The notes under the pieces are model-generated. The model had not been told where the DNA came from. It saw only the letters and a list, made by a program, of their open reading frames with translations, and did no database searches. A DNA stretch of 38,274 nucleotides from positions 991,389-1,029,662 of the forward strand of contig NC_057718.1 of NCBI RefSeq assembly GCF_004010195.1. The letters run 5' to 3'. This DNA is from Chiloscyllium plagiosum. Lineage: Eukaryota. The position numbers and the translations under genes were made by a program. Positions within the stretch are counted from its first letter, which is position 1. Each line of letters opens with the position of its first letter. This document shows, one piece after another, positions 1 through 38,274 of the stretch.

Positions 1-28
1 GGGGGGGAGAGGGAGGGGGGGGGGAGGG

Positions 29-116
29 CTGATGAAGGGCTTTTGCCCAAAACGTCGATTTTGAAGCTCCTTGGATGCTGCCTGAACTGCTGTGCTCTTC
101 CAGCACCACTAATCCA
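29..116 (+). mobile_element. Penelope-like element terminal fragment with mutated hammerhead (G12 to A)
   Basis: CTGATGA-AGGGC-TTTT-GCCC-AAAA-CGTC followed by ggatgctgcctgaactgctgtgctcttccagca, homologous to the repeats at 3543, 4598 and 18200. Confidence 0.75.
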
Positions 117-945
117 GATATCAAACAATGATGATTCAGAATACAGAAAAGAGATAGAGGGCTTGATGCTATGGTGCAGTGATAACAACCTCACTCAACA
201 ATGGCAAAACAAAAAAACTGATAATTGATTTCAGAAATAAAGGAGGAGAACACATCTTTGTCTACATTAATGGAGCGGAAGTTGAGAGCGTCAAGTTTCT
301 AGGCGTGATGATAATCGACAAACTGTCCTGGACTTCCCATGTCGATGTGATGGTCAAGAAGGCACAAAAATGTCTCTTCCTGAGGTGGCTTAAGAAATCT
401 GCATGTCCTTGAGGACTCTCACCAACTTTTACAGATGCACCATAGAAAGCATAATATCTGGCTGCTTAACAGCCTGACATGGCAACCGCTCTGTCCAGGA
501 CCGTAAGAAACTACAAAAGGTAGTGTGCGCAGCCCAGGCCATCACAGAAGCCAACCTTCCATTCATGGACTCCGTTTACTTGGCTCACTACTGCGGAAAG
601 GCTGCCAAAGAGATGAAAGTGAGGACTGCAGATCATCAAAGACCCATCTCACCCCGGTAATGCCTCTTCCATCAGGCAATATATACAGAAGTCTGAACAC
701 ATGCACTTGCAGGTTCAAGAACAGCTTCTTCCCTGCCTTTGTTAGACTGATGAATGGATTTCCTAATTTAAAATAACGTTGATCTTGCTTTACGCACCTC
801 CTATGCAGTGTAACCTGTATGCCTACTCTGTCAAAGCAGCCTGTGATCTGTATGTCCTTGCTTACTATGATATGCTTGTACTGCTCACAAACAAAGCTAT
901 TTACCATACTCAGAAACGCATGACTACAACAAATCAATTCCAATC
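117..945 (+). mobile_element. Rex1/Babar-type LINE, decayed 3' fragment
   Basis: Frameshifted RT C-terminus ISNNDDSEYRKEIEGL..WCSDNNL, KTKKLIIDFR, VKFLGV..LSWTSH, LTNFYRCTIESI, LPSG..YRSL..RFKNSFFP. Confidence 0.8.
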
Positions 946-1309
946 ATACCCAACTAACAACAAAGTTGCTGACCCTCAGGTTCCATCTTTGCTGCTGGGC
1001 TAAAATCTCTGATGTCCCCTCTGCCAATGTGGCATGCGGCGATTCCTCTCTCTCTCTCTCTGCCTGTCTGTGTCTCTGTCTGTCTGTCTCTCTCTCTCCT
1101 CTGTGCTGGGCCTGCTTGATGTTTGCGGTATGCCTGCCCAAGGTCAGCACCCTGGGCCTGGCCCGAGAACGCTTAAGGGATAGGGGCTGCGCTCTGGCCA
1201 CCACCAGTGCTTGTCCCGGCTCAGACAAGGTAAGTAAAATTTTTTTAAAAAAAGAGAGGAATAAAAAAAAAGTAGTTGGAGTGGATGAGCTCTGGCTCAG
1301 GAGCCCTTG

Positions 1310-1635
1310 AACTGGAAGTTTATAAAATCATGAGTCTAGGTAATGTGAATGGCAGGTGTCTTTTCCCAAGCTTGAGGGATTTCAAGACGAGGGGGCATAT
1401 TTTTAAGATGAGAAGAAAATGATTTAAAAAAGATTTGAGGGGCAATTTTTTTTTACACAGCAATTAGTTCATGAATTGCCAGAGGAAGTGGTGGGTGCAA
1501 GTACAGTTATAATGTTTAAAAGGTATTTAGGTAAGTACATGAATAAGAAACGTTTGGAGTGATATGGACCAGGCACAGGCATGTAGGACTATTTTAGTTT
1601 GAGCTTATGCTTGGCATGGACTGTTTGGAAAAGGA
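1310..1635 (+). mobile_element. CR1 LINE 3' end fragment
   Basis: Similar to the other CR1 3' ends in the window (e.g. 15340-15712). Confidence 0.65.
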
Positions 1636-2377
1636 GTCTTTTTCCATGACTCTGAGATAGGTCTTAACCAGTAGGTGAGTGAAAGTATACTGGGAAAGGA
1701 CGAGGAAGTGGAAGTGAGGAATGTCAGTTCATGATCCTTTTGAATGCTGCAAGCTCGAGGGGTTGAATAGTATACTCCTGTTCCTATTTCTTATAGTCTA
1801 ATAATCTAAGAGTAGTTTGGTTATGCATGCTTTGGTAAGACTGCATCTGGAGTACTGTGTACAATACTGGTCATCATACCTATGGGAGAATGTTAATGAG
1901 TTGGAAGCAGTTCATACTCCTATTTTTAATTGTTTGTTTTACCAAATGTAATACCTTATATTTATCCAAATTAAACTCCATCTCCCACATCTCATACTAG
2001 ACTCATACTGGCAATGACTGGATCCCCTTATAAGGAATGGCTGGTCAGGCCAGGCCTGTATCGTCTGGAGTTTAGAAGAATCAGAGTGACTTCATTTAAG
2101 CATATAAGATCCTGATGGAACTTGACTATGTGATGTTGAAAGGATGCTTCCTCTTGTTGGAGAACCTAGAATTTGAGGCCATAGCTTAAAAATAAGGGAT
2201 GCTCATTTAAAACATGAGGAAACAATTATTCTCTGAGAGGGTTATAAATCCTCAGAACTCCATTCCTCAAAAGAAACTGGATGCAGATTCTTTTAAGTAT
2301 TTTTAAGGCAAGGTAAATCAATTGTAGATTACTAAAAGGGACGAAAGATTATTGGGGATATACAGGAATGTAGAGTT

Positions 2378-2673
2378 CAGATTGAATTAGATTCCCTACA
2401 GTATGGAAACAGGCCCTTTGGCCCAACCAGTCCACACCCACCTTCCGAAGAGTAACCCACCCAAACCCATTTCCCTCTGACTAATGCACCTAACACTATG
2501 GGCAATTTAGTATTGGCAATTCACCTGACCTGCACAACTTTGGACTGTGGGAGGAAACCCACACAGACACGGAGAATGTGCAAACTCCACACAGACGTTG
2601 CTCGAGCTGGAATTGAACCTGGGACCCTGGTACTGTGAGGCAGCAGTGCTAACCACTGAGCCACCATGCCGCC
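2378..2673 (-). mobile_element. tRNA-derived SINE (HE1/V-SINE type)
   Basis: Minus strand begins GGCGGCATGGTGGCTCAGTGGTTAGCAC (A box) then GGTTCAATTCC (B box). Central TGTGTGGAGTTTGCACATTCTCC domain, and a CR1-like tail GGGCCAAAGGGCCTGTTTCC. Confidence 0.85.
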
Positions 2674-3083
2674 ACAGTGAGGTTAAAATCAGATTAGCCA
2701 TGTTCTTACTGAATGGTGGAGCAGTCTTTAAGGGCTGAGTGACCCATTCTTGTTCCTTATTCATTTGTATGTTTGTATCCTAGCTCCTGTGCTCTAATCC
2801 TTTCACTGTGAATACTGACATTCCATTTAGTTTCTTCAATGCCTGCTTCACCTGCATGCTTGCTTTCATTGACTGGTGTATAAGGAAACCTGGATCTCAT
2901 TGCACCAGTCCTATTCAAGTCTATTTCTATTCAGATAATAATCTGTCGTCTTGTTTTTGCTATCAAAGTGAATAACCTCACATTTATTCACATTATACCA
3001 TATCCTCCATTTGTCGTGGACTCTGATAAAGATTGATCATGACCATGATGGAATTGATATTGTTGTGTCCTGTGACTACCTGC

Positions 3084-4172
3084 ATGCAGGCAAGGATGCC
3101 CTGAGGCATGGTAAATTGGTGAAACCGAGCAAAGGCTATGGCAACGGATGAATGGGCACTGCACAACAATCAACAAACAGTAGTGTTCCCTCCCAGTTGG
3201 AGAACACTTCAGCGGTCCAGGACATTCGAACTCGGAACTGCGGACCGTCCTCCAAGGCGGACTTCGGGACAGGCAGCAGTGAAAAGTGGCCGAGCAGAGA
3301 CTGATAGCTAAGTTGGGACCTTGGGTTCATGTCACACTACAGGTGACCACCATTGCACTATACACACACACACACACAAAGGCACCCTCTCACAGACTTA
3401 GACACTTTACACTCATACACACACATACACTCTCTCTCACAGACACTCTCAACCCCCCCCACACACACACACTCACACCCCTACATGTACACATACCCAT
3501 ATATCTTTGTGGGGTGAATTTGTACTTGCAGAGTTACATTGTTGAAAATGTGTTGCTGGAACAGCGCAGCAGGTCAGGCAGCATCCAGGGAACAGGAGAA
3601 TTGACGTTTCGGGCATAAGCCCTTCTTCAGGCTTATGCCCGAAACGTCGATTCTCCTGTTCCCTGCATGCTGCCTGACCTGCTGCGCTGTTCCAGCAACA
3701 CATTTTCAGCTCTGATCTCCAGCATCTGCAGACCTCACTTTCTCCTCAGAGTTACATTGTACTTTGCTCAAAAATTGCATGAATCCACGTAAGACTCTGT
3801 TAACTCACATTTTAGATTAGAATCAGTCTAAACATTATGACACAGGGGGCTAACACCTCAACATCTTATCTGTGCTGACACTAATTGTGACAGTTAACCT
3901 GAGAATGTAACTTTTTAAAACCATTTTGTGATTTACATATGAAAGAAGTGAAATTATCATGGTCATTCTAATAGATGAGAGACTTAACAAACAATCAAGG
4001 TCTTTTTCAATGTATAATTTCAGTTACATCACACTGTAAACTTTTGCTATGAATTCTGTGTCTTACAATTGTGCCCTCCACAACCACTTGATGAAGGAGC
4101 GGCACCCCAAAAGCCAGTGCTTCCAATTAAATCTGTTGGACTATAACCTGGTGTTGTGTGATTTGTAACTTT
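3084..4172 (+). mobile_element. Penelope-like element 3' fragment (family B) with GIY-YIG remnant, interrupted by 3543-3746
   Basis: CRQGCPEAW*IGETEQRLWQRMNGH..PVGEHF translation, (CA)n-rich 3' region, decayed hammerhead near 4088-4119, and terminal gttggactataacctggtgttgtgtgatttgtaacttt. Confidence 0.8.
3543..3746. mobile_element. Fold-back PLE-derived mini-element (family A) with hammerhead core and 14-bp TSD
   Basis: Inverted arms of about 80 bp plus a tail of about 38 bp. CAGAGTTACATTGT is duplicated at 3529-3542 and 3747-3760. Minus-strand CUGAAGA..GAAACGUC at 3603-3630. Confidence 0.85.
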
Positions 4173-4298
4173 GCATGGGAGAAATTTAACTAGATGGAAT
4201 TTGGTCATTTGTCATGCAGTAATTTAATGTTCCTGTGTAATATGTTGTGTGAAGCATTCCAAAATATAAAGCAATTAATCCATTTTTGCGTTTTGTAG

Positions 4299-4468
4299 GT
4301 GTGCTGGAACACTTGAAGACACTGGAAAAATGTGCCAAGAAGCTGGCGTCAGAACAATTAGAAGCACAGCACAAAGCGCAGGTTCTAGAGCAGGAAAAAA
4401 CATTGTTGGAAAGACTGAGATCAAAAAGGGATGCACTGAGGACCAGAGTGACTGCACAGTCTGCTGGA
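4299..4468 (+). CDS. CENPO: Centromere protein O, internal coding exon (phase 1 to 0)
   Basis: Acceptor ttttgtag|GT, donor GGA|gtaagt. Encodes GVLEHLKTLEK...LERLRSKRDALR, resembling the vertebrate CENP-O N-terminal GVLAHLERLE...LRRLRDELR coiled coil (recalled human sequence). Confidence 0.92.
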
Positions 4469-4597
4469 GTAAGTGAAGGTGCTTAGCAGCTTTAGCTACA
4501 ATATGATACTCTTGAGTCCAAGTTGGAGCCCTGTTTTCCAATCCACATGGCTCAAATTGTGAGCTTTTCACAATTGTGGACTCCCTTTCCAGCTTAA

Positions 4598-4797
4598 AAT
4601 GTGTTGCTGGAAAAGCGCAGCAGGTCAGGCAGCATTCAAGGAACAGGAGAATCGACGTTTCGGGCATAAGCCCTTCTTCAGGCTTATGCCAGAAACGTCG
4701 ATTCTCCTGTTCCTTAGATGCTGCCTGACCTGCTGCGCTTTTCCAGCAACACATTTTCAGCTCAGATCTCCAGCATCTGCAGTCCTCACTTTCTTCT
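4598..4797. mobile_element. Fold-back PLE-derived mini-element (family A) with hammerhead core and 13-bp TSD
   Basis: Same structure and junction as 3543-3746. CTTTCCAGCTTAA at 4585-4597 and 4798-4810. Minus-strand core at 4654-4681. Confidence 0.85.
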
Positions 4798-5139
4798 CTT
4801 TCCAGCTTAACCTCCTTGTTTTTATTTTCTATGCCTCAGGTAATAAAAACAATTATCCACTCTGCCTCAGGTAATTAAAGCAAGTATTCACATGGCTTTT
4901 TAACCACCATATTCACACTTGCCCTGCTACCTTCAGCGATCTGTTGGTATGCAGACCAAGGTTCCTGTGCTCTTCAATGCTTTCTAAGATTCCACCATTC
5001 ACAGTGTAATCCTTTCCCTTGTTAGTCCTCCCCAAGCGCATTACTTTCACATTTTTGCAGGTTGAATTCTATTTGCCGTGCTCTTCCTAGTCAACAGGTC
5101 TGTTGGTATCTTCAACAGTTTATAGCTATCCTCGTCACT

Positions 5140-5460
5140 ATGGAAAACATTTTATTAACCGGCACCTATAGGACGAGGAGTGTGCTAGTCGATCAAATAT
5201 TCCCATTGATCAAGAGGTCTACATAATTAATGTGAAAACACGCACTAAGGAATAGAAATGTCATGCAAGGGGTTTTTATATGTTATTTACAGTGTAAATC
5301 AGTGAAATAATAATGCACTTTTCCTTAAATAAAACTTACCAACAGAGAGCTGCCTTACTTGTGCTCTCAACTGACTATTACGGAGATCGTGACAGTACAG
5401 TAAACTTGTGGTATTTAAGGTATATAATTTTTGCTGATTAATCAAGAGTGCCCGTTAAAA
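5140..5460. mobile_element. Possible decayed Tigger/Tc1-mariner-like MITE, split by a PLE
   Basis: Left end ...ttattaaccggcac and right end gtgcccgttaaa form a degenerate inverted pair; the right end appears to resume at about 6097-6120. Confidence 0.3.
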
Positions 5461-5462
5461 TC

Positions 5463-6093
5463 AAAGTTAAAAATCACACAACACCAGGTTATAGTCCAAC
5501 AGGTTTAATTGGAAGCACACTAGCTTTCGGAGCGACACTCCTTCATCAGGTGATAGTGGAGGGCTCGATCGTAACACAGAATTTATAGCAAAAATTTAGA
5601 GTGTGATGTAACTGAAATTATACATTGAAGAATTGATTGTCTGTTAAGCCTTTCATCTGTTAGAATACAGTGATAGTTTCACTTCTTTCATGTGTAAATC
5701 ACAAAACCCTTTTTTTAAAANNNNNNNNNNNNNNNNNNNNNNNNNNNNNNNNNNNNNNNNNNNNNNNNNNNNNNNNNNNNNNNNNNNNNNNNNNNNNNNN
5801 NNNNNNNNNNNNNNNNNNNNNNNNNNNNNNNNNNNNNNGTGTGGTGAGTGCAGAGTGTCTTAAGTCTGTGAGGGGGTGCATGTGTGGGAGTGTGTGTGTC
5901 TATAAGGGTGTGTGTGGGTGTCTGTGTGCGCGTCTGTGTGTACCTGTGTCCGTGTGTATGTGAGAATGTGTGTTTGTAGGAATATCTGTGTGTAGTGCAA
6001 TGGTGATCACCTGTAATGTGACATAAACCCAAGGTCCCGGTTGAGGACCTCCCTATGGGTACACCCCACTCCAACACCGGCATCTCCGAATCA
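5463..6093 (-). mobile_element. Penelope-like element (family B), inverted terminal segment plus plus-strand tail; contains N gap
   Basis: Reverse complement of the 3330-4172 repeat, with a hammerhead at 5518-5552 (-). Imperfect flanking duplication tgcccgttaaa / tgtccgttaaa. Confidence 0.8.
5518..5552 (-). ncRNA. Minimal type I hammerhead ribozyme motif (family B)
   Basis: CAC-CUGAUGA-A-GGAG-UGUCG-CUCC-GAAA-GC-UA-GUG: intact core, palindromic AGCU stem III, 3-bp stem I. Confidence 0.7.
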
Positions 6094-6489
6094 TGTCCGT
6101 TAAACCAGGTTTGTTGCATTTACCATCAGTGAATTTCTCCATCATAACCTCAGCATGTCAATCCAAATTGTTAATATACACCTCAAACAGCAATGGATTT
6201 TCAGTCACAGAAATATCTTTTTGCCATCACTCTCTTTTCTGTCTCTCAGCCAATTTAGGATCTTATGTACAAATTTGTCTTGGATTCATGGATTGTTTAT
6301 TTCTTAATCAGTTTGCCATGAGAAACCTTATCAAAAAACTTGCTAAATTCCATGTAGACCACATCAAATGCATTATTCTCATTAACATTGCTGGTTACTA
6401 GTTGAATGTGCAGCTGAATAACTCACTCAGGAGAGCTTCAGATAAATGGATCATTAAGACCTCCTCCAGGGCAGGTGGGATCTCAAAGA

Positions 6490-8990
6490 ATCATAGAGAT
6501 GTACAACATGGAAACAGACCCTTCGGTCCAACCCATCCAGGCCGACCAGATATCCCAACCCAATCTAGTCCCACCTGCCAGCACCCAGCCCATATTCTTC
6601 CAAGCCCTTCCTATTCATATATCCATCCAAATGCCTCTTAAATGTTGCAATTGTACTAGCCTCCACCACTTCCTCTGGCAGCTCATTCTATACACGTGTC
6701 ACTCTCTGTGTGAAAAAGTTGCCCTTCCACCACCATCCTCTATCTTCTACCTTTGAGCCAGTTCTGTATTCAAATGGCTGTTTCCCCCTGTATTCCATGA
6801 GATCTAATCTTGCTGATCAGTCTCCCATGGGGAACCTTGTCGAACGCCTTACTGAAGTCCATATAGATCACTTCTACCGCTCTGCCCTCATCAATCCTCT
6901 TTGTTACTTCCTCAAAATACTCAATCAAGTTTGTGAGACATGATTTCCCATGCACAAAGCCATGTTGACTATCCCTAATCAGTCCTTAGCTTTCCAAATA
7001 CATGTACATCCTGTCCCTCAGGATTCCCTTCAACAACTTGCCCACCATCGACATCAGGCTCACTGGTCTATAGTTCCCTGGCTTGTCCTTCTTAAACAGT
7101 GGCACCATGTTAGCCAACCTCCAGTCTTCCGGCACCTTGCCTATGACTATCGATGATACAAATATCTCAGGACGACACTCGGCAATCACTTCTCTAGCTT
7201 CCCACAGAGTTCTCGGGTACACCTGATCAGATCCTGGGGATTAATCCACGTTTACCCATTTCAAGACATCCAGCACTTCCTCCTCTGTAATGTGGACATT
7301 TTGCAAGATGTCACCATCTATTTCCCTACAGTCCATATCTTCCATATCCTTTTCCACAGAAAGTACTGATGCAAAATACTCATTTAGTATCTCCCCCATT
7401 TTGTGCAGAACCACACAAAGACCTTGCTAATCTTTGAGCGTCCCTCTTCTCTCCCTAGTTACCACTTTGTCCTTAGTATATTTGTAAATCCACTCTTTGG
7501 ATTCTCCTTAATTTTGTTTGCCAAAGCTATCTCATGTCCCCTTTTTGTCCTCCTGATTTCCCTCTTAAGTATACTCCTACTTCCTTTATATTCTTCGAAG
7601 GATTCACTCAATCTATCCTGTCTATACCTTACATATGCTTCTTTCTTTTTCTTAACCAAACCCTCAATTTCTTTAGTTATCCAGCATTCCCTATACCTAT
7701 CAGCCTTTCCTTTCACCCTAACAGGAATATACTTTCTCTGGATTCTCATTATCTCATTTCTGAAGGCTTCCCATTTTCCAGCGTCCCTTTACCTGCGAAC
7801 ATCTGCCCCCAATCAACTTTTGAAAGTTTATGCCTAATACTGTCAAAATTGGCCTTTCTCCTGTTTAGAACTTCAGCTTTTAGATCTGGTCTATCCTTTT
7901 CCATTATGGTCGCTGGCCCCAAAGTGCTCCCCCACTGACACCTCTGTCACCTGCCCTGCCTTAGTTCCCAAGAGTGGGTCAAGTTTGCACCTTCTCTAGT
8001 CGGTACATTCACATACTGAATCAGAAAATTGTCTTGTATGCACTTAACAAATTCCTCTCCATCTAAACCTTTAACAATATGGCGGTCCCAGTCGATGTTT
8101 GGAAAGTTAAATCCCCTACCATAACTACCCTATTATTCTTACAGATAGCTGCGATCTCCTTACAAGTTTGTTTCTCAATTTCCCTCTGATTATTAGGGGG
8201 GTCTATAATACAATCCCAATAAGGTTATCATCCCTTTTTTTATTTCTCAGTTCCACCCAAATAACTTTCCTGGATGTATTTCCGGGAATATCCTCCCTCA
8301 GCACAGCTGTAATGCTATCCCTTATCAAAAACGCCACTCCCCCTTCTCTCTTGCCTCCCTTTCTATCCTTCCTGTAGCATTTGTATCCTGGAACATTAAG
8401 CTGCCAGTCCTGCCCATCCCTGAGCCATGTTTCTGTAATTGCTATGTTATCCCAGTCCCATGTTCCTAACCATGCCCTGAGTTCATCTGCCTTCCCTGTT
8501 AGGCCCCTTGCATTGAAATAAATGCAGTTTAATTTATTATTCCTACCTTGTCCCTGCCTGCCCTGACTGTTTGACTCACTTATGTTCTCAACTGTACCAG
8601 TCTCAGATTGATCTCTTTCCTCACTATCTCCCTGGGTCCCAACCCCCCCATCTTACTAGTTTAAATCCTCCTGAACAGCTCTAGAAAATCTCCCTGCCAG
8701 TATATTAGTCCCCTTCCAATTTAGGTGCAATCCATCCTTCTTTTACAAGTCACTTCTACCCCAAAAGAGATTTCAATGATTCAAAAATGTGAATCCTTCT
8801 CCCATACACCAGTTCAGCCATGCATTCATCTGCTCTATCCTCCTATTTCTGCCCTCACTAGCTTGTAGCACCAGGAGTAATCCAGATATTACTACTCTCG
8901 CGAACCTCCTTTTTAAATTTCTGCCTGACTCTCTATAATCTCCTTTCAGAATCTCAACCTTTTCCCTTCCTATGTCGTTGGTTCCAATCT
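6490..8990 (-). mobile_element. CR1 LINE, internally deleted (ORF1 esterase end, APE, RT fragment, 3' end)
   Basis: Minus-strand GKSCLTNLIEYFE..YMDFSKAFDKVPHGRL, PGNYRPVSL, KENPK and an AITETW-type APE motif; 3' tail at 6490-6725. Confidence 0.85.
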
Positions 8991-9835
8991 GTACAAGATC
9001 TGTACAAGAAGGATTGGTTATACTGAAACTGGAGGGGCACCAATCTACTTGCTAGTGCCACTCGGGTGGAATTAAACTAGTGTGGCGGCAGGGTGGGGAA
9101 ACAGTACTAAGTCAGCATGTGGAGTGATTGAGGACATGGTCGATGTTAAGTCAAGTGAGTCTAATTAGATGAATAGGCAGGACCAGGTTAATGAACATAG
9201 TGGGACTATCATCTGAAGTGCATTTAGTTGTCGATCTCAATGCATTTCAAAACACCCAACACTTCCTCCATCATTATGTTGACCTGCCTGAGAGTATTCA
9301 CACACCTTTCCCTAACCTCAACATCCCTCATATCCCTCTCTTTGGTGAATACTGATATGAAGTACTCATTAAGGATCCACACATAACTGTTCTCCTTTAT
9401 CCTTGAGTGTGCCTACTCTTTCCCCAGCCACTCTCTTGCTCCCAACATATGTATAAAATGCCTTGGGATTCTCCTTAACCCTGCTGGCCGAGAACATTGA
9501 GGAACAGTATGTTTTTCCTTCTTGTTAGTTAACTCAGTACCTGTCGCAGACCTCGTCTAGCAGCAATGTCCTTTAGGACCCAAAAATAAAATCACCCAAC
9601 CAGAGTACATCCTTGTTCCTTTGCTACTTAGTCATCCTCCCAACAGTGTTTAACGTGGAGCAGCACTGATTCATCAGCCAAAACCAAAGGGGTGGGGGTG
9701 TTCAATAAGTTATGATCAGCAAGAGATTCCTTGCCCTCGTTGACATGATGCTACTGGACTTCACTGGATCTAGAATTAATGTTGGGGATTTCGAGGGCTC
9801 CCTTCCAATTGAAAATCAAAGTACCAATGCCTCTC

Positions 9836-10005
9836 AAACAAAAACAGAAATTGCTGGAAAAGTTCGGCTAGTCTAGTAGCATCTGTGAAGAGAAATCAGA
9901 GTTAACAATTCAGGTCTAGTGACTCTTGCTCAGACTTGCTGAGCTTTTCTAACAATTTTTATTTTGTTTCTGATTTACAGCATCTGTGGTTCTTTCTGTT
10001 TTTGT
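9836..10005. mobile_element. Old fold-back PLE terminal repeat (family D), degenerate
   Basis: aaacaaaaacagaaattgctggaaaag... is inverted against ...cttttctaacaatttttattttgttt; homologous to 13893-14034. Confidence 0.55.
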
Positions 10006-10374
10006 TTAGTGCCAGTACCTGTGCTTTGCCGAAACTGGTTGTGGGACAGTACAAATCCAGTAATGGTGCTGTCTGGGAAGTTGTGTGTAAGATATGATTA
10101 CATAAATATGACAGTGTCAAGTTGTTACTTGACTAGTCTATGAAACTGCTCTCCAAATTTTGGCAGTAAGAAAGGATGATTTTACAAAGTCAACATTGCT
10201 GAGTTTGCTGTTGTCATTTCTGGTGTCTAGGTGTCATTCGTTTGAGATCTTTTAGCTATTTGATACAATTGAATGGCTCTCTTGGCCATTTCAAAGGGCA
10301 GTTAAGAGTCAACCACATTGCTGTAGGTCAGACTAACTCAGGATAGCAGTTTCTTTCTCTATCTTGATCAACTG

Positions 10375-11150
10375 GACCAATGGGCTGAGGGATGACAGTT
10401 AGCATTTAATTTAGATAAATGCAAAGTGTTACATTTTGATAAGGAAAACCAGGACAGAATTTAAATAGTCAATGGTAGAACCTTGGGGAGAACAGAGATC
10501 TAGGGGTACAGGTTCATAGATCCTTGAAAATGGAGTCACAGGTAGTCAGGGTGGTGAAGAAGGCTATGAGCTGTCATCGATCAGAGGATTGAGTATTGGA
10601 GTTGGGACAACTTGTTGCAGCTGCACAATTCGTTGGTAAGGCCACATTTGGAGCACTGTGTGCAGTTTGTGTCACCCTACTGTAGAAAAGATACTATTAA
10701 ACTAGAAAGAGTGCAGAAAAGATTTACCAGGATGCTAAGAGGACTAGAAGGTTGAGTTATAAGGGGAGGTTGGATAGGCTGGGACTTTTCCTGGAGTGTT
10801 GGAGACTGAGGGGGTGGCCTTGTAGAGGTATATCAAATCATGGGAGGTATAAATAAGGAAGGTAGCTGTCAGCTTTTCCCAGTAGGGGAGTCTAAAGCTA
10901 GAGGTCATAGGTTTAAGGTAAGAGGGGAGAGGTACAAAAGGGTCTAGAGAGGCAATTGTTTTCACACACAGGATGGGGGCTGCCAGAGGTAGTGGTGGAA
11001 TTAAATACAATTTTGACATTTGTACATGGATGGGATAGCTATGGAGGGATATGGATCAAACACAGGCAAATGGTAGGGGTTTAAATTATGAAAGCTGGGT
11101 GGCATTGGCTAGTTGGGCCGAAGGGCCTGTTTCCATGCAGTAAACCTCTC
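10375..11150 (+). mobile_element. CR1 LINE 3' fragment
   Basis: Decayed KCKVLHF / RPHLEHCVQF motifs and tail gttgggccgaagggcctgtttcc. Confidence 0.75.
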
Positions 11151-11434
11151 TTACTGTAAGGATATGACTGGCTCAGATAGGATTTTGAGAATCAATAATA
11201 ATTTCATTTCATGGTCACCATTACTGAAACTGGCTTTTAATTCCAGATTCTTATTGAAATTCTGCTAGTTGCTGTGTTGGGATATGATCCTGTTTCCCCA
11301 TAGCAGCACTGGGGGCTAGGAAGACCCTGCTGTTGTGTAAGATATCGGGTCAAGTGCAATATTGAGTATGATCAGCTTGTAAGAGCTCTCTTTGTCTGAT
11401 ATTCCCACACTGACACTAGCTCTTTTATATGCAG

Positions 11435-11567
11435 TCCTTGTTAGATATTCTGGCAGAGACACGAACAGTCTCAGTCCCACTGTTGGACAAAGTGGATGTT
11501 AGTGCCATGTTACTGAAAGGGAGAGTCAAGACTCTGCAGGACATTCTGGATGCATATAACCTTGCAG
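11435..11567 (+). CDS. CENPO: Centromere protein O, coding exon (phase 0 to 1)
   Basis: Acceptor tcttttatatgcag|TCC, donor GCAG|gtgagt. Ends RVKTLQDILDAYNLAG, like CENP-O KLENVKAILQAYHFTG. Phase joins both neighbouring exons. Confidence 0.9.
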
Positions 11568-11807
11568 GTGAGTTCCTGTTCATCCTTGAACATCACTCAA
11601 CTTACATAAATTTATTGTGGGATAGTGAGTACCAACTGCACACAAAATTGTTGACCACAATAATAATACTGATAATACGAAAACATGGATGAAAATAAAT
11701 AAGAGCAGCAGTGGACCATTCAGCCACTTGAATACAATTATGGCTGATTGTCAACCTTAATTCTATTTTTCAAACCCTTTATACTGCAAAACTCTTTCTT
11801 AACAATA

Positions 11808-12200
11808 TTCATAGAGTCATAGGGATGTACAGCATGGAAACAGACCTTTTGGTTCAACTCATTCATGCCGATCAGATATCCTAAATTAATCTAGTCCCAC
11901 TTGCCAGCACTTGGACTATATCCTTTAAGCCTTTCCTATTCATATACCCATCCAGATATCTTTTAGATGTTGTAATTGTACCAGCCTGTGTCATTTCCTC
12001 TGGCAGCTCATTCCATATACACACCACCCTGTGCATGATAAAATTGGCCCTTAGGACCTTTTTAAATTTTTCTCCTCTCTCCTTAAACCTATAACCTTGA
12101 GTTTTGGACCGCCCTACCCTGGGGAAAAGATCTTGACTATTCACCCAATCCATGCCCCTCATGATTGTAGAAACTTCTATAAGGTCACCCCTCAGCCCCA
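11808..12200 (-). mobile_element. CR1 LINE 3' fragment
   Basis: LRGDLIEV..VVCIWNELPEE..KRYLDGYM on the minus strand, plus a (ctatga)-type tail. Confidence 0.8.
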
Positions 12201-12859
12201 ATCTACAGTGCACCATAAGACCATCCATAGCACTGGGCAGAGAATTCCAAAGAATTACAACTCTTAGGTTGAAGAAGTTTCATTCCTAAATCATTGCATC
12301 CTTGTCCTGAGACTGTGCCCCCATGTCTAGATTGCCCAGTCAGAAGAAACCACCTTCCTGTATCTGGCCTGTTTCAATGAAATTGACTCTCATTCTAAAC
12401 CCCAAGAATCTGAGCTCACTTAGCCTATCATCCCAGGGACTAATTTAGTGTACCTTTGCTGTGCTGTCTTCAGTACAAGCAAATATTTCTTTAAATGTCA
12501 AGAATAAAGCTGTATATAATATTCCAGATGTGGTCTCACCAAGCCCCTATATAATTGCTCCAATCCACTTGCAGTAAAGGCTGACCTGACATTTGTCTTC
12601 CAAATTGATTGCTGTATCTACCTCTTAACTGAGTTACTCAAATAAGATAGGATAGTGGTGAGAAACGACTTAGGAGGATTTTGGGAGAAGTCTGATTTCT
12701 CACCACAACTGAGAAGGGGATTATGGAGGACCTGGTGCTCGGTAGGAAGATGGGCATCCAACAGGGCTGTAGTCTGGGAGGATTCTGGGAAATGTAAGCT
12801 TGCATACTATGACTGACCTAGTGTCAAAGAAACTGAAGAAGTCTCCTTCGACTCATCCT

Positions 12860-13890
12860 GAAGGCATTGACTAAAAGATAGGAAACAGAGGGGACGTGTA
12901 GATGGGCATTCTCAGATTGGAGATGAGTTGGTGTTCCCAGGAATCAATGTTAGTACCCTTGACTTTTCTAATTTATATAGATGATTTAGCAGTGGGTGTT
13001 GAGGCAAAATCTCTAAATGTGCAGATCTCCTGAGCTTCGGAGAATAGGGAATTGTGAGGATGATGCTTACCCAGTTCAGAGGGACATTGACAAGTTGCCA
13101 AATGGTTAGAAATCTGGCAGATGAATTTCAGTGTGGAGAAATGCAAGTTTAATGCAAGACCATACAGGCTTAATAGTGCAACTTTGAGGGGAGTACAGGA
13201 GCAGAGGAACCTTGGTGTTCACATGCATAATTCTCTGAAGATGGCCAGGGAAGTTGAAACAGTTGTTAAGGAGGCTTATTGGTTCCTTGGCTTTTTTAAT
13301 AGAGGCATAGAATATAAAAGCAAGGAAGTAATGCCACCCCTTTGCAATCATTGGTCAGCCCAGATTTGGAGTATTGGGTTCATTTCTGGGCACCTTATTT
13401 AGGGAAATATATTAAAACCCTGGAGAGAACTCAAAGGAGATTTAGTAGAATGATACCAGGAATGAGGGTTTTAAACATAAGGAAAATTAGAGGAATTGGA
13501 CTTATTGTCCTGGGTGCAGAGAAGATTAAGTGATCTTATTGAAATGTGTTCAAAATTATGAACAATTTTGACAGGGTTAAGAAGGATATTCTGTCTCCAC
13601 AAGGTGGTATGTCATTAACTTGGGGTAATGATTTCAAGATGTCAGCGAGAGAGCTAGAAGTGAGGTGAGGAGAAACCTCTTTGTTCAGGAAGTTTTGGGA
13701 TGAGGATGCATTGCTGGGAGAATGGTAGAGGAAAATTCTGTACAAGGTTTCAAAGAGAGCTGGATATATATTTTAAAGAGAATTTAAAGGGCTGTGGAGT
13801 TGGGGCTGGAGAATGGGAATGGTTGTAGTTCTTTTGGGAGACGGTACAGACGCATTGGGTCAAAAGGCCTCCTTCTCTATGGTAAATTCC
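12860..13890 (+). mobile_element. Old CR1-group LINE RT/3' fragment
   Basis: WQMNFSVEKCK, LGVHMHNSLK, LVSPDLEYWVHFWAPY. Confidence 0.7.
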
Positions 13891-13892
13891 AT

Positions 13893-14370
13893 AAAACAAA
13901 ATGAAACAAAGAACTGCAGATACTAGAAATCTGAAACAAAAACCAAAATTGCTAGAGAATTTCAGCAGGTCTAGCAGCATTAGTAGAGAGAAAGCAGAGT
14001 TAAAGTTTCAAGTCTGGTGAGCTTTCTTCAGAACTAGTAATAGCTCTGAAAAAGTGGTAAATATACTGAAGATGCGGTTGGGGAAGGGTGTGGGAAGTAA
14101 TAAGCGAATGGTGGAGACTTTGCCCAGAGAGAGAAAAACGGTTAGGCAGACAAAGGGATGGATAATGGTAAGCCTGAGAGAAAGAAAAGCTGCTAATGCT
14201 GGCAAATGGGAGTGTGAGTTGGCTGTGCTGAAGGCAGTTCCTGTCACAGTAGGTCCAAGCGTGTGAGGTGGGTGAAAGACATAGAGGAAGGTGTTCTGGT
14301 TCTAAAATTATTAAACTTGATATTGAGTCTTGAAGGCTGAAAAGTCCCTAAGCAGAAAATGAGATGCTGA
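13893..14370 (-). mobile_element. Penelope-like element 3' fragment (family D) with degenerate hammerhead at 13999-14034
   Basis: Minus strand GUU-CUGAAGA-AAGCUCACCAGACUU-GAAA-CUUU-AAC followed by a PLE-type tail. Confidence 0.6.
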
Positions 14371-14374
14371 CCTT

Positions 14375-15712
14375 TAAAACCTGGCAACTATAAACCATAA
14401 ACCTAACACTTCTGTGGTCAGTAGGTTACTTGAGAAGATTCTGAGGGATAAGATACAACATGAATTTGGAAAGATAGGGTTTGATTAGCAGTCAGCATGG
14501 CTTTGTGCATGGGGTATCATGCCTCAGAAGCTTATTAGAGTTATTTGATGAAATGACAAGGAAAATTGAGGAGGGCAAGACGATAGACATAGGTCTTACA
14601 GAAATCTATACAGACTTTGATAAAATTCCACATGGTAGGCTACTCTGAAAGGTTAGGGGCAGCTGGCAAATGGGATACACAATTGGCTTGATGGTAGGAA
14701 GCAGAGAGTAATAGTGGAAGGATGCTTGTCGGACTGGAGGCTTGTGATTAGTGGAGTGCCTCAGGGGTTGGTGCTGGCCCAGAGCTGGTTGTTATCTATA
14801 TCAATGATTAATAAGTTTATCGATGACACTAAAATAGGCGGTATTGTGGACAGTGAGGAAGGTTATCAGAAATTGCAGCAGGACCTTGATCAGCTGGGGA
14901 AGTGGGCCAAGAAATGGAGTATAATATAGATAAGTGTTAGCTCTTGCATTTTGGAAAATCAAATCTAGATATGAATTACATGTTAAATGGTAGGGCCTTC
15001 AGGAGTGTAGTGGAACAGAGCGACCTTGGATTTCAGGTACGTGGTTCTCTGAAAGTGGAGTCCCAGGTAGACAGAGCAGTGGAGAAGGCTTTTGGCACAC
15101 TGGCCTCCATCAGTCAGGCAATTGAGTATAGGAGTTGGGAAATTATGTTGCAGTTATACATGATGTTGGTGAGAATACAGTTGGAGCATTGTGTTTAGTT
15201 TTGGTCACCTTGCCATAGGAAGGACGTTATCAAACTGGAAACGGTGCAGAAGAAAATTACAAGAATTTTGCCAGGACTCAAGGGTCTGAATAATAAGGAG
15301 CAGTTGGACAAGCTAGACCCTTTTTTCTTTTGAGCGTATGAGACTGAGTGGGGATCTTACAGAAATGTGTAATATCATAAGAGGCTTGGGTAGGATGAAT
15401 GCATTCAGCCTTTTTCCCAGGGTTGGGGAATCGAGGACTAGAGGGCATCAGTTTAAGGTTAGAGGGGAAAGAATAAAAGGTTATCTGAGGAGCAACTTTT
15501 TACACAGAGGGTGGTACGCATATGGAATGAGCTGCCAGCGGAAGTTGTTGAAGCGGGTACATTAATAACATTTAAAAGGCATTTGAACAAATACATGGAT
15601 AGGAAAGGATATGGGCCAGGGAAATGGGGTTAGCGTAGTTGGACATTTTGGTTGGCATGGACCAGTTTGGCCAAAGGGCCTGTCTCCATGCCATAGGACT
15701 CTATGACTCTAT
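14375..15712 (+). mobile_element. CR1 LINE, 5'-truncated and decayed
   Basis: PGNYKP, SGVPQG, KFIDDTKIGG, HFGKSN; tail gactctatgactctat. Confidence 0.85.
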
Positions 15713-16044
15713 TTTATACTCTGTTTATAAGTCAGCCCTGATTCAGGTAAAATATCAGCAGCTTTGAAGGTCAGATTAGACATGATCCATGGTTTGCTTT
15801 TATCATAACCGTGGGTTCTGTTTACTCTTTTGGGTTAAATTAGTTCCAGCCAATCTACTTGGAGCACCTTTTATCTTTTGATAGTATATTGTAATTTAGT
15901 GGATAGATTAAGGCCACTTATCCCTAGACTGATGCGAGATTTTGGTGAAGTATCAGAGACACTCGGGCATCAGAAGGAGAGGCAAAAACGTCTGTTTGGA
16001 TGATCACTGTTGGTTACACTTGATCTTTTTCTGTCTCTGTGTAG

Positions 16045-16310
16045 GAGTTAGTGTTAAGGTGAGAGAGCCAAGCTCTACATTCTCTTTCTGTATCAGCACT
16101 GCACATGAGGGTATCTACCTAGACTCTTATTACCTGGACATTCACACCAAGCATCCATGCAAGATAATTCAGCACAACATACCTGCCTTCATCCCTCTGG
16201 AGCAGACAGCTCGCAAGTACCTGCAGAATGACCTTGGGCAGTTCATGGATGTGCTGCGAGATGCCCTGAATGCCTATGCCAGCAGAAGATATCAGGTGGA
16301 GCAATTACAG
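16045..16310 (+). CDS. CENPO: Centromere protein O, coding exon (first RWD-like domain; phase 1 to 0)
   Basis: Acceptor ctctgtgtag|GA, donor CAG|gtataa. FCISTAHEGIYLDSYYLD...HNIPAFIPLEQTARKYLQ...LNAYASRRYQ closely matches the CENP-O/Mcm21 signature CISTAFEGNLLDSYFVD...HSVPVFIPLEEIAAKYLQ...LNAYSGRKYQ. Confidence 0.96.
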
Positions 16311-16374
16311 GTATAATTGGTACACAGTGATTCAGCTGAATAATATTCAGATGGAATAAAGCACTCTCAACTAT

Positions 16375-16655
16375 TTTAAACTGAAAGTAAACCTTCCTTC
16401 CTGTAAAATACTCCCAGAGCAGGCACAGCAATGGTTGAGATACGGAGTAAAGCCCTCTCTAAAAAGCCCTCTCTAAAAAGCCCTCTCTAAACTAAAAGTA
16501 AACAGCAGGTAAAGCTCTCTCAACTACATCTAGGACAGGGACAGACAGACTAAAGTTTACTCTCCTATTCTAACAAAAAATAACGCTTCTTGTACACTGC
16601 CCCTACCAAGCACCCCAGGACAGTACAGCACAGGGCTATTTGATAATAAAGTGCC
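16375..16655 (+). repeat. Degenerate minisatellite-like repeat including 3 copies of AAAGCCCTCTCTAA
   Basis: Recurrent motifs ctcccaggacaggtacagca / gatacagagtaaagc; same family as 22650-22935. Confidence 0.6.
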
Positions 16656-17054
16656 ATATATATATGTGTGGATGAGTAATCCAGAGGCAGAAATTAAAAT
16701 CCCATACAGCAGCTGAGAATTCAAATTTAGTAAATTAAGTAGATCTCAGATGAAAAGTGGTCTTCATAATAATGATCACGTGACAAATGAATTATTGAGA
16801 AAACCTGCCTTATTTTAAAATTTGCCATCCTCATCTAGACTAACCTAAAAAAAAACAGCTTGCTACCACCTTCTCAAGGGTGTTTAGAGATGGACAATAA
16901 TTTCTGGCTTTGCCAGCCATGTCCACGCCCCGTGAATGAAAGCTCTCTCTGTTTTCTTCCAACAAACACTCAGAGTAGGTACTGAAAGAGTTCAAAGCTT
17001 TCCACATGAGGATTCTTTAATGCTAATTAAAGAATCATACTGCACAGATGAAGG

Positions 17055-17221
17055 GGAGGTGGCAACCTGGTAGTATTATTGCTGAGCTGCTAATCCAGAG
17101 ACCCAGGGAATGTTTTGGCAACCTGGGTTTGAATCCTTCCATGGCAGATGGTAGAATGACTGACTGCGTGTGCCCATGGTCAGTTGTCATAAATGCCCAT
17201 CTGCATCAGTAATTTCCTTAG
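17055..17221 (+). mobile_element. tRNA-type SINE, 5' part; appears to continue at 21877-21990 after the CR1 insertion
   Basis: taatccagagacccaggg...gggtttgaatcc (B-box-like). Related fragments at 16675-16940, 22110-22300, 22945-23110 and 24060-24318 (-). Confidence 0.55.
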
Positions 17222-18199
17222 CAAAGGGAGCGGTGAGTCACTGATTTGAGCTTTTAAATTTGAAGTCAGAGAGCAGAGATTTCTGGAAAAGGAGGGACTT
17301 CTTATTTTTATTTCCATCCAGCGAAATAAGTCAGTGTTTTCTCAACCAGAGATCCTACCTTCGTAGGGCCTCCCACCCAACAACCTCCGCTAACCTTAAA
17401 GACCAGAGACATATCAGGTAAGCGTCTCTTCTTTTTTACTTTGTGATAAGGGGACTAGCAGGGATGGCAGTGCAGGGACAGCTATGTTCCTCCTGTATGA
17501 TGTTTGAGGTGAAGGATGCCATTAGTGTCCCATCCAAGTACATCTGCAGGAAGTGCGCCCAACTCTCGCTCCTCCAAGACCGTGTTAGGGAACTGGATGA
17601 ACTTCGGATCATTCAGGAGGCAGAGGCTGTGATAGATAAGAGTTACAGGGAAGTAGTTACTCCTAGGCACGAAGTAAGCTGGGTAACTGTTCGAAGGGGG
17701 AAAAAACAGTCAGTGGAGGGATCCCCTGTGGTCGTTCCCCTGAAAAACATGTATGTCGTTTTGGATACTGTTGAGGGGGACGACTTACAGGGGTATGCAG
17801 TGGGGCCCAGGTCTCTGGCACAGAGCCTGTCCCTGTTGCACAGAAGGGAAGGAGGGAAAGGAGGAGAGTGTTAGTCATTGGGGACTCAATAGGTAGAGGC
17901 TCAGATAGAAGGTTTGTTGGGAACGAACGAGACTCGTGGTTGGTGTGTTGCCTCCCAGGTGCCAGGGTCCGTGATGTCTCTGATCGTATCTTTGGGGTCC
18001 TGAATGGAGAGGTGACCAGCCTCAAGTTGTTGTCCATGTGGGTACCAACGACATAGGTAGAAAGAGGGATAGGGATGTAAGGCAGGATTTCAGGGAACTA
18101 GGGTGGAAGCTGAGAGCTAAAACAAACAGAGTTGTTATCTCTGGTTTGTTACCCGTGCCACGTGATAGCGAGGCAAGGAATAGGGGGAGATTTCAGCTG

Positions 18200-18775
18200 T
18201 TGAAACTTTATTGCTGGAACAGCACAGCAGGTCAGGCAGCATCCAGGGAACAGGAGATTCGACGTTTCGGGCACAGGCCCTTCTTCAGGNNNNNNNNNNN
18301 NNNNNNNNNNNNNNNNNNNNNNNNNNNGCGGATGATGCGCTGTACATGGAGATTGGTGGGGTGGTAGGTGAGGACCAGTGGGGTTCTGTCCTGGTGGCGG
18401 TTGGAGGGGCGGGGCTCAAGGGCGGAGGAGCGGGAAGTGGAGGAGCAACAAATCCGCAGCCTCCAGCAACGGACCTCCCTCCGGATCCTCCACTCCACGC
18501 TTGCAGCCTTGCGCCGGTACCTACATTCCCTGCAACTCGACCTACCCCAGCTCAGGACAACTCTCTCACAGACCTGTAAAGGACCTCTACTGTTCTTCAT
18601 TTACAGAAGAATCCATAGACTGAACAAACAGTTCTTTCTAGCAGATTCCTGAAGAAGGGCCTGTGCCCGAAACGTCGAATCTCCTGTTCCCTGGATGCTG
18701 CCTGACCTGCTGTGCTGTTCCAACAATAAAGTTTCAACTTTGATCTCCAGCATCTGCAGACCTCACTTTCTCCTC
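18200..18775. mobile_element. PLE family A insertion with inverted terminal arms inside CR1 ORF1; 13-bp TSD
   Basis: GAGATTTCAGCTG at 18187-18199 and 18776-18788. Internal PLE ORF piece RTPLVLTYHPTNLHVQRII (-). Hammerhead cores at 18261-18288 (-) and 18643-18682 (+). Contains a 38-nt gap. Confidence 0.85.
18643..18682 (+). ncRNA. Minimal type I hammerhead ribozyme, apparently intact
   Basis: AGAUUC-CUGAAGA-A-GGGC-CUGU-GCCC-GAAA-CG-UC-GAAUCU: perfect 6-bp stem I, 4-bp stem II, palindromic ACGU, GUC triplet (predicted cut after 18676). Confidence 0.85.
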
Positions 18776-21700
18776 GAGATTTCAGCTGAACATGTGGCTG
18801 AAAGAAAAGTGCAGGAGGGAGGGTTTCAGGTTCTTGGATAATTGGGGCTCATTCTGGGGAAGGTGGGACTTGTACAAACAGGACGGGTCTTCACTTGAAC
18901 CAGAGGGATACTAATGTCCTGGGTGGGAAATTTGCTGGTGCTATTCGGGTGGGTTTAAACTAGCTCAGCAGGGGGATGGGATCCAGAGGTGTAGTTACAG
19001 TGCACAGGAGGATGAGAGTAGGAAGGACAGGGACAGGATTTCAGGGTCACAGGAATATGCTGGCAGACAGCGAAGTGGTTTGAAGTGTGTCTACTTCAAC
19101 GCCAGAAATATCCAAAATAAGGTAGGGGAGCTTGGAGCCTGGATAGGTACCTGGGACTTTGATGTAGCCATTTCGGAGACATGGATAGAGCAGGATGAGG
19201 AATTGTCGTTGCAGGTTCCAGGGTTTAGCTCTTTCATTAAGAACAGGCAAGGTGGTAAAAGAGGGGGAGGTGTGGCCTTGTTAGTCAAGGATAGTATAAC
19301 AGTGGCTGAGAGAACTTTCGATGAGGACTGAGGTAGTGTGGGCTGAGGTTAGAAACAGGAGAGGAGAGGTCACACTGCTTGGAGTTTTTCATGGGCCTCC
19401 GCAGAGTTCCAGGGAGGTGAAAGAGAGGATTAGCAACATTATTCTGGGTAGGAGTGAAAGGAACAGGGTGGTCATTATGGGGGACTTTAATTTCCCCAAC
19501 ATTGACTGGAAATGTTATTACTCTAGTACGTCAGATGGATCAGTTTTTGTCCAATGTGTACAGGAGTATTTTCTGACACAGTATGTCAAAGGGCTGACAA
19601 GAGGGGAGACCACACTGGATCTGGTGCTTGGTAATGAACCAGGACAGGTGTTTGATTTAGTTGTAGATGAGCTCTTTGGAGAGAGTGACCATAATTCAGT
19701 TACGTTTAGTTTAGCGATGGAAAGGGATAGGTACATGCCACAGGTCAAGACTTATCGATGGGGCAAGGACAATTATAACGCGATTAGGCAAGAATTAGAA
19801 TGCATAGAATGGGGTAGCAAAATGCATGTCCTTGATTGGTATGTCCCTGTCAGGCAGGGAGGAAGTGATAAGATAAGGGAACCGTGGTTTACAACAGAAA
19901 TTACATCTCTTGTTAAGAAGAAGAAGGAGGCTTATATGTTGATGAGGCAATATGGTTCAGAAGAGGCGATGGAGAGTTACAGATCAACTCGGAAGGATTT
20001 AAAGAGAGAGTTAAGAAGAGCAAAGAGAGGAAATGAACAGTCTTTAGCAAATAGAATAAAGGAGAACCCAAAAGCTTTCTATAGGTATGTGAGGAATAAA
20101 AGGATGATTAGGGTAGGAATAGGGCCAGTCAAAGACAGAAGTGGGAAATTGTGTGTGGATCCTGTGGAGATCGGAGAGGTGCTAAAGGAACATTTCTCAT
20201 TGGTTTTCACTCAGGAAAAGGAGAATATTGTAGAGGAGAATAATGAGGTACGAGATATTAGACTAGAAAGGATCGAGGTTAGTTACGAACAGATGTTACC
20301 AATTCTAGAAGGAGTGAAAGTAGACAAGCCCCCTGGGCCAGATGGGATTTATCTGAGGATTATCTGGGAAGCTAGGGAGAAGGTAGCAGAGCCTTTGGCT
20401 TTGATATTTGAGTCGTCATTGTCTACAGGTTTAATGCTCGAGGACTGGAGGATTGCAAATGTTGTGCCCTTGTTCAAGAAGGGCAATAGAGATGACCCAG
20501 GTAATTATAGACCAGTGAGCCTTACTTCTGTTATAGGAAACGTTCTGGAAAGGATTATAAGAGAGAAGATTTATAATCATCTAGCAAGCAACATTTTGAT
20601 TTCAGATAGTCAACATGGTTTCGTCAAGGGTAGGTCGTGTCTCACAAACCTCATTGAGTTTTTTGAGAAAGTGACCAAGCATGTAGATGAGGATAGGGCA
20701 GTTGACGTGGTATACATGGACTTCAGTAAAGCCTTTGACAAGGTTCCACATGGTAGGCTGTTGGAGAAAATGCAGAGGTGTGGAATTGAGGGTGATTTAG
20801 CAGTTTGGGTTAGAAACTGTCTTTCTGAAAGAAGGCAACGAGTGGTGGTTGATGGAAAATATTTAGCCTGGAGTCCGGTTACTAGTGGTGTGCCATAAGG
20901 ATCCGTTTTGGAACCACTGCTGTTTGTCATTTTTATAAATGACTTAGCGACGCAGGCATAGGTGGATGGATTAGTAAATTTGCAGACAACACTAAAGTCA
21001 GTGGAGTAGTGAACAGTTTTGAAGAATGTTACAGGTTGCGGGGGACTTGGATAAACTGCAGAATTGGGCTGAGAGGTGGCAAAAGGAGTTCAATGAAGCT
21101 AAATGTGAGGTAATGCACTTTGGGAAGAATAACAGGAAGGCAGAGTACTGGGACAATGGAAAGATTCTTGGTAATGTGGATGTGCAGAGGGATCTTGGAG
21201 TCCATGTACATTGATCCCTAAAAGTTGCCACTCAGGTGGATAGTGCTGTTAAGGAGGCATATGGTGTTATAGATTTCGTTCGTAGAGGGATTGAGTTTCG
21301 GAGCTGCAATATCATGCTGCAACTATACAAAACGCTGGTGCGGCCACACTTGGAATATTGTGTACAATTCTGGTCGCCATATTTCGGGAAGGATGTGGAA
21401 GTATTGTAAAAGGTGCAGAGGAGACTTAGTAGGATGTTGCCTGGTCTGGAGGGAAGGTCTTATGAGGAAAGGCTGAGAGACTTGGGTCTGTTCTCATTGG
21501 AAAGAAGGCGGCTAAGAGGGGATTTGATAGAGACATACAAGATGATCAGAGGATTAGATAGGGTAGACAGTGAAAGTCTTCTTCCTAGGATGATGACGTC
21601 AGCTTGTACGAGGGGACATAGCTACAAATTGAGGGGGTGATAGATTTAAGACAGATGTCAGAGGCAGGTTCTTTACTCAGAGAGTGGTAAGGGCATGGAA

Positions 21701-22442
21701 TGCCCTACCTGCTAATGTCATTAACTCAGCCATGTTAGGAAGATTTAAACAATCCTTAGATAAGTACATGGATGATGATGGGATAGTGTAGGGGGATGAC
21801 ATGAGAATAGTTCACAGGACGGCGCAACATTGAGGGCCGAAGGGCCTGTTATGTGCTGTATTGTTCTAGTTCTATGTAAAGGAAATTCGCTACCTTTATC
21901 TGGTCTGGTCTACATATGACACCAGGCTCTGATATCTCGACTGCCCTCTGGGCAATTAACAATGGGGAAAACAAAAATGGATCCACGTCAAAAGACAATT
22001 TTTTTTTTAAAACCATGTATGCTACCACCCAGAAGAATAAGGAATGAGCAGAAATGATAAATGGGAACAACACCATCTGTAAGCTGCCCTCCCAGCCATT
22101 CGCCAGCCTGATTTGGAAAAATATGTTTGTTCCTTCGGTGTTGCTGGGTCAAAATTCTGGAACTCTTCTTTGGCAACATTGTAGGTGACCCTACATCCCC
22201 ATGGACTGTACTGGTTCAAGACGGTGGCTCACCACCATCTTCTCAAGGGTAATTCGGGATTGGCAACAAACCTGGGCAAGACAATGACATCTACATTACT
22301 TTGTACTCTTTGTTTATTTTTTCAAGTAATTAAGCACTCAGGACTGGTAGAGTAGAAATTAGGTTCAGAATGAAGTTACCGCTACACTACTGACCAATAA
22401 GTTTACAATAAGCTAAATACTAATAATGTCACTCTTTCCCAG

Positions 22443-22614
22443 GTGCACTACCATACATCCCTGACGGGCCAGGTACAGAAGAATGCTGCATATAACTTGT
22501 TGAAATTTCAGTATCCCATTCAGTGTGGGGACATGCGTCATGACGTCCAAGTGAAACTGGTATATGAGGATCTTGCATGCTACCTTCCGACTGAAGTCAC
22601 ATTGACCTGTACAG
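22443..22614 (+). CDS. CENPO: Centromere protein O, coding exon (phase 0 to 1)
   Basis: Acceptor ctctttcccag|GTG, donor ACAG|gtaaga. LTGQVQKNAAYNLLKFQY...KLVYEDLACYLPTEVTLTC matches CENP-O LTGPLQRNPLCNLLSFTY...RLLYKDLTATLPTDVTVTC. Confidence 0.95.
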
Positions 22615-22649
22615 GTAAGAACAAATAGGAGTTGGATCCCAATACGTGG

Positions 22650-22935
22650 TAATTGTAAACCTCAGGAAGGTACAGTATAGGGTTAGATACAAAGTGTCCT
22701 CTATACTGTCCCCATCAAATACTCCAAGGACAGGTACAGCACAGAGTCAGTCACAATGTAAAGTTTCCTCTTCAATATCCCCATCAAATATTCCCTGGAC
22801 ACATATAGCACAAGGTTTGATACAGAGTAAAGTGTCCTCATCTCTTTTAACTGAAAGTAAATCTCCATCTATGCTTTTAAACTGAAAGTAAAGCTCCCTC
22901 AACACTGTTTCCATGATACATTCCCAGGACAAATA
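22650..22935 (+). repeat. Degenerate ~67-bp tandem minisatellite
   Basis: About 3-4 units of gatacagagtaaagtgtcctctatactgtccccatcaaatactcccaggacaggtacagcaca. Confidence 0.7.
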
Positions 22936-23459
22936 TGACCCAGGTGAAAATCCTAGAAATTCCGCCCAAATGGAATTGAGTGCCCCTACACCAAATGAAC
23001 TGTAGTGTTTTAAAAATGTGGCTCACGATGACTTTTTCAAGGGTAACTAGAGATGGGCAATAAATGCTGACCTGACCTGTGATAGTAACATCCCATGAAT
23101 TCTTAAAAAAAAATCAACAGGTGGAAGTATTAGCATTAATCTCCTCATATTATGTGTTAGTCTTACTGAGTGAGTGGGGGAGGGGTTTGAATGAGGATGG
23201 AAGAGAGTCGTATTGGGCAAAGCAGCTGGTAAAAATGCGAACAGTTTTTGTCCTTTTATTTGAGGAAAGATAAACTGGCATGGGATGCATTCCAGAGGTT
23301 CACTAGGCTGATCCAGGTATGGAGAGTACTGTCTTGTGAGAAGTTGGTTGGGCCTGTATGCATTGGAATTTAGAAGAATAAGGTATGATCCCATTGAAAT
23401 ATAACAAATTCTCTGGGGACTTGACAGGGTAGACATGAAGAGGTTGTTTCCCCTTGTAG

Positions 23460-23590
23460 GAGAAAGTGAGGTCTGCAGATGCTGGAGATCAAAGTTGAAA
23501 CTTTATTGCTGGAACAGCACAGCAGGTCAGGCAGCATCCAGGGAACAGGAGATTCGATGTTTCGGGCACAGGCCCTTCTTCAGGAATGAC
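23460..23590 (-). mobile_element. Single-arm PLE family A insertion (131 bp) starting at the hammerhead; 15-bp TSD
   Basis: TGTTTCCCCTTGTAG at 23445-23459 and 23591-23605, within an old LINE 3' end. Minus strand AUUC-CUGAAGA-AGGGCCUGUGCCC-GAAACAUC-GAAU. Confidence 0.85.
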
Positions 23591-24318
23591 TGTTTCCCCT
23601 TGTAGCAAAGTCTGGCACCATATGACATAATCTCAAGGTAAGGGATCACTCGATTAAGACAGAGCTGAAGGATTTCTCTTCTCAGAGGGTTGTGAATTTA
23701 TGGAATTCTTTCCCGTAGAAGGCTGTTAAGGCTAGGTCATTCAGTATATACAATGCTGGAATAGGCAGATTTTTAATCAGTAAGGGAATGAAGGATTATT
23801 GGGACAAGGCAGGGAAGTGGAATTGAGAATGATCAGATCAGCAGCCATGATCTCATTGAATGGCAGAGGAGACTTGATGGGCTGAATGCACTACCTCTGT
23901 TCCGACATCTTACGATCTTCAGGGTTTGAGCAATGGCTAAGAAGAAAACAAATGAGAAAGATCGAAGTATCAAGCAAGCAAGATGGAGAGGGAGGGAGGG
24001 AGGGATTGAACTGAGCACTGGATTAAGTGAGGGATTCTGTGGGAGAATATGTTTTTTTCCTTTGTTTATGGGATGCGGGTTTTGCTGGCCATGACAGAAT
24101 TTATTGCTTATCCTGAATTACCTTGAAAAAATGGTGGTGAGCTGCCTTCTTAAATTGCTGCAGTCCATGTGCTGTAGGCAGATCCACAGTGCTATTAGGG
24201 AGGGAGTTCCAGGGTATTGACTCAGCAAAACTAATGGAACAGTGAAATGTTTCAAAGTTGGAGGGGAACTTGCAGGGACTGGTGTTCGAATGTACCTGTT
24301 GCCCATGTCCTTCTAGAT

Positions 24319-24650
24319 CAGTGGTTTCCAACCTTTTCGGTAATATGACATACTTTCAATGAGACAACAATTCCACAACACACCCACTGTTGTCAGCTGA
24401 ATTGATTGTTCAAATCAATAACATTTACTTGCACTAGCTATGGTTAAGGCCTTACTGGAAAGGTTTGCAACATTGTACATACAGCAAACTAAACAAGGAT
24501 CATAAGCATTAATATTTTAAATCCCTCAGCAAAAATGCAGCATCGTTAACTGTGAGCACAGATGGATTTTTAAAATCTGCTCAATTCAACTGTTTCGATC
24601 TATTCATGGATAATGGATCAGAGGAAAACACAAAGGAAATTGCAAATCAC
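24319..24650 (+). mobile_element. hAT-Charlie-like DNA transposon, left end only
   Basis: TIR-like CAGTGGTTTCCAACCTTTT directly preceded by TTCTAGAT, matching the NTCTAGAN Charlie target preference. Right end not found; right boundary approximate. Confidence 0.5.
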
Positions 24651-24654
24651 TATT

Positions 24655-24985
24655 GGGGGCCCTGATGGAGGTGAGGGGGTGGTGTTACCAGAAGGTTTTG
24701 CAGGCGAAGGTACCTGGGGGTCTGCTGGCAGGGGTGACGCGAACCAAGGACTGTTGGAGGAAATGGTCCTTGCGGAAGGCAAAGAGGGGTGGGGAGGGAA
24801 AGATGATCTTGGTGGTGGGGTGTACTTGGAAGTGGTGGAAGTGTTTGAGGATGGTGTGTTGGATGCGGAGACTGGTGGGGTGGTCGTTGGTGTGGGGGGG
24901 GGTTAGAGCAATGGAATGGGGAATGGAGGTGGTGCAGCGGAGGACTGTCTGGATGATGGAGGGAGGAAAAGCATGTTGTTCAAAA
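24655..24985 (-). mobile_element. PLE ORF fragment (RT-endonuclease linker)
   Basis: Minus strand TTKIIFPSPPLFAFRKDHFLQQSLVR..PGTFAC, a typical PLE linker motif. Confidence 0.6.
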
Positions 24986-25079
24986 CATTTTTGTCTCTAA
25001 CCTAGTGAGGTAGTTGAGCTGCCTCATTGTATGTTTTTAAGACAAAGATAGATACATTTTTGAACAGTAAAAGAATTAG

Positions 25080-26442
25080 GGCATTGTTGTCGAAGAGAAT
25101 ACTGAGGCACAAATAAGTAGAATGGATGGCTTTGAGGTATGTAGAGAAGAGGTGTTGGAAATTCTGGAAAGGGTGAAAATAGATAAGTCCCCTGGGCCTG
25201 ATGGCATTTATCCTAGGATTCTCTGGGAAGCAAGGGAGGAGATTGCAGAGCCATTGGCCTTGATTTTTATGTCCTCTTTGTCTACAGGAGTAGTGCCAGA
25301 AGACTGGAGGATAGCAAATGTGGTTCCCTTGTTCAAAAAGGGGAGTAGGGATAGCCCTAGTAACTATAGGCCAGTGAGTCTCACTTCTGTTGTGGGCAAA
25401 GTCTTAGAGAGAATTGTAAGGGATAGGATTTATGCACATCTAGATAGGAATAATGTGATCAAGGATAGTCAGCATGGTTTTGTGAAGGGCAAGTCGTGCC
25501 TCACAAACCTTATTGAATTCTTTGAAAAGGTGACGAAGGAGGTTGATGAGGGGAAAGCGGTAGATGTGGTATATATGGATTTTAGTAAGGCGTTTGATAA
25601 GGTTCCCCATGGTAGGCTACTGCAGAAAATACGGAGATATGGCATTGAGGGTGAGTTGGAGGTTTGGATTAGGAATTGGCAGGATGGAAGAAGACAGAGG
25701 GTAGTACTTGATGGCAAAGTTTCTTCATGGAGTGCCGTCACTAGCGGTGTTCCGCAAGGATCTGTTTTGGGACCATTGCTGTTTGTCATTTTTATAAATG
25801 ACCTGGAAGAGGGATTAGAAGGTTGGGTGAGCAAGTTTGCGGATGACACAAAAGTCGGAGGAGTTGTTGACAGTGAGGAAGCATGTGGCAGGTTACAGCA
25901 GGATATAGAGAAGCTGCAGAGCTGGGCAGAAAGGTGGCAGATGGAATACAATGTAGCTAAGTGCGAGGTGATTCACTTTGGGAAGAATAACAAAAAGATG
26001 GGGTACTGGGCTAATGGTCGGATACTTGGTAGTGTGGATGAGCAGAGGGATCTTGGTGTCCATGTACACAGATCTCTGAAAGTTGCCACCCAGGTAAATA
26101 GTGCGGTGAGGAAGGCATATGGCGTACTGACTTTTATTGGTAGAGGAATTGAGTTCCGGAGCCCTGAGGTCATGATGCAGTTGTATAAGACTCTGGTACG
26201 ACCGCATCTGGAATATTGTGTGCAGTTTTGGTCGCCATACTATAGGAAGGAGGTGGAGGCACTGGAACGGGTTAACAGTGGTGGACTCTCCCTCTTTATG
26301 GGCATTTAAGAGGGCATTGGATAGGTATATGGAGGATAGTGGGTTAGTGTAGTTTAGGTGGGCTTGGATCGGCGCAACATCGAGGGCCCAAGGGCCTGTA
26401 CTGCGCTGTATTCTTCTATGTTCTATGTTCTATGTTCTATGT
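25080..26442 (+). mobile_element. Young 5'-truncated CR1 with uninterrupted RT domain and a 3' internal deletion
   Basis: 395-aa ORF 25122-26309 with PGPDG, NYRPVSL, DFSKAFD, GVPQGSVLGP and FADD; (TTCTATG)4 tail; short aatta flanks. Confidence 0.93.
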
Positions 26443-26769
26443 AATTAAGAGTTATGGTGAGAGGATGGGTAAGTGGAGCTGAGTCCATGAAAAGATCAGC
26501 CATGATTTTACTGAATAATGGAGCAAACTCGAGGGGCCAGATGACCTACTCCTGCTCCTGGCTCTTCTGAATTGAGGAGAGCACCACAAATCATACTTCT
26601 CTGAGAAATCTGCTATCCTGTTGTTTTTAGGTATGCCAGTGTTGAAAATGCTAGATTGACAAGGTATGCTGTTGCAAAAGGAAAAACTATAGCAATAGCA
26701 TGGTCAGAGATTCTTGATATTCATGGCCCACAGTCAGCTAAAACTGGGGTGGGGGGGGAGGGAGGGAGG

Positions 26770-27720
26770 TTGGAATTTGTTAGGTGTGTCCAGGTTGGTG
26801 TTTTAAAACAAATATAAATAGTTCAACTAGGAAAGGGGGCTACACTAGACCTCATACTGGGAAATGAACCCAGCCAGGTGATTGAAATTACGGGAGGGAG
26901 CATTTCAGCAACAATTACCATAATTCTGTAAGCTTTAAGTTACTTATGGAGAAGGAAGGTACTAAATAGGGGAAGGCTAACTACCATAATGTTAGGCAGG
27001 AACTAGGGGGTAGCTGTTTGAGGGCTGATCCATGTCTGGCATGTTGGAATCTTTTAAGGACCAGTTGATTAGAGTTCAGGATCAACATGTTGCTGTGAAA
27101 ATGAAGGGCAAATATAGCAAGATTTTGAAACCTTAAATGCCAGGAGAAATTGAGAGCTTAGTCAAAAATGAAAAGGAGGCATAAGTAAAGTTTAGGAAAC
27201 TGAAGACAGAGCCCTCAAAGAATATAAAGGTAGCAGGTAAGAATTCAAACAAGGAATTAGGAGGGATAAAAGGGCCATGAAATGTCCTTCACAAGCACGA
27301 TTAAGGAAAATTCCCATGTGTGTTATACATATATAAGAGCAAGAGGATAGCTGGGAAAAGGGTAGGTCTATTCAAGGATAAAGGAAGGAATGATACATGT
27401 AGACGAGGAAGTGGGTGAGGTCCTTACTGAAAACCTGCCTTGGTTTTCACAAAAGATTAGGACATGGTGGATGGTGAGTCTCAGGAGTAGTAATTTGATA
27501 TTCTGGGGCATATCAATCTGAAAATAGATGTTGGGGGTTCTGACTGGCATTAACGTAGACAAGTCCCCAGGCTAAAGCTTTAAGCAAGTGGTGCAGAAAT
27601 TATTGAGACAAGATTCTTGGGGATAGTATTTATTACTGTTTGGAAAAATACAGATTTATTAGCGATAGGCAGTATGGGTTTGTGAGGAGAAGATCATGTC
27701 TCTCAAACTTGGTCTTATGG
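26770..27720 (+). mobile_element. Old CR1 ORF2 fragment
   Basis: LDLILGNEPSQV, IKEN and RSCLSNL remnants with many stops. Confidence 0.7.
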
Positions 27721-28210
27721 TTTGAGATAAAACCATTGTTTGGAATTTAGAATAGTGGGAATGGAGGTTAGGGCAGTTGAATGTTCTCCTGCAAAATGTG
27801 GGAGGTAACGGTCACCACTAGTCTTTGCTGACTTCCTCTATGGGAAGTGCACTCAACTCCAGCTCCTCGAAAACCGTGTTAGGGAACTGGAGTTGGATGA
27901 ACTTTGGATCATTCGGGAGGCAGCGGGGCTTATTGAGAGGAGTTACAAGGAGGTAGTCACACGTCAGTTGCAATAAAAAGGCAGACGGGTACAGTCAGGG
28001 GACAGAAAAGGAACCGGCAGGCAGTGGCCGTTTCCCTCAACAACAAGTGTACCATTTTGGATACTGTTGGGGGAGGATGACTTACCAGGGGTAAGCCATG
28101 GGGTACAGGTCTCTGGCACAGAGTCTGTCCCTGTTGCTCAGAAGGGAAGGGGGGTGAGGAACAGAGCATTAGTCATTGGGGACTCCATAGTTAGGGGGAC
28201 AGATAGGAGG

Positions 28211-28586
28211 TTGTTTTCATTGGAGAAAAGAAGGTTTAGGGGTGACTTGATAGAGGTGTACAAGATGATTAGGGGTTTAGATAGGGTTGACCGTGAGAAC
28301 CTTTTTCCACGTATGGAGTCAGCTATTACAAGGGGGCATAGCTTTAAATTAAGGGGTGGTAGGTATAGGACAAATGTTAGGGGTAGGTTCTTTACTCAGC
28401 AAGTCGTGAGTTCATGGAATGCCCTGCCAGTAACAGTGGTGGACTCTCCCTTTTTATGGGCATTTAAGCGGGCATTGGATAGGCATATGGAGGATAGTGG
28501 GCTAGTGTAGGTTATGTGGGCTTGGATCAGCGCAACATCGAGGGCCAAAGGGCCTGTACTGCGCTGTATTCTTCTATGTTCTATGT
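28211..28586 (+). mobile_element. Young CR1 3' fragment inserted into ORF1 of the older CR1
   Basis: LFSLEKRRFRGDLIEVYKM..WNALP sits between host GTDRR and FCG; its 3' end is near-identical to 26273-26430. Confidence 0.88.
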
Positions 28587-30137
28587 TCTGTGGGGACGAG
28601 AGAGACTCGTTGTTGGTGAGTCCCAGGTGCCAGGGTTCATGACGTCTCGGATTGTGTTTTCAGGAGGGGGAGGGGGAGCAGCTCCAAGTCGTGGTCCACA
28701 GTGGTAGGAAAGGGATGGGGGTTTAAGGCAGAAATTCAGGGAACTAGGGTGGAAGGTTGGTGCTAGAACAAACAGTTGTTATTTCTGGTTTGTTATGCGT
28801 GCCACGTGCTAGCGAGGTGAGGAATAGGGAGAAGGAGGAGTTGAACACGTGGCTACAGGGATGGTGCAGGAGGGAGGGATTTGGATTCCTGGATAATTAA
28901 GGCTCATTCTGGGGTAGGTGGGACCTCTACAAACAGAATGGTCTGCACTTGAACAGAGGGGTACCAATATCCTGGGGGACGATATTTGCAAATGCTGTTT
29001 GGGAAGGTTTAAACTAATTCAGCAGGAAGATGGGTACCTAATTTGTAGATCCAGTGTTCAGGAGGTTGAGAGTAATGAGGTCAGAATTTGAGGTTTCAAT
29101 TCCTGGAGCATCCAGAATAAGGTGAGTGAACTTGCAGCACCTGGGACTTCACTGTTGTAGCCATTTCAGAGACATGGATAGAGCAGGGACAGGAATGGTT
29201 GTTGCACGTTCCGGGATTTAGATGTTTCGGTAAGAACAGAGAAGATGGTAAAAGAGGGGGAGGTGTGGCATTGTTAGTCAAGGACAATACTACGGTGGCA
29301 GAAAGAACGTTTGAGGACTTATTTACTGGGAGGTTTCTATAGGCCTCCGAATAGTTCCAGAGATGTAGAGGAAAGGATAGCAAAGATAATTGTGGATAGA
29401 AGCGAGAGTGACAGGTAGTTGTTATGGGGGCTTTAACTTTCCAAATATTGACTGGGAATACTATAGTTCCAAGTACTTTAGGTGGGTCAGTTTTTGTCCA
29501 ATGTATGCAGGAGGGTTTCCTTACTCAGTATGTGGATGGGCCAACTAGGGGCGAGGCCACATTGGATTTGGTACTGGGGAATGAACCCGGCCAGGTGTTA
29601 GATTTGGATGTAGGTGAGCACTTTGGTGATAGTGACCAAACTTCGGTTATGTTTACTTGAGCGATGGAAAGGGATAAGTACATACCGCAGGGCAAGAATT
29701 ATTGCTGGGGGAAAGGCAATTATGATGCAATTAGGCAAGATTTAGGATGCATAGGATGGAGAAGGAAACTGCAGGGGATGGGCACAACTGAAATGTGGAG
29801 CTTATTCAAGGAACAGCTACTGCATGTGCTTGATAAGTACGTACCTGTCAGGAAGGAAGGAAGTGGTCGAGTGAGGAAGCTGTGGTGTATTAAAGAAGTT
29901 GAATCTCCTGTCAAGAGGAATAAGAAGGCTTATGTTAGGATGGGACATGAAGGCTCAGTTCAGGCACTTGAGAGTTACAGGTTAGCCAGGAAAGACCTAA
30001 AGAGAGAGATAAGAAGAGCCAGGAGGGGATATGAGAAGTCATTCACAGATAGGATAAAGGAAAACCCTCAGGCTTTTTATAAATATGTCAGGAATAAAAG
30101 AATGACTAGAGAAAGATTAGGGCCAATTAAGTACAGT

Positions 30138-30915
30138 TGTGGTTTTGTTCACCGAGCTGGGAATTTGTGTTGTAGACATTTCCTCCCCTGTCTAGGTGAC
30201 ATCCTCAGTGCTTGGGAGCCTCCTGTGGAGCGCTTCTGTGATGTTTCCTCCAGCATTTATAGTGGTTTGTCTCTGCCGCTTCCGGTTGTCAGTTCCAGCT
30301 GTCCGCTGCAGTGGCCAGACAGCCAGACTACTAGGACTCATAACAGCACACAAACCAACAGCCACTCTCAGACAACAACTCACCAGGACAAAGGACCCGA
30401 TGCCCAGCATTCGCTAAACCAATGTAGTGTACAAAAGGACTGCACAAAACACTACACAGGACAAACAGGAAGACAGCTAACAATCCATATCCACGAACAC
30501 CAACTAGCCACGAAATGACACGACCAGCTATCCTTAGTAGCCACACACGCAGATGACAAGCAACATGAGTTCGACTGGGACAACACTACTATTATAGGAC
30601 AAGCCAAACAGAGAACAGCCAGGGAATTCCTAGAGGCATGGCACTCATCCACAGATTCTATCAACAAACACATCGACCTGGACCCAATATACCGACCACT
30701 GCAGCGGACAGCTGGAACTGACAACCGGAAGTGGCAGAGACAAACCACTATAAATGCCAGAGGAAACAACACAGAAACGCTTCGCAGGAGGCTCCTAAGC
30801 ACTGAGGATGTCACCTAGACAGGGGACGAAACGTCTGCAACACAAATTCCCAGCTCGGCGAACAGAACCACAACAACGAGCACCCGAGCTACTCATAAAC
30901 TTCTCACAAACTTTG
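30138..30915 (+). mobile_element. Penelope-like element (family C): inverted arm, GIY-YIG remnant, terminal repeat and tail; 13-bp TSD
   Basis: AATTAAGTACAGT at 30125-30137 and 30916-30928. NVVYK..DCTKHYTGQTGRQL..EHQLA..HEFDWDN..REFLEAW. Arms ~30138-30316 and ~30696-30871 are inverted. Confidence 0.9.
30799..30838 (+). ncRNA. Minimal type I hammerhead ribozyme motif (family C)
   Basis: GCA-CUGAGGA-U-GUC-ACCUAGACAGGG-GAC-GAAA-CG-UC-UGC; GUC triplet (predicted cut after 30835). Confidence 0.8.
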
Positions 30916-32599
30916 AATTAAGTACAGTAGTAGGAAGTTGTGAGTGGAATCCAAAGAGATAGGAGAGGTGCTAAATGAATATTTTTCATCAGTAATTACA
31001 CAGGAAAAAGACAATGTTGTCAAGGAGAATACTGAGATACAGGCTACTAGACTAAATGGGATTGAAGTTCATAAGGAGGAGGTGTTAGCAATTCTGGAAA
31101 GTGTGAAAATAGATATGTTCCCTGGGCCGAATGGGATTTATCCTGGGATTCTCTGGGAAGCCAGGGAGGAGATTGCAGAGCCTTTGGCTTTGATCTTTAT
31201 GTCATCATTGTTGACAGGAATAGTGCCAGGAGACTGGAGGATAGTAAATGCTGTTCCCTTGTTCACGAAGGGGAGGAGAGTCAACCCTGGTAATTATAGA
31301 CCAGTGAGCCTTACTTCAGTTGGGGGTAAAGTGTTGGAAAAGGTGATAAGTGATAGGATTTATAATCATCTAGAAAGGAATAAGTTGATTAGGAATAGTC
31401 AACAGAGTTTTGTGAAGAGTAGGTCGTGCCTCTCAAACTTTATTGAGTCCTTTGAGAAGGTGACTAAACAGGTTGATGCGGTATATATGGATTTCAGTAA
31501 GGCATTTGATAAGGTTCCCCATGGTAGGCTATTGCATAAAATATGGAGGCATGGGATTGAGGGTGAATTAGTGGTTTGGATCAGAAATTGGCTAGTTGAA
31601 AGAAGACAGGGTGGTGGTTGATGGGAAATGTTCATCCTGGAGTTCCGTTACTAGTGGAGTACGGCAAGGATCTGTTTTGGGGCCACTGCTGTTTGTCATT
31701 TTTATAAATGACCCAGATGTGGACTTAGAAGGATGGGTTAGTAAATTTGCGGATGACACTACGGTCGGTGGCATTGTGGATAATACTGAACGATGTTGCA
31801 GGTTACAGAGGGACATAGAAAAGCTGCAGAACTGGGCTGAGAGGTGGCAAATGGAGTTTAATGTGGAAAATGTGAAGTGATTCACTTTGGAAGGAGCAAC
31901 AAGAATAGTGTACTGGGCTAATGGTAAGATTCTTGGTAGTGTAGATGAGCAGAGATCTCGATGTCCGTGCACATAGATCCCTGAAAGTTGCCACCCAGGT
32001 TGATAGGGTTGTTAAGAAGGCATACGATGTGCTAGTTTTTATTGGTAGAGGGATTGAGTTTCAGAACTATGAGGTCATGCTGCAGTTGTACAAAACTCTG
32101 GTGCGGCTGCACTTGGAGTATTGTGTACAGTTCTGGTCACCGCATTATAGGAAGGATGTGGAAGCTTTGGAAAGGATTCAGAGGACACTTACTGGGATGT
32201 TGCTTGGTATGGAGGGAAGTTTGTATGAGAAAAGGCTGAGGGACTTGAGGCTGTTTTTGTTGAGAGGTGATTTAATTGAGAGAGGGTTAGATAGGGTGCA
32301 AAGTGAGAGCCTTTTTCCTCGGATGATGATGGCCAGCATGAGGGGACATAGCTTTAAATTGAAGGGTGATAGATATAGGACAGATGTCAGAGGTAGTTTC
32401 TTTACTCAGAGTAGTAAGGGCATGGAAAGGCCTGCCTTCAACAGTAGTAGACTCACCAACTTTAAGGGCATTTTAATGGGTAATGGATAGGCATATGGAT
32501 GAGAATGGAATAGTGTAGGTTAGATAGGCTTCAGATTGGTTCCACAGGTCAGCGCAACATTGAGGGCCTGTACCTCACTGTAATGTTCTATGTTCTAAA

Positions 32600-33600
32600 A
32601 GTACATGGGATCTGGGTAACTTGGCAAATTAATTACAGTATTGGTTTACTAGTCAGAGACAGAGGGTGGCAGTAGAAGACTGTGTGATTGATGGCGGTGT
32701 GTGATTGAAGGCTGGTGCACACTAATGTGTCACTGTGATTAGTGCTGAGTTGTTTGTTCATGATATTCACAAAAAATACAAAAGAAAATGTGAGACGGAT
32801 GATAAATCAGTTTGTGGATTACATGAGGATTGGCCACGTGATTGACCATGAGGAAGTTACAGGAGGACACAGATTGGTTGGTCAGGTTGGCAGGTCAGTG
32901 GCAAATGGAATTTAATTCTTAAATGTGAAGTAGTAACAAGATGAGAGAATGCAAGGCACTAGGCAACTCGGAGGAACATAAGGGTCTTAAGATCCTTCTA
33001 CACAGATTCCTGAAAGTGGCAGGACAGGTGAATAAGGAGGTTAAGAAAGCATATGAGATGTGCCTTTATCAGTCACAGCATAGATTATGGGAGCAGGGAG
33101 ATTATGTTGAAGCTATACAGGCCACAGCTGGAGTTACTAATTGCAGTGGAGGTGGGTACAGAAGAGATTCACTGGGGTGTGGCTTGGGATGGAATGGCTT
33201 CACTTTGTGGAGGCTGGATAAGATCAGGTTGTTTTCTTTAGAGCAGAGAAGGCTGAGAGGGGACCTGATTGAGGAATATAAGATTGAGGGGGCATGGATC
33301 AGGTGGATATAAAGCAGCTGTCCCCTTAGTTGACAGGTCAGTAACAAGGGAACATAATTTTAAGGTGAAAGGCAGGAGGTTCAGAAGGGATTTGAGGAAA
33401 AGAATTTTCACCGAGGTTGGTGGTAATCTAGTATGCACTGCCTGTGAGAGTAGTGGAGGTGGGAAATCTCTCAACTTTTAAAAAGTACGTGGATGAACAC
33501 TTGAAGTGTCATAACATGAAAGCTATGGGCCAAGTGCTGGACAGTGGGATTGTTTGAATAGACATGGTGGGTTAAATTGCCAACTTTTGCACTGTAACAT
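32600..33600 (+). mobile_element. Old CR1 3' fragment just upstream of the last CENPO exon
   Basis: WQMEFN, LKVAGQV..VKKAY, LFSLEQRRLRGDLIE. Confidence 0.75.
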
Positions 33601-33676
33601 TTCTGAGATTCAGAGAGTGAAAAGTGCAAGGGTTTATATATGTCTTTCTCACTGTAACTGCCTTACTTTGCACCAG

Positions 33677-33843
33677 CAGAAGATTCAGAATCCATGAGGA
33701 CAAAGTTAGAAAGTCATCAGCAACTCTTCCAAAACATGGAGCTTCACCGAGTATTTAACAGCTTGAAGATGCAACAAGAAGCAGTTGTATCAAGCAGCTG
33801 TCTCTCTGCAGTACACAGTTCAGCCAGTCCTTCCAGTCACTGA
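33677..33843 (+). CDS. CENPO: Centromere protein O, last coding exon (not in ORF track)
   Basis: Pyrimidine tract then caccag|CA. Phase 1 gives AEDSESMRTKLESHQQLFQNMELHRVFNSLKMQQEAVVSSSCLSAVHSSASPSSH* (TGA 33841-33843). SHQQLF...LHRVFNSL matches CENP-O SHETLF...LHQVFASF. Confidence 0.9.
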
Positions 33844-33931
33844 GTGCTACAGCCTTCAACTACCACGTTACAAAAGAGGCTATGGAACAGGACGCAAATA
33901 GGATTGATCTTGAAGTTCTGAATTATTCCTT

Positions 33932-33937
33932 AATAAA
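33932..33937 (+). promoter_or_regulatory. Candidate polyadenylation signal of CENPO (further AATAAA at 34482 and 34822)
   Basis: AATAAA about 90 nt after the stop codon, followed by T-rich sequence. Confidence 0.5.
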
Positions 33938-34949
33938 ACAGATGACTGATTCTGTATTAACCACTTTATATCTCTTGTTCAAACTGGAATAAGGGTCAGC
34001 TTTTGTGAAGGGGATGTTGCAAGAGTTTTCAACAGAAAGGTTCAAAAGTCATTCCAGATATTTGAGCACATAATTCAGGCAGTGCTTGTAGAGAGGAATA
34101 GCCACCCTATTGGAGGGGGTGTACTGAGGGCAATACTCAGCTGCTGGAGAATTAGTACTAAGGGAGTGCTGCACTGTCCAGCAGAGTTGGAGCAGACAAG
34201 GGCTATTTCACCTATTGAATCTATTTCACCATTCAGTGATAATCCCCAAATCATTTTTACCGTTTTAACTGGACTCACTGGTAGCTCTTGGTTTCGTCAT
34301 GGTGTGACTCCCAGTTAAATGAAATAGGAATGAAATATCTGACAATCGATAGGTTTATAGCACTTACTGGTCTTATCAGTTGATCATATTGCCTGCTTTC
34401 TCTGCTGCAATGATGTACGTGCCTTTGTTTCAACTGTTTATTCATTGGCACCGCTGAGATGACTGCTCCCCTCCTCAGTTCAATAAATAGTATGGTTCAA
34501 ACCTACAAGTATTTTAACTAAGAATTGTCGAGGTTATAACAGGCAAGGATTGTTCCATTCTAAGTTGGTGGAATAATTTAATAGAGGCTTTACAAAGCTT
34601 GTACAGTGATGTTTGGTTTGGAGAAGGTGACTGATATTCTTCCTTTCCCCATCTCACTTTACCATAACAGGAAATGGCTCTGGATCTGTAATCCCTGACT
34701 TTGGGATCCTTAGTGTGACCCTTTCAAACTAGGTCAGTAACATTTCCAAATGCAGGTTTCCCGCAAAATAGGCTGAGGTTCCCTCATGCTAGACACAACA
34801 CCACTTTGTTTGTGGGGTGCTAATAAACGCACTCATTAAATGAAAGCAATTTTATCTATCAGTCATTGAAATAATTAAACATTCAAACCACTGTTGAAAC
34901 AGATTCGACACCAGCCTCACTGAGGACCTTACACACTAATTTTGACCGG

Positions 34950-35135
34950 GAGTCAGTTTAGCTGAATACACAGTGACACCAACAGTGTGGGTTCAACTCC
35001 CATACTAGCTGAGGGTTACCATTCTCCTTCTCAACCTCTTTCCTCACCTGAAGCATGATGACCCTCAGGTTAAACTGCAACAGTCATGTTTCTCTAATGA
35101 GAGAGCAGCCCCATGATTTGGTAATTTTACTTTTA
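34950..35135 (+). mobile_element. Decayed tRNA-type SINE
   Basis: B-box-like GGTTCAACTCC and a T-rich tail tttactttt. Confidence 0.4.
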
Positions 35136-36225
35136 CACTAATTCTGATAGTTCCCATTACACTTTTGTAATCAGAAATTTCTTTGGCCAAAACCATCTCA
35201 GTATCACCAAAAACTCAGATTTGCAGTTACTGCATTTAAACCACCACCACCAACTCTACACTACAGATTTCACTTATAATCTTATGACCTGCTCAAAGTT
35301 TGAATGAACGTTTTGCATAACCCCAAATGTTTTCATTCTTTTGGCCTCTCCACCTATTGCTTATTCCTGCTTATCCCAACTCATCCTAAATCAACACTAA
35401 ACTCTCACCCCAGGCTCCCCTTCATCCACAATACTCAATAATTTTATCTGATTACTTTCTGTCCTTGGATTCCAAAGTGATGATGTCTATTCTCTATCCA
35501 GAGGAGAGAATAACTAGCAACAGAAACAGGTGTGAAATTGTTCAGCACCAGGCTTAATTGTTTAAAAACCTGGCACTCTTTAAACAGCGGGTGTCTTCTA
35601 GGTTCCTGATCANNNNNNNNNNNNNNNNNNNNNNNNNNNNNNNNNNNNNNNNNNNNNNNNNNNNNNNNNNNNNNNNNNNNNNNNNNNNNNNNNNNNNNNN
35701 NNNNNNNNNNNNNNNNNNNNNNNNNNNNNNNNNNNNNNNNNNNNNNNNNNNNNNNNNNNNNNNNNNNNNNNNNNNNNNNNNNNNNNNNNNNNNNNNNNNN
35801 NNNNNNNNNNNNNNNNNNNNNNNNNNNNNNNNNNNNNNNNNNNNNNNNNNNNNNNNNNNNNNNNNNNNNNNNNNNNNNNNNNNNNNNNNNNNNNNNNNNN
35901 NNNNNNNNNNNNNNNNNNNNNNNNNNNNNNNNNNNNNNNNNNNNNNNNNNNNNNNNNNNNNNNNNNNNNNNNNNNNNNNNNNNNNNNNNNNNNNNNNNNN
36001 NNNNNNNNNNNNNNNNNNNNNNNNNNNNNNNNNNNNNNNNNNNNNNNNNNNNNNNNNNNNNNNNNNNNNNNNNNNNNNNNNNNNNNNNNNNNNNNNNNNN
36101 NNNNNNNNNNNNCCTTCAACCCCACTAATCTCTGGATACAGCGTATTATCCTCCATCATTTCCACCACCTACAATCAGACCCCATCAGTTTCCCTCACAC
36201 GTGATCAACAATGCCCTCGTGATAT

Positions 36226-36260
36226 CACCTGATGAAGGAGCGACGCTCCGAAAGCTAGTG
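36226..36260 (+). ncRNA. Minimal hammerhead ribozyme motif (family B)
   Basis: CAC-CUGAUGA-A-GGAGC-GAC-GCUCC-GAAA-GC-UA-GUG. Confidence 0.75.
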
Positions 36261-36501
36261 CTTCCAATTAAACCTGTTAGACTATAACCTGGTGTTGTGT
36301 GATTTTTAACTTTCCACACAGAGAAACTGACACCCAGGGAGACTGATACACACGGAATTCCTTCCCTTCCCCACCCCTATCTGGGTTCCGCAGAGTTGTG
36401 TTGGAGGGTTGGGTCAGTCTCCCTGGGTGTCAGTCTCTCTGTGTGGAAAGTTAAAAATCACACAACACCAGGTTATAGTCTAACAGGTTTAATTGGAAGC
36501 A

Positions 36502-36536
36502 CACTAGCTTTCGGAGCGTCGCTCCTTCATCAGGTG
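36502..36536 (-). ncRNA. Minimal hammerhead ribozyme motif (family B), mirror copy
   Basis: Reverse complement is identical to 36226-36260. Confidence 0.75.
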
Positions 36537-37006
36537 ATATCACGAGGGCATTGTTGATCACGTGTGAGGGAAACTGTGATGAACTTTGACTTAATTTTAC
36601 ATTTTTATTATTATGTATGACTTCTGTCATTGATGTAAGTGTTATGGTGGGGCAATTTATAAAACTTGTCACAGTATTTTTCATGTAAATGTACATGTGA
36701 CAATGAATTTCTATTCTATTTTGTATATCTACAGGAGGTTCAGTGACTTGATATTTTGTCTGTTGAGCAGCTTTTCCTACTCCTCGATTGACAGAAGAAG
36801 CCACAAAAGCATCATGTCCTTGAACAGATCGCCATGGAGCTGAGAGAGAGAACACAAAGACTGAAAGAGATGACTCCACCTCCTCTCAGTAGTTCTCTAA
36901 ACAAAACAAATCTCAGCATTAAACTGGTGAGAGGCTGACAACAGTGTGGAATCTAATCCCACTGTCCCTACCCCTAGCCCATGTTTCCAGCCGCTGCTAA
37001 TACAGA

Positions 37007-37378
37007 ATGTGGTCCAGCAGGGTTCTCATTGAAACCTGTTTATGGGCTCTGATTGTGAATGCTTGGCTCTGGATAACATGTGGTATAGCCCAGAATAGCA
37101 GTGAGGAGCACAGTCAGGAAGGGACAGCCCTACCCCTGGGCAGTCAGTACAGAACCCATCTTCAGCTCAGCAGAAGGTGCAGACATGTAGCCAACTCGCC
37201 TCAACTGGAGGGCCAACGGTGTCCCAACATGCTTGGCTGTTGGGAGCAGACGTCCCGGAGCAGGCTACAGGACAACGAGAATGGGAGACAGCAGCTTGTG
37301 GGAGTGAAGGAGATGATGTCTCAGATACAAGAGGAGCTGAAAAAGCATCAACATCAAATCAAAGTGCTAGACCTTCAG
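37007..37378 (+). CDS. First coding exon of a predicted secreted coiled-coil protein (possibly fibrinogen-related/angiopoietin-like)
   Basis: ATG with A at -3 and an in-frame upstream TAA (36998-37000). Hydrophobic N-terminus VLIETCLWALIVNAWLWITCGIA, NSS sequon, three further Cys, and heptad-like LVGVKEMMSQIQEELKKHQHQIKVLDLQ. Ends at a phase-0 donor CAG|gtgagc. The sequence does not look like a repeat. Confidence 0.75.
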
Positions 37379-37569
37379 GTGAGCTTGGGAACTGAAAACA
37401 GAAATGCAAATAAAATACTAAAATAATGTTTGTATCTTCAGGGCATCACCAGGTGCCCACATCCAGTACAACAGCATTAAAGTGTCATCAAGCGTGTAGT
37501 GTAAGAACTGCAACAGCCAATTTACAGACAGCAGTGTGGCACCCACCATGCAATGTAGGCACAGGACAG

Positions 37570-37702
37570 AGGGTGAATTCCCCACCTCTTCTTAAAGTAG
37601 TGGCAGGGTCATTTATATCTATCTTAGAAAGCAAAGGAACTGTATGTTTAGCAGCACAGTCGAAATATAGCACCTCCAGTAGTGCAGCACTTCTTCAGTA
37701 CT
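37570..37702 (-). mobile_element. DeuSINE/AmnSINE1-like central domain remnant (plus-strand piece also at ~34155-34185)
   Basis: Minus strand agtactgaagaagtgctgcactactggaggtgc resembles the recalled Deu domain gtactgagggagtgctgcactgtcggaggtgc. Confidence 0.5.
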
Positions 37703-37714
37703 AAGCCTCTGAAA

Positions 37715-38274
37715 CAAACTTGTAAGATCTCAGCTATCTGTAAGAATAATAGTGTAATAATGGTCGGAGATTTTAACTTTCTAAACATCGACTGGGACTG
37801 ACATAGTGATAAAGGTTTAGATGGAGATGAATTTCTTAAATGCGTACAAGACAATTTTCTGATTCAGTATGTGGATGTACCGACTAGAGAAGGTGCAAAA
37901 CTTGACCCACTCTTGGGAAATAAGGCAAGGCAGGTGACTGAGGTGTCAGTGGGGGAGCACTTTGGGGCTCAGCGACCATAATTCCATTCGTTTTAAAATC
38001 GTGATGGAAAAGAATAGACCAGATCTAAAAGTTGAAGTTCTAAATTAGAGAAAGGCCAATTTTGACGGTATTAGGCAAGAACTTTCGAAAGCTGATTGGA
38101 GGCAGATGTTCGCAGATAAAGGGACGGCTGGAAAATGGGAAGCCTTCAGAAATGAGATAACGAGAATCCAGAGAAAGTATATTCCTGTTAGGGTGAAAGG
38201 AAAGGCTGGTAGGTATAGGGAATGCTGGATGACTAAAGAAATTGATGGTTTGGTTAAAAAAAAGAAGGAAGCAT
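37715..38274 (+). mobile_element. CR1 ORF2 fragment (APE C-terminus/linker), runs off the window
   Basis: IMVGDFNFLNIDWD, SDHNSI, KYIPVRVKGKAG; same subfamily as 6490-8990. Confidence 0.88.

What the first reader, a model, noticed from the sequence alone, without database searches (positions are those of the whole stretch)
3529..4810. Two independent ~200-bp fold-back ribozyme mini-elements with the same inversion junction
Seen: 3543-3746 and 4598-4797 are both inverted arm + direct arm + ~38-nt tail, and have no coding capacity. They have different TSDs (14 and 13 bp) but the same junction CCCTTCTTCAGG|CTTATGCC(C/A)GAAACGTC. The junction sits at the 5' edge of the hammerhead core on one arm and in stem II on the other. 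Known: PLEs carry minimal hammerheads in their terminal repeats and often insert with an inverted 5' segment. Inference: either a non-autonomous, retrozyme/MITE-like hairpin element amplified as a unit by PLE enzymes, or a recurrent template switch directed by the ribozyme's stem II.
Basis: partly seen in the sequence, partly recalled or inferred. Interest (0 to 1): 0.8.

Follow-up and report, generated by a model that had tools for sequence, protein, structure and literature searches.

The report
Fold-back stubs of Penelope-like retroelements
Two ~200-bp hairpin-shaped insertions flanking an exon are ORF-less, truncated copies of the ribozyme-bearing end of a Penelope-like retrotransposon, each apparently folded back on itself while it was being inserted: a neat minimal case of an architecture already described for these elements.

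Summary
e1 (3543-3746) and e2 (4598-4797) are each an inverted arm, an 8-nt loop, a direct arm and a 38-nt tail. They have exact 14- and 13-bp target-site duplications (TSDs) and the same junction. Both are real, separate insertions: e2 is missing from a contig of a related organism, and paralogues of e1's host repeat show its empty site. The arms are the 3' module (minimal hammerhead, pLTR, tail) of a very abundant Penelope-like element (PLE) family. A longer copy, e3, carries a PLE ORF fragment, and e4 is a single-arm copy. A complete hammerhead core exists only on the minus strand, without a good helix I, inside a -164 kcal/mol hairpin. Self-cleavage is therefore doubtful. The two sites that separate e1 from e2 are changed in both arms of e2 (2 within-element sites, 0 arm-type sites, 75 columns). 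The arms were therefore made afresh at each insertion, not inherited from a fixed hairpin master. The best reading is PLE two-strand target-primed reverse transcription: the distal start gives arm plus tail, the proximal start gives the tail-less inverted arm, and the cDNAs join by self-priming at the hammerhead. Head-to-head inverted pLTRs, one-sided tails and self-priming are already published, so this is a new member of a known kind. A genome-wide census was not possible.

The parts
3529..3542 (.). e1 target-site duplication, 5' copy (CAGAGTTACATTGT)
   Evidence: Exact 14-nt repeat at 3529 and 3747. The empty site TSD|ACTTTGCTCAAAAA is seen in 51 (X1) and 66 (X9) contigs of the host repeat family (table 7).
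3543..3631 (-). e1 inverted arm. On the minus strand it reads CCUGAAGA-A-GGGC-UUAU-GCCC-GAAA-CGUC, then the pLTR body up to the proximal end (no tail).
   Evidence: It is 77/79 identical to the direct arm.
3622..3629 (.). e1 hairpin loop (CTTCTTCA). It is the part of the hammerhead core box present only in the inverted arm. The junction lies at 3631|3632 with GG/CC microhomology.
3632..3708 (+). e1 direct arm. It starts inside hammerhead stem II (CTTATGCCCGAAACGTC...) and lacks the CUGANGA box.
3709..3746 (+). e1 38-nt tail, present only after the direct arm
   Evidence: Its last 34 nt are 34/34 identical to e3 and e4. 3746 is a common 3' end: 415 loose-end contigs in X1.
3747..3760 (.). e1 TSD, 3' copy
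4585..4597 (.). e2 TSD, 5' copy (CTTTCCAGCTTAA)
4598..4682 (-). e2 inverted arm (complete hammerhead core on the minus strand)
   Evidence: It is 72/75 identical to the e2 direct arm.
4683..4759 (+). e2 direct arm, starting in stem II (CTTATGCCAGAAACGTC...)
4760..4797 (+). e2 38-nt tail
4798..4810 (.). e2 TSD, 3' copy
   Evidence: An organism-B contig (record 31) joins 4580 directly to 4796, so e2 plus one TSD copy is absent there (table 8).
18200..18775 (+). e3, a longer copy of a sister subfamily with 13-bp TSDs (GAGATTTCAGCTG at 18187 and 18776). Inverted arm 18200-18289 ends at ...CAGG. N gap 18290-18327. Inverted PLE ORF fragment 18328-18445. Direct internal part 18446-18647. Hammerhead, arm and tail 18648-18775.
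23458..23590 (-). e4, a single-arm copy (hammerhead with helix I, arm and tail, no inverted arm) with 13-bp TSDs at 23445 and 23591
29..109 (+). Older diverged relative of the arm with a canonical CTGATGA box and GAAA mutated to AAAA

Best explanation
e1 and e2 are two independent, ORF-less, dead-on-arrival insertions made by Penelope-like element (PLE) enzymes. The template was the short 3' module of a very abundant PLE-derived family: minimal hammerhead, about 60 nt of pLTR body, and a 38-nt tail. Shown: they are retrotransposition-type insertions with 13-14-bp TSDs, they derive from a PLE family, and the two arms of each element descend from one template sequence at the time of insertion. 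Inferred mechanism: the PLE protein cuts both target strands and primes cDNA on both, as shown in vitro for an Anolis PLE. The bottom-strand cDNA starts at the distal RT start site and yields tail plus direct arm. The top-strand cDNA starts at the proximal start site, 38 nt upstream, and yields the tail-less inverted arm. The top-strand cDNA runs to ...CTTCTTCAGG-3', just past the hammerhead CUGAAGA box. Its terminal GG then pairs with the CC of stem II (GCCC), on itself or on the sister cDNA. Synthesis continues on that antisense DNA through arm and tail into the target. This gives the same 8-nt loop and junction every time. The hairpin is a by-product of integration and not a functional ribozyme unit.
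For: Independent insertions: the flanks differ and the TSDs are exact and different. e2 is absent from a 1224-nt contig of organism B that joins 4580 to 4796 (record 31). e1's empty site is seen in 51 (X1) and 66 (X9) contigs of its host repeat. PLE origin: all minimal-hammerhead features named in PMC4209133 are present in e3. These are helix I GAUUC/GAAUC, CUGAAGA, an extra A before G10.1, the G10.1-C11.1 pair, GAAA, and palindromic ACGU with no helix III. The TSD-bounded e3 contains a fragment matching a shark protein at E 2e-10. That protein's relatives carry RVT_1 plus GIY-YIG. The tblastn hit of that shark protein (P0002) to 18444-18331 has E 9e-15. Arms made anew at each insertion: in 75 aligned columns there are 2 sites where both e2 arms differ from both e1 arms and 0 sites shared by arm type. 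Five private changes occupy 4 columns. One of the two e2 states is also in the old copy at 29-109, so it looks like a source-lineage variant. The rough chance of mirrored identical changes at two sites is about 2e-4. Start sites: in 3 of 3 fold-backs (e1, e2, e3) the inverted arm begins within about 6 nt of the arm/tail border, and only the direct arm carries the tail. This matches published work. The tail is the stretch between two RT start sites, and both target strands are cleaved and extended (PMC11167929, whole main text read). The tail occurs on one of the inverted pLTRs, and palindromes at inverted junctions are read as self-priming (PMC3846280, passages). Topology: the extra 10 nt (CCTGAAGAAG) lies only in the inverted arm, so that arm was the longer, first-made strand. 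The inverted-arm end 3631/4682 is a recurrent end genome-wide. 46 (X1) and 32 (X9) contigs show a strand-switch joint exactly there (table 5).
Against: Only two elements with a readable junction were available and no genome was held. The frequency of this junction relative to others is therefore unknown. Nothing explains why the top-strand cDNA should stop at CAGG. The single-arm copy e4, and the loose ends of 293 contigs in X1 (consensus AATGAGGA), continue at least 6-8 nt further upstream. A 2-bp microhomology is weak. In vitro, Frangieh et al. saw no difference in start-site use between the strands, whereas my model needs distal on one strand and proximal on the other. Gene conversion between arms could also produce the mirrored sites. 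The hairpin centres were not confirmed by any spanning read or contig (no listed piece spans).
Confidence: 0.6

Rival explanations
1. A non-autonomous hairpin element (retrozyme- or SINE-like) is transcribed and retrotransposed as a whole unit by PLE enzymes. The shared junction would then be inherited from a master copy.
For: The junction is identical and the 5' ends nearly so in two insertions only 1 kb apart. The family is extremely abundant: 120,708 contigs were laid in X1. Animal retrozymes are reported as non-autonomous PLE derivatives with dispersed monomers (bioRxiv 10.64898/2026.07.22.740005, abstract and passages). PLE pLTRs can suffice in cis for mobilisation in trans (PMC3846280).
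Against: There are 2 within-element mirrored differences and 0 arm-type differences. A faithfully copied hairpin master would need parallel mutations in both arms. The 5' ends differ by 2-4 nt. A transcript of the unit folds into an 80-bp perfect hairpin (-164.1 kcal/mol, z -24.4), a poor RT template. The plus strand carries no complete hammerhead, and the minus-strand core has lost helix I. No tandem arrangement is present.
Confidence: 0.2
2. Each insertion first formed a perfect palindrome (both cDNAs reaching CCUGAAG, joined CAGG|CCTG). Each later lost the same 12 nt at the centre by GG-microhomology deletion or centre-break repair of an unstable palindrome.
For: Perfect-palindrome joints at exactly this point exist in 46 (X1) and 32 (X9) contigs (table 5, row 3631/4682, opposite strands). 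The e1/e2 junction equals that palindrome minus 12 nt flanked by GG.
Against: It needs the same secondary deletion twice. Intact perfect palindromes evidently persist in two species. No intermediate was seen in the window.
Confidence: 0.1
3. The hairpins are assembly artefacts, meaning a collapse or mis-join at an inverted repeat.
For: PLE inverted structures are known to break assemblies (PMC8557442). The N run in e3 begins immediately after the same CAGG. The other two N runs lie near family-2 hammerhead repeats (about 170 and 117 nt away). No contig laid spans either hairpin.
Against: Two separately assembled loci give the same asymmetric 8-nt loop. That loop has a simple templated explanation. 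Both outer junctions of e2 with unique flanks are present without differences in organism-A contigs (records 7 and 8). These may, however, come from the sample that was assembled.
Confidence: 0.04
4. They are MITEs moved by a DNA transposase.
For: They have long inverted repeats, small size, no ORF and flanking duplications.
Against: The inverted repeat is not terminal on the 3' side, where a 38-nt tail lies outside it. TSD length varies (14, 13, 13, 13 bp in e1-e4). Single-arm copies with TSDs exist (e4). The arms are the 3' module of a retroelement carrying PLE ORF sequence.
Confidence: 0.01

Closest known systems
Canonical EN+ Penelope-like element insertion architecture: direct and inverted pLTRs, a one-sided 30-40-bp tail, TSD (Arkhipova et al. 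2013, PMC3846280; Craig et al. 2021, PMC8557442)
   Same: It shares the head-to-head inverted pLTR next to a direct pLTR and a tail of about 31-40 bp on one of the two. It also shares a short TSD of variable length, a palindrome at the inverted junction and a hammerhead in the pLTR. The inverted pLTR is offset from the direct one by 10-15 bp at the junction.
   Different: Here nothing lies between the two pLTRs: there is no ORF and the total is 200-204 bp. The junction sits in the hammerhead core and stem II and is identical in two insertions from two source variants. Whether the rotifer palindromes coincide with hammerhead stem II was not checked.
Two-strand cleavage and extension with internal RT initiation at two sites in the Anolis PLE PAc (Frangieh et al. 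2024, PMC11167929)
   Same: The tail equals the interval between two RT start sites downstream of the hammerhead. cDNA is primed on both target strands. There is no homology between target and start site. Hammerhead cleavage is not needed.
   Different: In vitro both strands used both start sites alike. In the 3 fold-backs here the inverted arm always starts at the proximal site and the direct arm at the distal one. In PAc the module overlaps the ORF start. Here the e1-type ATG in loop II opens only a 27-codon frame (read by eye).
Minimal PLE hammerheads (Cervera & de la Pena 2014, PMC4209133)
   Same: It shares the CUGANGA core, an unpaired nucleotide before G10.1, the G10.1-C11.1 pair and GAAA. 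It also shares palindromic 15.2-16.2 with no helix III, and a helix I of 4-5 bp (e3, e4).
   Different: In e1 and e2 the complete core survives only on the strand opposite to the tail. Its helix I 5' strand is replaced by arm sequence, and it is buried in an 80-bp hairpin.
Animal non-LTR retrozymes (Cervera & de la Pena 2020, PMC7229834, search listing only; Li et al. 2026 preprint)
   Same: They are short, ORF-less, hammerhead-bearing and PLE-related, and are mobilised in trans. Dispersed monomers exist.
   Different: Retrozymes are direct tandem units with a hammerhead per unit and circular RNA intermediates. e1 and e2 are single inverted duplications with one usable core at most.
L1 twin priming (5' inversion). 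The name and mechanism are recalled, not read here.
   Same: The second target strand primes a second cDNA, giving an inverted 5' segment inside one TSD pair.
   Different: In L1 the inverted and direct segments are adjacent, non-overlapping parts of one RNA. Here both arms copy the same 75-79 nt.

Membership tests
PLE-derived insertion product (pLTR-only, non-autonomous) | The sequence belongs to a family whose longer copies carry PLE ORF sequence (RT plus C-terminal GIY-YIG) | tested here: met
   e3 has arms 88-91% identical to e1 and one TSD pair. It contains 18328-18445(-), which matches shark protein P0002 at E 2e-10. Relatives P0003 and P0004 have RVT_1 plus GIY-YIG (P0004 23.2 bits against a cut-off of 22.6). 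tblastn results are.
PLE-derived insertion product (pLTR-only, non-autonomous) | Own RT/GIY-YIG ORF (autonomy) | tested here: not met
   e1 and e2 are 204 and 200 bp. 0 of 4 crossing frames hit Pfam. They are therefore filed as products or fragments, not as autonomous PLEs.
PLE-derived insertion product (pLTR-only, non-autonomous) | 30-40-bp tail at one end only | tested here: met
   A 38-nt tail lies after the direct arm only in e1, e2 and e3.
PLE-derived insertion product (pLTR-only, non-autonomous) | Inverted 5' copy adjacent head-to-head, with the whole unit inside one TSD pair | tested here: met
   TSD lengths are 14, 13 and 13 bp.
Minimal PLE hammerhead (min-HHR) | CUGANGA ... GAAA core with stem II closed by G10.1-C11.1 and an unpaired nucleotide after A9 | tested here: met
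   My motif scan found 9 cores in the window, including 3630(-) and 4681(-) for e1 and e2. The plus strand of e1 and e2 has none.
Minimal PLE hammerhead (min-HHR) | No helix III, palindromic 15.2-16.2 (dimer mode) | tested here: met
   GAAA-CGUC (ACGU) is present in e1, e2 and e3. e4 has ACAU, so the palindrome is lost there.
Minimal PLE hammerhead (min-HHR) | Helix I of 4-5 bp flanking the core and cleavage site | tested here: not met
   This holds for e1 and e2: the 5' strand is ...CAUAAGC, and by hand I count 2-3 of 5 pairs with A/GAUUC. Helix I is met in e3 (GAUUC/GAAUC, 5/5) and e4 (4/5). Counted by eye.
Minimal PLE hammerhead (min-HHR) | Match to curated Rfam hammerhead models | tested here: not met
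   No hammerhead hit at gathering score for the whole window. None at E<=10 on 3450-4900, 18610-18790 or 1-140. I expect this for motifs without helix III, but that is my inference.
Minimal PLE hammerhead (min-HHR) | Self-cleavage | not testable with these tools
   It needs an in-vitro assay. Published min-HHRs cleave poorly and as dimers.
Non-LTR retrozyme | Direct tandem repeats of hammerhead-containing units | tested here: not met
   The repeat finder shows only the inverted pair within each element. The two elements are 1051 nt apart with unrelated DNA and an exon between them.
Non-LTR retrozyme | Circular or linear unit-length RNA | not testable with these tools
   No run on record as RNA holds the stretch. 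Only contigs were laid.
MITE | Terminal inverted repeats at both ends and a TSD of fixed length | tested here: not met
   The 38-nt tail lies outside the repeat on one side. TSDs are 14 and 13 bp.
L1-type twin-priming inversion | Inverted and direct segments are non-overlapping neighbours on the template | tested here: not met
   The arms duplicate the same 75-79 nt.

The most novel reading that the evidence does not exclude
The ~200-bp fold-backs may be the normal progeny of a self-renewing, non-autonomous PLE parasite. A short hammerhead-to-tail RNA would carry a CC...GG/stem II motif that forces self-priming. Every new copy would then be reborn as an 80-bp hairpin, which explains the mirrored variants. 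The resulting thousands of intronic perfect hairpins would feed dsRNA or small-RNA pathways in elasmobranch genomes.
Probability: 0.12. Interest if true: 0.7.

Novelty: new member of a known kind. Interest (0 to 1): 0.35.

Why it matters
PLE integration is the least understood retrotransposition mechanism. These two minimal insertions are compact natural footprints of it, with both primed ends, both start sites and the joining point readable within 200 bp. They agree with the two-start-site, two-strand model derived in vitro from a lizard element. They add two things. First, the strands appear to use the start sites asymmetrically: proximal on the inverted arm in 3 of 3 cases. Second, the join recurs at the palindromic hammerhead stem II, which gives the otherwise puzzling PLE hammerhead a possible structural role in self-priming. 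In practice, such 80-bp perfect hairpins are abundant, sit in introns next to exons, differ between related species and coincide with assembly gaps. They matter for assembly quality and perhaps for dsRNA formation in pre-mRNAs.

Tried and rejected
- Earlier-findings look-ups by sequence, place and words returned nothing.
- Collection scans found nothing usable. The junction 21-mer gave 0 hits in metagenome contigs. A 19-mer from the arm gave 48 loci, and all 48 match only about 18-32 nt around the pattern, so they are chance. The junction pattern gave 0 hits in viral contigs and an arm pattern gave 0 in genome contigs.
- Rfam showed no hammerhead family. Only sub-threshold miRNA-hairpin matches appeared (best MIR2118, 44.1 bits against a gathering score of 85). 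I read these as generic long-hairpin hits.
- No RNA holder is listed for the stretch. Four of the 24 listed runs were laid (X1, X9, X16, X17), and all are contigs. No listed piece spans either hairpin. One 103-nt contig of X17 (record 18, 3604-3706) crosses the e1 junction with only 28 letters on one side, below the tool's 31-letter rule, so it is not counted.
- My by-eye idea that the direct internal part of e3 (18446-18647) continues the PLE ORF where the inverted fragment stops was tested and rejected. BLASTP of 18431-18649 against P0004 and P0002 gave E 5.3 and 14. The internal architecture of e3 and the true size of its gap therefore remain open.
- I looked for target/RNA microhomology at the inverted-arm starts by eye. 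e2 shows 6 of 7 (AGCTTAA against AGCTGAA), e1 and e3 show none, so there is no consistent rule.
- The window's large RT ORFs (19300-20898, 25080-26309, 30944-31621) are LINE-type or plain RVT_1 without GIY-YIG. They are not the source of the elements.
- Literature searches for a prior description of ORF-less fold-back pLTR pairs, or of a hammerhead-positioned junction, found none. The library lacks most subscription papers, and I opened no supplementary files.
Full report
**1. What is there**

Reading 3300-5100 and running repeat finder on 3000-5400 confirms the anatomy.
- e1 spans 3543-3746 and e2 spans 4598-4797. They are 94% identical over 203 nt.
- Each is an inverted arm, an 8-nt loop (CTTCTTCA), a direct arm and a 38-nt tail. 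Arm complementarity is 97% over 79 nt in e1 and 95% over 82 nt in e2.
- The flanking duplications are exact: 14 bp at 3529 and 3747, and 13 bp at 4585 and 4798.
- The junction strings are the same apart from one C/A.
- A 31-nt arm pattern occurs 6 times in the window against 0.00 expected in 100 shuffles.
- As RNA, e1 folds into one long hairpin of -164.1 kcal/mol. Shuffles give a mean of -59.2, so z is -24.4.
- None of the four stop-to-stop frames crossing the elements hits Pfam.

**2. They are real, separate insertions**

I laid contigs of 4 of the 24 listed public runs on 3300-5000 at 90% likeness.
- A 1224-nt contig of organism B (record 31) runs 4144-4580 and continues directly at 4796-5000. 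e2 plus one TSD copy is therefore absent at the orthologous place.
- e1 sits inside another repeat. Word depth is about 10^5 on both sides of it, against about 4-10 in the unique bins 4212-4553.
- 51 contigs of X1 and 66 of X9 read through the TSD straight into ACTTTGCTCAAAAA, the sequence after the second TSD copy. This is the empty site in paralogues.
- Organism-A contigs (records 7 and 8) cover both outer junctions of e2 without differences. They may come from the sample that was assembled.

**3. What family**

BLAST of the elements against the window finds further copies.
- e3 (18200-18775) has 13-bp TSDs. It consists of an inverted arm, a 38-N gap, internal sequence, a direct arm and a tail.
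- e4 (23458-23590, minus strand) has 13-bp TSDs and a single arm with tail.
- An old relative lies at 29-109.

The minus-strand fragment inside e3 (18328-18459, P0001) matches an uncharacterised shark protein at E 2e-10. Longer relatives of that protein contain RVT_1 followed by GIY-YIG, which is the PLE domain order. tblastn finds more such fragments in the window at 24984-24649, 36115-36427, 3115-3318 and 14378-14277.

The family is enormous: 120,708 contigs laid in X1 and 148,049 in X9. Position 3746 is a common 3' end, with 415 loose-end contigs in X1.

**4. The ribozyme claim**

No Rfam hammerhead model matches, either at gathering score or at E<=10 on three sub-regions.

The motif does fit the minimal PLE hammerhead of Cervera & de la Pena 2014 (passages read). 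e3 reads GAUUC | CUGAAGA | A | GGGC-CUGU-GCCC | GAAA | C-G-U-C | GAAUC. That gives:
- a helix I of 5 bp;
- the extra nucleotide before G10.1;
- the G10.1-C11.1 pair;
- palindromic ACGU with no helix III.

A motif scan of my own finds 9 such cores in the window. In e1 and e2 the complete core lies only on the minus strand, in the inverted arm. The direct arm starts inside stem II and lacks CUGANGA. The helix I partner of the minus-strand core has been replaced by arm sequence (2-3 of 5 pairs by my count). Any transcript would bury the core in the long hairpin. Calling these elements ribozyme mini-elements is therefore too strong.

**5. Were the arms inherited or made anew?**

I aligned the four arms with e3, e4 and the old copy. 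Of the 75 columns where all four arms have a letter:
- 69 are invariant;
- 4 columns carry 5 private changes;
- 2 columns separate e1 from e2, and in both columns both arms of e2 carry the derived letter;
- no column groups the arms by type (inverted against direct).

One of the two e2 states is also present in the old copy, so it looks like a source-lineage variant. A hairpin master copied faithfully would need the same substitution at mirrored sites twice. That is roughly 2e-4 at 4% divergence.

The inverted arms also begin at slightly different bases: e1 TGAAAATG, e2 AATG, e3 TTGAAAC. Within-element arm identity is 77/79, 72/75 and 90/91, and is at least as high as any between-element value. 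I conclude that each hairpin was generated at its own insertion. Gene conversion between arms is the remaining alternative.

**6. Mechanism**

Published work supplies most of the pieces.
- PLE insertions often carry an inverted 5'-truncated copy and a 30-40-bp tail at one end (Craig et al. 2021, passages).
- In rotifer PLEs an inverted pLTR abuts the direct pLTR inside one TSD pair. A 31-bp tail sits on one of them, and palindromes at the inverted junction were read as self-priming (Arkhipova et al. 2013, passages).
- The Anolis PLE protein cleaves and extends both target strands. It starts reverse transcription at two internal RNA sites whose interval is the tail, and it does not need hammerhead cleavage (Frangieh et al. 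2024, main text read).

The shark elements map onto this. The tail is 38 nt. All three inverted arms start within about 6 nt of the arm/tail border, the proximal site, and lack the tail. All direct arms run to the distal end. The last 34 nt of the tail are identical in e1, e3 and e4 (34/34), although their arms differ by about 10%. This is consistent with a constrained initiation region.

The extra CCTGAAGAAG is present only in the inverted arm, so that strand was made first and further. Its 3' end ...GCCCTTCTTCAGG can pair its terminal GG with the CC of GCCC, leaving an 8-nt loop. Copying then proceeds through CTTATGCCC... and, on the sister cDNA, through the tail into the target. That reproduces the observed sequence exactly and would give the same junction whenever the cDNA ends at CAGG. 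The template switch itself is inferred, not shown.

**7. How general is the junction?**

The inverted-arm end is a hotspot. A joint between 3631 and 4682 on opposite strands is present in 46 contigs of X1 and 32 of X9 (table 5). This is a perfect palindrome, CAGG|CCTG. Other joints at 3631 carry inserted letters.

In X1, X9, X16 and X17 respectively, 293, 228, 27 and 81 contigs run past 4682 into AATGAGGA... This is the reverse complement of the upstream parent sequence, also seen in e4 (GTCATT before CCTGAAG).

In e3 the junction between inverted and direct material lies elsewhere, near 18445/18446. The assembly gap in e3 starts immediately after the same CAGG.

The direct-arm partner therefore varies while the inverted-arm end recurs. 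I could not count how many copies carry the e1/e2 partner. Why cDNA synthesis should end at CAGG, when the parent sequence continues, is unexplained.

**8. Rivals**
- Unit amplification of a hairpin element is disfavoured by the mirrored sites and unequal 5' ends, but it is not excluded with n = 2.
- A perfect palindrome followed by the same 12-nt centre deletion is possible.
- An assembly artefact is unlikely, because two loci share one templated asymmetric loop. It remains untested by spanning reads.
- A MITE is excluded by the one-sided tail, the variable TSD length and the retroelement homology.

**9. Verdict**

They are the smallest form of a known PLE architecture rather than a new kind of element. 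Six literature searches found no description of ORF-less fold-back pLTR pairs or of a junction fixed in the hammerhead. That library is incomplete and no supplements were opened. The asymmetric use of start sites and the hammerhead-positioned self-priming are modest, testable additions to the current PLE model.

Noticed in passing
window 36186-36576, 5549(-), 4085-4175: A second minimal-hammerhead family (CACCTGATGAAGGAGCGACGCTCCGAAAGCTAGTG) has copies at 36229(+), 36533(-) and 5549(-), plus a degenerate copy at about 4088(+). [quoted passage not shown] This is the opposite orientation to e1 and e2. Its hammerhead directly follows ORF-like sequence (FPSHVINNAL).
   Followed up: partly
window 5721-5838, 18290-18327, 35613-36112: All three N runs of the window lie at or near PLE hammerhead repeats. 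The 18290 gap starts exactly after the CAGG that ends the inverted arms of e1 and e2. This suggests that PLE inverted structures cause the assembly gaps.
   Followed up: partly
window 4297-4468 (+): This is a 172-nt exon with AG/GT borders. It is covered end to end by long contigs of two runs guessed to be RNA, from organisms C and D (records 14 and 24, 0-2 differences). e1 lies about 550 nt upstream of it and e2 about 130 nt downstream, so both hairpins are intronic and in the sense orientation of the gene.
   Followed up: partly
window 3471-4211: e1 is nested in another high-copy repeat (word depth 10^5-10^6). The 3' part of that repeat is the family-2 hammerhead module, so this is a PLE-in-PLE insertion.
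   Followed up: partly
window 611-633 (-): An isolated piece of about 23 nt of the family-1 tail (96% identical to e2's tail) sits inside a LINE ORF and is flanked by AAAGA on both sides. It may be an abortive, tail-only insertion.
   Followed up: no
window 3115-3318 (+) and 3356-3500: A decayed GIY-YIG domain fragment of another PLE (E 8e-7 to P0004, with two in-frame stops) is followed by a CA-rich microsatellite just upstream of e1.
   Followed up: no
window 17422-20898: e3 is inserted into a LINE with APE endonuclease and RT domains (Pfam hits in 18915-19331 and 19300-20898).
   Followed up: no
table 5, joints 3746->4596 and 3746->4765/4767: Contigs (15 in X1, 7 in X9, 2 in X17) join a tail end directly to the start of an inverted arm, which is a tail-to-tail arrangement. 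Others join a tail end to a partial tail. Several complex arrangements of this module therefore exist genome-wide.
   Followed up: no

What the first reader, a model, noticed from the sequence alone, without database searches (positions are those of the whole stretch)
18643..18682. Intact sense-strand hammerhead ribozyme inside a CENPO intron
Seen: complete core CUGAAGA/GAAA/GUC, 6-bp stem I (AGAUUC/GAAUCU), GGGC/GCCC stem II and palindromic ACGU in place of stem III, on the CENPO-transcribed strand. Known: such minimal type I hammerheads (PLE and newt satellite 2 type) cleave best as dimers through the palindrome. Inference: the CENPO pre-mRNA contains a latent self-cleavage site after 18676.
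Basis: partly seen in the sequence, partly recalled or inferred. Interest (0 to 1): 0.7.

Follow-up and report, generated by a model that had tools for sequence, protein, structure and literature searches.

The report
Penelope-type hammerhead copy in CENPO intron
The sequence is a genuine, intact minimal hammerhead-ribozyme motif in a CENPO intron, but it is one of about twelve thousand identical copies left in this shark genome by Penelope-like jumping genes and is unlikely to cut the host transcript.

Summary
Observation confirmed. 18643-18682(+) reads AGAUUC-CUGAAGA-A-GGGC-CUGU-GCCC-GAAA-CGUC-GAAUCU, with C17 at 18676. It lies on the sense strand of a CENPO intron: exons map at ~16041-16313 and 22440-22622, and one is 100% identical to Chiloscyllium plagiosum CENP-O.

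It is not a host feature. The 33-nt core occurs 12,020 times in the 3.56-Gb genome (reversed control 0), and the full 40-mer 280 times.

It shows the four features Cervera & de la Peña (2014) list for Penelope-like-element (PLE) minimal hammerheads: an extra base between positions 9 and 10.1, the G10.1-C11.1 pair, a palindrome in place of helix III, and co-varying families.

It sits in one insertion (18200-18775) flanked by a 13-bp target-site duplication and nested in a LINE. The insertion has an inverted 5'-truncated arm and a 37-nt one-sided "tail", as described for PLE insertions.

Host pre-mRNA cleavage is unlikely. Published single motifs do not cleave. There is no same-family sense partner in the window. 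The antisense arm would lock the motif in a 91-bp duplex (-189 kcal/mol). Rfam hammerhead models do not match.

This scan already reported the same repeat in at least six other windows of this genome. It is a known kind, of low interest.

The parts
18643..18682 (+). Minimal type-I hammerhead motif. Stem I 18643-18648/18677-18682; core CUGAAGA 18649-18655; unpaired A 18656; stem II 18657-18660/18665-18668; GAAA 18669-18672; palindrome ACGU 18672-18675; C17 at 18676.
   Evidence: Read directly. The minimum-free-energy fold is stem I + stem II. There are 280 exact 40-mer copies and 12,020 exact 33-mer core copies genome-wide.
18446..18775 (+). The '+ arm' of the insertion: a 5'-truncated copy of an internally deleted (non-autonomous) PLE derivative. 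It holds a remnant of the ORF's N-terminal region (18446-18648), the hammerhead, and a 99-nt 3' tail.
   Evidence: 85-98% identical over 18446-18775 to many genomic copies that continue upstream. The upstream body, taken from copy L013, aligns to residues 31-137 of a 909-aa RVT_1+GIY-YIG protein at E 1e-7.
18739..18775 (+). 37-nt 'tail' extension, present on the + arm only. It lies between the two alternative 3' ends of the family.
   Evidence: Of 80 copies, 30 end at 18732-18747, 40 end at 18769-18784 and 10 end earlier. The inverted arm ends at the equivalent of 18738. This matches the 30-40 bp PLE tail described in PMC8557442 and PMC11167929.
18200..18289 (-). Outer part of the inverted '- arm': a second hammerhead (CUGA...GUC at 18288-18261, stem I 3' strand at 18260-18255) plus the short tail. 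It is antisense in the CENPO transcript.
   Evidence: 90 of 91 bases complementary to 18648-18738. Sequence.
18290..18327 (.). Run of 38 N (an assembly gap or an unreadable stretch) inside the inverted arm. About 520 nt of PLE sequence is expected here.
   Evidence: In other copies the ORF fragment lies 520-860 nt upstream of the hammerhead.
18328..18445 (-). Inner part of the '- arm': a 39-codon fragment of the PLE ORF, from just upstream of the GIY-YIG endonuclease domain.
   Evidence: Translation. All 150 scored genomic matches are 100% identical, out of 27,368 first-look candidates. In copy L032 the frame runs on into a Cys-rich motif and a GIY-YIG-like stretch. Homologues carry RVT_1 and GIY-YIG.
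18187..18199 (.). Left copy of the 13-bp target-site duplication GAGATTTCAGCTG.
18776..18788 (.). Right copy of the 13-bp target-site duplication GAGATTTCAGCTG.
   Evidence: A paralogous LINE copy is uninterrupted at this site (28746-28832 continues at 28839-28930).
17801..20895 (+). Host LINE copy (AP-endonuclease + reverse transcriptase) into which the PLE insertion landed.
   Evidence: Self-BLAST to 28099-29319 on both sides of the insertion. Pfam Exo_endo_phos, Exo_endo_phos_2 and RVT_1 at 18915-20895.
16041..16313 (+). CENPO exon upstream of the intron that holds the finding (limits are those of the tblastn match).
22440..22622 (+). Next CENPO exon downstream (limits are those of the tblastn match).

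Best explanation
The motif is the minimal hammerhead ribozyme (min-HHR) carried by a young, very abundant family of endonuclease-encoding Penelope-like retroelements (PLEs) in a bamboo-shark-type genome.

One integration event placed a composite unit at 18200-18775, inside a LINE copy in a CENPO intron. Both nicked target strands primed reverse transcription. This left two 5'-truncated arms head-to-head, with their 3' tails facing the 13-bp target-site duplication.

- The antisense arm derives from the 3' part of an autonomous PLE: ORF fragment, N gap, hammerhead, short tail.
- The sense arm derives from an internally deleted derivative: N-terminal ORF remnant, hammerhead, long tail.

The ribozyme's role, if it has one, lies in the element's own RNA. 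The literature suggests processing of tandem PLE transcripts, as a dimer and/or with help from the PLE protein. At this locus it is a passenger. In the CENPO pre-mRNA it has no same-family sense partner, and it should be locked in a 91-bp duplex with the upstream inverted arm, so appreciable self-cleavage after 18676 is unlikely.

Shown here: motif anatomy, copy numbers, target-site duplication, nested structure, arm homologies, tail bimodality, predicted folds. Inferred: dual-strand priming, lack of activity at this locus.
For: The motif meets the four features that Cervera & de la Peña list for PLE min-HHRs (PMC4209133, parts 1-2 of the text read):
- a base between positions 9 and 10.1 (A18656);
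- the G10.1-C11.1 pair;
- a palindrome at 15.2-16.2;
- families with co-varying stems. Three window families have stem I AGAUUC/GAAUCU, CAC/GUG and GCA/UGC; stem II GGGC/GCCC, GGAGC/GCUCC and GUC/GAC; and palindromes ACGU, AGCU and ACGU.

Copy numbers: 12,020 exact cores with control 0, and 280 exact 40-mers.

Insertion structure: the 13-bp target-site duplication and an uninterrupted paralogous site; inverted arms matching at 90 of 91 bases.

PLE origin of the antisense arm: its ORF fragment matched 150 of 150 scored genomic copies at 100% identity. It continues into a GIY-YIG-like stretch in copy L032. Its homologues are 894-909-aa proteins with RVT_1 and GIY-YIG.

PLE origin of the sense arm: the body upstream of the hammerhead is homologous to residues 31-137 of such a protein.

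Tail: 3' ends of 80 copies fall into two clusters about 36 nt apart, 30 short and 40 long. This fits the published 30-40-bp PLE tail and the two internal reverse-transcription start sites. It also fits the finding that the PLE protein cleaves and extends both target strands (PMC11167929 main text read; PMC8557442 passages read).

Folds: within 18200-18776 every base of 18649-18682 pairs with 18288-18255, and the arm duplex scores -188.9 kcal/mol. The double-hammerhead dimer scores -22.1, against -27.3 for the best dimer and -23.2 for two monomers.

Only 18649 carries this family's motif on the + strand of the window.
Against: - The motif is sequence-perfect, in sense orientation, and folds on its own into stem I + stem II, so nothing in the sequence forbids catalysis.
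- The family looks recently active: many 100% identical copies, and RNA reads from family members. PLE protein, which made an Anolis PLE hammerhead cleave in vitro (PMC11167929), could therefore be present in some cells.
- Nearest-neighbour folding ignores tertiary contacts and co-transcriptional kinetics.
- The N run at 18290-18327 means the antisense arm's continuity and the hairpin's loop size are unverified.
- No Rfam hammerhead model matches, so the assignment rests on the published descriptor features rather than a curated model.
- No cleavage assay was possible.
Confidence: 0.87

Rival explanations
1. One reading: the sense-strand hammerhead is a latent self-cleavage site of the CENPO pre-mRNA. 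It would act as a dimer through the ACGU palindrome, possibly with help from PLE protein, and so affect CENPO expression.
For: The core is intact, stem I is 6 bp, and the motif is in sense orientation in the intron. The isolated motif folds correctly. A family-C motif with the same ACGU palindrome lies on the + strand at 30802-30835, in the last intron. Protein-assisted cleavage of a PLE hammerhead is published (PMC11167929).
Against: - A single PLE min-HHR showed no detectable cleavage, and dimers cleaved only weakly (PMC4209133).
- There is no same-family sense copy in the window.
- Helix III pairs have a probability of about 1e-4 in the dimer ensemble.
- The whole motif is paired to the upstream inverted arm in the predicted fold.
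- It is one of 12,020 identical copies, so there is no sign of locus-specific selection.
Confidence: 0.07
2. The inverted arms matter more to the host than the ribozyme does. In the pre-mRNA they would form a 91-bp near-perfect intronic double-stranded RNA, which could be edited or diced, or could slow splicing. The sense tail also carries AATAAA (18725-18730), which could cause premature polyadenylation.
For: The arms match at 90 of 91 bases and the duplex scores -188.9 kcal/mol. AATAAA is read. In one poly(A) single-cell RNA run, 32 reads from family copies carry A-runs after the equivalent of 18739.
Against: No read covered this locus's unique flanks (18460-18624 and 18790 onward have depth about 0 in run X19), so nothing shows an effect here. 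Thousands of such pairs exist genome-wide (one search lists many -/+ pairs), so tolerance is the default expectation.
Confidence: 0.1
3. A domesticated intronic hammerhead, like those conserved in amniote RECK, CTCL and DTNB introns.
For: It is an intronic, sense-strand, type-I topology, and such domestication from retroelement hammerheads has been proposed (PMC6155905, passages read).
Against: - The insertion is young: its arms are 98.9% alike and it is up to 100% identical to other copies.
- It is flanked by a target-site duplication and nested in a LINE.
- It is one of 12,020 identical cores.
- It has no helix III or loop contacts.
- It does not match the Rfam models, which as I recall include the HH9 and HH10 families.
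Confidence: 0.01
4. A retrozyme-type locus that yields a small circular RNA after cleavage at two tandem hammerheads.
For: Elsewhere in the genome the family does form same-strand tandems: 417 nt apart in L003, 286 nt in L002 and L021, 608 nt in L006. A 2026 preprint argues that animal retrozymes are non-autonomous PLE derivatives (10.64898/2026.07.22.740005; abstract and the first part (of two) of the Results read).
Against: At this locus the two hammerheads lie on opposite strands (18288- and 18649+), so no transcript carries two cleavage sites.
Confidence: 0.02
5. A chance match to the hammerhead consensus.
For: None beyond the shortness of the core.
Against: 0 of 100 shuffles reach the observed number of pattern hits. 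12,020 exact copies against 0 for the reversed control. The unselected features (extra base, G10.1-C11.1, palindrome) all match the published family.
Confidence: 0.005

Closest known systems
Minimal hammerheads (min-HHR) in the pseudo-LTRs of metazoan Penelope-like elements (Cervera & de la Peña 2014, PMC4209133)
   Same: Type-I topology; no helix III or loop 3; palindromic 15.2-16.2; an unpaired base between 9 and 10.1; the G10.1-C11.1 pair; several co-varying families per genome; mostly dispersed single motifs, plus pairs on opposite strands 100-700 bp apart; thousands of copies per genome.
   Different: Stem II is 4 bp here, against the 7-8 bp typical of the Schistosoma families. This copy's stem I is 6 bp, but most copies of the family have about 4 bp, since only 280 of the 12,020 exact cores carry AGATTC. 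The passages I read named fishes, coelacanth, Xenopus and reptiles, not cartilaginous fishes.
Canonical EN+ PLE insertion unit: pLTR, adjacent inverted 5'-truncated copy, one-sided 30-40-bp tail (Craig et al. 2021, PMC8557442; Frangieh et al. 2024, PMC11167929)
   Same: Inverted 5'-truncated arm; a 37-nt tail at one end only; two preferred 3' ends; target-site duplication; an assembly gap inside the inverted repeat; RT+GIY-YIG ORF relatives.
   Different: The two arms here appear to come from different templates, an autonomous 3' end and an internally deleted derivative. The tail ends lie upstream of the putative start codon rather than inside the ORF as in the Anolis element (read from copy L006; inferred).
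Animal non-LTR retrozymes (Cervera & de la Peña 2020, PMC7229834, listing only; Li et al. 2026 preprint, abstract and the first part (of two) of the Results read)
   Same: Non-autonomous, PLE-related, hammerhead-bearing short units. The sense arm belongs to a deleted derivative that forms same-strand tandems elsewhere (L003, L006).
   Different: This locus has a single sense motif plus an inverted one, not a tandem, so no circular RNA is expected.
Conserved intronic hammerheads of amniotes, in RECK, CTCL and DTNB (De la Peña & García-Robles 2010, as described in PMC6155905, passages read)
   Same: Sense-strand type-I hammerhead inside an intron of a protein-coding gene.
   Different: Those are single-copy, conserved at the same position across species, and have a canonical helix III and loop-loop contacts. 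This one is a young repeat copy with none of these.
Newt satellite 2 and viroid 'double hammerheads' (Forster et al. 1988, as cited in PMC4209133 and PMC6765202)
   Same: The short or absent helix III implies activity only as a dimer through a palindrome.
   Different: Those have a 1-2-bp helix III with a small loop and occur in tandem arrays. Here helix III is absent and the locus is not tandem.

Membership tests
PLE minimal hammerhead (min-HHR, Cervera & de la Peña 2014) | Conserved core boxes CUGANGA ... GAAA ... UH in type-I order | tested here: met
   CUGAAGA at 18649-18655, GAAA at 18669-18672, U16.1-C17 at 18675-18676.
PLE minimal hammerhead (min-HHR, Cervera & de la Peña 2014) | [quoted passage not shown] | tested here: met
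   A18656. The other two families in the window also have one (A and U).
PLE minimal hammerhead (min-HHR, Cervera & de la Peña 2014) | G10.1-C11.1 base pair closing helix II | tested here: met
   G18657-C18668. It is also kept in families B and C.
PLE minimal hammerhead (min-HHR, Cervera & de la Peña 2014) | No helix III or loop 3; palindromic 15.1-16.1 so that two copies can form helix III | tested here: met
   ACGU at 18672-18675. Family B has AGCU.
PLE minimal hammerhead (min-HHR, Cervera & de la Peña 2014) | Several consensus families in one genome with compensatory stem changes | tested here: met
   Three families in the window differ in fully paired stems I and II. Within this family the variation is mostly in loop II (CUGU, UUAU, UAAU, AUGU, UCAU). 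These were read by eye; no formal covariation statistic was run.
PLE minimal hammerhead (min-HHR, Cervera & de la Peña 2014) | Location in the terminal repeat of an RT + GIY-YIG element | tested here: met
   In genomic copies the ORF fragment lies 520-860 nt upstream of the hammerhead + tail. Homologues have RVT_1 and GIY-YIG. In the window only a 39-codon ORF fragment is visible.
PLE minimal hammerhead (min-HHR, Cervera & de la Peña 2014) | Self-cleavage 3' of H17 (as dimer or protein-assisted) | not testable with these tools
   Only folds could be run. No pile-up of RNA read ends at 18676/18677 was reported in the one raw RNA run that gave reads, a poly(A) single-cell library that is poorly suited to the question.
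Canonical EN+ Penelope-like element insertion | Adjacent inverted 5'-truncated copy | tested here: met
   18200-18289(-) against 18648-18738(+), 90 of 91 bases. Both arms lie inside one target-site duplication.
Canonical EN+ Penelope-like element insertion | 30-40-bp tail extension, often at one end only | tested here: met
   The + arm ends at 18775 and the - arm at the equivalent of 18738, a 37-nt difference. Among 80 copies, 30 have short ends and 40 have long ends.
Rfam hammerhead families (Hammerhead_1 and relatives; family names recalled) | Score at or above the gathering threshold of a curated covariance model | tested here: not met
   0 matches at gathering scores in the whole window. 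No hammerhead family among the 6 weak matches at E<=10 in 18300-19000. This is expected, because those models include a helix III hairpin.
Domesticated intronic hammerhead (RECK/CTCL/DTNB type) | Single-copy motif conserved at an orthologous intron position | tested here: not met
   12,020 identical cores. The insertion is young and flanked by a target-site duplication. Conservation across species could not be tested.
Non-LTR retrozyme locus | Two or more same-strand hammerheads in tandem, delimiting a unit that can circularise | tested here: not met
   The two motifs of the insertion are on opposite strands. Same-strand tandems exist only at other loci.

The most novel reading that the evidence does not exclude
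The family looks recently active, so its protein, which for an Anolis PLE was needed for hammerhead cleavage, may be present in some shark cells. This sequence-perfect sense copy could then be cut in the CENPO pre-mRNA whenever the 91-bp hairpin is unwound or edited. Thousands of sense intronic copies would then link PLE activity to host-transcript loss. As a lesser point, the two arms of this one insertion come from two different template RNAs, which would be an in-vivo footprint of two-template, two-strand priming by a dimeric PLE complex.
Probability: 0.05. Interest if true: 0.55.

Novelty: new member of a known kind. Interest (0 to 1): 0.15.

Why it matters
On its own it matters little. 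It is one more copy of a well-described class, the minimal hammerheads of Penelope-like elements, and this scan has already reported the same repeat in several other windows of this genome.

It is useful in three ways:
- It shows that "intact ribozyme in a gene's intron" calls in this genome should first be checked against a repeat with 12,020 identical copies.
- It documents that a shark genome holds a very young, very abundant PLE family with perfect hammerheads. That would be good material for testing whether these ribozymes cleave in vivo, which remains unshown. Frangieh et al. found no RNA-seq ends at the cut site of the Anolis element.
- This locus is a clean example of a composite PLE insertion whose two arms differ in origin.

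Tried and rejected
- **Rfam.** The whole window at gathering scores and 18300-19000 at E<=10 gave no hammerhead match. The six weak matches were microRNA, riboswitch and lncRNA models at E 0.31-6.7, taken as chance.
- **Sequencing runs.** No RNA holder was listed.
- **Reads.** Four runs were laid. X20 laid 0 reads. In X19, 468 of 479 reads lay only partly on the stretch, so they come from other copies. Nothing covered the unique parts (18460-18624, 18790 onward), and no place was reported where many molecules begin or end. X19 is a poly(A) single-cell library, so this is not a test of cleavage.
- **Self-search.** A DNA search of the genome with 18328-18445 found nothing, not even itself, because common words are skipped. 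A protein search was used instead.
- **Pfam on fragments.** Scans of the window's PLE fragments and of the L032, L013 and L003 frames gave no family. In L032 the GIY-YIG region runs into N.
- **Withdrawn: discrete short elements.** I first took apparent sharp 5' ends at 18446 and at L003:1258 to mark discrete 330-nt and 460-nt elements. Searches showed these were artefacts of using truncated copies as queries.
- **Withdrawn: a 130-nt class.** The apparent 130-nt class largely reflects the different upstream context of the autonomous element (loose-end consensus). True short copies do exist, for example 23461-23593, which has its own target-site duplication.
- **Artefact.** The 950-aa "open frame" at L042 is a 39-nt tandem repeat, not an intact ORF.
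- **Dropped guess.** An early guess that the host LINE's ORF1 is an esterase got no Pfam support.
- **Paper not held.** Lünse, Weinberg & Breaker (PMC5785218) is not in the library. It is known here only through citations in PMC6765202.
- **Partial Pfam coverage.** Only 150 of the 501 stop-to-stop frames of 38 aa or more were scanned (list). The rest of the CENPO mapping relied on tblastn.
Full report
**1. The observation**

The + strand at 18643-18682 reads AGATTC CTGAAGA A GGGC CTGT GCCC GAAA CGTC GAATCT. In standard hammerhead numbering:
- stem I is a 6-bp helix (18643-18648 with 18677-18682);
- C3-A9 is 18649-18655;
- an unpaired A lies at 18656;
- helix II is 4 bp closed by G10.1-C11.1, with loop CUGU;
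- G12-A14 is 18669-18671;
- A15.1-C15.2-G16.2-U16.1 is the palindrome ACGU (18672-18675);
- C17 is 18676.

The isolated 40-mer folds into stem I + stem II with an open core at -11.6 kcal/mol.

Chance is excluded. A loose descriptor gives 30 overlapping hits in the window against 5.4 expected, with 0 of 100 shuffles as high. The exact 33-nt core occurs 12,020 times in the 3.56-Gb genome against 0 for the reversed control. The full 40-mer occurs 280 times against 0.

No Rfam family matches, either at gathering scores or at E<=10 around the site. That is what one expects for a motif without a helix III hairpin.

**2. Gene context**

Pfam CENP-O matches a + strand frame at 15933-16313 (E 5.1e-9). 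The exon piece 16098-16310 is 100% identical to a protein that NCBI names centromere protein O isoform X1 of Chiloscyllium plagiosum. tblastn with five shark CENP-O proteins places exons on the + strand at about 4298-4468, 11435-11605, 16041-16313, 22440-22622 and 33676-33840. The motif therefore lies in the intron between the third and fourth of these, on the transcribed strand, as claimed.

**3. What the motif belongs to**

The same motif recurs in the window at 3603-3630(-), 4654-4681(-), 18261-18288(-) and 23556-23583(-, with ACAU). Two other hammerhead families recur at 5521-5549(-), 36229-36257(+) and 36505-36533(-), and at 30173-30208(-) and 30802-30835(+).

Self-BLAST shows that the hammerhead plus about 100 nt downstream is a repeat unit.

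The finding sits in a single insertion, 18200-18775. It is bounded by a 13-bp target-site duplication, GAGATTTCAGCTG, at 18187-18199 and 18776-18788. The insertion interrupts a LINE copy with AP endonuclease and RT (Pfam hits at 18915-20895). The paralogue of that LINE at 28746-28930 is uninterrupted at the same point.

The insertion has two arms placed head-to-head.

*The sense arm (18446-18775).* It is 85-98% identical to many genomic copies that continue further upstream. The translated body upstream of the hammerhead, taken from copy L013, aligns to residues 31-137 of a 909-aa protein that carries RVT_1 and GIY-YIG (E 1e-7). Copy L006 shows the order hammerhead, tail, N-terminal ORF part, hammerhead, with 608 nt between hammerheads. 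The sense arm is therefore a 5'-truncated copy of an internally deleted, non-autonomous PLE derivative.

*The antisense arm.* It consists of three pieces:
- 18200-18289, a hammerhead plus a shorter tail, matching the sense arm at 90 of 91 bases;
- a run of 38 N;
- 18328-18445, which encodes a 39-residue ORF piece.

That ORF piece has 27,368 first-look candidates in the genome, and all 150 scored matches are 100% identical. In copy L032 the frame continues through a Cys-rich motif into a GIY-YIG-like stretch before the locus turns to N. Its protein homologues include 894-909-aa proteins with precomputed RVT_1 and, on my own scan, RVT_1 + GIY-YIG. In nine other copies the fragment lies 520-860 nt upstream of a hammerhead + tail. 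About 0.5 kb is therefore probably missing in the N run.

**4. Agreement with published PLE biology**

Cervera & de la Peña 2014 (PMC4209133; parts 1-2 of the text read) define min-HHRs of PLEs and list the features that emerged beyond their search descriptor:
- families with covariation;
- a nucleotide between 9 and 10.1;
- a conserved G10.1-C11.1 pair;
- palindromic 15.2-16.2.

All four are met here. They also report pairs on opposite strands 100-700 bp apart, thousands of copies per genome, no detectable cleavage by a single motif, and only low cleavage by dimers or trimers.

Craig et al. 2021 (PMC8557442; passages read) describe the typical PLE insertion. It has heavy 5' truncation, an adjacent inverted 5'-truncated copy, and a 30-40-bp tail often present at one end only, and such structures often cause assembly problems. 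Here the sense arm ends at 18775 and the antisense arm at the equivalent of 18738, a 37-nt difference. Among 80 copies in the window and fetched loci, 30 end at 18732-18747, 40 at 18769-18784 and 10 earlier. An N run sits inside the inverted repeat.

Frangieh et al. 2024 (PMC11167929; main text read) show four things for an Anolis PLE:
- the protein cleaves and extends both target strands;
- reverse transcription starts at two internal sites that bracket the tail;
- the hammerhead cleaves only when the protein is added and is not needed for insertion in vitro;
- public RNA-seq shows no ends at the cut site.

Dual-strand priming explains the head-to-head arms with tails outward. That step is inferred for this locus, not shown.

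**5. Would it cut the CENPO pre-mRNA?**

Evidence for:
- perfect core, sense orientation and correct local fold;
- a family that looks recently active, so its protein may be around.

Evidence against:
- The only other + strand motifs in the window are a doubtful one at 13235, a family-C motif at 30802 (same ACGU palindrome but 12 kb away), and a family-B motif at 36229 (AGCU, beyond the last coding exon). There is no tandem partner.
- In a two-copy cofold the double-hammerhead structure scores -22.1 kcal/mol, against -27.3 for the best dimer and -23.2 for two separate monomers. Helix III pairs have a probability of about 1e-4.
- In the 18200-18776 context every base of 18649-18682 pairs with 18288-18255. 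The arm duplex is 91 bp with one mismatch and scores -188.9 kcal/mol.

These are nearest-neighbour predictions, not experiments.

The RNA data were uninformative for this locus. One raw poly(A) single-cell run gave 479 reads, of which 468 ran off into unlike sequence, meaning they come from other copies. No read covered the unique parts, and no pile-up of ends was reported.

**6. Verdict**

The motif is a passenger in a nested transposon insertion and belongs to a published class. The same repeat has already been reported by this scan in at least six other windows of this genome. I re-derived the assignment independently here.

I searched for papers holding 'Penelope', 'Chiloscyllium' and 'transposable' and got 2 papers; judged by the search listing alone, neither is about hammerheads. 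I did not see sharks named in the passages of PMC4209133 that I read. The 2026 preprint sampled one cartilaginous fish. I therefore file it as a new member of a known kind, of low interest.

The one mildly new point is that the two arms of a single insertion appear to derive from two different templates. This is subject to the unresolved N run.

Noticed in passing
window 3543-3747 and 4600-4798: Two ~200-bp fold-back copies of the same family, each with its own 12-13-bp target-site duplication (AGAGTTACATTG; CTTTCCAGCTTA). An antisense arm with a whole hammerhead is joined to a sense arm inside the stem II loop. In both, only the sense arm has the ~37-nt tail extension. Both lie in CENPO introns; the second is 130 nt downstream of the exon at 4298-4468.
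   Followed up: partly
window 23461-23593 (-): A short solo copy (hammerhead + long tail) flanked by the duplication TGTTTCCCCTTGTAG. Its palindrome is ACAU, so helix III pairing is broken.
   Followed up: partly
window 36229-36257(+) and 36505-36533(-); also 5521-5549(-): A second hammerhead family: CUGAUGA-A-GGAGC..GCUCC-GAAA-GCUA, with palindrome AGCU and A17. The pair near 36.2-36.5 kb is convergent (tails inward), the opposite of the divergent pairs of the main family. It sits next to a 500-N run at 35613-36112.
   Followed up: no
window 30173-30208(-) and 30802-30835(+): A third hammerhead-like family: CUGAGGA-U-GUC...GAC-GAAA-CGUC, with stem I GCA/UGC. The - copy has lost the GAAAC box. 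The + copy lies on the sense strand in the last CENPO intron.
   Followed up: no
L043 1-2442 (G000:C1:13999300-14001741): A tandem array of more than 2.4 kb with a 39-nt unit, directly abutting a PLE ORF fragment. Its reverse complement matches the element's Cys-rich (zinc-finger-like) coding region. It looks like a satellite born from a PLE coding segment. It also produced a spurious 950-aa open frame.
   Followed up: partly
window 18725-18730 (+), tail of the element: The young subfamily's tail carries AATAAA in sense orientation within the CENPO intron. In one poly(A) RNA run, 32 reads from family copies carry A-runs after the equivalent of 18739, close to the short-tail end. This may mean polyadenylation or internal priming at that site.
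   Followed up: partly
window 18650-18652: In the deleted derivative, the remnant N-terminal reading frame (18368-18649) ends at the TGA that lies inside the hammerhead's CUGA box. This is probably incidental.
   Followed up: no
protein P0018: A ray protein that NCBI names 'divergent protein kinase domain 1C isoform X2' matches the PLE endonuclease-region fragment at 56% identity over the whole query. This suggests a PLE piece was incorporated into that gene model.
   Followed up: no
genome-wide, list: Many exact-core copies occur as close -/+ pairs 37-51 nt or about 250-320 nt apart, for example on contig C1 at 2375274/2375311 and 6781489/6781527. The head-to-head arrangement is therefore the rule for this family.
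   Followed up: partly
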